Assembly (NCBI RefSeq): GCF_016903815.1
Contig: NZ_CP069973.1
From: Escherichia coli
Lineage (GTDB): Bacteria; Pseudomonadota; Gammaproteobacteria; Enterobacterales; Enterobacteriaceae
Length of the DNA: 64,000 nucleotides
Strand: one strand, 5' to 3'
The notes beneath the pieces were generated by a model. It did no database searches. It was given only the letters and a program-made list of their open reading frames with translations, and had not been told where the DNA came from. Shown here piece after piece: positions 1 through 64,000 of the stretch. Each line of letters begins with the position of its first letter. Positions within the stretch are counted from its first letter, which is position 1. The position numbers were made by a program, and so were the translations under genes.

Positions 1-11193: not shown

Positions 11194-12078
11194 CTACTGC
11201 GCCAACGCCGCCAGCAGTTTAACCAGCGCGGGCGTCACCTGCTGCGTTTCATAAACAATATATAAGTCTGCAGGGATGCGTTCTTTGAGCGGACGGAATA
11301 TGACACCGGGCCAGTTCATCTGCGCGTAGCTGTCCGCTATCAATGTGATACCAATACCCATACTGACCATGGCGAGTACCGTTTGCGGTTCATTAACTTC
11401 GCGAATAACAACCGGTGAAAATCCCACCTGCTGGCAAACTCGCTGCAAAAAATCCCAGTCAGTGTACACGGGCGGCATTGTAACAAAATACTCGTCACGT
11501 AGCGCTTCCAGCGGAACGGTGGAAAATGATGAGAGATGATGCTCTTCAGGCATCGCCACCAGAAACGCCGATTCATGCAACCGTAAGCTGGTAAAACCTG
11601 CCGGTGGTTCTGTCGCCATTCTCCAGATTCCGGCATCGAGTTCACGTCGTTCCAGCAGGGCCATTTGCATCGCGGGCATCTTTTCGCGAAAAAGAACGTC
11701 AACGTTAGGATTTTCCCTGAGGAATCGCCGCATAACCGGACGCATCCGTCCCCACATTGCCGTTCCCACAACCCCGAGTTCAATCCGCCCTGCTTCTCCC
11801 CGACCTATTTGTTCAACCCGAGCCAATACATTATTTGCATTCACCAGCAATCGACGCGATTCTTCCATCAAGATTTTGCCCGCGTGTGTCAGTACGACGC
11901 TGCGCGAATGGCGAATAAAAAGCTGCGTGCCGAGTTGATTTTCCAGCTCTTTAATATGAATACTGAGCGGAGGCTGAGACATATTTAAACGCGCTGCTGC
12001 GCGACCAAAATGCAACTCTTCCGCTACGGCAAGAAAATAACGGAGCAACTTAAGATCTGTTCTATATACGCGTTCCAT
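11194..12078 (-). CDS. xapR: LysR-type transcriptional activator of xapAB
   Basis: ORF 11194-12093; likely start MERVYRTDLKLLRYFLAVAEELHFGRAA (294 aa); LysR N-terminal HTH. Confidence 0.93.
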   Translation of the reverse strand: MERVYRTDLKLLRYFLAVAEELHFGRAAARLNMSQPPLSIHIKELENQLGTQLFIRHSRSVVLTHAGKILMEESRRLLVNANNVLARVEQIGRGEAGRIELGVVGTAMWGRMRPVMRRFLRENPNVDVLFREKMPAMQMALLERRELDAGIWRMATEPPAGFTSLRLHESAFLVAMPEEHHLSSFSTVPLEALRDEYFVTMPPVYTDWDFLQRVCQQVGFSPVVIREVNEPQTVLAMVSMGIGITLIADSYAQMNWPGVIFRPLKERIPADLYIVYETQQVTPALVKLLAALAQ

Positions 12079-12329
12079 AATTAAGTGCTCCATATAATAA
12101 ATACATCGTATTAAATTATCATGGCATAAAGTATTTCACCACCAGATATCCGACATACATAAACACGATGGATAATATACCCGGCAATACATTTGGAACA
12201 GGAATAGGTAATCGCACGATTGTAAACAAAGCACCAATGCCAAAACCAACGCCAGAAGAAAATAAAATATCTTTCACTAATTAACCTTTATCATAAAAGC
12301 AGCCCCAAGGAACAGAGCTGCGAATCCTT

Positions 12330-13586
12330 TTAATGTGTAACTGAACGATGCGTTATCTTTTCAGAGTCATGGTTATATTTAAACCCAAAGAAAAATATCA
12401 CTGCGAGGAAAAGAGCATACCCTGCAAACATCAGCCAAATGGTATGCCAGTCTTTTACGCCATCCACCGAGAAGTAATCCACTGCCATACCGCTCAGAAT
12501 CGAGCCAACCCATGCGCCGACGCCATTTACCATCGTCATAAAAAGGCCCTGCGCGCTGGCACGAATGCTGGAATCAACTTCCTGTTCGACAAATACCGAA
12601 CCAGAAATATTGAAGAAATCGAATGCACAGCCATAAACAATCATCGACAGCAGCAGCAAAATAAATCCGGTTGTTGACGGATCGCCATAGGCGAAGAAGC
12701 CAAAGCGCAGCGTCCAGGCCACCATACTCATCAGCATGACGGTTTTAATGCCAAATCGCTTTAAAAAGAATGGGATAGTCAGTATAAAGCCCACTTCTGC
12801 CATCTGTGAAACTGACAGTAAAATGGAGGGATATTTCACCACAAAACTGTCAGCAAACTCAGGATTACGGGCGAAATCATGCAGGAACGGGTTGCCAAAA
12901 ACGTTGGTAATTTGCAGCACCGCGCCCAGCATCATGGCGAAGAGGAAAAAGATAGCCATGCGTGGATTTTTAAACAGCACGAAGGCATCCAGACCCAGCT
13001 TGCTGGCAAGCGATGTAGTCGCTTTTTTCTCCGCAACCGGAATCTTCGGCAAAGTCAGCGCATAAGCCGACAGCAGCAATGACGCACCGGACGCGATATA
13101 CAGCTGCAGACTACTCAATTCCAGATGCAGCAGGCTTACTGCCCACATGGCGACAATGAACCCCACCGTACCAAAAACGCGAATGGGCGGGAAAGCGGTC
13201 ACCGGGTCAAGCCCTGCCTGGGCAAGACAGGAATAAGAGACGCTGTTCGATAACGCAATAGTCGGCATAAACGCCATCGCATTGACTAACATCACCCAAA
13301 ACATCATATCCGGATCAGTTACGGATGCCGCATAAAAAAGTACGCCCGCACACACCAGGTGACACAGCATGTATGCACGTTCTGCACGCAGCCATTTGTC
13401 TGCGATGATCCCCATTATACCAGGCATAATAATCGCGGCGATCCCTTTGGAACTGTAAACCATGCCAACATTAGCGCCGGTGAAATGAAGGGTATTAATC
13501 ATGTAAGAACCGAGGGTAACCAGCCAGCTCCCCCAGATAAAATATTGCAAAAAGGACATTACCTTTAAGCGCAAAGCGATGCTCAT
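12330..13586 (-). CDS. xapB: xanthosine:H+ symporter (MFS, NHS family)
   Basis: 418-aa hydrophobic ORF MSIALRLKVMSFLQYFIWGSWLVTLGSYM; downstream of xapA. Confidence 0.93.
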   Translation of the reverse strand: MSIALRLKVMSFLQYFIWGSWLVTLGSYMINTLHFTGANVGMVYSSKGIAAIIMPGIMGIIADKWLRAERAYMLCHLVCAGVLFYAASVTDPDMMFWVMLVNAMAFMPTIALSNSVSYSCLAQAGLDPVTAFPPIRVFGTVGFIVAMWAVSLLHLELSSLQLYIASGASLLLSAYALTLPKIPVAEKKATTSLASKLGLDAFVLFKNPRMAIFFLFAMMLGAVLQITNVFGNPFLHDFARNPEFADSFVVKYPSILLSVSQMAEVGFILTIPFFLKRFGIKTVMLMSMVAWTLRFGFFAYGDPSTTGFILLLLSMIVYGCAFDFFNISGSVFVEQEVDSSIRASAQGLFMTMVNGVGAWVGSILSGMAVDYFSVDGVKDWHTIWLMFAGYALFLAVIFFFGFKYNHDSEKITHRSVTH

Positions 13587-13645
13587 AATCGTTTCCTTGT
13601 CGCATCATTTGGCCTCACCCGCGAGGCCGTTTCTTATTGTTTTTC

Positions 13646-14479
13646 TCAGGCAATTTTGCGCAGAAAGCCACAAATAAGGTTGATGAAGTTCTGCTTAGAG
13701 AGCTCCGCAGCCGCCAGCGTTTGCGCATGTGACAATTTCACATCGCTTAAACCTTCCGCCATGTTGGTAATCGCAGAGACCGCAACGACTTTAAGTTCGC
13801 AATGGCGAGCAGAAATAACCTCAGGCACCACAGACATACCAACAACATCCCCACCAATAATTTGCATCATGCGAATTTCCGCCGCAGTCTCGAAATTCGG
13901 ACCCGGATACGAGACGAACACGCCCTCCGTCAGAGGGAACCCCTCTTCTTTCGCCACTTTTTGTAACAGTGCGCGGTATTCCGCATCGTAGGCATTCGCC
14001 AGCGAGAAGAAGCGCTCACCAAAACGTTCATCATTAAGACCCACCATCGGCGTTCCCGGCATGGTGTTGATGTGATCTTTCAATGCGACCAGACTGCCGG
14101 CCCCCACTTCAGGACGCAGTGAGCCAGCCGCATTGGTGCTGAACAGCAACTCGCAGCCCAGCAACTTAAAGGTACGGATTGCATCCGTCATGATGGTCAT
14201 CCCACGACCTTCGTAGAAATGTCCGCGACCTTTCATGCACACCACTGGCACCCCCTGGAGATAACCCAGCACCAGCTCACCCGCATGGCCATGTACGGTA
14301 CTTACCGGGAACCCAGGCAGCTTTTCGTAGGAAATTGCGACCGCGTTCTCAATCTGATCGGCCAGCGCGCCCAGCCCGGAACCTAAAATAAAGGCCACTC
14401 GTGGCGTGAAATCAGGTTTATAAGTCTTGATAATATCTACGCAATACAGTGGGTTATGAGAAAACTGAGCCTGATACAT
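13646..14479 (-). CDS. xapA: xanthosine phosphorylase (purine nucleoside phosphorylase II)
   Basis: 277-aa ORF with PNP-family motifs (FILGSGLG, VSTVHGHAG). Confidence 0.93.
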   Translation of the reverse strand: MYQAQFSHNPLYCVDIIKTYKPDFTPRVAFILGSGLGALADQIENAVAISYEKLPGFPVSTVHGHAGELVLGYLQGVPVVCMKGRGHFYEGRGMTIMTDAIRTFKLLGCELLFSTNAAGSLRPEVGAGSLVALKDHINTMPGTPMVGLNDERFGERFFSLANAYDAEYRALLQKVAKEEGFPLTEGVFVSYPGPNFETAAEIRMMQIIGGDVVGMSVVPEVISARHCELKVVAVSAITNMAEGLSDVKLSHAQTLAAAELSKQNFINLICGFLRKIA

Positions 14480-14727
14480 ATATATCCTTTTTTTGTAGGG
14501 TGGAATCTAACGCCTTTTTATAACGAGATTGCCCTAACTCATACCAATACACTTTTTTCATGTATCCGATAGTTATTCGATATCGATATATTTATATTTT
14601 TTCACTATTAATAGGCGGAAAAAACTGTATTGGTACTCTCCTTTCCATTGCATTAACAATATGCCGCTTTTAATCAACCTTTTTATTAAGCAATCAACTA
14701 ATAACGATCGGCATAGGGAATTATGCT

Positions 14728-15492
14728 ATGAAAAAACATCTTTTTACTCTGACACTCTCTTCTGTATTGGCGATACCAGCAGTATCTCATGCAGAATTTA
14801 AAGGCGGTTTTGCAGATATCGGCGTGCATTATCTGGACTGGACCAGCCGGACTACCGAAAAATCGTCGACCAAATCACACAAAGATGATTTTGGTTATCT
14901 TGAATTTGAAGGTGGCGCTAACTTTAGTTGGGGAGAAATGTACGGGTTCTTCGACTGGGAAAACTTCTATAACGGTCGCCATAATAAACCAGGTAGCGAG
15001 CAGCGTTATACCTTTAAAAATACCAACCGTATTTACCTGGGTGACACCGGATTTAATTTCTACTTGCATGCGTATGGCACCTACGGTTCTGCGAATCGCG
15101 TGAATTTCCACGACGATATGTTCCTGTACGGTATCGGCTACAATTTCACCGGCAGCGGTTGGTGGTTCAAACCGTTCTTTGCAAAACGCTATACAGACCA
15201 AACCTATTATACCGGCGATAACGGTTATGTCGCCGGTTGGGTTGCAGGTTACAGCTTTATGCTGGGCAGTGAGAAATTCACCCTCACCAACTGGAACGAG
15301 TACGAGTTTGATCGTGATGCCACCTACGCGGCAGGTAATGGCGGCAAAGAAGGTCTGAACGGTGCCGTCGCACTTTGGTGGAATGCAACTTCACACATCA
15401 CCACAGGGATTCAGTATCGTTATGCGGATGACAAACTGGGCGAAGATTTTTACCAGGATGCGATAATCTACTCCATCAAATTTAACTTCTGA
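14728..15492 (+). CDS. yfeN: putative outer-membrane protein YfeN
   Basis: 254-aa ORF with signal peptide MKKHLFTLTLSSVLAIPAVSHA, aromatic-rich beta-barrel-like composition, C-terminal F. Confidence 0.85.
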   Translation: MKKHLFTLTLSSVLAIPAVSHAEFKGGFADIGVHYLDWTSRTTEKSSTKSHKDDFGYLEFEGGANFSWGEMYGFFDWENFYNGRHNKPGSEQRYTFKNTNRIYLGDTGFNFYLHAYGTYGSANRVNFHDDMFLYGIGYNFTGSGWWFKPFFAKRYTDQTYYTGDNGYVAGWVAGYSFMLGSEKFTLTNWNEYEFDRDATYAAGNGGKEGLNGAVALWWNATSHITTGIQYRYADDKLGEDFYQDAIIYSIKFNF

Positions 15493-15530
15493 TTGATTAC
15501 TGCCGGGGCTCCCGGCAGTATGAATTCACT

Positions 15531-16457
15531 CTATATCTGATACAAAGGATCCCCTTCCCGCCCAGCCATTAGCGCACGGCCCTGGCCTCGTACCACGTCC
15601 CATAACGCTTGTGCGGCGGTGGAAAGTGAACGGTTCTTCCTGCGCACCAGCATCAACTGGCGTTCCACCACCGGCGTAATGCGCTTTACCACCAGCGGGC
15701 TACCTTCAGGCAATGGTAGCGCCAGTGCGGGAAGAATACTGATGCCGATGCCTGCGGCTACCATCGGGAACAGCGTCGCCGGATGACCAATCTCCTGCAC
15801 AATATTCGCCTGAATACCGTTGCGCGCCAGAGCTGCGTCAATCAGCGGTCGGCTGCCTGACGCGTAATCCTGCAACACCAATTTCGCTCCCTGTAATGCC
15901 TGCCAGGGTACATAATCTTCCGCGGCCAAAGCGCTATCGCGATGGCAAAGCAAGAAGAAAGGCTCGGAAAGAATCGCTTCACATTGCAGATCGCTCACTG
16001 GGCCTGGATCGATGACGATGCCAAAATCGACATCTCCCTGGCGAATACTTTCCATCACCCACTGCTGCGGACGATCGTGCAGGACAAACTGAATATCTGG
16101 ATAGCGGCGATGGCTTTCAGCAATGCATTGCGGAATAAGATGCGCGGAAATGGTCTGGCTGGCAGCGACCCGAACTTTTCCGCTCAGTTGTTGCCCCATA
16201 CGCCCGGTATCGCGCAACGTGCTGTTAAGTTCATCCAGCAGTCGCTCAAGACGCAAAGCCAACTGCTGCCCTGCATCTGTAAGCACCACTTCACGCGTGG
16301 TTCTGTCCAGCAGGCGAACACCAGTATGATTTTCCAGCTCCTTCACACTGTGACTTACTGCCGACTGACTCAGGCCGATACGCTCTCCTGCACGACTAAA
16401 ACTTTTCTCCTGCGCTACTGTGACGAAAACCTTTAATTGCTTTAAAGAATAATTCAT
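15531..16457 (-). CDS. yfeR: LysR-family transcriptional regulator YfeR
   Basis: 308-aa [45 protein letters not shown] with LysR HTH; divergent from yfeH. Confidence 0.9.
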
Positions 16458-16546
16458 CTGTTTTCTTCATGAATGGATGCAATAAATCAATTTTATTTCT
16501 CAAACTGGAAGAAGCACAATAGAACCATCGATCATCTGGAGTCTTT

Positions 16547-17545
16547 ATGAAACTTTTTCGTATCCTCGATCCTTTCACCTTAACCCTGATCACGGTGGTG
16601 TTGCTGGCCTCTTTCTTTCCGGCCAGAGGCGATTTCGTCCCCTTCTTTGAAAATCTGACCACCGCAGCTATTGCCCTGCTGTTCTTTATGCACGGCGCGA
16701 AGTTGTCACGTGAAGCGATTATTGCTGGCGGTGGTCACTGGCGACTGCATTTGTGGGTAATGTGCAGCACCTTTGTACTGTTTCCGATTCTGGGCGTGCT
16801 GTTTGCCTGGTGGAAACCGGTAAATGTCGACCCGATGCTCTACTCCGGTTTTCTCTACTTGTGCATTCTCCCCGCTACCGTGCAGTCTGCAATCGCCTTT
16901 ACTTCAATGGCGGGCGGTAACGTCGCGGCAGCGGTTTGTTCTGCGTCAGCATCCAGCCTGTTGGGGATTTTCCTTTCACCATTGCTGGTTGGTCTGGTGA
17001 TGAATGTTCACGGTGCGGGAGGCAGCCTTGAGCAGGTCGGTAAAATTATGCTGCAATTGCTGCTGCCGTTTGTATTGGGGCATCTTTCCCGGCCGTGGAT
17101 TGGTGACTGGGTGTCGCGCAATAAAAAATGGATTGCGAAAACTGACCAGACGTCCATTCTGTTGGTGGTTTATACAGCGTTCAGCGAAGCCGTCGTTAAT
17201 GGTATCTGGCATAAAGTTGGCTGGGGATCATTGCTGTTTATCGTGGTGGTCAGCTGCGTTCTTCTGGCTATCGTGATTGTAGTTAACGTCTTTATGGCAC
17301 GCCGACTGGGCTTCAATAAGGCAGATGAAATTACTATCGTCTTTTGTGGTTCGAAAAAGAGTCTGGCAAATGGCATCCCGATGGCAAACATTCTGTTCCC
17401 CACATCGGTGATCGGTATGATGGTGCTGCCTCTGATGATTTTCCATCAGATCCAATTGATGGTCTGTGCGGTGCTGGCGCGTCGATACAAACACCAGACC
17501 GAACAGTTACAGGCGCAGCAGGAAAGCCGCGCCAATAAAGCTTAA
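16547..17545 (+). CDS. yfeH: bile acid:Na+ symporter-family membrane protein YfeH
   Basis: 332-aa multi-TM ORF; recognised as YfeH. Confidence 0.88.
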   Translation: MKLFRILDPFTLTLITVVLLASFFPARGDFVPFFENLTTAAIALLFFMHGAKLSREAIIAGGGHWRLHLWVMCSTFVLFPILGVLFAWWKPVNVDPMLYSGFLYLCILPATVQSAIAFTSMAGGNVAAAVCSASASSLLGIFLSPLLVGLVMNVHGAGGSLEQVGKIMLQLLLPFVLGHLSRPWIGDWVSRNKKWIAKTDQTSILLVVYTAFSEAVVNGIWHKVGWGSLLFIVVVSCVLLAIVIVVNVFMARRLGFNKADEITIVFCGSKKSLANGIPMANILFPTSVIGMMVLPLMIFHQIQLMVCAVLARRYKHQTEQLQAQQESRANKA

Positions 17546-17760
17546 AGAGGACGCTTCAGGGGCTGGACCAGTTGCGTCAGCCCCTCAGTTTTAATCAGCA
17601 GCGTGATTTGCATTAGCTCACCGAGCTTCCCTGCCGGGAACTCATCTTTGCGGGCAAACCACAGAAGATACTCCTCCGGCAGGTCGATTAAGCGACGCCC
17701 TTTGTATTTGCCAAACGGCATTATCGTATTGGCTATTTCAATCAGCTGCTCTTTTTCCAT
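17542..17760 (-). CDS. ypeB: small protein YpeB (DUF3820)
   Basis: 72-aa ORF immediately upstream of ligA on the same strand; 4-bp convergent overlap with yfeH. Confidence 0.8.
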   Translation of the reverse strand: MEKEQLIEIANTIMPFGKYKGRRLIDLPEEYLLWFARKDEFPAGKLGELMQITLLIKTEGLTQLVQPLKRPL

Positions 17761-17761
17761 C

Positions 17762-19786
<2,025 letters not shown>

Positions 19787-19794
19787 TCAATGCT

Positions 19795-19816
19795 AAAAAC
19801 CCCCGACAAGCGGGGG
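19795..19816 (-). terminator. rho-independent terminator downstream of zipA
   Basis: minus strand aacccccgcttgtcgggggttttt; hairpin plus T-run 18 bp upstream of ligA start. Confidence 0.6.
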
Positions 19817-19847
19817 TTCGAAGAGGAGTTAATTTGCCTTAAGTGTA

Positions 19848-20846
19848 TCAGGCGTTGGCGTCTTTGACTTCGCGGATGATGTCCTGGTACTCGCGCAATT
19901 TCTGCGGAGTCATCATACGGCGCTGATCGTCAAGCACTACACCGCCCACTTCATCGGCAATATGCTGCGCAGATTGCAGCATCAGCTTGAAGTTCTGCAG
20001 CTCGTCACCGTAAGACGGTACCTGCATAAAGATAGTGACACCCGGAGTAGTGAAATCCTTCATTTCAGGATCAAAGGTTCCCGGTTTCACCATATTCGCC
20101 AGGCTGAATAACGCCGGGCCGCTGCCATCCGGGCTAAGATGACGATGGTAAATATTCATATCGCCAAAAATGAAGCCCGCTTGTTGAATGCTGTTAAGAA
20201 GCAGTTCACCGTTTAGCTCGCTACCGTGATGCGCCGCGACGTTCATGATAATCACCGCTTCTTTGCGCTTCGGTTTATCCATAACTGGAGCCGGTTCCGC
20301 TACAGGCTCAGGCTGTGGTGCCGCTACGGGTTCTGCAGACTGGAAAGCCTGTTGTGCCGGTTGCGGTGCTGAATGCACTGGCTGCGGCGCTGACGCGACC
20401 TGTGGCGAAACTGGCTGCTGCAACGGCTGTTCAGGCTGCGGCTGATAGGCAGGCTGCTGCACGGGTTGCTGCACCGGCTGCGCTGGACGCGGAGCATGTT
20501 GCGGCGGTACCTGCGCTTCAGGCGGCTGCTGGACCGGTTGACGCGGCTGCGCAGACGCATAAGGCGGTTGGTACTGGTGTTGCGGCGACGGACGAGCAGC
20601 CTCATGCTCCTGGGCGTTAGCCGGGGCATGATTCACGCGGTGAACACGAACCTCACCAACGCCCTCATCATCTTCGACATCCTCGTCATAAGAATCGTCG
20701 TCACGTTTTGACTTCATTCGTTTTAATGGCCGATCGCGGAACATAGAAGATCGTTCTTTACGGCTGGTCCAGAAACCATGTACCAGTAAAGCGATTATGG
20801 CGATCGCGCCAACAATGATTAATATCAGACGCAAATCCTGCATCAT
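19848..20846 (-). CDS. zipA: cell-division protein ZipA (FtsZ membrane anchor)
   Basis: ORF 19848-20897; likely start [25 protein letters not shown] (N-terminal TM), long P/Q-rich linker, C-terminal FtsZ-binding domain; 328 aa. Confidence 0.95.
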
Positions 20847-21075
20847 TATATTCTCTGTTGTTCTAACACCTTGCCACCACGGCAAACATTTACTCACTAA
20901 GAGTATTTGCCGATTACCTCAAGTGCAAGTGCACTATTAACTTTCACAGCACAAAGATAGATGAAATCGTGCTTTTTGCTGTTTTTTCGAACATATCCTA
21001 ACTGTCCATTGCGCAATTACCCGGTAAAATACGCAGAATTTTCCTGGGATTGGTCAAAAGGAGCTCATCCTGATT

Positions 21076-21837
21076 ATGGTTTCATCATTCACATCTGCCC
21101 CACGCAGCGGTTTTTACTATTTTGCGCAAGGCTGGAAGCTCGTCTCGCAACCTGGGATTCGGCGTTTCGTTATTTTACCGCTGCTGGTCAATATTTTGTT
21201 GATGGGGGGCGCATTCTGGTGGCTATTTACGCAACTCGATGTCTGGATCCCGACTCTCATGAGTTATGTTCCGGACTGGTTACAATGGCTGAGCTATCTG
21301 TTGTGGCCTCTGGCAGTCATCTCTGTGCTGTTAGTGTTTGGCTATTTCTTCTCAACGATTGCTAACTGGATTGCCGCTCCGTTCAATGGTTTATTGGCTG
21401 AACAACTGGAAGCACGATTGACTGGCGCTACACCGCCAGATACCGGGATTTTCGGTATCATGAAAGATGTGCCGCGAATCATGAAACGCGAATGGCAAAA
21501 ATTTGCCTGGTATCTGCCGCGCGCAATTGTATTACTAATTCTTTACTTCATCCCTGGTATTGGGCAAACCGTCGCGCCGGTACTGTGGTTCCTGTTTAGC
21601 GCCTGGATGTTAGCCATCCAGTATTGCGATTACCCCTTCGATAACCACAAAGTGCCGTTTAAAGAGATGCGCACCGCCCTGCGCACACGCAAAATCACCA
21701 ATATGCAGTTTGGTGCTTTAACCAGCCTGTTTACGATGATCCCGCTGCTTAATCTGTTCATCATGCCCGTTGCCGTTTGTGGTGCGACGGCGATGTGGGT
21801 CGATTGCTATCGCGATAAACACGCGATGTGGCGGTAA
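21076..21837 (+). CDS. cysZ: sulfate transporter CysZ
   Basis: 253-aa membrane [26 protein letters not shown]; upstream of cysK. Confidence 0.93.
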
Positions 21838-22021
21838 CAATCTACCGGTTATTTTGTAAACCGCTTGTGTGAAACAGGGGTGGCTTATGCCGCCCCTTAT
21901 TCCATCTTGCATGTCATTATTTCCCTTCTGCATATAGATATGCTAAATCCTTACTTCCGCATATTCTCTGAGCGGGTATGCTACCTGTTGTATCCCAATT
22001 TCATACAGTTAAGGACAGGCC

Positions 22022-22993
22022 ATGAGTAAGATTTTTGAAGATAACTCGCTGACTATCGGTCACACGCCGCTGGTTCGCCTGAATCGCATCGGTAACGGAC
22101 GCATTCTGGCGAAGGTGGAATCTCGTAACCCCAGCTTCAGCGTTAAGTGCCGTATCGGTGCTAACATGATTTGGGATGCCGAAAAGCGCGGCGTGCTGAA
22201 ACCAGGCGTTGAACTGGTTGAACCAACCAGCGGTAATACCGGGATTGCACTGGCCTATGTCGCTGCCGCTCGCGGTTACAAACTTACCCTGACCATGCCA
22301 GAAACCATGAGTATTGAACGCCGCAAGCTGCTGAAAGCGTTAGGTGCAAACCTGGTGCTGACCGAAGGTGCTAAAGGCATGAAAGGCGCAATCCAAAAAG
22401 CAGAAGAAATTGTCGCCAGCAATCCAGAGAAATACCTGCTGCTGCAACAATTCAGCAATCCGGCAAACCCTGAAATTCACGAAAAAACCACCGGTCCGGA
22501 GATCTGGGAAGATACCGACGGTCAGGTTGATGTATTTATTGCTGGCGTTGGGACTGGCGGTACGCTGACTGGCGTCAGCCGCTACATTAAAGGCACCAAA
22601 GGCAAGACCGATCTTATCTCTGTCGCCGTTGAGCCAACCGATTCTCCAGTTATCGCCCAGGCACTGGCTGGTGAAGAGATTAAACCTGGCCCGCATAAAA
22701 TTCAGGGTATTGGCGCAGGTTTTATCCCGGCTAACCTCGATCTCAAGCTGGTCGATAAAGTCATTGGCATCACCAATGAAGAAGCCATTTCTACCGCCCG
22801 TCGTCTGATGGAAGAAGAAGGTATTCTTGCAGGTATCTCTTCTGGAGCAGCTGTTGCCGCGGCGTTGAAACTACAAGAAGATGAAAGCTTTACCAACAAG
22901 AATATTGTGGTTATTCTACCATCATCGGGTGAGCGTTATTTAAGCACCGCATTGTTTGCCGATCTCTTCACTGAGAAAGAATTGCAACAGTAA
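22022..22993 (+). CDS. cysK: cysteine synthase A (O-acetylserine sulfhydrylase A)
   Basis: 323-aa ORF; PLP-lysine motif [17 protein letters not shown]. Confidence 0.97.
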
Positions 22994-23014
22994 TGCCAGC
23001 TTGTTAAAAATGCG

Positions 23015-23044
23015 TAAAAAAGCACCTTTTCAGGTGCTTTTTTG
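23015..23044 (+). terminator. rho-independent terminator after cysK
   Basis: aaaaaagcacc-ttttca-ggtgc-ttttttg. Confidence 0.75.
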
Positions 23045-23376
23045 TGGCCTGCTTCAAACTTTCGCCCCTCCTGGCATTGATTCAGCCTGTCGGAACTGGT
23101 ATTTAACCAGACTAATTATTTTGATGCGCGAAATTAATCGTTACAGGAAAAGCCAAAGCTGAATCGATTTTATGATTTGGTTCAATTCTTCCTTTAGCGG
23201 CATAATGTTTAATGACGTACGAAACGTCAGCGGTCAACACCCGCCAGCAATGGACTGTATTGCGCTCTTCGTGCGTCGCGTCTGTTAAAAACTGGCGCTA
23301 ACAATACAGGCTAAAGTCGAACCGCCAGGCTAGACTTTAGTTCCACAACACTAAACCTATAAGTTGGGGAAATACA

Positions 23377-23634
23377 ATGTTCCAGCAAGAAGTTACCATT
23401 ACCGCTCCGAACGGTCTGCACACCCGCCCTGCTGCCCAGTTTGTAAAAGAAGCTAAGGGCTTCACTTCTGAAATTACTGTGACTTCCAACGGCAAAAGCG
23501 CCAGCGCGAAAAGCCTGTTTAAACTGCAGACTCTGGGCCTGACTCAAGGTACCGTTGTGACTATCTCCGCAGAAGGCGAAGACGAGCAGAAAGCGGTTGA
23601 ACATCTGGTTAAACTGATGGCGGAACTCGAGTAA
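23377..23634 (+). CDS. ptsH: PTS phosphocarrier protein HPr
   Basis: 85-aa [32 protein letters not shown] identical to E. coli HPr (His15, Ser46). Confidence 0.99.
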
Positions 23635-23678
23635 TTTCCCGGGTTCTTTTAAAAATCAGTCACAAGTAAGGTAGGGTT

Positions 23679-25406
23679 ATGATTTCAGGCATTTTAGCAT
23701 CCCCGGGTATCGCTTTCGGTAAAGCTCTGCTTCTGAAAGAAGACGAAATTGTCATTGACCGGAAAAAAATTTCTGCCGACCAGGTTGATCAGGAAGTTGA
23801 ACGTTTTCTGAGCGGTCGTGCCAAGGCATCAGCCCAGCTGGAAACGATCAAAACGAAAGCTGGTGAAACGTTCGGTGAAGAAAAAGAAGCCATCTTTGAA
23901 GGGCATATTATGCTGCTCGAAGATGAGGAGCTGGAGCAGGAAATCATAGCCCTGATTAAAGATAAGCACATGACAGCTGACGCAGCTGCTCATGAAGTTA
24001 TCGAAGGTCAGGCTTCTGCCCTGGAAGAGCTGGATGATGAATACCTGAAAGAACGTGCGGCTGACGTACGTGATATCGGTAAGCGCCTGCTGCGCAACAT
24101 CCTGGGCCTGAAGATTATCGACCTGAGCGCCATTCAGGATGAAGTCATTCTGGTTGCCGCTGACCTGACGCCGTCCGAAACTGCACAGCTGAACCTGAAG
24201 AAGGTGCTGGGTTTCATCACCGACGCGGGTGGCCGTACTTCCCACACCTCTATCATGGCGCGTTCTCTGGAACTGCCTGCTATCGTGGGTACCGGTAGCG
24301 TCACCTCTCAGGTGAAAAATGACGACTATCTGATTCTGGATGCCGTAAATAATCAGGTTTACGTCAATCCAACCAACGAAGTTATTGATAAAATGCGCGC
24401 TGTTCAGGAGCAAGTGGCTTCTGAAAAAGCAGAGCTTGCTAAACTGAAAGATCTGCCAGCTATTACGCTGGACGGTCACCAGGTAGAAGTGTGCGCTAAC
24501 ATTGGTACGGTTCGTGACGTTGAAGGTGCAGAGCGTAACGGCGCTGAAGGCGTTGGTCTGTATCGTACTGAGTTTCTGTTCATGGACCGCGACGCGCTGC
24601 CCACTGAAGAAGAACAGTTTGCTGCTTACAAAGCAGTGGCTGAAGCGTGTGGCTCGCAGGCGGTTATCGTTCGTACCATGGACATCGGCGGCGACAAAGA
24701 GCTGCCATACATGAACTTCCCGAAAGAAGAGAACCCGTTCCTCGGCTGGCGCGCTATCCGTATCGCGATGGATCGTAAAGAGATCCTGCGCGATCAGCTC
24801 CGCGCTATCCTGCGTGCCTCGGCTTTCGGTAAATTGCGCATTATGTTCCCGATGATCATCTCTGTTGAAGAAGTGCGTGCACTGCGCAAAGAGATCGAAA
24901 TCTACAAACAGGAACTGCGCGACGAAGGTAAAGCGTTTGACGAGTCAATTGAAATCGGCGTAATGGTGGAAACACCGGCTGCCGCAACAATTGCACGTCA
25001 TTTAGCCAAAGAAGTTGATTTCTTTAGTATCGGCACCAATGATTTAACGCAGTACACTCTGGCAGTTGACCGTGGTAATGATATGATTTCACACCTTTAC
25101 CAGCCAATGTCACCGTCCGTGCTGAACTTGATCAAGCAAGTTATTGATGCTTCTCATGCTGAAGGCAAATGGACTGGCATGTGTGGTGAGCTTGCAGGCG
25201 ACGAACGTGCTACACTTCTGTTGCTGGGGATGGGTCTGGACGAATTCTCTATGAGCGCCATTTCTATCCCGCGCATTAAGAAGATTATCCGTAACACGAA
25301 CTTCGAAGATGCGAAGGTGTTAGCAGAGCAGGCTCTTGCTCAACCGACAACGGACGAGTTAATGACGCTGGTTAACAAGTTCATTGAAGAAAAAACAATC
25401 TGCTAA
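23679..25406 (+). CDS. ptsI: PTS Enzyme I (PEP-protein phosphotransferase)
   Basis: 575-aa [34 protein letters not shown]; active-site His region [14 protein letters not shown]. Confidence 0.99.
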
Positions 25407-25446
25407 TCCACGAGATGCGGCCCAATTTACTGCTTAGGAGAAGATC

Positions 25447-25956
25447 ATGGGTTTGTTCGATAAACTGAAATCTCTGGTTTCCGACGACAAGAAGGATACC
25501 GGAACTATTGAGATCATTGCTCCGCTCTCTGGCGAGATCGTCAATATCGAAGACGTGCCGGATGTCGTTTTTGCGGAAAAAATCGTTGGTGATGGTATTG
25601 CTATCAAACCAACTGGAAACAAAATGGTCGCGCCTGTAGACGGCACCATTGGTAAAATCTTTGAAACCAACCACGCGTTCTCTATCGAATCTGATAGCGG
25701 CGTTGAACTGTTCGTCCACTTCGGTATCGACACCGTTGAACTGAAAGGCGAAGGCTTCAAGCGTATTGCTGAAGAAGGTCAGCGCGTGAAAGTTGGCGAT
25801 ACTGTCATTGAATTTGATCTGCCGCTGCTGGAAGAGAAAGCCAAGTCTACCCTGACTCCGGTTGTTATCTCCAACATGGACGAAATCAAAGAACTGATCA
25901 AACTGTCCGGTAGCGTGACTGTGGGTGAAACCCCGGTTATCCGCATCAAGAAGTAA
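25447..25956 (+). CDS. crr: PTS glucose-specific EIIA (EIIA-Glc)
   Basis: 169-aa [42 protein letters not shown] matches E. coli Crr. Confidence 0.99.
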
Positions 25957-25970
25957 TTCTTGCCGCAGTG

Positions 25971-26000
25971 AAAAATGGCGCCCATCGGCGCCATTTTTTA
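25971..26000. terminator. bidirectional terminator between crr and pdxK
   Basis: aaaaatggcgcc-catc-ggcgccattttttat. Confidence 0.8.
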
Positions 26001-26849
26001 TGCTTCCGCCAGCGGCGGCAAAATCAATTCATCGCTCTCATGCTGCTGGGTGTAGCGCATCACTTCCAGTACGCGCAACCCCGCACGGTGCACCGCATCG
26101 TTTAACGCCTTCCCTTTCAGCAAACCACTGATAAGCTGAGCACAAAACAGGTCGCCAGTCCCTTTCAGGTCGGTTTTTACCCGTGAATGGGAAATGACAT
26201 TCACGCTGTCGGCACTGACCACCACCACCTGCATCTCCTGATTTTCTTCATTACCGGAGGCGCTGGTAATCACCACCCATTTTAATGTGTCTGAAAGCAG
26301 ACTTTTTGCGGCAGCAATGGCACTGTCGAGATCGCGGCAATTTTTACCGGTCAGGATTTCCAGCTCAAAGATATTGGGGGTAATTCCCTGCGCCAGCGGC
26401 AGTAAATATTGTCGATACGCCTCGGGAAGGTCAGGTTTGACATAAATTCCGCTATCAATATCGCCAATCACTGGATCGACCATGATCAATAGGTCAGGAT
26501 GATCTTTGCGTAGCGCAGTCAGCCACTCGGCAAGGATTTTGATTTGCGATGCCGTTCCCATATAGCCCGTGGTTACAGCACGAAGTTGGCGCAACGCATC
26601 ACGCTCCTGAAGCGCACGCAAATAGCCGCTAAACCATTCGTCCGGAATCGCACCACCGTAGAAAGTGTCATAATGCGGTGTATTGCTCAGCAATACCGTC
26701 GGCACGGCAAAGACATTCAGGCCGTTCTGTTTGATAGCAGGCACGGCAATGCTGTTGCCTACGCTGCCGTACACTACCTGCGACTGCACGGCGACGATAT
26801 CTGCCTGCAATGCCCTGCTCTTATCGTTAAACAACAACAAACTACTCAT
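25998..26849 (-). CDS. pdxK: pyridoxal/pyridoxine/pyridoxamine kinase
   Basis: 283-aa ORF; ribokinase-like PfkB fold; position after crr. Confidence 0.93.
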
Positions 26850-26862
26850 TTAATTTTTTCTC

Positions 26863-26928
<66 letters not shown>

Positions 26929-26953
26929 CACAAAACAAGGATAAGGTAATTCA

Positions 26954-27322
26954 ATGAAGAAAATCATTTGTCTGGTCATTACGCTGCTAATGACACTCCC
27001 CGTTTACGCGAAGTTAACTGCCCATGAAGAAGCCCGTATCAACGCCATGCTGGAGGGATTAGCACAGAAAAAGGATTTGATATTTGTGCGTAACGGCGAT
27101 GAACACACCTGTGATGAAGCGGTTTCCCACCTGCGTCTGAAGTTCGACAACACGCGCAACCGCATTGATACCGCCGAGCAGTTTATTGATAAGGTGGCCT
27201 CGTCGTCATCGATTACCGGGAAGCCGTATATTGTGAAGATGCCCGGTAAGAGCGATGAAAATGCGCAACCTTTTTTACATGCGCTGATTGCGCAGACGGA
27301 TAAAACGGTGCCTGCGCAATAA
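26954..27322 (+). CDS. yfeK: secreted protein YfeK (DUF5329)
   Basis: 122-aa ORF with signal peptide [19 protein letters not shown]. Confidence 0.85.
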
Positions 27323-27324
27323 TC

Positions 27325-28236
27325 TTAAATCCCCGCCCCCTGGCTAAAATGCTCTTCCCCAAACACCCCGGTAGAAAGGTAGCGATCGCCGCGATCGCAG
27401 ATGATCGCGACCACCACCGCGCCGGGGTTAGCTTTTGCCACGCGCAGTGCTCCGGCAACCGCGCCGCCGGAGCTGACGCCACAGAATATTCCTTCCCGCA
27501 CTGCCAGTTCGCGCATGGTGTTTTCCGCTTCTCGCTGATGAATATCCAGCACCTCATCCACCAGAGAAGCGTTGAAAATCCCCGGCAGATATTCCGCAGG
27601 CCAGCGGCGAATGCCGGGAATGCTACTGCCCTCTTCCGGCTGCAGGCCAACAATGGTCACCGGTTTGGATTGTTCGCGCATAAAGCGTGAAACGCCGGTG
27701 ATAGTGCCGGTTGTTCCCATGCTGGAGACAAAATGGGTAATGCGCCCGCCAGTTTGCTGCCAGATTTCCGGCCCGGTGGTGGTGTAATGGGCGTAGGGAT
27801 TATCAGGATTATTAAACTGATCGAGCAGCTTTCCTTCACCACGATTCGCCATTTCAAGCGCCAGATCGCGCGCACCTTCCATGCCCTGCTCTTTGGTGAC
27901 AAGAATCAGTTCCGCACCATAAGCACGCATCGCCGCACGGCGTTCCTGGCTCATGTTGTCGGGCATCAGCAATTTCATGCGATAGCCTTTAAGCGCGGCA
28001 ATCATTGCCAGCGCAATGCCGGTGTTACCACTGGTGGCTTCGATCAGCACGTCCCCCGGTTTAATTTCCCCGCGCTTTTCCGCCTCGACGATCATCGAAA
28101 GTGCCGCACGATCTTTTACCGAACCTGCCGGGTTATTGCCTTCCAGTTTCAACCAGATTTCACTGCCGTTATTAGGCCCCATTCGCTGCAACTTCACCAG
28201 AGGCGTATTGCCAATTGTTTGTTCTAATGTACTCAC
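27325..28236 (-). CDS. cysM: cysteine synthase B (O-acetylserine sulfhydrylase B)
   Basis: ORF 27325-28314; likely GTG start at 28234-28236 giving (M)STLEQTIGNTPLVKLQRMGP, 303 aa; PLP motif SVKDRAA. Confidence 0.95.
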   Translation of the reverse strand: MSTLEQTIGNTPLVKLQRMGPNNGSEIWLKLEGNNPAGSVKDRAALSMIVEAEKRGEIKPGDVLIEATSGNTGIALAMIAALKGYRMKLLMPDNMSQERRAAMRAYGAELILVTKEQGMEGARDLALEMANRGEGKLLDQFNNPDNPYAHYTTTGPEIWQQTGGRITHFVSSMGTTGTITGVSRFMREQSKPVTIVGLQPEEGSSIPGIRRWPAEYLPGIFNASLVDEVLDIHQREAENTMRELAVREGIFCGVSSGGAVAGALRVAKANPGAVVVAIICDRGDRYLSTGVFGEEHFSQGAGI

Positions 28237-28259
28237 GATCTCTGTCCATACGTGGTGTT

Positions 28260-28295
28260 GCCTGATGCGACGCTTGCGCGTCTTATCAGGCCTAC
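28260..28295. repeat. REP element between cysM and cysA
   Basis: gcctgatgcgacgcttgcgcgtcttatcaggcctac matches REP consensus. Confidence 0.85.
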
Positions 28296-28369
28296 AGGTT
28301 ACAAACCTTGCCATTAAAAAGCCCGGATCGCGGGAAGCGCCTCCGGGCGTTTAACATTCACTCAACCTA

Positions 28370-29467
28370 TCAGGCGCTTTGTGCGAGAGCAAGTTCCTCA
28401 TCGCGGGTTTCAATACGCTCGTCGCCGTTATACAGCCGCGCATGTTGCAGACCAACGAATAAACGCTCGCCACGTTGCGGGGCGTCGTCGCCGTGCATCA
28501 CGACCGTCAGCGGTTCGTTGTACCACCCCAGCGGCTGCACGACTAATTGGGTGTAGTGGCCTTTCGGGCTGGCTTCCAGTACCTGTACCGGCAGCGGCGA
28601 ATCGAGGCTGGTACGGCGGCTGATATCCACTTCCCACGGACGCAGGAAGAGATCCACTGGCCCCTGATACGCAGGTGTATAGCCCAGCGGCCAGCGATGT
28701 GCGCCAACATGGAACTGCCCGCCGCGAATGGTTCCCTGCAGGCGGTTCACTTCGCCCATAAATTCGAGTACAAAACGGGTCGCTGGTTCGCGCCATACCT
28801 GGTCCGGTGCATCAGCCTGCTCGATATTGCCCTGGCTCATCACCACTACACGATCGGCTACTTCGGTCGCCTCTTCCTGGTCATGGGTCACGAACACGCT
28901 GGTGAATTTCAGCTCTTCATGCAACTGACGCAGCCAGCGACGCAGCTCTTTACGCACCTGAGCATCCAACGCGCCAAACGGTTCATCAAGCAGCAGAATT
29001 TGCGGTTCTACAGCCAGCGCACGCGCCAGTGCCACACGCTGTTTCTGGCCGCCGGAAAGCTGCGCCGGATAACGATCCGCCAGATGGGCAAGCTGGACCA
29101 TCTCGAGCAATTTTGTCACTTTCGCTTTGATAGCTGCGGCATTCGGGCGCTCGCGACGCGGCAGCACCGTCAGGCCGAAAGCGATATTGTCGAACACCGT
29201 CATATGGCGGAACAGCGCATAGTGCTGGAACACGAAACCAACTTTACGATCGCGCGCATGCAGGCGGCTGACGTCGGTGCCGTGGAAGCGAATATGCCCG
29301 CTGGTTTGATGCTCCAGCCCGGCGATAATGCGCAGCAGCGTGGTTTTCCCGGAACCGGACGGCCCCAGCAACGCGACCATCTGACCAGAAGGAATATCCA
29401 GTGAGATATCGTTCAGCACCTGGGTGCGACCAAAAGACTTCTTAATATTGGCAATCTCAATGCTCAT
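28370..29467 (-). CDS. cysA: sulfate/thiosulfate ABC transporter ATP-binding subunit
   Basis: 365-aa ORF; Walker [13 protein letters not shown] signature LSGGQKQR. Confidence 0.97.
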
Positions 29468-30332
29468 GATGTTCCTCCTGCTGCGCGCGTTTTTCCTGAT
29501 TCTCCAGACGCCACTGCAACATACTCTTTAAAAACAGGGTGATAATCGCCATCAGCGTCAACAACGCGGCAGCGGTAAAGGAGCCGACGGTGTTGTAGTC
29601 TTGCTCCAGCAATTCAATCTGTAACGGCAGCGAAAGTGTTTCGCCGCGAATCGAGCCGGAAACCACCGACACCGCACCAAACTCGCCAATCGCGCGGGCG
29701 TTGGTCAGCACCACGCCATAAAGCAGCGCCCAGCGGATGTTCGGCAGCGTGACGCGGCGAAACATCTGCCAGCCAGATGCGCCCAGCAAAATCGCCGCTT
29801 CGTCTTCCTGGCTGCCCTGGCTTAACATCACCGGCACCAGCTCACGCACCACAAACGGACACGTCACGAAGATGGTGACCAGCACCATTCCCGGCCAGGA
29901 GAACATAATTTGCAGATTATGTTCATCCAGCCAGCCGCCGAGCGGGCCGTTAGAGCCGTAAAACAGCAGATACACCAGACCGGCAACCACCGGCGACACG
30001 GCAAACGGAATGTCCAGCAGCGTCAGCAGCAACTGGCGTCCGGGGAAGTTAAAGCGCGTCACCAGCCATGCCAGCAGAATGCCGAACACCAGGTTCACCG
30101 GCACGGCAATCAGCGCAATCATCACCGTCAGCCAGATGGCGTGCAGCATGTCCGGATCGGCCAGATTCTGTAAAACTGGCATCAGCCCTTTACTGAACGC
30201 CTGCACAAAGATGTAAATCATCGGCACCAGCAGGATGAACGCCGAAACCAGCATCCCGATGCCAATCAGAAACCATTTGCCCCAGTTAATCGGGCGCGCG
30301 TCATAACGCTTCAACTGTGTCACTTCCGCCAT
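29457..30332 (-). CDS. cysW: sulfate/thiosulfate ABC transporter permease
   Basis: 291-aa membrane ORF; overlaps cysA start (translational coupling). Confidence 0.95.
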
Positions 30333-31165
30333 TAATGACCTACCACACGCCGACCAAAGCGACTTTGCAGAGTGTTAATTGAGAACAGCAGCAGCAGGGA
30401 TGCCGCGAGGATCACCGAAGCAATCGCGCTCGCCGCCGGGTAATCAAACTCCTGTAAGCGAACAAAAATCATCAGCGACGTCACTTCTGTCTTCCAGGCG
30501 ATGTTCCCGGCGATAAAAATCACCGCGCCAAATTCACCAAGACTACGGGTAAACGACAGCGCCACGCCCGCCACCAGCGCCGGAGATAGCTCCGGCAGCA
30601 CCACTTTGCAGAAACTCTGCCAGCGCGTTGCGCCGAGCGTTTCCGCCGCTTCTTCATATTCCGGGCCTAACTCTTCCAGCACCGGCTGCACGGTACGCAC
30701 CACAAACGGAATGCTGGTAAAGGCCATCGCCACCGCAATCCCCAGCCAGGTATAGGTGACTTTGATATCAAACTTCGCCAGCCATTCACCGTAAAAACCG
30801 TTCACGGAAAAGAGCGAGGCCAGCGTCAAACCGGCTACCGCCGTCGGTAGCGCAAAGGGTAAATCCATCAGCGCATCAAGCAGCGTGCGGCCCGGAAAGC
30901 GATAACGGGTTAAAATCCACGCCATCAGCAGGCCGAAAACGCCGTTAAAAATTGATGCCACAAACGCCGACAGCAGTGTCACTTTGTAGGCCGCGACTAC
31001 CTGCGGGTTGGTGATCACCTCCCAGTACTGCGCCCAGCTCATCTCAGAGAGCTGCATCACCAGCGCGGAGAGCGGCAGCAGCAAAATCAGGCACACAAAC
31101 AGCAGACTGGTGCCGAGGCTTAAGGTAAAGCCCGGCAGCACGCGTCTTGATGAAACTGCAAACAT
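30332..31165 (-). CDS. cysU: sulfate/thiosulfate ABC transporter permease (CysT)
   Basis: 277-aa membrane ORF between cysP and cysW, 1-nt overlaps. Confidence 0.95.
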   Translation of the reverse strand: MFAVSSRRVLPGFTLSLGTSLLFVCLILLLPLSALVMQLSEMSWAQYWEVITNPQVVAAYKVTLLSAFVASIFNGVFGLLMAWILTRYRFPGRTLLDALMDLPFALPTAVAGLTLASLFSVNGFYGEWLAKFDIKVTYTWLGIAVAMAFTSIPFVVRTVQPVLEELGPEYEEAAETLGATRWQSFCKVVLPELSPALVAGVALSFTRSLGEFGAVIFIAGNIAWKTEVTSLMIFVRLQEFDYPAASAIASVILAASLLLLFSINTLQSRFGRRVVGH

Positions 31166-32181
31166 TAATTACGCCCCGCCGCTAACAGCTTGTCCAACTC
31201 GCCGCCGCTGGTGAAGTGGGTTTTCATCACTTCCGGCCAGGAGCCAAATTTGTCTTCCACGCGGAACAGTTCGGTCTGCGGGAATTTGTCTTTCAGTTTG
31301 TCCATGACTTCCGGGTTATTTACGCGGTAGTAATAGTCGGTGATGATGGTTTGCGCCTGCGGGCTGTAGAGCCAGTTCAGGTAAGCTTTTGCTGCTTTTT
31401 CCGTACCGTTGGCCTGCACGTTTTTATCGACCCACGCCACCGGGAATTCCGCCAGAATATTGGTTTTCGGAATCACCACTTCAAAGCCCTGCGCTTCATA
31501 CTGTTTACGAATGTTGTTTACTTCCGATTCAAAGCTAATCAGTACATCGCCCAGCCCGCGCTCGGCAAAGGTGGTGGTCGCGCCACGACCGCCGGTATCG
31601 AACACTTCAACGTTTTTCAGGAACTGGGTCATAAACTGTTCGGTTTTGGCTTTGTCGCCACCGTCAGCTTTATCCGCTGCACCCCATGCCGCCAGATAGG
31701 TGTAACGTGCGTTACCCGACGTTTTCGGGTTCGGGAAAATCAGCTTTACGTCGGAGCGCACCAGATCGTTCCAGTCGTGGATATTCTTCGGGTTACCCTT
31801 ACGCACCAGGAAGCCCATGGTGGAGTAGAACGGCGAGCTGTTATTCGGCAGGCGCGTTTGCCAGTCGGCCGGGATCAGCTTGCCTTTGTCGTGCAGGATT
31901 TGTACGTCAGTCACCTGGTTATAAGTGACAACGTCGGCTTTTAAGCCCTGCAAAATCGCCAGCGCCTGTTTTGATGACCCGGCATGAGATTGTTTTATCG
32001 TCAGTTTGTCGCCGCCGTTATCTTTGGCCCATTGTTGCTCAAACGGCGGATTCAGGGCGGCAAACAGCTCGCGGGAGACGTCATAAGAACTGTTCAGCAG
32101 TTCCGTTGCCTGTACATGGCCCGCCAGCAGCAGAGAAGCGACCAGCGCGAGTGAGTTCTTTTTCAGTAAGTTAACGGCCAT
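31165..32181 (-). CDS. cysP: thiosulfate-binding periplasmic protein
   Basis: 338-aa ORF with signal peptide [25 protein letters not shown]; first gene of cysPUWAM. Confidence 0.95.
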
Positions 32182-32351
32182 TGCGCACCCTTATAAATTT
32201 AATGACTTTCTAATAGCCATCATATTTATAACGGACGTGAAAGGAGTAACGGTTTTATATACCGTTTGGTGATTTGGAAGTTGAAAAGGGAATAAGAACC
32301 GGGTTCAAGACGAAATCCTCCCCACAAATGCAGGGAGGAAACAGAGGTGAA

Positions 32352-33143
32352 TCAGATGCCGACGCTAACCGTCTCCGGCAGTGTGCTGCCGCCATCAATC
32401 ACATTCTGTGTACCGGTTAAATAACTTGATTCATCCGATGCGAGGAAGGCTGCCAGTTCGCCGACTTCCAGCGGATCGGCGAGGCGACGCATCGGGATTG
32501 CTTTTGCCATTTCAGTCAGCACCGATTCTGGATCTTCCGGGTTCGACTGGCGGGCAATGCTTTCCGCCATTGGCGTGCGTACGTATCCCGGGCAGATGGC
32601 GTTAACGCGAATACCAGACTGCGCGTACTCCACCGCCAGCGATTTAGTCAGGCCAACAATCGCCGCTTTCGTTAAGGCATACGCCGTTTCACCCGGATCG
32701 GCCACCATATCGCCAGTGACTGAAGACATCATCACAATGCGACCATCTTTGCGGGCAATCATCTCCGGCAGCACCGCCTTCGTGACGTTCCATACGCCTT
32801 TAATATTGATATCAATATGGAAATCGCGATCTTCATCGCTCATATCGAGGAAACTGCCCAGACGACAAACGCCTGCGTTATTCACCAGGATATCAATGCG
32901 CCCTTCTTTTTCCTTCGCGCGCTTGATAGCTGCGGCGACCGACGCCGGGTCACGCACATCGGCGACAACCGCCGTACAGCGATGACCACGACCACACAGT
33001 TCGTCCGCCAGCTTTTCGATCTCAGGGGAGATATCCAGCAAGATTAGGTTTGCGCCATGACGCGCAAAAGTTCTGGCAATTCCTTCGCCAATTCCCTGCA
33101 ATGCGCCCGTAATCAGTGCTGTCTTGCCCGTGAGTTTACCCAT
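32352..33143 (-). CDS. ucpA: short-chain dehydrogenase/reductase UcpA
   Basis: ORF 32352-33209; likely start MGKLTGKTALITGALQGIGEGIA (Rossmann TGxxxGIG), 263 aa; SDR catalytic YxxxK. Confidence 0.92.
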   Translation of the reverse strand: MGKLTGKTALITGALQGIGEGIARTFARHGANLILLDISPEIEKLADELCGRGHRCTAVVADVRDPASVAAAIKRAKEKEGRIDILVNNAGVCRLGSFLDMSDEDRDFHIDINIKGVWNVTKAVLPEMIARKDGRIVMMSSVTGDMVADPGETAYALTKAAIVGLTKSLAVEYAQSGIRVNAICPGYVRTPMAESIARQSNPEDPESVLTEMAKAIPMRRLADPLEVGELAAFLASDESSYLTGTQNVIDGGSTLPETVSVGI

Positions 33144-33271
33144 TTTAATGCTCTCCTTGTTAATACAGAGCGTTACACTCCATTCCCTCTGAAAATACAG
33201 GATAAACAAAATATTGCTGCGGATCAGCTCACTAATTCAGGAAAATCTCAATCCAGTCGCTGCTTTATGCA

Positions 33272-34129
33272 TCATTTCAGGCGTTGCGTTAGCTCACTGC
33301 TGCGCTCAATCATTTTCAATGACTCCACATCATTGAGTTGCACAAGGCCAACAAACAGTAAATCGGTAACAGAATTTTGCGCCGTGCGGGTGGACATCGA
33401 CGAGCTGCGCCATTCGGTTTCGCCAGAAACGGTATCGAGAGTGTAATGCGCCAGCCGCCGCAGCGGGGAATCGGTTAATGAGGTAATGGCAATCACCGTT
33501 GCCCCCTGCTTTCGCGCTGCCTCGGCGCACAAGACAATCTCTTTTTTACTGCCGCTGTAAGAGATAGCGATTTGTACATCGCCTTTTTTCAGCGCCTGGG
33601 AAACGGTGGCTTGTACATGCGTGTCAGCTTCACAGGCCACACGATAACCAATTTTCATCAGTTTGAATGAAAGATCGCGCCCCACCAGCGCCGACCCGCC
33701 CAGGCCCGTTATCTGGATAAATGGCGCTTTACTGATGACCTCAATGATTTTTTGCAGCCGCGCGTAGTCGAACAACGCGCAGGTTTGCTCCAGCGCCAGC
33801 TCTTTTTCGCGATTCAGTTTGCGGGCAATCACTTCCAGCGAATCATCACTGGTAATCGAACTGTGCAGGTGCAGCGCCGTGGCATTCGTTTTCTCCCGGC
33901 TGGCACTGTATTCGCCAATTAACGCCATACGCAATTCAGTAAATCCTTGCGCGCCGAGCTTCTGGGCAAACTTCACAATACTCGACTGGCTGATGCCGAG
34001 CAGTTTCGCCATCTTGCGCGAAGAGACAGATTTCAGCTCACTCACATTAGCCCGCAGAAAGTCAGCAATTTTTTGCTCGTTCCCGGTAAATTCACTTTCC
34101 GCATTGCGTATTTTCGTCAGGTACAACAT
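33272..34129 (-). CDS. murR: RpiR/SIS-family repressor of murQP
   Basis: ORF 33272-34384; likely start [25 protein letters not shown] (285 aa); N-terminal HTH, C-terminal SIS domain. Confidence 0.92.
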
Positions 34130-34292
34130 CTTCCACTCTCCTGGGCTGGCAGCAAAAATTCCGCTTAAGTTCTTATGACGCTCTTCACACTCTGCGAGTG
34201 TAGACTCAATGATTCCTTTAAGTCTGTCAATTCGGGATATATGATTCCATACATCTGCAATTATTTGATCGTAAATAGTAAGGTCACCACCG

Positions 34293-35189
34293 ATGCAACT
34301 TGAAAAGATGATTACCGAAGGCTCGAACGCCGCCTCAGCTGAAATTGACCGCGTATCAACGCTGGAAATGTGCCGGATTATCAACGATGAAGATAAAACC
34401 GTGCCGCTTGCCGTTGAGCGCGTACTGCCGGATATCGCCGCGGCGATCGATGTTATCCACGCCCAGGTAAGCGGCGGCGGGCGTCTGATTTATCTCGGTG
34501 CGGGAACATCCGGTCGTCTGGGTATTCTTGATGCCAGTGAATGTCCGCCGACCTACGGCGTGAAACCGGGCCTGGTAGTTGGTTTGATTGCTGGCGGCGA
34601 ATATGCCATTCAGCACGCGGTGGAAGGCGCGGAAGATAGCCGGGAAGGCGGCGTTAACGATCTGAAAAATATTAATTTAACGGCACAGGATGTGGTGGTC
34701 GGTATTGCCGCCAGCGGTCGTACGCCGTATGTGATTGCCGGACTGGAATACGCCCGCCAGCTCGGTTGCCGCACAGTGGGAATTTCCTGTAATCCCGGGA
34801 GCGCCGTTTCAACCACCGCTGAGTTTGCCATTACGCCAGTTGTTGGGGCCGAAGTGGTCACAGGTTCTTCGCGAATGAAAGCAGGTACGGCGCAGAAACT
34901 GGTGCTCAATATGCTCTCCACCGGGCTGATGATTAAATCCGGCAAAGTGTTCGGCAACCTGATGGTCGATGTGGTCGCCACCAACGAAAAATTGCATGTG
35001 CGCCAGGTCAATATCGTCAAAAACGCTACCGGATGTAGCGCAGAGCAAGCGGAAGCGGCATTGGTTGCCTGCGAGCGCAACTGTAAAACGGCCATTGTGA
35101 TGGTGCTGAAAAATCTCGATGCCGCAGAAGCTAAAAAACGCCTTGATCAACACGGCGGCTTTATTCGTCAGGTTTTAGACAAGGAATAA
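34293..35189 (+). CDS. murQ: N-acetylmuramic acid 6-phosphate etherase
   Basis: 298-aa [35 protein letters not shown] domain; divergent from murR. Confidence 0.97.
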
Positions 35190-35192
35190 CCC

Positions 35193-36617
<1,425 letters not shown>

Positions 36618-36621
36618 TAAT

Positions 36622-37923
36622 ATGAAACGGACAATGCTCTATCTTTCTCTGCTGGCTGTCAGCTGTAGCGTCAGCGCCGCAAAATACCCTGTTCTGACAG
36701 AAAGTTCGCCAGAGAAAGCAGGGTTCAACGTCGAACGGCTTAACCAGATGGATCGCTGGATAAGCCAGCAGGTGGATGCCGGTTATCCCGGCGTAAACCT
36801 GCTGATTATTAAAGATAATCAGATTGTGTATCGCAAAGCCTGGGGAGCGGCGAAAAAGTACGATGGCAGCGTATTGATGGAACAGCCTGTCAAAGCCACC
36901 ACCGGGACGCTGTATGACCTGGCTTCCAATACCAAGATGTACGCCACTAACTTTGCTCTGCAAAAGCTAATGAGCGAAGGCAAGCTGCATCCTGACGATC
37001 GGATTGCGAAATATATTCCGGGATTTGCCGATAGTCCAAATGACACCATCAAAGGCAAAAACACGCTGCGGATTTCTGACCTGCTGCATCACAGCGGCGG
37101 TTTCCCGGCGGACCCACAATATCCGAATAAAGCGGTCGCGGGCGCGTTATATTCCCAGGATAAAGGCCAGACGCTGGAGATGATCAAGCGCACGCCGCTG
37201 GAGTATCAGCCCGGCAGCAAGCATATCTACAGCGATGTCGATTATATGCTGCTTGGATTTATCGTCGAGTCGGTTACCGGTCAGCCACTTGACCGCTATG
37301 TTGAAGAGTCGATTTATCGCCCGCTCGGCCTGACGCATACGGTGTTTAATCCGCTACTGAAAGGCTTTAAACCGCAACAAATTGCCGCCACGGAACTCAA
37401 CGGCAATACCCGCGATGGCGTGATCCATTTCCCGGATATCCGCACCTCCACTCTCTGGGGTCAGGTGCACGATGAAAAAGCCTTTTATTCGATGGGCGGC
37501 GTTTCCGGGCATGCAGGGTTGTTTTCCAATACCGGCGATATTGCGGTGTTAATGCAAACGATGCTGAACGGCGGCGGCTATGGCGATGTGCAGTTGTTCA
37601 ATGCAGAAACGGTGAAGATGTTCACCACCAGCTCTAAGGAAGATGCCACTTTTGGCCTTGGCTGGCGCGTGAATGGTAATGCCACCATGACGCCGACGTT
37701 TGGCACGCTGGCAAGCCCGCAAACCTACGGTCACACTGGCTGGACCGGGACGGTGACCGTTATCGATCCGGTGAATCATATGGCGATTGTGATGTTAAGC
37801 AACAAGCCACATTCGCCAGTTGCCGATCCACAAAAAAATCCCAATATGTTCGAAAGCGGTCAGCTACCGATTGCAACTTATGGTTGGGTAGTTGATCAGG
37901 TGTATGCGGCGTTAAAGCAGTAA
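36622..37923 (+). CDS. yfeW: penicillin-binding protein 4B (class C beta-lactamase-fold)
   Basis: ORF 36535-37923; likely start MKRTMLYLSLLAVSCSVSA (signal peptide); SxxK motif SNTK. Confidence 0.92.
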   Translation: MKRTMLYLSLLAVSCSVSAAKYPVLTESSPEKAGFNVERLNQMDRWISQQVDAGYPGVNLLIIKDNQIVYRKAWGAAKKYDGSVLMEQPVKATTGTLYDLASNTKMYATNFALQKLMSEGKLHPDDRIAKYIPGFADSPNDTIKGKNTLRISDLLHHSGGFPADPQYPNKAVAGALYSQDKGQTLEMIKRTPLEYQPGSKHIYSDVDYMLLGFIVESVTGQPLDRYVEESIYRPLGLTHTVFNPLLKGFKPQQIAATELNGNTRDGVIHFPDIRTSTLWGQVHDEKAFYSMGGVSGHAGLFSNTGDIAVLMQTMLNGGGYGDVQLFNAETVKMFTTSSKEDATFGLGWRVNGNATMTPTFGTLASPQTYGHTGWTGTVTVIDPVNHMAIVMLSNKPHSPVADPQKNPNMFESGQLPIATYGWVVDQVYAALKQ

Positions 37924-37926
37924 TAA

Positions 37927-50363: not shown

Positions 50364-50477
50364 CGCCTTTACTCCCTGTTAGTTGTTATTTATTGCCAAT
50401 GCTGAAAGTGGGTTTTTCCCTCACTCTGGAAGCCGAGGGGCCGGGGTGAGGGTAATTGTTTGCACCGGCGCGACTCT

Positions 50478-50526
50478 GTTCCCCTCACCCTAACCCTCTC
50501 CCCAAAGGGGCGAGGGGACTGTCCGT
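50478..50526. repeat. GC-rich palindromic intergenic repeat (family not confidently assigned), copy 1, between eutH and eutG
   Basis: gttcccctcaccctaaccctctccccaaaggggcgaggggactgtccgt; about 94% identical to copy at 63871-63923; partial inverted copy at 50408-50445. Confidence 0.75.
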
Positions 50527-50532
50527 ACACTT

Positions 50533-51720
50533 TTATTGCGCCGCTGCGTACAGGCCGACAATCTGCTCCAGGCTGGCGGTACGCGGGTTGCTGCGCAGAC
50601 AAATATCTTCCAGCGCGGCCTGCGCCCATGCACCGTAATGCGCAGATGTCGCACCAATATCGCCCAGTCGTTTACCAATCCCGACTTCCGCAATCAGCTC
50701 ACTTACCGCGTTAATAGCGTCACGATCGTCGGATTTTTTAGTTCGCAGCGCCCGACCAATCTGACTAAAGCGTTCACGACAAACCATCCGGTTAAATTCC
50801 ATCACCGTTGGCAACAACATGGCGTTCGCCAGACCGTGCGGAATATGCAGCGCCGCCCCCGGCTGATGCGCCATCGCGTGGCATAACCCAAGCCCCGCAC
50901 TGGAAAACGCCATTCCCGCCATGCATGAAGCCAGCAACATGCTCTCGCGCGCGGCAAGGTCATGACCGTAGCCCACCGCTTTCGGCAGTGATTTACCAAT
51001 CATCGCGATTGCGCCAATCGCCAGACTGTCGGTAAACGGTGTGGCGTTCAGCGCGCTGTACGCTTCAATAGCATGGGTTAACGCGTCGATACCGGTCATC
51101 GCCGTGACATGCGACGGCACGCCTTCGGTCAGCGCAGCGTCGAGAATCGCCACATCCGGCATCAGCGAGGCGTGGGCTAACACCTGCTTGCGCCCGCTCA
51201 CCGCGTCGATAATCACCGTTACGTTGGTGGTTTCAGAACCGGTTCCGGCGGTCGTTGGAATGGCAATCAACGGCAGGCGCGGTTGCAGAACGCTGGTTTC
51301 TGACATTTCTGCCAGCGTGCTATCCGGGTTTGTCACCAGCAACGCCACGGCTTTCGCCGCATCCAGCACCGAGCCGCCGCCAAACGCGATCACCCCGTCA
51401 CAACCTGATTCACGCAACTGCGCCACGGCTGCACACACGTCGGTGATGCACGGTTCGCCCACCGGACATGGCCAGAGCGTCATGGCGATACCTTTAACGG
51501 CCAGGCTACGCGTCAGCCCGGCGGTCATCCCCGCCTGATGCAAAAAGCTGTCTGCCATCACGAACAGATGTTTCAGCCCACGCGTTTGCGCTTGCTGCCC
51601 GCAACTGCTCATCGCGCCCGGACCGCAAAGCGTCACCGGTGGAACGCTAAATGTTTTTACCCGTTGCAGATTCAGGGTATCGAACGCCTGAAAGAGCGCG
51701 GTCTGCAATTCATTTTGCAT
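50533..51720 (-). CDS. eutG: iron-containing alcohol dehydrogenase EutG
   Basis: 395-aa ORF; Fe-ADH family. Confidence 0.95.
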   Translation of the reverse strand: MQNELQTALFQAFDTLNLQRVKTFSVPPVTLCGPGAMSSCGQQAQTRGLKHLFVMADSFLHQAGMTAGLTRSLAVKGIAMTLWPCPVGEPCITDVCAAVAQLRESGCDGVIAFGGGSVLDAAKAVALLVTNPDSTLAEMSETSVLQPRLPLIAIPTTAGTGSETTNVTVIIDAVSGRKQVLAHASLMPDVAILDAALTEGVPSHVTAMTGIDALTHAIEAYSALNATPFTDSLAIGAIAMIGKSLPKAVGYGHDLAARESMLLASCMAGMAFSSAGLGLCHAMAHQPGAALHIPHGLANAMLLPTVMEFNRMVCRERFSQIGRALRTKKSDDRDAINAVSELIAEVGIGKRLGDIGATSAHYGAWAQAALEDICLRSNPRTASLEQIVGLYAAAQ

Positions 51721-52546
51721 AGATCCCCTCCGCTTTCTCTCGCCCGCTACTGGCGATCGCCAGCGGGGTCATAAACAAACTGTGCTGCGGTAAATGCACC
51801 TGTAACGCCGGGAATTGTTTGCAAAACAGTTCCGCAACGCCCGGTTGCATACAGGAGCCGCCCGCCAGCCATAAATCAGTAATGCCCTGCCCTTCAATAT
51901 GCCGGGCGACAATGTCCGCCATTTTTTCGTACACCGGTTTCACCGCGGGCCAAATCTCTTCACCGTGACCGCGCTTGTACTGCTCCGCCTCTTCCAGCGA
52001 AATACGGCGATTTCCGGCGAGAGTCAGAGAGATATGATGTCCGCCGGTGGCTTCATCTGCCGAGTAAGTCACCTTGCCCTTTTTCACGATGGCAATGCCG
52101 GTGGTGCCGCCGCCGATATCCACTACACCGGCGTTGTCCAGTTGCAGCAGATCCGCGACTGCGGTTGGCTCATCCAGCACATGGCTCACTTCCAGCCCGG
52201 CAGACTCCAGCACGTTGATGGAAATACGCGGGTCCGTACCTGGAGGAAAAGAGGTCGCCGCATGGCTAAAACGGCGACCGAATTGCTGCTCGAGGGTGTC
52301 GAGATGGCGACGAACAATGGTGACCGCACCGAAGAAATCCCAGACGATGCCGTCGCGGACCACATCAGCCCAGTCGAGGCATACCGCCACCGGCTGACCG
52401 TCGCGGTCAACAACCATCGACACCACATCGCAGGTGCCCAGATCCACCCCCAGCCACAGCGGAGATTCCGTCGCGGCAGGCGTCTGGTTACACAGCGTTG
52501 CTGCTATGTGCAGACGTGGGGTGAGCCATTGTTCGTCGTGCGCCAT
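51710..52546 (-). CDS. eutJ: putative chaperonin EutJ (DnaK/actin-like ATPase fold)
   Basis: 278-aa ORF; ASKHA phosphate motifs (VDLGTCD, VVDIGGGTTG). Confidence 0.95.
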   Translation of the reverse strand: MAHDEQWLTPRLHIAATLCNQTPAATESPLWLGVDLGTCDVVSMVVDRDGQPVAVCLDWADVVRDGIVWDFFGAVTIVRRHLDTLEQQFGRRFSHAATSFPPGTDPRISINVLESAGLEVSHVLDEPTAVADLLQLDNAGVVDIGGGTTGIAIVKKGKVTYSADEATGGHHISLTLAGNRRISLEEAEQYKRGHGEEIWPAVKPVYEKMADIVARHIEGQGITDLWLAGGSCMQPGVAELFCKQFPALQVHLPQHSLFMTPLAIASSGREKAEGIYAK

Positions 52547-52556
52547 CTGTTACTCC

Positions 52557-53960
52557 TTAAACAATGCGAAACGCATCGACTAATACACAGCGACGCAGAC
52601 GGACAAACGTCCGCGCGCTGGTTACCCCTTCACCGGTTGGCGTGGTGATGGTCATGGTGGTCCAGCCTTCCCCGCCCAGCCCCAGCCCGGCAATACACGG
52701 TCCGTTCTTAACGAAAATGCTGGTATCAATGGCATTCGCCATCTGGTTCATGTTTTCGATGTTGCGCGAGTGCATTGCCGCCGTGTGATGGCAACCGCCT
52801 TCCAGTTTCACCGCCAGCGCAATGGCATCCGCCACGTTGGCGACGCGCACGACGGGCAGCACCGGCATCATCAGTTCAGTCACAGCAAACGGATGTTCTG
52901 CGGTGGTTTCTACAAACAGCAGTCGCGTTTGTTCCGGAACTTTAAGGCCGATTGCCGCCGCGATTTTCGCCGCATCGCGACCAACCCAGTCACGGCTGAC
53001 GGTGCCTTTTCCGCGCTCGTCGATATTTTTCAGCAACACCGGTTGCAGCTGCTGCGCCTGCTCTGCGGTCAGTTTCACCGCGTGCTGGCCTTCCATCAGA
53101 CGCATCAGTTCATCGGCTACGCTATCCACAACAATCAGTACCTTTTCGTCGGCACAAATGATGTTGTTATCGAAAGACGCGCCTTTGACGATGGACTGAG
53201 CAGCACGGGCGAGGTCAGCGGTTTCATCCACCACTACCGGCGGGTTGCCAGCGCCTGCGGCAATCAGACGTTTATTGGTGTGTTTACGCGCCGCTTCTAC
53301 TACCGCTTCGCCGCCGGTCACCACCAGCAGGCCGATGCCCGGAAACTTGAACAAACGTTGAGCGGTTTCGATATCCGGATTTGCCACAGTAACCAGTAAG
53401 TTTTCCGGCCCGCCTGCGGCAACAATCGCCTGGTTGAGCAGCGTAATCGCCCGCTGGGAGACTTTTTTCGCCGCCGGATGCGGGGCAAAAATGACGCTGT
53501 TGCCCGCGGCAATCAGGCTTATGGCGTTATTAATTACGGTTGCCGCCGGGTTGGTGGACGGAGTTACCGAAGCCACCACGCCCCAGGGCGCGTTTTCAAT
53601 TAAAGTCAGGCCGTTGTCGCCAGTCAGCACCTGCGGAGAGAGGCACTCAACGCCCGGTGTGCCGCGCGCCTGAGCAACGTTTTTGGCAAATTTATCTTCG
53701 ACGCGGCCCATGCCGGTTTCACTGACGGCAAGCTCCGCTAAATCTCTGGCGTGTTTTTCGCCTGCTTCACGAATGGCAGCAATGGCTAACTGGCGCATTG
53801 CCACGCTCTTTAACCCTTGCTGGGCAATTTTGGCTGCCGCAACGGCGTCATCCAGGGACGCGAAAACGCCCATCTCATGAACGGCGGCGGGCGGCGTATC
53901 ACTGCTTTGCATTTTCAGCAGTACCGCTTTCACCACCTGTTCAATATCCTGTTGATTCAT
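52557..53960 (-). CDS. eutE: CoA-acylating acetaldehyde dehydrogenase EutE
   Basis: 467-aa ORF; aldehyde dehydrogenase family with N-terminal encapsulation-type helix. Confidence 0.96.
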   Translation of the reverse strand: MNQQDIEQVVKAVLLKMQSSDTPPAAVHEMGVFASLDDAVAAAKIAQQGLKSVAMRQLAIAAIREAGEKHARDLAELAVSETGMGRVEDKFAKNVAQARGTPGVECLSPQVLTGDNGLTLIENAPWGVVASVTPSTNPAATVINNAISLIAAGNSVIFAPHPAAKKVSQRAITLLNQAIVAAGGPENLLVTVANPDIETAQRLFKFPGIGLLVVTGGEAVVEAARKHTNKRLIAAGAGNPPVVVDETADLARAAQSIVKGASFDNNIICADEKVLIVVDSVADELMRLMEGQHAVKLTAEQAQQLQPVLLKNIDERGKGTVSRDWVGRDAAKIAAAIGLKVPEQTRLLFVETTAEHPFAVTELMMPVLPVVRVANVADAIALAVKLEGGCHHTAAMHSRNIENMNQMANAIDTSIFVKNGPCIAGLGLGGEGWTTMTITTPTGEGVTSARTFVRLRRCVLVDAFRIV

Positions 53961-53971
53961 GATGTTCTGCC

Positions 53972-54259
53972 TTATTTGTGGAAAATTACCTGACCGCCAG
54001 ACACCACCTCATCGACAATGCCAATCACGCACAGATCGACCGGTGACGTTTCGCTTTTATGCGCCTGGCGGGCGGAACTGCCACTCACCAGCAACACCCA
54101 CTCCCCGGTTCCCGCGCCAATATTGTCGATGGCGACGGCGCATTGCCCGTCAGGATTACCTTGTGGATCAATCATTTCCACCATCAGCAATTTGTCATGC
54201 GCCAGTCCGTGATGGCGTACGGTACAAACAATTTGTCCAGTGACGACTGCCAGTTTCAT
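53972..54259 (-). CDS. eutN: microcompartment vertex protein EutN (BMV/CcmL family)
   Basis: 95-aa ORF MKLAVVTGQIVCTVRHHGLAHDKLLMVE. Confidence 0.96.
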   Translation of the reverse strand: MKLAVVTGQIVCTVRHHGLAHDKLLMVEMIDPQGNPDGQCAVAIDNIGAGTGEWVLLVSGSSARQAHKSETSPVDLCVIGIVDEVVSGGQVIFHK

Positions 54260-54365
54260 ACCCGCCTCCGTGGCGTATTTCAGGTAAAAGCTCCCCCTAC
54301 CCTCCGCGGAAGGTAAACTGAAAAAGGAGAGAGCGTGACGCCCGAATCGACGTCACACAGGGTGA

Positions 54366-54659
54366 TTACAGGTTGCTGCTATCGCCTTTCAGGCCGATCG
54401 GGAAGACTTCTTCCAGGTCGCCGTGCGGACGCGGGATAACGTGTACAGATACCAGCTCGCCGATACGCTGTGCCGCGGCGGCACCTGCGTCGGTCGCGGC
54501 TTTACAGGCTGCAACATCACCACGAACCATGGCAGTACACAGGCCGCCGCCAATCTGCTTAACACCAACCAGCTTGACGCGCGCAGCTTTCACCATCGCG
54601 TCAGAAGCCTCAATCAGTGCAACCAGGCCCCGGGTTTCGATCATTCCTAATGCTTCCAT
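54366..54659 (-). CDS. eutM: major microcompartment shell protein EutM (BMC-H)
   Basis: ORF 54366-54701; start [28 protein letters not shown], 97 aa. Confidence 0.97.
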
Positions 54660-54697
54660 TGTGCTTTCCTCTTTATCAGGGTCCAGAACGGGACCGT

Positions 54698-55714
54698 TCA
54701 TTCAACCAGTGTTTGTAAACTGCTTTCGCGGTTCACTTCTGTCTGACGCGGCACAGCTGCCACCAGCGCCAGCTCGATAATTTCCTGCACGCTACAACCA
54801 CGAGAGAGATCGTGCATCGGCGCGGCAAGCCCTTGTATCAATGGCCCGACGGCACGATATCCGCCGAGTCGTTGTGCGATTTTGTAGCCAATATTTCCGG
54901 CTTCCAGCGACGGAAAAACCATCACATTGGCCTTGCCTTGTAGCGGGCTGGCAGGCGCTTTTTGCGCCGCCACTTCCGGCACGAAGGCGGCGTCAAACTG
55001 CAACTCGCCATCCACCACCAGCTTCGGTGCGCGCTCACGGACGATTTCTGTCGCCTGCTGGACGTTGGCAACGCAGGGGTGACGGGCACTACCGTTGCTG
55101 GAAAACGACAGCATCGCCACGCGCGGTTCTTCTCCGGTGATGGCGCGCCAGGTTTCGGCGCTGGCAAGCGCGATATCCGCCAGTTGCGCCGCCGTCGGCT
55201 GTGGCACTACGCTGCAATCGGCAAAGCCCAATGCGGGGCCACTGTACTGTGGCAGCATCAGGAAAATGGAGGAGAGCGTTTTACAGCCTGGCTGTAAGCC
55301 AATAATGCGTAATCCGGCACGCAGCACATTCGCCGTGGAAGAGAGATTGCCCGCGATACAGACATCCGCTGTCCCGGCGCTGACCATTGCGGCAGCGAAC
55401 ATCAGCGGATCGGTGAGTTTTTCCAACGCATCCGGCGGCGTTTTTTCGCCCGCACGGGCCAGCCAGCGGAGAGCAAATTCTTCCCGCATTGCGAGGTTGC
55501 CATGCGGATCTATCACCTGTAGCCCGTCCATCGCCACGCCGTGACTGAGCGCAAACTGACGAAGTTCAAACGGATTGGCGACCAGAATGGGCGTTGCCAG
55601 ACCTTGTTGATGTAAATATTGCGCGGCTTTCAGCACACGTTGATCTAACGCATCCGGAAAAACCACTCTGGCGGGCGCTCGCAACGCCAGTTCACGACAA
55701 CGTTCAATAATCAT
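54698..55714 (-). CDS. eutD: phosphotransacetylase EutD
   Basis: 338-aa [37 protein letters not shown] family. Confidence 0.96.
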
Positions 55715-56514
55715 TGCGTTTCCCCCAGTCGTTGTTGGATCTGCTTCACCGTTAGCGGCTGCTTCGTTACGCTCAGGATCATCATCACGTAGACCGTGCT
55801 CGAAAGGCGGTTCAGCGCCTGCAAGATGTCCGGGCGTAATACTTCAAAACTGCGGGTTATAAACACCTGCGCCGCTACGGTTTCGGTTTCCCGCACTTTG
55901 GTGCGTAGCAGATTGAGTAACGCCGCATCGCGCCCGTGGCTGGCTTCCGGCACCAGATGATCGTGACCAAGATAGCGCAGCGGCTGATGAGAAAGCCGAT
56001 GCAGATCTTCGTCAGAAAGCCCGACAATCGCTTGGCAGGCCAGCGGTTCCCCCAGCGCATCGGCGCGCATAATGTTGCCAAGACGCGAGCGGATGTCCGC
56101 CAGCCACGGCTGCCACGGTTCCGCCAGTTCAATTTGCAGCCACACTGCCAGCGCAATGGTGCTGTCGAGAACCGCGCGAAAACCCAGACGCGGATCGCTT
56201 TTGGCGACCATTTTTTCCGCCGACAGGTGAGTCAGCGTGTCCGGCTTTTTCGCCACCGGCTGGCGGCACAGTTCGCAGCACGCCTGCCGATGTTCATCAC
56301 TACTGGTCAGCCCGTGAACGGGCTGCGGCTGCTGCTGTTCATCGTCAACAAACAGGCGGCCCTGCTCGTCAATAAACTTGATGCGCAGATGGCGGCTTTC
56401 CAGCAACTCCCGGGCAGAGGGCGTCAGGCGACTGTCCGCAGGGAGATGGATCTCTGCGCCTTCGCTAAGCGTATGATTCGCTCTTAGCCATGCTTCGGTG
56501 ATGAAATCTTTCAT
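55711..56514 (-). CDS. eutT: corrinoid (cobalamin) adenosyltransferase EutT
   Basis: 267-aa ORF; 4-bp overlaps with eutD and eutQ. Confidence 0.95.
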
Positions 56515-57212
56515 AGGGATTGCCAGTTAGCCGGCCAGGCGACATACAGGAATTTCACGCTGGATGTCGTACCAAATTCGATGCTGGAGCCTTTCGGGAT
56601 AAACATTACGTCGCCTGCTTTGGCGATCATGGTTTCGCCTTCGTGGCGAACATGCAGCTCCCCTTCCAGCACCATGTCGATTTCGTCGTAGTTCAGGGTC
56701 CACGGGAAGAATGCGTTCTCCCACTGCATAAAACCGGCGGCCATGCTGCTGCCGTCGTCTCCGGTCACAAGATCAGTCAAGCCCACGCAATGCGGCTCTG
56801 CGCCGTCGAAACGACCAAACTTGACGCTGCTGCCATCAATAACTTTGATGCCGCCTTTGCCGGTCACCGATTTGAAACTCGGCTGCATTGCACCCTGCTC
56901 CAGTGACTGTTTTTCCTTCATCACTTTTTCCATCAGCTGCGCGACCAGGCTTTCGGTAAACTGGCCTTCCGGTAGCTGGGCGATGATGGTTTCGCGGATA
57001 CGCTGGCTTTCGGTTTTATCGGCTGGCACGCAGGCGGGAACGGACGCCGTTACCGGGGTCGATTCATCACATTCAGTGATGGTAAAACCCAGTAGATCTG
57101 CCACTTCACGGGCTTCCGGGGTAATAATGCTGGCGCGCAGAACCACGGACATTGCCTGTTCGCCGCGCGCGTGTGCTTCACGAATATCATTCGCTGTGAT
57201 GAGTTTTTTCAC
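56511..57212 (-). CDS. eutQ: cupin-fold protein EutQ (acetate kinase activity reported)
   Basis: 233-aa ORF; C-terminal cupin. Confidence 0.94.
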   Translation of the reverse strand: MKKLITANDIREAHARGEQAMSVVLRASIITPEAREVADLLGFTITECDESTPVTASVPACVPADKTESQRIRETIIAQLPEGQFTESLVAQLMEKVMKEKQSLEQGAMQPSFKSVTGKGGIKVIDGSSVKFGRFDGAEPHCVGLTDLVTGDDGSSMAAGFMQWENAFFPWTLNYDEIDMVLEGELHVRHEGETMIAKAGDVMFIPKGSSIEFGTTSSVKFLYVAWPANWQSL

Positions 57213-57666
57213 CTGCTTCCTCCTGTTTGGTGAGAGATGCCAGATAATCCACCAGTTGCTGCACGCTTTGCGGGTCGTGGCTGTTTAGCTCGAAAATCGG
57301 CTCTTCGAAGCCCGTCTCAAGCAATAACTTTCGCGTTGCGGCGACGTCAGCATCTGGCATGTCCGTTTTACTGATGACGGCGATTTGCCGTTTGCTGACG
57401 CCAATATCCAGCAACCCGGCAGGCAACCGACTTTCCGGGTCATTCGCGCCGTGGACATAGATCAGCATGTCCACATCCTGTAGCGTGGTAATTAAGGCGT
57501 GATACCAGCGGGGATGGCTAAAATATTCACCCGGCGTATCAATATCACCCTTATCATTAAATTCTACGGCCTGCGTTTTTCTGGCGAGGGTATAATCTCC
57601 CTGCAACGCATTAAATAACGTTGTTTTTCCTGCCCCGACGGTACCCACAAACGCAATTCGTTTCAT
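57187..57666 (-). CDS. eutP: P-loop NTPase EutP
   Basis: 159-aa ORF MKRIAFVGTVGAGKTTLFNALQG (Walker A); 26-bp overlap with eutQ. Confidence 0.95.
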   Translation of the reverse strand: MKRIAFVGTVGAGKTTLFNALQGDYTLARKTQAVEFNDKGDIDTPGEYFSHPRWYHALITTLQDVDMLIYVHGANDPESRLPAGLLDIGVSKRQIAVISKTDMPDADVAATRKLLLETGFEEPIFELNSHDPQSVQQLVDYLASLTKQEEAGEKTHHSE

Positions 57667-57678
57667 GAATGCCTCGTA

Positions 57679-58014
57679 TTAACTTTTGGTCATTTCACAA
57701 AGCGTATAATTTAATAAACGCCCTAAACCGCTGACGGTTTGTGATAACGCTTCTTCTACTGCACCCACCGAGCCATAAATCACCAACGCGCCGCTAAAAC
57801 GGTCGAGAAAACCGATATGCACATCGGCGGCTTTTAGTGCTAAATCACCGGCGATCATCGCCGTTTCGCCGGGAGTTAGCGTCATAATGCCGATTGCGCC
57901 CGCATCAGGAACGCCGATTTTCTTCGCCAGTTCCTCGCCGGGATGCGCGATGAGATGCGCCAGTGTGACCTGTTTACCGGGCACAAATTCCTGAATGATG
58001 CGTTCTTTATCCAT
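57679..58014 (-). CDS. eutS: microcompartment shell protein EutS (circularly permuted BMC)
   Basis: ORF 57679-58086; likely start [26 protein letters not shown], 111 aa; first gene of eut operon. Confidence 0.95.
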
Positions 58015-58086
58015 GAGTCGCCGCCTGTGAAAAACTTTCGTGTATCGTGACAATTTTTCGTCAGAGTAAATAACAAAATTCGGCAA

Positions 58087-58249
58087 GCGCGTTTAAAAGG
58101 TGAGGTAGATCACTAAGAATGGAGAGATATTTACTGTTATGAATAAACTTTCATATGCGACGCATGAATATAAATAAAATAATATCGAGATATTTCATAT
58201 ACTGCTTTTTTTATTATTCGTAAACTCAGTAATAAGCTTTACTAATATA
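58087..58249 (-). promoter_or_regulatory. AT-rich leader/promoter region of eut operon (upstream of eutS)
   Basis: strongly AT-rich 160 bp directly upstream of eutS; exact -10/-35 not resolved by eye. Confidence 0.4.
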
Positions 58250-58261
58250 TTTCAGGAAAAC

Positions 58262-58289
58262 CGCTTACCCTGAATATTCAGGGTAAGCG
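58262..58289 (-). terminator. probable maeB terminator (perfect 14-bp-arm palindrome)
   Basis: cgcttaccctgaat-attcagggtaagcg, followed on minus strand by GTTTTCC; 18 bp downstream of maeB stop. Confidence 0.55.
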
Positions 58290-58306
58290 TGAGAGTTAAG
58301 AATGAA

Positions 58307-60586
58307 TTACAGCGGTTGGGTTTGCGCTTCAACCACAGCCAGCGCCACCATGTTGACGATACGACGTACCGATGCGATCGGCGTTAACACGTGAACCGGT
58401 TTCGCCACCCCCATCAGCACCGGGCCGACAGTCACACCTTCCGAGCTGGAAACGCGCAATAAGTTGTAACTAATGCGGGCAGCTTCCATGTTCGGCATCA
58501 CCAGAATATTAGCGGAACCTTTCAAAGGGCTGTCCGGCATACGGTCGCTGCGAATCGCTTCCACCAGCGCTGCATCGCCGTGCATTTCACCATCAATCAT
58601 CAGTTCTGGTGCACGTTCCCTGACCAGTTCCAGCGCCTGACGCATTTTGCTCGAAGACGGGCAGTCAGAAGAACCAAAGTTGGAGTGCGACAATAGAGCA
58701 ACGCGCGGTTCAATACCGAAACGACGGACAGTTTCTGCCGCCATCAAGGTGATCTCCGCCAGCTCTTCTGCGTCTGGTTCGTCATTAACGTATGTATCGG
58801 CAATAAAGGTGTTACCACTCGGCAGCAGCAGCGCGTTCATGGCACCTGCGGTGTGAACGCCATCGCGATAACCAAAGACATTTTTCACCACGCTAAAATG
58901 TTCATGATAATCGCCCACCGTACCGCAGATCATTGCATCGGCTTCGCCACGCTGAACCATGATCGCGCCAATCACTGTCGGATTACTGATCAGCGCACGC
59001 TGCGCCTGCTCCTGAGTGACACCGCGACGCTTCATGATCTGGAAGTATTCAGTCCAGTACTCTTTAAAGCGCGGATCGGATTCGTTATTGACGATCTCAA
59101 AATCAACACCCGCTTTGATCTGCAAGCCCAGTTTCTGAATGCGCATTTCGATCACGTTCGGACGACCGATAAGGATCGGTTTCGCCAGCCCCAGCGTTAC
59201 CAGTTCCTGAGTGGCATGCAGAACGCGCGCCTCTTCACCTTCCGGCAGAACGACGCGCTTCGGCGCTTTGCGAGCCTGGGAAAAAATCGGCTTCATAAAC
59301 AGGTTGGTTTTGTAAACGAACTCAGTCAGCTTGTCGATGTAGACGTCGAAATCAGCAATCGGACGCGTCGCAACGCCCGACTCCATCGCTGCTTTCGCGA
59401 CCGCAGGAGCGATCTTAACGATCAAGCGCGGATCAAACGGTTTTGGAATGATGTATTCCGGACCAAAGCTCAGATCCTGATCGCCATAAGCTGAAGCCAC
59501 CACTTCACTCTGTTCCGCATGGGCCAGTTCTGCAATCGCGCGTACCGCCGCCAGTTTCATCTCTTCGTTGATGGCGGTTGCGCCAACGTCCAGCGCGCCA
59601 CGGAAGATGAACGGGAAGCAAAGAACGTTGTTCACCTGGTTCGGGTAGTCGGAACGGCCGGTACAGATGATGGCATCCGGACGCACTTCTTTCGCCAGCG
59701 GCGGCAGAATTTCCGGTTCCGGGTTCGCCAGCGCCAGGATCATTGGCGCACGGGCCATTTTCTTCACCATTTCCTGGGTCAGCACTTTCGGGCCGGAACA
59801 TCCCAGGAAAATATCCGCGCCTTCAATCACATCATCGAGGGTACGTTTGCCGTCATCCACCACCGCATATGCGGCTTTGGTTTCCGCCATGTTTGGTTCA
59901 CGGCCCTGATAGATAACGCCTTTTGAGTCGCAAACCACGATGTTATGTTTTTGCAGACCCAGCGCTACCAGCAGGTTCATACAGGCGATTGCTGCGGCAC
60001 CCGCGCCGGAAACCACCATCCGCACGTCAGAGATGTTTTTCTCCACCACGCGCAAACCGTTGAGGATGGCGGCAGTGCTGATGATTGCCGTGCCGTGCTG
60101 ATCGTCGTGGAATACCGGAATATTCATCCGCTCGCGCAGTTTCTGTTCAATATAGAAACATTCTGGCGCTTTAATGTCTTCGAGGTTGATGCCGCCGAAG
60201 GTCGGTTCAAGCGCGGCGACGACTTCAATAAATTTGTCCGGGTCGAGTTCATCAACTTCAATGTCAAATACATCAATCCCGGCGAATTTCTTAAACAGAA
60301 CGCCCTTGCCTTCCATCACCGGTTTGCCTGCCAGCGCGCCAATGTTGCCTAACCCCAGCACCGCCGTACCGTTAGAGATCACCGCTACCAGGTTACCGCG
60401 CGCGGTATATTTGTAGGCTTTTAACGGGTCTTTTTCGATTTCAAGACAAGGTGCGGCAACGCCTGGTGAGTAGGCCAGCGCCAGATCGCGCTGCGTTGCC
60501 AGAGGCTTGGTTGGAGAAACCTGGATTTTCCCTGGAACTGGAAATTCATGGAAATCAAGTGCACTTTGTTTTAACTGGTCATCCAT
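58307..60586 (-). CDS. maeB: NADP-dependent malic enzyme (malic enzyme plus PTA-like domain)
   Basis: 759-aa [50 protein letters not shown]. Confidence 0.97.
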
Positions 60587-60874
60587 TTGGTTGTTCCTTT
60601 CACGTAACGTTCACAAATAAAGTGTGTGGGCAACAGCCCCTGCCCACAACGTGGCGCACATTATTACCCTGCCGGAGTCTACAGACTTTGAGCAAGTCCA
60701 AACTATCACCATTAATATAATGTTTTGGTAATAATCCTATAACACTGATGTTACCTGCTTAATCCAGCAATACCATGCCTGTCTGCTATGCTTTTTTGAT
60801 GCGTTTAGCGAAATTTCTCAGAAGTGTGAATTAACGCACTCATCTAACACTTTACTTTTCAAGGAGTATTTCCT

Positions 60875-61825
60875 ATGAACGAGTTAGACGGCATCAAACA
60901 GTTCACCACTGTCGTGGCAGACAGCGGCGATATTGAGTCCATTCGCCATTATCATCCCCAGGATGCCACCACCAATCCTTCGCTGTTACTCAAGGCTGCC
61001 GGATTATCACAATATGAGCATTTAATAGACGATGCTATCGCCTGGGGTAGAAAAAATGGCAAAACCCAGGAACAACAGGTGGTCGCAGCGTGTGACAAAC
61101 TGGCGGTCAATTTCGGTGCTGAAATTCTCAAAATCGTACCCGGTCGCGTGTCAACAGAAGTTGATGCACGCCTCTCTTTTGATAAAGAAAAGAGTATTGA
61201 GAAGGCGCGCCATCTGGTGGACTTGTATCAGCAACAAGGCGTTGAGAAATCACGCATTCTGATCAAACTGGCTTCGACCTGGGAAGGAATTCGCGCGGCA
61301 GAAGAGCTGGAAAAAGAAGGTATTAACTGCAACCTGACGCTGCTGTTTTCTTTTGCACAGGCGCGGGCCTGTGCAGAAGCAGGCGTTTTTCTGATTTCGC
61401 CGTTTGTCGGGCGTATTTATGACTGGTATCAGGCACGCAAGCCGATGGACCCGTATGTGGTGGAAGAAGATCCAGGCGTTAAATCAGTACGCAATATCTA
61501 CGACTACTATAAGCAACACCACTATGAAACCATTGTGATGGGCGCGAGCTTCCGTCGCACCGAACAAATCCTCGCCTTAACCGGCTGCGATCGACTGACT
61601 ATCGCACCGAATTTGCTGAAGGAGCTGCAGGAAAAAGTTTCGCCAGTGGTACGTAAATTAATCCCACCTTCTCAGACGTTCCCACGCCCCGCTCCCATGA
61701 GCGAAGCGGAGTTCCGTTGGGAGCACAATCAGGATGCGATGGCGGTAGAAAAACTGTCTGAAGGCATTCGTCTGTTCGCCGTTGATCAACGCAAACTGGA
61801 AGATCTTCTTGCCGCCAAACTATAA
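60875..61825 (+). CDS. talA: transaldolase A
   Basis: 316-aa [46 protein letters not shown]; active-site Lys region [11 protein letters not shown]. Confidence 0.97.
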
Positions 61826-61844
61826 ACCAGCCACGGAGTGTTAT

Positions 61845-63848
61845 ATGTCCCGAAAAGACCTTGCCAATGCGATTCGCGCACTCAGTATGGATGCGGTACA
61901 AAAAGCCAATTCTGGTCATCCCGGCGCGCCGATGGGCATGGCTGATATTGCCGAAGTGCTGTGGAACGATTTTCTTAAACATAACCCCACCGACCCAACC
62001 TGGTATGATCGCGACCGCTTTATTCTTTCCAACGGCCACGCGTCGATGCTGCTCTACAGTTTGCTACATCTGACCGGTTACGACCTGCCGCTGGAAGAGC
62101 TGAAGAACTTCCGTCAGTTGCATTCAAAAACCCCAGGTCACCCGGAGATTGGCTATACGCCAGGTGTTGAAACCACCACCGGTCCACTTGGACAAGGTTT
62201 GGCGAACGCCGTCGGACTGGCGATAGCAGCGCGTACACTGGCGGCGCAGTTTAACCAGCCGGATCATGAAATTGTCGATCACTTCACCTATGTGTTTATG
62301 GGCGACGGTTGCCTGATGGAAGGTATTTCCCACGAAGTCTGTTCGCTGGCGGGCACGCTGGGACTGGGCAAGCTGATTGGTTTTTACGATCACAACGGTA
62401 TTTCCATCGACGGTGAAACCGAAGGCTGGTTTACCGACGATACAGCAAAACGTTTTGAAGCCTATCACTGGCATGTGATCCATGAAATCGACGGTCACGA
62501 TCCGCAGGCGGTGAAGAAAGCGATCCTTGAAGCGCAAAGCGTGAAAGATAAGCCGTCGCTGATTATCTGCCGCACAGTAATTGGCTTTGGTTCGCCGAAT
62601 AAAGCAGGTAAGGAAGAGGCGCACGGCGCACCGCTGGGGGAAGAAGAAGTGGCGCTGGCACGGCAAAAACTGGGCTGGCACCATCCGCCATTTGAGATCC
62701 CTAAAGAGATTTATCACGCCTGGGATGCCCGCGAAAAAGGCGAAAAAGCGCAGCAGAGCTGGAATGAGAAGTTTGCCGCCTATAAAAAGGCCCATCCGCA
62801 ACTGGCAGAAGAGTTTACCCGTCGGATGAGCGGCGGTTTGCCGAAGGACTGGGAGAAAACGACTCAGAAATATATCAATGAATTACAGGCAAATCCGGCG
62901 AAAATCGCTACCCGTAAGGCTTCGCAAAATACGCTTAACGCTTACGGGCCGATGCTGCCTGAGTTGCTCGGCGGTTCGGCGGATCTGGCTCCCAGCAACC
63001 TGACCATCTGGAAAGGTTCTGTTTCGCTGAAGGAAGATCCGGCGGGCAACTACATTCACTACGGGGTGCGTGAATTTGGCATGACCGCTATCGCCAACGG
63101 CATCGCGCACCACGGCGGCTTTGTGCCGTATACCGCGACGTTCCTGATGTTTGTTGAATACGCCCGTAACGCCGCGCGGATGGCGGCACTAATGAAAGCG
63201 CGGCAGATTATGGTTTATACCCACGACTCAATTGGTCTGGGCGAAGATGGTCCTACGCACCAGGCTGTTGAGCAACTGGCCAGTCTGCGCTTAACGCCAA
63301 ATTTCAGCACCTGGCGACCGTGCGATCAGGTGGAAGCAGCGGTGGGCTGGAAGCTGGCCGTTGAGCGCCACAACGGACCGACGGCACTGATCCTCTCCAG
63401 GCAGAATCTGGCCCAGGTGGAACGTACGCCGGATCAGGTTAAAGAGATTGCTCGTGGCGGTTATGTACTGAAAGACAGCGGCGGTAAGCCAGATATTATT
63501 TTGATTGCCACCGGTTCAGAGATGGAAATCACCCTGCAAGCGGCAGAGAAATTAGCGGGAGAAGGTCGCAATGTACGCGTAGTTTCCCTGCCCTCGACCG
63601 ATATTTTCGACGCCCAGGATGAGGAATATCGCGAGTCGGTGTTGCCTTCTAACGTTGCGGCTCGCGTGGCGGTGGAAGCAGGCATCGCCGATTACTGGTA
63701 CAAATATGTTGGTCTGAAAGGGGCAATTGTCGGGATGACCGGCTATGGGGAATCTGCTCCGGCAGATAAGCTGTTCCCGTTCTTTGGCTTTACCGCCGAG
63801 AATATTGTGGCAAAAGCGCATAAGGTGCTGGGAGTGAAAGGTGCCTGA
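61845..63848 (+). CDS. tktB: transketolase 2
   Basis: ORF 61782-63848; likely start [40 protein letters not shown], 667 aa; overlaps/abuts talA. Confidence 0.97.
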
Positions 63849-63870
63849 TGGTGATCGCCGGATGCTGTAT

Positions 63871-63923
63871 GTTCCCCTCACCCTAACCCTCTCCCCAGAG
63901 GGGCGAGGGGACAGTCCGTGCGC
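63871..63923. repeat. GC-rich palindromic intergenic repeat, copy 2, downstream of tktB
   Basis: gttcccctcaccctaaccctctccccagaggggcgaggggacagtccgtgcgc; same family as 50478-50526. Confidence 0.75.
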
Positions 63924-64000
63924 TTTTTAGGGGCGCATCTGGGATTTTGTTTAACGGGTGATCCACAACGTGGGCCAGGCGTCTGGCCCATGCCAGTTAT

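Follow-up and report, generated by a model that had tools for sequence, protein, structure and literature searches.

In the 64,000-nucleotide stretch of Escherichia coli DNA analysed here (hereafter the window), the convergent genes yfeK and cysM meet tail to tail, with only two base pairs between their stop codons and no yfeS gene between them, and this yfeS-less junction is the ordinary state of the locus, shared by the majority of E. coli. Taken together, the evidence makes it quite likely that the window carries the empty, probably ancestral allele of a presence/absence polymorphism, at which transcript 3′ ends would be formed with the help of a hairpin, the Rho factor and polymerase collision. 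The model strain K-12, judging from sequence comparison, is probably the derived, insert-bearing minority at this site. Thousands of public genomes already have the yfeK/cysM junction in their annotation.

The two genes can be delimited without ambiguity. On the plus strand, the yfeK reading frame (26954..27322) encodes 122 amino acids with a signal-peptide-like N-terminus and the C-terminus ...PAQ*, and its product is assigned to DUF5329, the YfeK family, by Pfam (E=6.8e-32). The frame closes with GCG CAA TAA, so that its stop occupies 27320-27322. The gene cysM (27325..28236), the last of cysPUWAM, lies on the minus strand and encodes cysteine synthase B, as judged from its translation and the RefSeq annotation; read from the K-12-equivalent GTG start, the protein has 303 aa, and the stop appears on the plus strand as TTA at 27325-27327. 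What separates the stops is the dinucleotide TC (27323-27324; TAA-TC-TTA). The preliminary description of this locus had reported the 2-bp gap, and direct reading, the list of open reading frames and the RefSeq coordinates all agree with it. The nearest annotated match, E. coli strain 7/2 (NZ_CP023820.1, 2812121-2876120), differs from the window at 2 of the 64,000 positions, and RefSeq places yfeK and cysM there exactly as they lie in the window. The junction is a deterministic sequence feature with no statistical signal involved. That it should be an artefact of assembly or annotation, for instance a repeat that was collapsed or a stop called wrongly, is so improbable that it can be set aside: the idea is refuted by some 4000 complete genomes that were assembled independently and show the same junction, RefSeq annotates it identically, and both reading frames are full length and conserved.

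The annotation of K-12 MG1655 gives the order pdxK, yfeK (b2419), yfeS (b2420), cysM (b2421) for the locus b2418-b2421, so that the preliminary description, which had placed yfeS between yfeK and cysM in K-12 and had called it absent here, was correct on both counts. Alignment to K-12, proposed there as the way of defining the difference, yields a single indel between two collinear blocks. In blastn, window positions 26851-27316 correspond to 4240-4705 of the extracted K-12 locus (L001) and 27320-27700 to 5667-6048; with the junctions read base by base, the K-12-specific segment spans L001 4706-5666 (961 bp), and the difference from the filled allele is confined to this one indel. The stops of yfeK and cysM lie ~955 bp apart in K-12 because yfeS (735 bp) and a 188-bp REP-containing spacer intervene, together with a 32-bp spacer on the yfeK side. 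K-12 YfeS is a 244-aa protein with a WGR domain, and the 188-bp spacer gives a strong fold of the REP/BIME type (z=-4.2 to -5.0). An 8-bp direct repeat, ATTAATCC, marks the K-12 segment at either edge, and K-12 yfeK ends ...PAEGN*, two codons beyond the ...PAQ* of the window. The loci are otherwise closely alike, with the same flanking genes in the same order and orientation, an identical core of the sigma-E-type yfeK promoter, 92.6% nucleotide identity in yfeK and 98% identity between the CysM proteins. Set against this are the ~955 extra base pairs, the longer yfeK and a weakened yfeK-terminal stem in K-12, where yfeK and yfeS are reported as a sigma-E unit, yfeKS, whereas yfeK of the window has no downstream partner gene.

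How common each arrangement is can be read from the complete E. coli genomes. A 901-bp probe spanning the junction found a contiguous match in 4040 of 5425 of them, and an 84-bp junction probe matched 4008, while the 961-bp K-12 segment was found in 1381 (25%), BW25113 and many other laboratory derivatives of K-12 among them. The yfeS-less and yfeS-bearing states together cover all but ~5 of 5426 complete genomes, the former accounting for ~74%, and both segregate in E. coli. The empty allele is present in ATCC 11775, clone D i14, an ST69 isolate and O104:H4, which belong to phylogroups B2 (the first two), D and B1, respectively. Minor variation exists within the empty class, as in the E. coli allele FCI29, which has a TCC spacer and hence a 3-bp gap (TAATCC-TTA, like the right edge of the K-12 segment). 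The framing implied by the preliminary description, that something is missing or unusual in the window, does not survive these counts: the yfeS-less state is the majority and is shared with relatives of E. coli. The gene order of K-12 is therefore not the default of the species, some three quarters of sequenced E. coli having yfeK and cysM abutting.

For the comparison across species, one genome was taken per species with YfeK, yielding 22 loci in which yfeK, yfeS, cysM and pdxK were located and the junctions read. Close abutment recurs in several of them. A genome labelled E. coli whose flanks are ~90-93% identical to those of K-12 (L002) has a 2-bp gap (TAA-tc-TTA), as does Pseudocitrobacter faecalis (TAA-ac-TTA); the gap is 1 bp in Enterobacteriaceae UBA5654, and in Escherichia sp. 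E1V33 the two reading frames overlap by 12 bp. Wider spacings are found in C. amalonaticus (31 bp), a Superficieibacter sp. (32 bp) and Entomohabitans (57 bp). A Pseudocitrobacter metagenome-assembled genome (MAG) holds yfeS at this position, encoding a protein with 94% amino acid identity, and has K-12-like edges (...AEGN* and ATTAATCC on both sides).

Other species carry different cargo in the slot. In E. albertii, 1.8 kb of very low GC content (0.345) with two minus-strand reading frames lie between yfeK and cysM; in C. sedlakii, the slot measures 3.8 kb and contains two reading frames of ~630-650 aa, one with TPR repeats; in S. electus, it holds a DUF4440/SnoaL reading frame whose end overlaps the cysM stop. 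The right breakpoint falls exactly at the cysM stop in both the yfeS and the E. albertii insertions, and the left breakpoints of the filled alleles fall at varying positions within the last yfeK codons. Unrelated cargo in one slot might suggest a hotspot of site-specific integration; this is disfavoured by the variable left breakpoints and by the lack of an integrase. The insertions look more like illegitimate events tolerated between two conserved genes than like the use of a dedicated attachment site.

Which of the two E. coli states came first is best approached through the cassette itself. Its GC content is low (0.39-0.40 for yfeS, compared with 0.47-0.59 in the flanks), and between K-12 and the Pseudocitrobacter MAG yfeS is 95.9% identical at the nucleotide level, as against 68.6% for pdxK, 85.2% for yfeK, 89.6% for cysM and 92.8% for cysA. 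The insert thereby combines the two marks of horizontal origin, namely atypical composition and less divergence between taxa than its surroundings. Low GC, cross-genus conservation above that of the flanks and the lack of a precise deletion product all lead us to regard yfeS with its BIME as an inserted cassette whose empty site the window shows, and the cassette appears to move horizontally because the identical slot in a Pseudocitrobacter genome holds it with the same edges. On the grounds of distribution, composition and divergence between taxa, the empty site is probably ancestral. The yfeS cassette has neither a transposase nor an integrase, and its insertion is not described by a clean target-site duplication, because the sequences to the left of the ATTAATCC repeat differ as well (CAA vs GAAGGAAAT).

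The reverse polarity, in which an ancestral yfeS was deleted in the lineage of the window and in most other E. coli, bringing the stops together, has some points in its favour: the 8-bp repeat that flanks the cassette in both K-12 and the Pseudocitrobacter MAG would be a possible substrate for deletion, yfeS occupies the same site in two genera, and the FCI29 empty allele reproduces the TAATCC-TTA of the K-12 right edge. We nevertheless regard it as very unlikely. Recombination between the repeats predicts a definite product (...GAAGGAAATTAATCCTTA...), and none of 5426 genomes matched a synthetic query of it; what came closest over the full length (93%) was the ordinary empty allele, so that a simple repeat-mediated deletion can be rejected. 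The sampled empty alleles, including those of divergent Escherichia and of P. faecalis, instead all end ...GCGCAATAA(TC/AC)TTA. The minority status of yfeS, its low GC and its lower divergence between genera than that of any flanking gene likewise speak against a deletion.

With the window read as the empty site, the question becomes how the two transcripts end. The preliminary description had noted that no terminator hairpin lies between the stops, which is true in so far as there is no room for one and a consensus scan of 26800-28400 found no intrinsic-terminator-like site; the qualification is that a conserved 11-bp stem-loop adjoins the gap from within yfeK. (The same scan returned one promoter-like site, no more than expected from shuffled sequence.) This inverted repeat occupies the last 12 yfeK codons (27287..27320), with the arms ATTGCGCAGAC (27287-27297) and GCCTGCGCAAT (27310-27320) enclosing a 12-nt loop (27298-27309). 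The repeat closes with the T of the yfeK stop codon, and on the minus-strand RNA it begins 4 nt past the stop of cysM. The fold is the stronger on the minus strand, where the 11-bp stem has a predicted dG of -16.3 kcal/mol and 3 of 200 shuffled sequences fold as well (a modest z=-2.66); on the plus strand, an A.C mismatch takes the place of a G.U pair, and dG is -14.1 kcal/mol with a likewise modest z of -1.6.

The stem-loop is conserved. All 10 of the yfeS-less alleles sampled retain it, as does P. faecalis, and a 53-bp probe covering hairpin and junction matched 3759 genomes across 80% or more of its length, each of the full-length matches listed having at most two mismatches. The last 60 nt of yfeK are 100% identical between typical E. 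coli and P. faecalis, as compared with 62-68% at the yfeK 5′ end; this identity could stem from recombination instead of constraint. Two variants in the stem, A-U to G.U in L002 and G.U to A-U in a second locus (L026), both keep the pairing on the minus strand, and the change in L002 breaks the plus-strand pair. Support from covariation, given two variable stem positions, is thin. In yfeS-bearing alleles, where the element lies ~955 bp from cysM, a C.C mismatch enters the stem and dG is weaker, between -11.5 and -12.2, and in Escherichia sp. E1V33 the 3′ arm has been lost altogether.

The stem-loop sits at the meeting point of two convergent genes and folds on both strands, as a bidirectional terminator would. 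The stem is followed by CAGCGCAU in the minus-strand RNA and by AAUCUUAAAU in the plus-strand RNA, neither strand offering the U-tract of an intrinsic terminator. A second, small stem-loop (27263..27284; 5 bp, GCGCA/TGCGC, 12-nt loop) emerged when the minus strand was folded over 27240-27330, and AUUUUCAU comes after it in that RNA; as a terminator of cysM, this combination is a weak candidate, its U-rich tail not being conserved in other empty alleles. With Rfam, run over 25000-30000 with permissive cut-offs, no family was assigned to the junction. The scan did pick up a sub-threshold, partial match to naRNA4, a REP-derived family, in the cysM-cysA spacer, as well as a chance match to mir-23. 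The hairpin at 27287-27320 is, from its sequence and predicted fold, a plausible candidate for a 3′-end element; it might fit a pause site or exonuclease barrier for the cysM transcript, or a bidirectional terminator, the support for either being thin.

Upstream of yfeK, direct reading identified a sigma-E-type promoter-like site on the plus strand (26893..26920; GAAACTT, a 16-nt spacer and TCAAA), which resembles the sigma-E consensus GGAACTT-N16-TCAAA. Its core is identical to that of K-12, the aligned upstream stretch differing by one base outside the core. In K-12, yfeK or yfeKS belongs to the sigma-E regulon (PMC2731931, PMC2685091, PMC3326320). In yfeS-less strains, polymerases started at yfeK with sigma-E would accordingly run directly into the cysM 3′ end. 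A literature search for yfeK and yfeS brought up sigma-E regulon and overexpression data only, and no account of the polymorphism or of where the transcripts end. The untranslated RNA that read-through from yfeK would produce, antisense to the cysM C-terminus (27323..27400, plus strand), is rich in C and poor in G and may be a candidate region for Rho loading: its first 78 nt contain 37% C and 21% G, which gives a C/G ratio of 1.81, above the 95th percentile (1.73) and below the 99th (2.15) for segments of 78 nt across the 64 kb. This composition is compatible with Rho loading. Read-through from cysM becomes C-rich only from ~200 nt downstream.

Convergent transcripts that run into each other are the rule in E. 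coli. In K-12, 276 of 370 convergent operons (75%) overlap at complementary 3′ ends, by 286 nt on average (PMC4161252, Conway et al. 2014; the main text names neither cysM nor yfeK). Stem-loop bidirectional terminators as well as termination by polymerase collision are attributed to convergent E. coli pairs in a preprint (Ju et al. 2019, cited in bioRxiv 10.1101/2022.10.23.513370). The yfeK/cysM junction resembles these operons in leaving no room for separate terminators and in having an inverted repeat that could fold in both transcripts. It departs from them in that their elements are intergenic, whereas the yfeK stem-loop lies inside a coding sequence and has no flanking A/U tracts. It is reasonable to infer that the yfeK and cysPUWAM transcripts each read into the coding region of the partner, as is usual at convergent operons of E. 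coli.

Our proposed explanation accordingly begins with the polymorphism, in which an empty allele (TAA-TC-TTA) alternates with a ~955-bp low-GC cassette of yfeS and a REP/BIME element, whose presence also alters the C-terminus of yfeK from ...AQ* to ...AEGN*. Because the empty allele lacks an intergenic terminator, the 3′ end of each of its transcripts would be expected to form inside the partner gene. The stem-loop at 27287-27320 may pause or stabilise both transcripts, and mainly the cysPUWAM mRNA, while untranslated read-through would be removed by Rho, by head-on collisions of polymerases or by both. The two mRNAs should overlap to some degree at their 3′ ends, as at most convergent operons of E. 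coli. Antisense interference between yfeK and cysPUWAM, which the preliminary description had raised, is possible under this explanation, and it would not be distinctive, convergent overlap being common.

A more ambitious reading turns that overlap into a switch of the excludon type, in which sigma-E-driven transcription of yfeK into cysM under envelope stress would lower CysM or cysPUWAM expression, or the reverse, by collision or by RNase III cleavage of the duplex, and from which the insert of K-12 would have uncoupled the genes. Several points favour it: the promoter-like site is intact, with a core identical to that of K-12, yfeK/yfeKS is induced with sigma-E (PMC2731931, PMC2685091, PMC3326320), no terminator separates yfeK from cysM, the junction is highly conserved, and regulation of this kind is described in bacteria (PMC12288877). 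The prevalence of overlap weakens the case, given that overlapping 3′ ends are present at 75% of convergent operons with no function known for them (PMC4161252), and E. coli RNase III double-stranded RNA products are ~38-fold scarcer at 3′ than at 5′ overlaps (PMC7373196, the main text of which names neither cysM nor yfeS). Moreover, roughly one in four E. coli genomes has yfeK and cysM ~955 bp apart, with no consequence known, and in related species the slot is taken up by spacers of 31-57 bp or by unrelated cargo. On balance, we think such a switch improbable.

A related and similarly doubtful proposal centres on the stem-loop, which would then be a true 3′-end element of cysPUWAM, that is, a coding-embedded bidirectional terminator or mRNA stabiliser. 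As yfeK is driven by sigma-E, convergent transcription under envelope stress would then adjust the expression of cysteine synthase B and of the genes for thiosulfate/sulfate uptake. If this were true, insertion of yfeS and its BIME would have uncoupled yfeK from cysM, and K-12 would be unrepresentative for such regulation. More generally, should either the hairpin or sigma-E-driven convergent transcription affect cysM, conclusions drawn in K-12 about the cysPUWAM 3′ end or about 'yfeKS' would not be transferable to most clinical and environmental strains. The significance of the junction is small beyond bookkeeping, the conserved hairpin embedded in coding sequence being its sole mildly interesting element.

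Even on the scale of the window, a tail-to-tail gap of 2 bp is not unusual. Three of the 11 convergent pairs annotated there have a gap of 5 bp or less, yfeK/cysM (+2) being joined by yfeH/ypeB, which overlap by 4 bp (-4), and hemF/eutR, which lie 5 bp apart (+5); both resemble it in meeting tail to tail across a spacer of at most 5 bp with no intergenic terminator.

The yfeS cassette, which lies between yfeK and cysM in K-12, is not confined to Escherichia. A Pseudocitrobacter MAG carries it (positions 4376-5316 of that locus, L004) with edges identical to those in K-12, and P. faecalis (L005, 4369-4372) has an empty site, the counterpart of window positions 27323-27324; both alleles are therefore present in two genera. 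At 95.9% nucleotide identity, the MAG and K-12 cassettes resemble each other more closely than does any of the flanking genes, and this excess over the flanks suggests inter-genus transfer of the cassette via recombination in the conserved flanking sequence.

In other species, unrelated cargo occupies the same slot. That of E. albertii (L008, 4331-6149) is low in GC (0.345) and consists of two minus-strand ORFs, one of which has a weak match to DKNYY, while C. sedlakii (L010, 4364-8185) carries two ORFs of ~630-650 aa, one of them with TPR repeats. In S. electus (L011, 4376-4891), a DUF4440/SnoaL ORF overlaps the cysM stop by 4 bp.

The empty site itself also varies. E. coli strain FCI29 (L032, NZ_CM172720.1, 443-451) carries a rare empty allele whose gap measures 3 bp (TAA-tcc-TTA), matching the right-edge sequence TAATCC-TTA in K-12, and this allele may look like the pre-insertion site. 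In Escherichia sp. E1V33 (L003, 1417-1428), a small deletion has removed the 3′ arm of the hairpin at the end of yfeK, so that the convergent ORFs of yfeK and cysM share their last 12 bp.

Over window positions 26954-29467, nucleotide identity to K-12 is 92.6% for yfeK and 95.5% for both cysM and cysA, a divergence that is fairly high by within-species standards; pdxK stands at 97.7%. Across genomes, identities to the 901-bp junction probe fall mostly in the 90-99% bands. Together, these values suggest that the alleles around the locus are old or recombining.

Mobile and repeat elements were also seen. In one genome, that of the K-12-like strain LR-03 (H31, NZ_AP027474.1 1336381-1338117), yfeS is broken into two WGR-domain fragments by an IS1A insertion. 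Within the window, an IS200C-family tnpA (38034-38492) lies between pbp4b (yfeW) and yfeX, and the cysM-cysA spacer of the cysPUWAM operon contains a REP-type palindromic element (28259-28291) with a partial, sub-threshold match to Rfam naRNA4 (37.9 bits vs. a gathering score of 59.5).

The eut operon is annotated as continuous from eutR to eutS (43176-58014). In K-12, prophage CPZ-55 lies within this operon, which would make it a further site at which K-12 is the insert-bearing form. Finally, the window holds two other very tight convergent pairs, yfeH/ypeB, overlapping by 4 bp (17542-17545), and hemF/eutR, 5 bp apart (43171-43175).

Follow-up and report, generated by a model that had tools for sequence, protein, structure and literature searches.

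The repeat first named BoxC, later the PIT (potential intrastrand triplex) element and then TMECO (Bergler 1992; Hoyne et al. 2000; Holder et al. 2015, PMC4666352), is described by the TMECO consensus 5'-CCCTCNCCC-N3-6-GGGNGAGGG-N3-GGGNGAGGG[G/T/C/-]-3' (PMC4666352). Paired motifs always join a type A motif (TTA) with an inverted type B motif (CCG), and CD, NMR and melting data on type A 'mm' oligonucleotides describe an intrastrand purine-motif triplex (PMC4666352). TMECO motifs have also been associated with intergenic rearrangement, their loci being more rearranged than controls (PMC4666352). As summarised in the same paper, Hoyne & Maher (2002) tested PIT/BoxC elements and detected neither promoter nor terminator activity, nor any effect on RNA polymerase.

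The REP/BIME sequences offer the second comparison, and they share with the element described here its site in the genome, an organisation as GC-rich imperfect palindromes in inverted pairs, transcription within an operon and polymorphism between strains. Documented roles of REP/BIME are mRNA stabilisation, partial termination and the binding of IHF or gyrase, in contrast to the outcome of the BoxC tests. Within operons, REP arrays can be partial Rho-dependent terminators as well as stabilisers of the upstream mRNA (bioRxiv 10.64898/2026.03.23.713779).

The window analysed here is a stretch of 64,000 nucleotides of Escherichia coli DNA that includes part of the eut operon. The names eutH and eutG are taken from the RefSeq annotation of strain 7/2, which is colinear with and 100% identical to the window at both of the loci considered. 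The features of the eutG-eutH junction are as follows.

49137 to 50363, minus strand: open reading frame of eutH.
50364 to 50532, minus strand: eutG-eutH intercistronic spacer of 169 bp, transcribed from eutG towards eutH.
50364 to 50395, minus strand: 32 nt common to all E. coli spacer alleles compared, in the eut sense CAATAAATAACAACTAACAGGGAGTAAAGGCG.
50371 to 50376, minus strand: Shine-Dalgarno sequence of eutH, GGGAGU, inside the shared 32 nt.
50412 to 50532: composite BoxC element of about 120 bp, adjoining the eutG stop codon, in the order left flank GTTTTT, B arm, linker, A arm, right flank GACTGTCCGTACACTT.
50418 to 50452, plus strand: decayed type-B arm with a CCG second loop, CCCTCACTCTGGAAGCCGAGGGGCCGGGGTGAGGG, inverted relative to the A arm.
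50428 to 50433, minus strand: GCUUCC within the decayed B arm, predicted partner of the eutH Shine-Dalgarno sequence.
50453 to 50480: 28-nt linker of the two arms, kept in K-12 BoxC pairs, with a small palindrome GCACCGGCGCG at its centre.
50481 to 50516, minus strand: intact BoxC/PIT/TMECO motif of type A 'mm', 36 nt, CCCTCGCCCCTTTGGGGAGAGGGTTAGGGTGAGGGG, an exact consensus match.
50533 to 51720, minus strand: open reading frame of eutG.

An earlier note on this DNA had reported a GC-rich palindromic repeat in the 169-bp spacer, and the repeat is real. The gene order given there, eutH-eutG, has to be reversed: the genes lie on the minus strand and the order is eutG, spacer, eutH, and therefore the element would separate eutS..eutG from eutH..eutR instead of uncoupling eutG-eutR. 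Elsewhere in the same operon eutB (46364-47725) directly abuts eutA (47737-49140), and this strain lacks the CPZ-55 cryptic prophage, which adjoins eutA in K-12 MG1655.

By its sequence the eutG-eutH palindrome is an ordinary member of the BoxC (PIT/TMECO) family of E. coli. The consensus is matched exactly at 50482-50516 and again at 63875-63909, both on the minus strand, and the A arm of the eut copy, with its TTA loop, is identical at 36 of 36 positions to K-12 TMECO nos 7, 11 and 15. Along its entire length the composite can be aligned with four K-12 A+B pairs, those at ygfF-gcvP, alx-sstT, fepB-entC and hrpB-mrcB, at a mean column identity of 79%, and the linkers of the K-12 pairs measure 26-27 nt against 28 nt in the eut composite. 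The pair also obeys the A+B rule, with a B arm on the plus strand (50418-50452), the linker, and an A arm on the minus strand (50481-50516). In strain LF82, TMECO no. 265 (NC_011993 2553920-2553885), which has the same sequence as the eut A arm, maps exactly to window positions 50516-50481. Holder et al. (2015, PMC4666352) list this motif in their Supplementary Table S8, and the eut BoxC locus is thus already catalogued, though not discussed there as a eut feature. The consensus match, the composite alignment and the catalogue entry agree, and the family label that the earlier note had offered tentatively, boxC-like, was right.

Members of this family are common. Of 5426 complete E. coli genomes, 5396 gave BLAST matches; the median genome has about 15 detectable places (range 1-26), and only 26 of 71,321 places were plasmid-borne. 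Both copies in the window are intergenic, and K-12 has no BoxC at eutG-eutH or at tktB-ypfG. The counting of copies and the family assignment had been proposed in the earlier note as a check, and they place the element among the common named repeats, which its author had set down in advance as part of what would speak against the proposal. The eut copy therefore shares with described BoxC/PIT/TMECO elements the exact consensus, the type-A TTA loop, the inverted A+B arrangement with a linker of about 27 nt, an intergenic position, a multicopy habit and a strain-variable locus. Like the K-12 copy at pstA-pstB, it lies inside an operon. It differs in having a decayed B arm, the first hairpin of which carries the usual loop in reverse complement.

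The earlier note had recognised the B arm as a partial inverted copy; this was correct, but it lies at 50418-50452 and not at 50408-50445. The arm fails the TMECO consensus even when four substitutions are allowed. It aligns to K-12 B arms, and inverted repeats are also detected there. By hand comparison, its first hairpin has five core mismatches to the alx-sstT B arm of K-12, and the loop of this hairpin (50418-50440) reads TGGAA whereas canonical B arms read TTCCA, its reverse complement. This suggests that the first hairpin was flipped, as by a template-switch inversion, and acquired further substitutions: an inverted canonical hairpin would account for the loop and one variable position, leaving about five changes.

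The linker was also considered as a leftover BIME inter-unit linker (AATTGCACCGCGCCACTG vs AATTGTTTGCACCGGCGCGACTCTG). This is ruled out because BoxC pairs at unrelated loci of K-12 have kept this linker too. No REP consensus palindrome (the GCCGGATGCGRCG...CGYCTTATCCGGCCTAC type, in alternating orientation) was found in the window spacer, and at 50396-50403 there is at most a doubtful REP remnant of 8-10 nt, GCCAATGC. An Rfam scan of 49000-52000 at E <= 10 returned only unrelated eukaryotic and archaeal families, the best with E = 0.17-10 and far below gathering thresholds.

A second copy downstream of tktB had likewise been reported, and is present:

63874 to 63909, minus strand: single type-A BoxC/TMECO motif, CCCTCGCCCCTCTGGGGAGAGGGTTAGGGTGAGGGG, a consensus match.

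The 39-mer quoted in the earlier note sits at 50481-50519, inside the interval of 50478-50526 that had been given for it, and recurs at 63874-63912 with one mismatch; in 100 of 100 dinucleotide-preserving shuffles of the window it had no match. The two copies are highly similar, as stated, although the identity over the 53 nt originally compared is 92.5% and not 94% (it is 96% over 49 nt). The tktB-ypfG copy starts 23 nt past the tktB stop codon (63846-63848), within the region 63849-63950 that separates the convergent genes tktB and ypfG, the 3' end of the latter lying at about 63951. Its conserved BoxC flank reaches to about 63928. Its motif has the sequence of K-12 TMECO nos 9, 16, 19 and 22, and BoxC occupies this place in 832 of the 5426 complete E. 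coli genomes. A scan of 63600-64000 found no terminator-like site, and a promoter scan likewise found nothing in the element. In K-12 and APEC 102026 the same place holds a REP. Since other strains have REP or BIME sequences at the eut junction as well, BoxC takes the place of REP at both loci of the window.

The spacer allele of the window is a minority form, found in 305 of the 5426 complete E. coli genomes (about 5.6%). Among the BoxC-lacking remainder (about 94%) six other alleles were read for content, and these included the following.

99 bp, allele of O157:H7: decayed REPs.
116 bp: one BIME unit (two inverted REPs).
216 bp, K-12 included: two tandem 100-bp BIME units.
316 bp: three tandem 100-bp BIME units.
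516 bp: five tandem 100-bp BIME units.

All that the alleles read have in common is the 32 nt beside eutH, with its ribosome-binding site. The BoxC element itself has no sequence homology to REP and, unlike the BIME alleles, no tandem expansion of a 100-bp unit. When eutG-eutH junctions from 50 other enterobacterial genomes were compared, spacers ranged from 27 to 578 bp, and such REPs as they held were typical of the species. Several Citrobacter genomes, Yokenella and one Pluralibacter genome have a spacer of 27-32 nt without a repeat; S. enterica diarizonae and C. sedlakii have one REP, many Citrobacter have two, and Klebsiella has genus-specific REPs. The other Escherichia species sampled have REP or BIME sequences at the junction, up to 578 bp or about six units. 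BoxC was absent from the junctions of all 50 genomes, and from all 337 kb of eut regions searched; the comparison with Salmonella spacing that the earlier note had proposed thus shows, in S. enterica diarizonae, the single REP and no BoxC. Because outgroup junctions carry REPs or nothing, and never BoxC, in Escherichia the BIME is on this comparison older, and the BoxC allele is derived and has replaced it. To judge from the alleles read, the eutG-eutH spacer is a landing site for repeats, occupied by nothing, by a REP, by one to six BIME units or by a BoxC pair. Among the papers searched, none joined eutG, eutH and 'repetitive extragenic'.

How the BoxC allele came to be distributed as it is can be approached from its flanks. 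Between the window, ST70 and the B2 strain LF82 there is not one difference in the 169 bp of the spacer (100% identity). Over the same comparison (50165-50762) the flanking eutG and eutH coding sequence differs from the window at 15 sites in LF82 and at 6 in ST70, or by up to 3.5%. In LF82 a cluster of five SNPs lies at 50545-50559, just 13-27 nt from the edge of the spacer. A flanking haplotype common to the strains with the BoxC allele was looked for and does not exist, and 264 records of the composite are at least 99% identical. Identity of the spacer across divergent backgrounds is what a single origin and later short-tract recombination would give; it could also reflect constraint instead of recent spread. 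No donor locus with the same decayed B arm was found: where more than 60% of the composite could be aligned, other places in the sampled genomes reached about 88% identity at most. Neither a target-site duplication nor an intermediate allele was seen at eut, and no direct repeats flank the eut or the tktB copy.

Other BoxC copies were informative about the behaviour of the family. In K-12, homology with about 40% of E. coli genomes breaks off at the copies at fabI-ycjD and ygfF-gcvP, and these copies therefore mark the borders of variable segments. The pstA-pstB intercistronic spacer of K-12 (NC_000913 3908260-3908760) contains a BIME and a type-A BoxC, and in roughly half of evenly sampled genomes exactly 92 bp are missing from it. 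An 8-bp direct repeat, AACCGTGT, lies on both sides of this indel, with a third copy just past the motif and the BIME 15 bp away. The direct repeat could be a target-site duplication or could reflect deletion between short repeats, and a literature search on the pstA-pstB BoxC gave nothing useful. The observations at the borders and at pstA-pstB are in line with the link between TMECO and intergenic rearrangement in the literature, and are compatible both with transposition-like insertion and with short-repeat deletion.

Folding and transcription signals of the spacer were also considered. Hairpins are predicted at -26 kcal/mol for a 61-nt segment and at -57 kcal/mol for the spacer, with z-scores of -1.9 and -1.3 against composition-matched shuffles. 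The predicted hairpins are stable in absolute terms, but they are only modestly better than shuffles and not exceptional for their composition; the suggestion that both copies fold into GC-rich hairpins stands as a prediction with this qualification. The element resembles a Rho-independent terminator in presenting a GC-rich stem-loop 3' of a stop codon, but differs in that no U-run follows the hairpins in the eut sense, and a consensus scan for a hairpin with a T-run found no terminator-like site in 50364-50532 on either strand. No sigma-70-like promoter was found in the spacer on either strand. The role of partial terminator or processing site that had been proposed for the element consequently finds no support in the sequence and, for the family, is contradicted by the published tests as they are summarised. 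Nothing observed points to control of the operon by the element. The content of the spacer is not conserved: most E. coli are without the BoxC allele, and some related genera have a bare junction. The only terminator-like flag was raised, on both strands, by a perfect palindrome, CATCATGATGTACATGATG, at 50328-50346 in the 5' coding region of eutH; it probably reflects the Met/Ile-rich N-terminus of the protein (MYIMMFFM) and not a signal.

The best reading overall, and one that we consider probable, is that the resident BIME gave way to a BoxC composite on a single occasion, after which homologous recombination over short tracts carried the allele from lineage to lineage. As BoxC copies elsewhere lie at breakpoints of strain-variable segments, the replacement would likely have been a recombination or insertion event in DNA rich in repeats. 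The element would be co-transcribed passively with the eut operon and would fold into stable G-C hairpins, having no dedicated regulatory role and at most the generic effect of a structured spacer, as a barrier to 3'-exonucleases or through a modest change in downstream expression. A dedicated role is argued against by the lack of a terminator or promoter site and of an Rfam match, by unremarkable folds, by the negative published tests and by the existence of related bacteria with a bare 27-nt junction.

It might instead be proposed that the G-rich strand, when single-stranded, forms an intrastrand triplex (or G-quadruplex), stalls polymerases and provokes recombination, so that the spacer is a hotspot of instability and this is its only 'function'. 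The G-rich strand of the type-A motif is the eut sense strand, and a regex search places a G4-type motif at 50481-50503 inside the type-A arm. The eut A arm shares its sequence with motifs of a type that forms a triplex in vitro, and TMECO loci are, as noted, more rearranged than controls (PMC4666352); both loci of the window are polymorphic and K-12 copies lie at the borders of variable segments. In vivo DMS footprinting, however, gave no support for a stable triplex (PMC4666352). The eut spacer is equally polymorphic in strains that have only BIMEs (1-6 units), so instability need not stem from BoxC, and the BoxC allele is remarkably uniform. We regard this explanation as unlikely, though it retains some weight. 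The only other G-quadruplex-type motif in the window is GGGCTGGGGCTGGGCGGGG at 52670-52688 on the minus strand, the eut sense strand, inside an open reading frame at 52557..53960.

The main rival to passive co-transcription gives the BoxC pair the function of the BIME that it replaced. As an equivalent RNA module it would shield the eutS-eutG transcript upstream of it against 3'->5' decay, or partly attenuate transcription into eutH-eutR (for example through Rho, over an untranslated gap of 169 nt), or both, and so set the ratio of upstream to downstream expression. By analogy, a pair of GC-rich hairpins could behave like REP arrays, and REP325 in yjdMN is reported to act in this way (bioRxiv 10.64898/2026.03.23.713779). 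The predicted energy of the spacer, set beside -47.5 kcal/mol for the 116-nt BIME allele, and the presence of a structured repeat of some sort in every Escherichia spacer read would also suit such a function. Against it, a hairpin with a U-run is absent from the spacer, the published tests as summarised are without terminator or promoter activity or an effect on RNA polymerase, and the fold z-scores are unremarkable. Several Citrobacter, Yokenella and Pluralibacter genomes, moreover, run the same operon with a 27-32-nt spacer, and the alternative BIME varies in its number of units with no sign of an optimum. Overall this seems to us quite improbable.

A joint reading would have BoxC composites as non-autonomous elements which are, or recently were, mobile and which land in or beside REP/BIME DNA; the eut allele would then be an insertion with replacement, spread by recombination, with a B arm that possibly gates eutH translation. 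It draws on the occupation of REP sites at both loci, on the 92-bp variant of pstA-pstB near a BIME with its 8-bp repeat, and on the identity of the eut spacer across haplotypes. Bachellier and colleagues are said to have reported, in 1997, boxC insertions in BIME regions of natural isolates. In its composite of about 120 bp, its inverted arms, its non-coding and multicopy nature and the variant at pstA-pstB, BoxC is similar to MITEs. It is unlike them in showing no target-site duplication at eut or tktB and no enrichment on plasmids, and BoxC has no known cognate transposase. This combination of events appears to us unlikely.

The translational part of that proposal can be taken separately. 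GCUUCC in the decayed B arm is modelled as an anti-Shine-Dalgarno sequence that pairs with GGGAGU and would lower or gate translation of the EutH permease. The ViennaRNA partition function gives this helix a probability of about 0.9, and the probability that the Shine-Dalgarno sequence is unpaired is 0.05 in the BoxC allele as against 0.46-0.59 in four BIME/REP alleles, rising to 0.45 when a consensus B arm is restored in silico. The invariance of a spacer with this decayed arm across divergent backgrounds would also be in keeping with it. The prediction is nevertheless a thermodynamic one on an isolated 249-nt fragment, which ignores co-transcriptional folding and ribosome or helicase activity, and the helix is just 6 bp long with one G-U pair included; the 27-nt spacer of C. 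braakii is also low in Shine-Dalgarno accessibility (0.24). We think such gating very unlikely. A chance GC-rich palindrome outside any repeat family, for which the modest fold z-scores alone might speak, is already refuted by the absence of matches in the shuffles, the exact consensus, the thousands of genomic copies and the catalogue entry.

With passive co-transcription of the BoxC pair as the preferred reading, the value of the finding is mainly one of annotation, in that the gap in the eut operon holds a catalogued repeat and not a new regulator. A modest addition is to see the eutG-eutH junction as a slot in which the repeats are polymorphic. The eut operon is important in colonising the gut and for the pathogenic strain LF82, in which the BoxC allele is present. 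If anti-Shine-Dalgarno gating by the variant B arm were true, it would amount to a strain-specific tuning of ethanolamine uptake. The repeat slot also bears on whether REP/BIME copy number tunes the ratio of the microcompartment and enzyme genes to eutH-eutR, and the locus is a natural experiment that makes a good test bed for the effects of BoxC and of REP/BIME on transcripts.

Follow-up and report, generated by a model that had tools for sequence, protein, structure and literature searches.

A conserved structured spacer between eutM and eutN of Escherichia coli that may uncouple the expression of a vertex protein from that of the major shell protein

Microcompartment shells consist of many hexamers and very few pentamers, and a wrong ratio of the two results in elongated or open shells. 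The window, i.e., the whole 64-kb stretch of Escherichia coli DNA that was analysed, carries an intact eut operon on its minus strand, in which the gene for the major shell protein, EutM, directly precedes the gene for the pentameric vertex protein, EutN. The question raised by this locus is whether the unusually long spacer between the two genes contributes to their unequal output. An earlier note on this DNA suggested as much, proposing that the gap, with a short hairpin and a strong ribosome-binding site of eutN, tunes the EutM:EutN stoichiometry; a cis-element that sets this ratio from one transcript would explain the assembly of native Eut shells.

The untranslated gap, given as 106 bp in the earlier note, is exactly 106 nt long (54260-54365), and in the K-12 RefSeq annotation the boundaries of eutM and eutN are identical and the gap is devoid of any feature. 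It is the second longest gap of the operon, the longest being that between eutG and eutH, a strain-variable dispersed-repeat insertion (median of 20 places per genome). The accompanying statement that most eut junctions overlap or are shorter than 15 bp is largely correct: it holds for S-P (12 nt), P-Q (-26), Q-T (-4), T-D (-4), N-E (11), E-J (10), J-G (-11), H-A (-4), A-B (11), C-L (9) and L-K (6) but fails for D-M (38), M-N (106), G-H (169), B-C (20) and K-R (45). The features of the eutM-eutN junction, in the direction of transcription, are the following:

54366..54659, minus strand: eutM coding sequence, 97 aa, major BMC-H shell protein (ORF list; Pfam BMC, E 2e-29; RefSeq K-12)
54366-54368, minus strand: eutM stop codon, UAA
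54359..54365, minus strand: post-stop spacer UCACCCU, 7 nt from the eutM stop to the base of hairpin 1 (read from the sequence)
54358..54333, minus strand: hairpin 1, GUGUGACGUC-GAUUCG-GGCGUCACGC, 10 bp including two G.U pairs, 6-nt loop
54331..54291, minus strand: hairpin 2, outer helix CUCUCCU/GGGGGAG, 9-nt bulge on the 5' side, inner helix UACCUUC/GAGGGUA, loop CGCG
54290..54270, minus strand: U/A-rich linker CUUUUACCUGAAAUACGCCAC, unpaired in both the MFE and the consensus structures
54269..54265, minus strand: eutN Shine-Dalgarno sequence GGAGG, 5 nt before the ATG
54264..54260, minus strand: spacer between the Shine-Dalgarno sequence and the start codon, CGGGU
54259..54257, minus strand: eutN start codon, AUG
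54249..54265, minus strand: weak start-codon hairpin GCGGGU-AUGAA-ACUGGC, predicted by RNAalifold
53972..54259, minus strand: eutN coding sequence, 95 aa, pentameric vertex protein (ORF list; Pfam EutN_CcmL, E 2e-30; RefSeq)

A scan of positions 53500-55200 on both strands against Rfam 15, including the cobalamin riboswitch, gave no match at E values up to 10. The sigma-70 promoter scan of the spacer detected no site on either strand, so that an internal eutN promoter is unsupported. The possibilities that EutM is extended by read-through or frameshifting, or that the spacer contains a small ORF, were rejected: spacer lengths of 105, 106, 110, 114, 120 and 121 nt keep no reading frame, in E. 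coli an in-frame UAG occurs after 22 codons, and the internal Shine-Dalgarno-like sequences GGAGGG and GGGGGAG have no subsequent start codon. In the C. freundii group, the in-frame spacer is free of stop codons, which we judge to be a coincidence.

The hairpin of the earlier note, with the arms cgtgacg and cgtcac, is present and its core was correctly identified, but the structure is larger than described, with 10 bp spanning positions 54333-54358 (six of these pairs are G-C), and the core arms are separated by 10 rather than 9 nt. On the sense strand, hairpin 1 has a predicted free energy of -17.4 kcal/mol (z-score of -4.15), and none of 200 dinucleotide shuffles is equally stable; it belongs to the top 0.11% of the 30-nt windows in the 64 kb and is one of 16 such sites on its own strand. 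The antisense version is far less stable (-8.4 kcal/mol, z-score of -0.10). The same difference is seen for hairpin 2, which was absent from the earlier note (-16.0 kcal/mol for the sense strand vs -6.8 kcal/mol, with a z-score near 0, for the antisense strand), and together the two stem-loops reach -33.9 kcal/mol (z-score of -3.26, again with 0 of 200 shuffles equally stable).

The strand asymmetry extends beyond E. coli, the sense strand being the more stable one in 21 of the 22 distinct hairpin-type spacers, with a median difference of -8 kcal/mol. The antisense strand folds poorly because the helices include several G.U pairs, and this predicted sense-only folding points to a structure in the eut mRNA, speaking against both a DNA operator and an antisense RNA. 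An operator or cruciform in double-stranded DNA is made unlikely also by the spacing between the arms, which varies from 4 to 26 nt, and by the G.U pairs, which restrict the fold to the sense RNA.

Two potential long-range pairings were considered. A helix that would close the spacer, formed by the 3'-terminal eutM codons or post-stop nucleotides and the region next to the eutN Shine-Dalgarno sequence, adopts different registers in individual sequences and displays only one-sided changes in the alignment, and hence was not counted as supported. Pairing of the 5' arm of hairpin 1 with eutN codons 5-7 (GUCGUCAC) is rejected, since lineages lacking hairpin 1 conserve these codons just as well and GUCGUCAC is missing in Buttiauxella, which does possess hairpin 1.

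Within E. coli, the element is nearly universal. A 221-nt junction query yielded one match each in 5407 of the 5426 complete genomes, and in essentially all of these 5407 genomes the spacer is at least 95% identical; it is a single-copy sequence, found at a median of 1 and at most 2 places per genome (blastn, 11-base words, E up to 10). In one E. coli strain, IS911 sits within the spacer.

The comparison across species is based on a EutN scan of species-representative genomes that returned 48 loci (Salmonella enterica subsp. enterica was absent from these), in 43 of which eutM is located directly upstream. In these 43 loci, the eutM-eutN spacer is 52-211 nt long (median of 110 nt) and the eutD-eutM junction has a median length of 38 nt. 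The eutN-eutE junction measures 10-15 nt in all 40 enterobacterial loci and reaches 72-106 nt only in Pseudomonas and two Rhodocyclaceae loci. Three types of spacers were distinguished. Type A, with hairpin 1, is present in Escherichia, the C. freundii group, three other Citrobacter, K. spallanzanii, Buttiauxella, Entomohabitans and Yokenella. Type B spacers consist of REP-type palindromes and are found in Salmonella enterica subsp. arizonae and diarizonae, most Klebsiella, C. koseri, C. amalonaticus, C. sedlakii, Pseudocitrobacter, Pluralibacter and Intestinirhabdus. Type C, with unrelated G+C-rich hairpins, is represented in Pseudomonas and Rhodocyclaceae. Altogether, 39 of the 40 distinct spacers form more structure than shuffled versions of themselves, with median z-scores of -2.1, -2.4 and -1.4 for types A, B and C, respectively. 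In the comparison with Salmonella, which the earlier note had in mind, the length of the spacer is kept (111-112 nt) but hairpin 1 is absent, its place being taken by REP-type repeats, a stem-loop of a different and well-known kind. Matches to the Salmonella spacer occur at a median of 37 unannotated places in each E. coli genome. Presumably, the REP-type repeats that occupy the same slot in the sister lineages do the same job.

The hairpin is not only kept across strains, as the 5407 E. coli genomes demonstrate, but is also accompanied by covariation in five genera. In an alignment of 21 type A sequences, 91.3% of the cells for both hairpins are paired, compared to 44-60% after sliding the 3' partners by 1-3 columns, and 11 pairs are changed on both sides, compared to 2 in the slid controls, the observed values being reached in 0 of 500 shuffles; closely related Citrobacter are included, so the cells do not represent independent events. 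RNAalifold, run independently with the flanks, recovered the same helices. Compensatory changes are detectable in both helices, among Escherichia, Citrobacter, one Klebsiella, Buttiauxella and Entomohabitans. Hairpin 2 contributes 8 pairs with two-sided changes, for instance, A-U to G-C, C-G to U-A and U.G to C-G, whereas in the hairpin 1 core, UGACGYC/GRCGUCA, 7 of the 8 pairs are invariant across genera and the only variable one (19/44) is C-G in 8, U.G in 7 and U-A in 5 sequences. The hairpin 1 loop, ranging from 4 to 26 nt, has an entirely different sequence from one genus to another.

The arms of hairpin 1 are much better conserved than the four-fold sites of the surrounding genes. Relative to E. 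coli, 15-16 of the 16 core-arm positions are identical in Citrobacter, K. spallanzanii, Buttiauxella and Entomohabitans, compared to just 45-68% of the four-fold sites of the flanking eutM and eutN in the same genera (binomial P from 6e-5 to 5e-3 per comparison, the comparisons not being independent of each other). Judging from this rate contrast, the element is subject to purifying selection. Its position is fixed as well: the pattern GTGACGYC-N(4-30)-GRCGTCAC has exactly one match per locus, always directly after the eutM stop. Within the linker, UACCUGAA is nearly invariant in all hairpin-bearing genera (C86 and A89 are invariant, and T83-A90 are conserved in at least 90%), and GC|UUU, located directly 3' of hairpin 2, fits the RNase E pattern RN|WUU, which is a low-information motif; cleavage of the linker by an RNase E-type enzyme could be envisaged on this basis. 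The sequence UUUUACCUGAAAUA is part of the U/A-rich linker.

Published expression data make clear that the contrast between the two shell proteins is real. In E. coli K-12 grown on ethanolamine, the relative iBAQ values are 100 for EutQ, 96 for EutM, 39 for EutL, 37 for EutB, 27 for EutE, 24 for EutC, 11 for EutS, 10 for EutD, 8 for EutK, 7 for each of EutG and EutP, and 1 for EutN (PMC11334477). RNA-seq of strain LF82 gave RPKM values of 108 for eutD, 55 for eutM, 5 for eutN, 14 for eutE, 13 for eutJ and 106 for eutH in minimal medium, and of 357, 177, 62, 149, 147 and 514, respectively, in bile salts (PMC6379400). In bile salts, eutB is at 358 RPKM, and a range of 149-168 is given for eutE, eutJ and eutG under inducing-like conditions (PMC6379400). 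From these values, the EutM:EutN protein ratio is ~96:1 vs an eutM:eutN mRNA ratio of 3-11:1, the two data sets being from different strains and growth conditions, with RPKM values that were obtained for one strain and are low and noisy. The mRNA dip is largely limited to eutN, eutE in bile salts being nearly at the level of eutM. Because the mRNA step is much smaller than the protein ratio and eutE is well expressed, most of the effect on EutM:EutN must be eutN-specific and translational; the confinement of the dip to eutN and the recovery of eutE also make a strong terminator unlikely. The tuning proposal is thus supported in part: the ratio contrast and the conservation of the hairpin stand, whereas the strong ribosome-binding site runs counter to a low level of EutN, and a causal role of the spacer in the ratio is putative.

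The ribosome-binding site of eutN is indeed strong. The GGAGG sequence, with a duplex energy of -9.5 kcal/mol, ties with that of eutA for the fourth strongest among the 17 eut genes, behind eutL, eutQ and eutG; CGGAGG is invariant in the hairpin-bearing genera, and the GGAGG core is retained in nearly all enterobacterial loci. The initiation region, in turn, is predicted to be largely paired, with unpaired probabilities of 0.30 for the Shine-Dalgarno sequence and 0.15 for the start codon, and the predicted energy required to open positions -20 to +15 is 14.2 kcal/mol for eutN, compared to 7.7 for eutM, 4.6 for eutE and 6.9 for eutB. Across 12 eut genes, the opening energy is negatively correlated with protein abundance (Spearman -0.72, p 0.008). 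By protein-per-RPKM, a measure that mixes strains and conditions, eutN ranks lowest of the 12 genes (0.016 vs 0.54 for eutM). The start-codon hairpin alone has an energy of -5.3 kcal/mol (z-score of -1.27), which is not significant against shuffles; at its pair 149/155, 15 sequences have U-A and 4 have C-G, the change occurring via a synonymous Lys codon. Taken together, these predictions make translational throttling of eutN through its start region plausible.

The explanation that we put forward tentatively, as one that falls just short of probable, is that the spacer, as a structured part of the eut mRNA, uncouples the expression of eutN from that of eutM, combining a protective and uncoupling structure with a partly closed eutN start. 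This reading builds on the stability of the hairpins, their sense-strand specificity, covariation, selection on the arms, fixed position, replacement by REP-type repeats, expression ratios, precedent and the high predicted opening energy of the eutN start. Under this scenario, the tandem stem-loops that begin 7 nt past the eutM stop would mark where the heavily translated eutS-eutM segment ends on its 3' side. An RNase E-type endonuclease would cut either in the U/A-rich linker or in the eutN segment, which is poorly translated, and 3'-to-5' exonucleases would halt at the hairpins, so that the eutM message outlives the eutN message. The structured 106-nt gap would also block re-initiation on eutN by ribosomes finishing eutM, and eutN would have to be started de novo, from a strong Shine-Dalgarno sequence embedded in a partly closed initiation region. 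The net outcome would be much EutM and very little EutN, with full-length transcripts still carrying eutE to eutR. To terminate on eutM, a ribosome would probably need to melt the lower portion of hairpin 1. By analogy with REP elements close to stop codons, a hairpin 7 nt past the stop could even lower the yield of EutM, which would speak against this reading.

An mRNA step between eutM and eutN could also be produced by a leaky terminator or attenuator, with hairpin 1 and the following pyrimidine run, or hairpin 2 and CUUUUACC, stopping some RNA polymerases, or with Rho loading on the C-rich, G-poor untranslated tract, so that the genes after eutM get fewer transcripts. Several features are compatible with such a mechanism: a consensus scan picks out hairpin 1 as resembling a terminator (10 pairs, tail TCTCTCCTTT), Escherichia, Citrobacter and K. 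spallanzanii share the UUUU after hairpin 2, the tract CUCUCUCCUUUUUCAGUUUACCUUCC is very G-poor, and in minimal medium eutN, eutE and eutJ all are below eutM. Nevertheless, attenuation seems unlikely. The U-tract of hairpin 1 is interrupted, begins 8 nt past the stem and is not conserved (the corresponding sequence is CCCAGAUUC in Yokenella and UCGCUUUCCC in Entomohabitans), Buttiauxella has no UUUU after its second structure, and the REP-type spacers lack a U-tract altogether. Under the inducing-like conditions, furthermore, eutE, eutJ and eutG come near eutM, and eutH and eutB exceed it; the downstream genes eutB and eutC are required by the pathway, and their proteins are abundant. The Rho-region table of the Term-seq study includes no eut genes and the Term-seq tables no sense-strand 3' end at the spacer, although the operon is silent in the media used (PMC7815308). 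A single weak antisense end, within eutM, is found in the Term-seq supplements.

A purely translational explanation, whereby the spacer breaks coupling and holds the eutN start closed, with mRNA levels being irrelevant, accounts well for a protein ratio that is far above the mRNA ratio and for the lowest protein-per-RPKM value among the eut genes, and is in line with the predicted closure of the initiation region and with the replacement of U-A by C-G in the hairpin around the start codon. We consider it decidedly unlikely as the whole explanation. The hairpin in the start region is weak and no more stable than shuffles would allow, and a strong, conserved GGAGG contradicts selection for minimal initiation. 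The two strong, selected stem-loops at the end of eutM and their substitution by REP elements are left unexplained, and the small size of EutN may cause under-counting by iBAQ.

It is improbable that the spacer has no function at all, in which case the gap would merely tolerate palindromic junk and the hairpins would be a chance relic, for example, of an old repeat insertion. REP-type swaps occurred several times within Citrobacter and Klebsiella, and also in Salmonella, the IS911 insertion is tolerated in one strain, and the other long eut gap, between eutG and eutH, is a strain-variable repeat, all of which would be expected of a permissive site. Against this, the conservation of the arms is well beyond the neutral expectation, both helices show compensatory changes, the G.U-based strand asymmetry holds for nearly all of the sequences, the spacer is single-copy, and a long structured spacer is kept in all 43 loci, including those of Pseudomonas and Rhodocyclaceae.

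A further observation counts against the uncoupling reading itself: the near-invariance of the hairpin 1 stem sequence exceeds the needs of a purely structural block to exonucleases. Hairpin 1 might instead be a sequence-specific site for a protein or RNase, which would render the eutM/eutN boundary regulated rather than constitutive. This would fit the contrast between the invariant core pairs, maintained among genera in which EutN proteins are only 75% identical, and the freely covarying hairpin 2, as well as the self-complementary GACGTC within each arm. However, such a site appears quite improbable, given that the lineages with REP-type spacers share the eut gene set, including eutK, leaving no co-occurrence signal, and that the invariance of a G+C-rich stem may just reflect slow double substitutions. 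The more specific version, in which a dedicated factor (an RNase, an RNA chaperone or the nucleic-acid-binding C-terminal domain of EutK) recognizes hairpin 1 and processes, stabilizes or localizes the eut mRNA, is highly improbable; if true, shell stoichiometry would be subject to regulation, perhaps tied to assembly, instead of being fixed.

The searchable literature yielded no account of a eutM-eutN element, of an internal eut terminator or of eut mRNA stability, and the element appears to be undescribed for the eut operon, its kind being already known in other operons. If the ordinary mechanism proposed here holds, the gain is incremental and specialists would hardly be surprised. Still, engineers of synthetic Eut shells would gain a compact, portable spacer that sets the ratio, and an intercistronic structure backed by covariation and replaced by REP elements in sister lineages bears on the role of REP elements inside operons.

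Comparison with known systems places the element closest to structures that mark differential mRNA decay. It resembles the ANTAR (EutV) sites of Firmicute eut operons in that two neighboring hairpins occur in a eut operon, the first of which has, in E. coli, a 6-nt loop. However, an ANTAR/EutV substrate comprises two hexanucleotide loops with A1 and G4 and an overlapping terminator, and the eut spacer does not conform to this definition: the hairpin 1 loop reads GAUUCG in E. coli and measures 4-26 nt in the other species, without A1/G4, the loop of hairpin 2 is 4 nt long, and the regulator of the E. coli eut operon is the AraC-type EutR rather than EutVW. With intrinsic terminators, the spacer shares G+C-rich stem-loops (hairpins 1 and 2 both qualify) and a pyrimidine- or U-containing tail that is flagged by a pattern scan. 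It differs from a canonical terminator in that the U-tract is interrupted, displaced and not conserved, with the tail UCUCUCCUUU barely passing a loose scan, and in that the downstream genes are well expressed.

REP elements are defined by a consensus of the GCCGGATG...TTATCCGGCCTAC type. The eut hairpins and REP/BIME elements alike are extragenic palindromic stem-loops within an operon, and REP-type repeats fill the same slot in relatives. Membership of the E. coli element in this class is nevertheless rejected: the REP consensus, GCCGGATG...TTATCCGGCCTAC, was sought in the E. coli spacer and is absent, whereas type B spacers contain it, and the E. coli spacer occurs at a median of 1 place per genome vs 37 for the Salmonella spacer. 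Accordingly, the E. coli element is a single-copy, strand-asymmetric structure of unrelated sequence, unlike the REP-type spacers, which fold about equally on both strands.

The best match is to the structures described by Dar and Sorek (2018), according to whom differential decay remodels no fewer than 12% of the operons of E. coli (PMC5927463). They propose that exonucleases working 3' to 5' are stopped by a stable structure that follows a well-translated gene, and that RNase E cuts the adjoining, poorly translated segment at RN|WUU sites free of structure. The classical cases are the malEFG REP and the intercistronic hairpins of Rhodobacter pufBA|LMX. The eut element departs from this scheme in being located in a dedicated 106-nt spacer, most of the Dar and Sorek structures lying inside the downstream coding sequence, in an mRNA dip that involves mostly eutN alone, and in that it is known from predicted structure. 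Its anatomy otherwise agrees with the scheme. The stem-loops come immediately after a gene with an abundant, well-translated product and ahead of one that is apparently poorly translated, an RN|WUU-type site predicted to be free of structure follows downstream in the spacer, and the mRNA of the upstream gene is the more abundant one, so that a stable structure coincides with a boundary between higher and lower mRNA (at low RPKM counts from one strain). The element is conserved between related species, by covariation and by its arms, in five genera.

Across the eut operon (window 43176-58014), the predicted energy required to open the mRNA around the start codon (positions -20 to +15) was compared with protein abundance for the 12 genes for which iBAQ values have been published (E. 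coli K-12; PMC11334477). The two quantities are inversely correlated (Spearman -0.72, p 0.008), and much of the Eut stoichiometry may be set by the structure of the start regions. Several intergenic features of the operon and its flank, along with one insertion in another genome, are as follows:

44235-44264, minus strand, strong hairpin GGUGCCGGGUGU...ACACCCGGCAUU in the eutK-eutR gap (-20.7 kcal/mol)
50364-50532, minus-strand sense, eutG-eutH gap, the longest in the operon (169 nt)
58261-58290, both strands, very stable palindromic hairpin between maeB and eutS (-22 kcal/mol on either strand)
2580-3858 of L050 (locus of E. coli strain 90-1, NZ_CP050047.1), IS911 copy in the eutM-eutN spacer

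The start codon of eutR lies 6 nt past the end of the eutK-eutR hairpin, no recognisable Shine-Dalgarno sequence is present upstream of eutR, and the start has a predicted opening energy of 20.7 kcal/mol and a probability of being unpaired of 0.0. By these predictions, the hairpin looks like a terminator or a translation block ahead of this regulator gene. The maeB-eutS hairpin precedes the region of the eut promoter and probably serves as the terminator of maeB.

In strain 90-1, IS911 is inserted after spacer nucleotide 79, with hairpin 2 on one side and the eutN start region on the other; this natural separation of the spacer hairpins from eutN is the sole such case observed among about 5400 genomes. 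In the Citrobacter freundii group (loci L007, L009, L012 and L020), the spacer is 114 nt long, a multiple of three, and contains no in-frame stop, such that eutM and eutN share one open frame but for the UAA of eutM. This joint frame was judged coincidental because the spacers of other lineages are 105, 106, 110, 120 and 121 nt long. Three contigs of 269-466 bp labelled Gemelliphila, Prolixibacteraceae and Caballeronia (L019, L033 and L044) each encode an EutN with 87-100% identity to that of E. coli or Citrobacter, and most likely represent enterobacterial contamination of assemblies from unrelated taxa.

Term-seq data include an antisense 3' end, weak at 946 reads, located 61 nt within the 3' part of eutM (MG1655 2572217, +, window ~54426, plus strand), in a sheet that, judging solely from its place in the file, is apparently LB OD 0.4 (PMC7815308, supplementary file 1). 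Therefore, some antisense transcription crosses the eutM-eutN spacer when the operon is off; no plus-strand promoter match was detected in 53800-54800, and the start of this RNA was not found.

The eutG-eutH gap is a dispersed palindromic repeat that occurs at 20 places in the median E. coli genome, and eutH RPKM past it is ~3-fold higher in LF82 RNA-seq (PMC6379400). The K-12 gap is 216 nt long, compared with 169 nt in the window, and the full window version of the repeat occurs in only 303 E. coli genomes. Thus, this gap is strain-variable, whereas the eutM-eutN spacer is fixed and single-copy.
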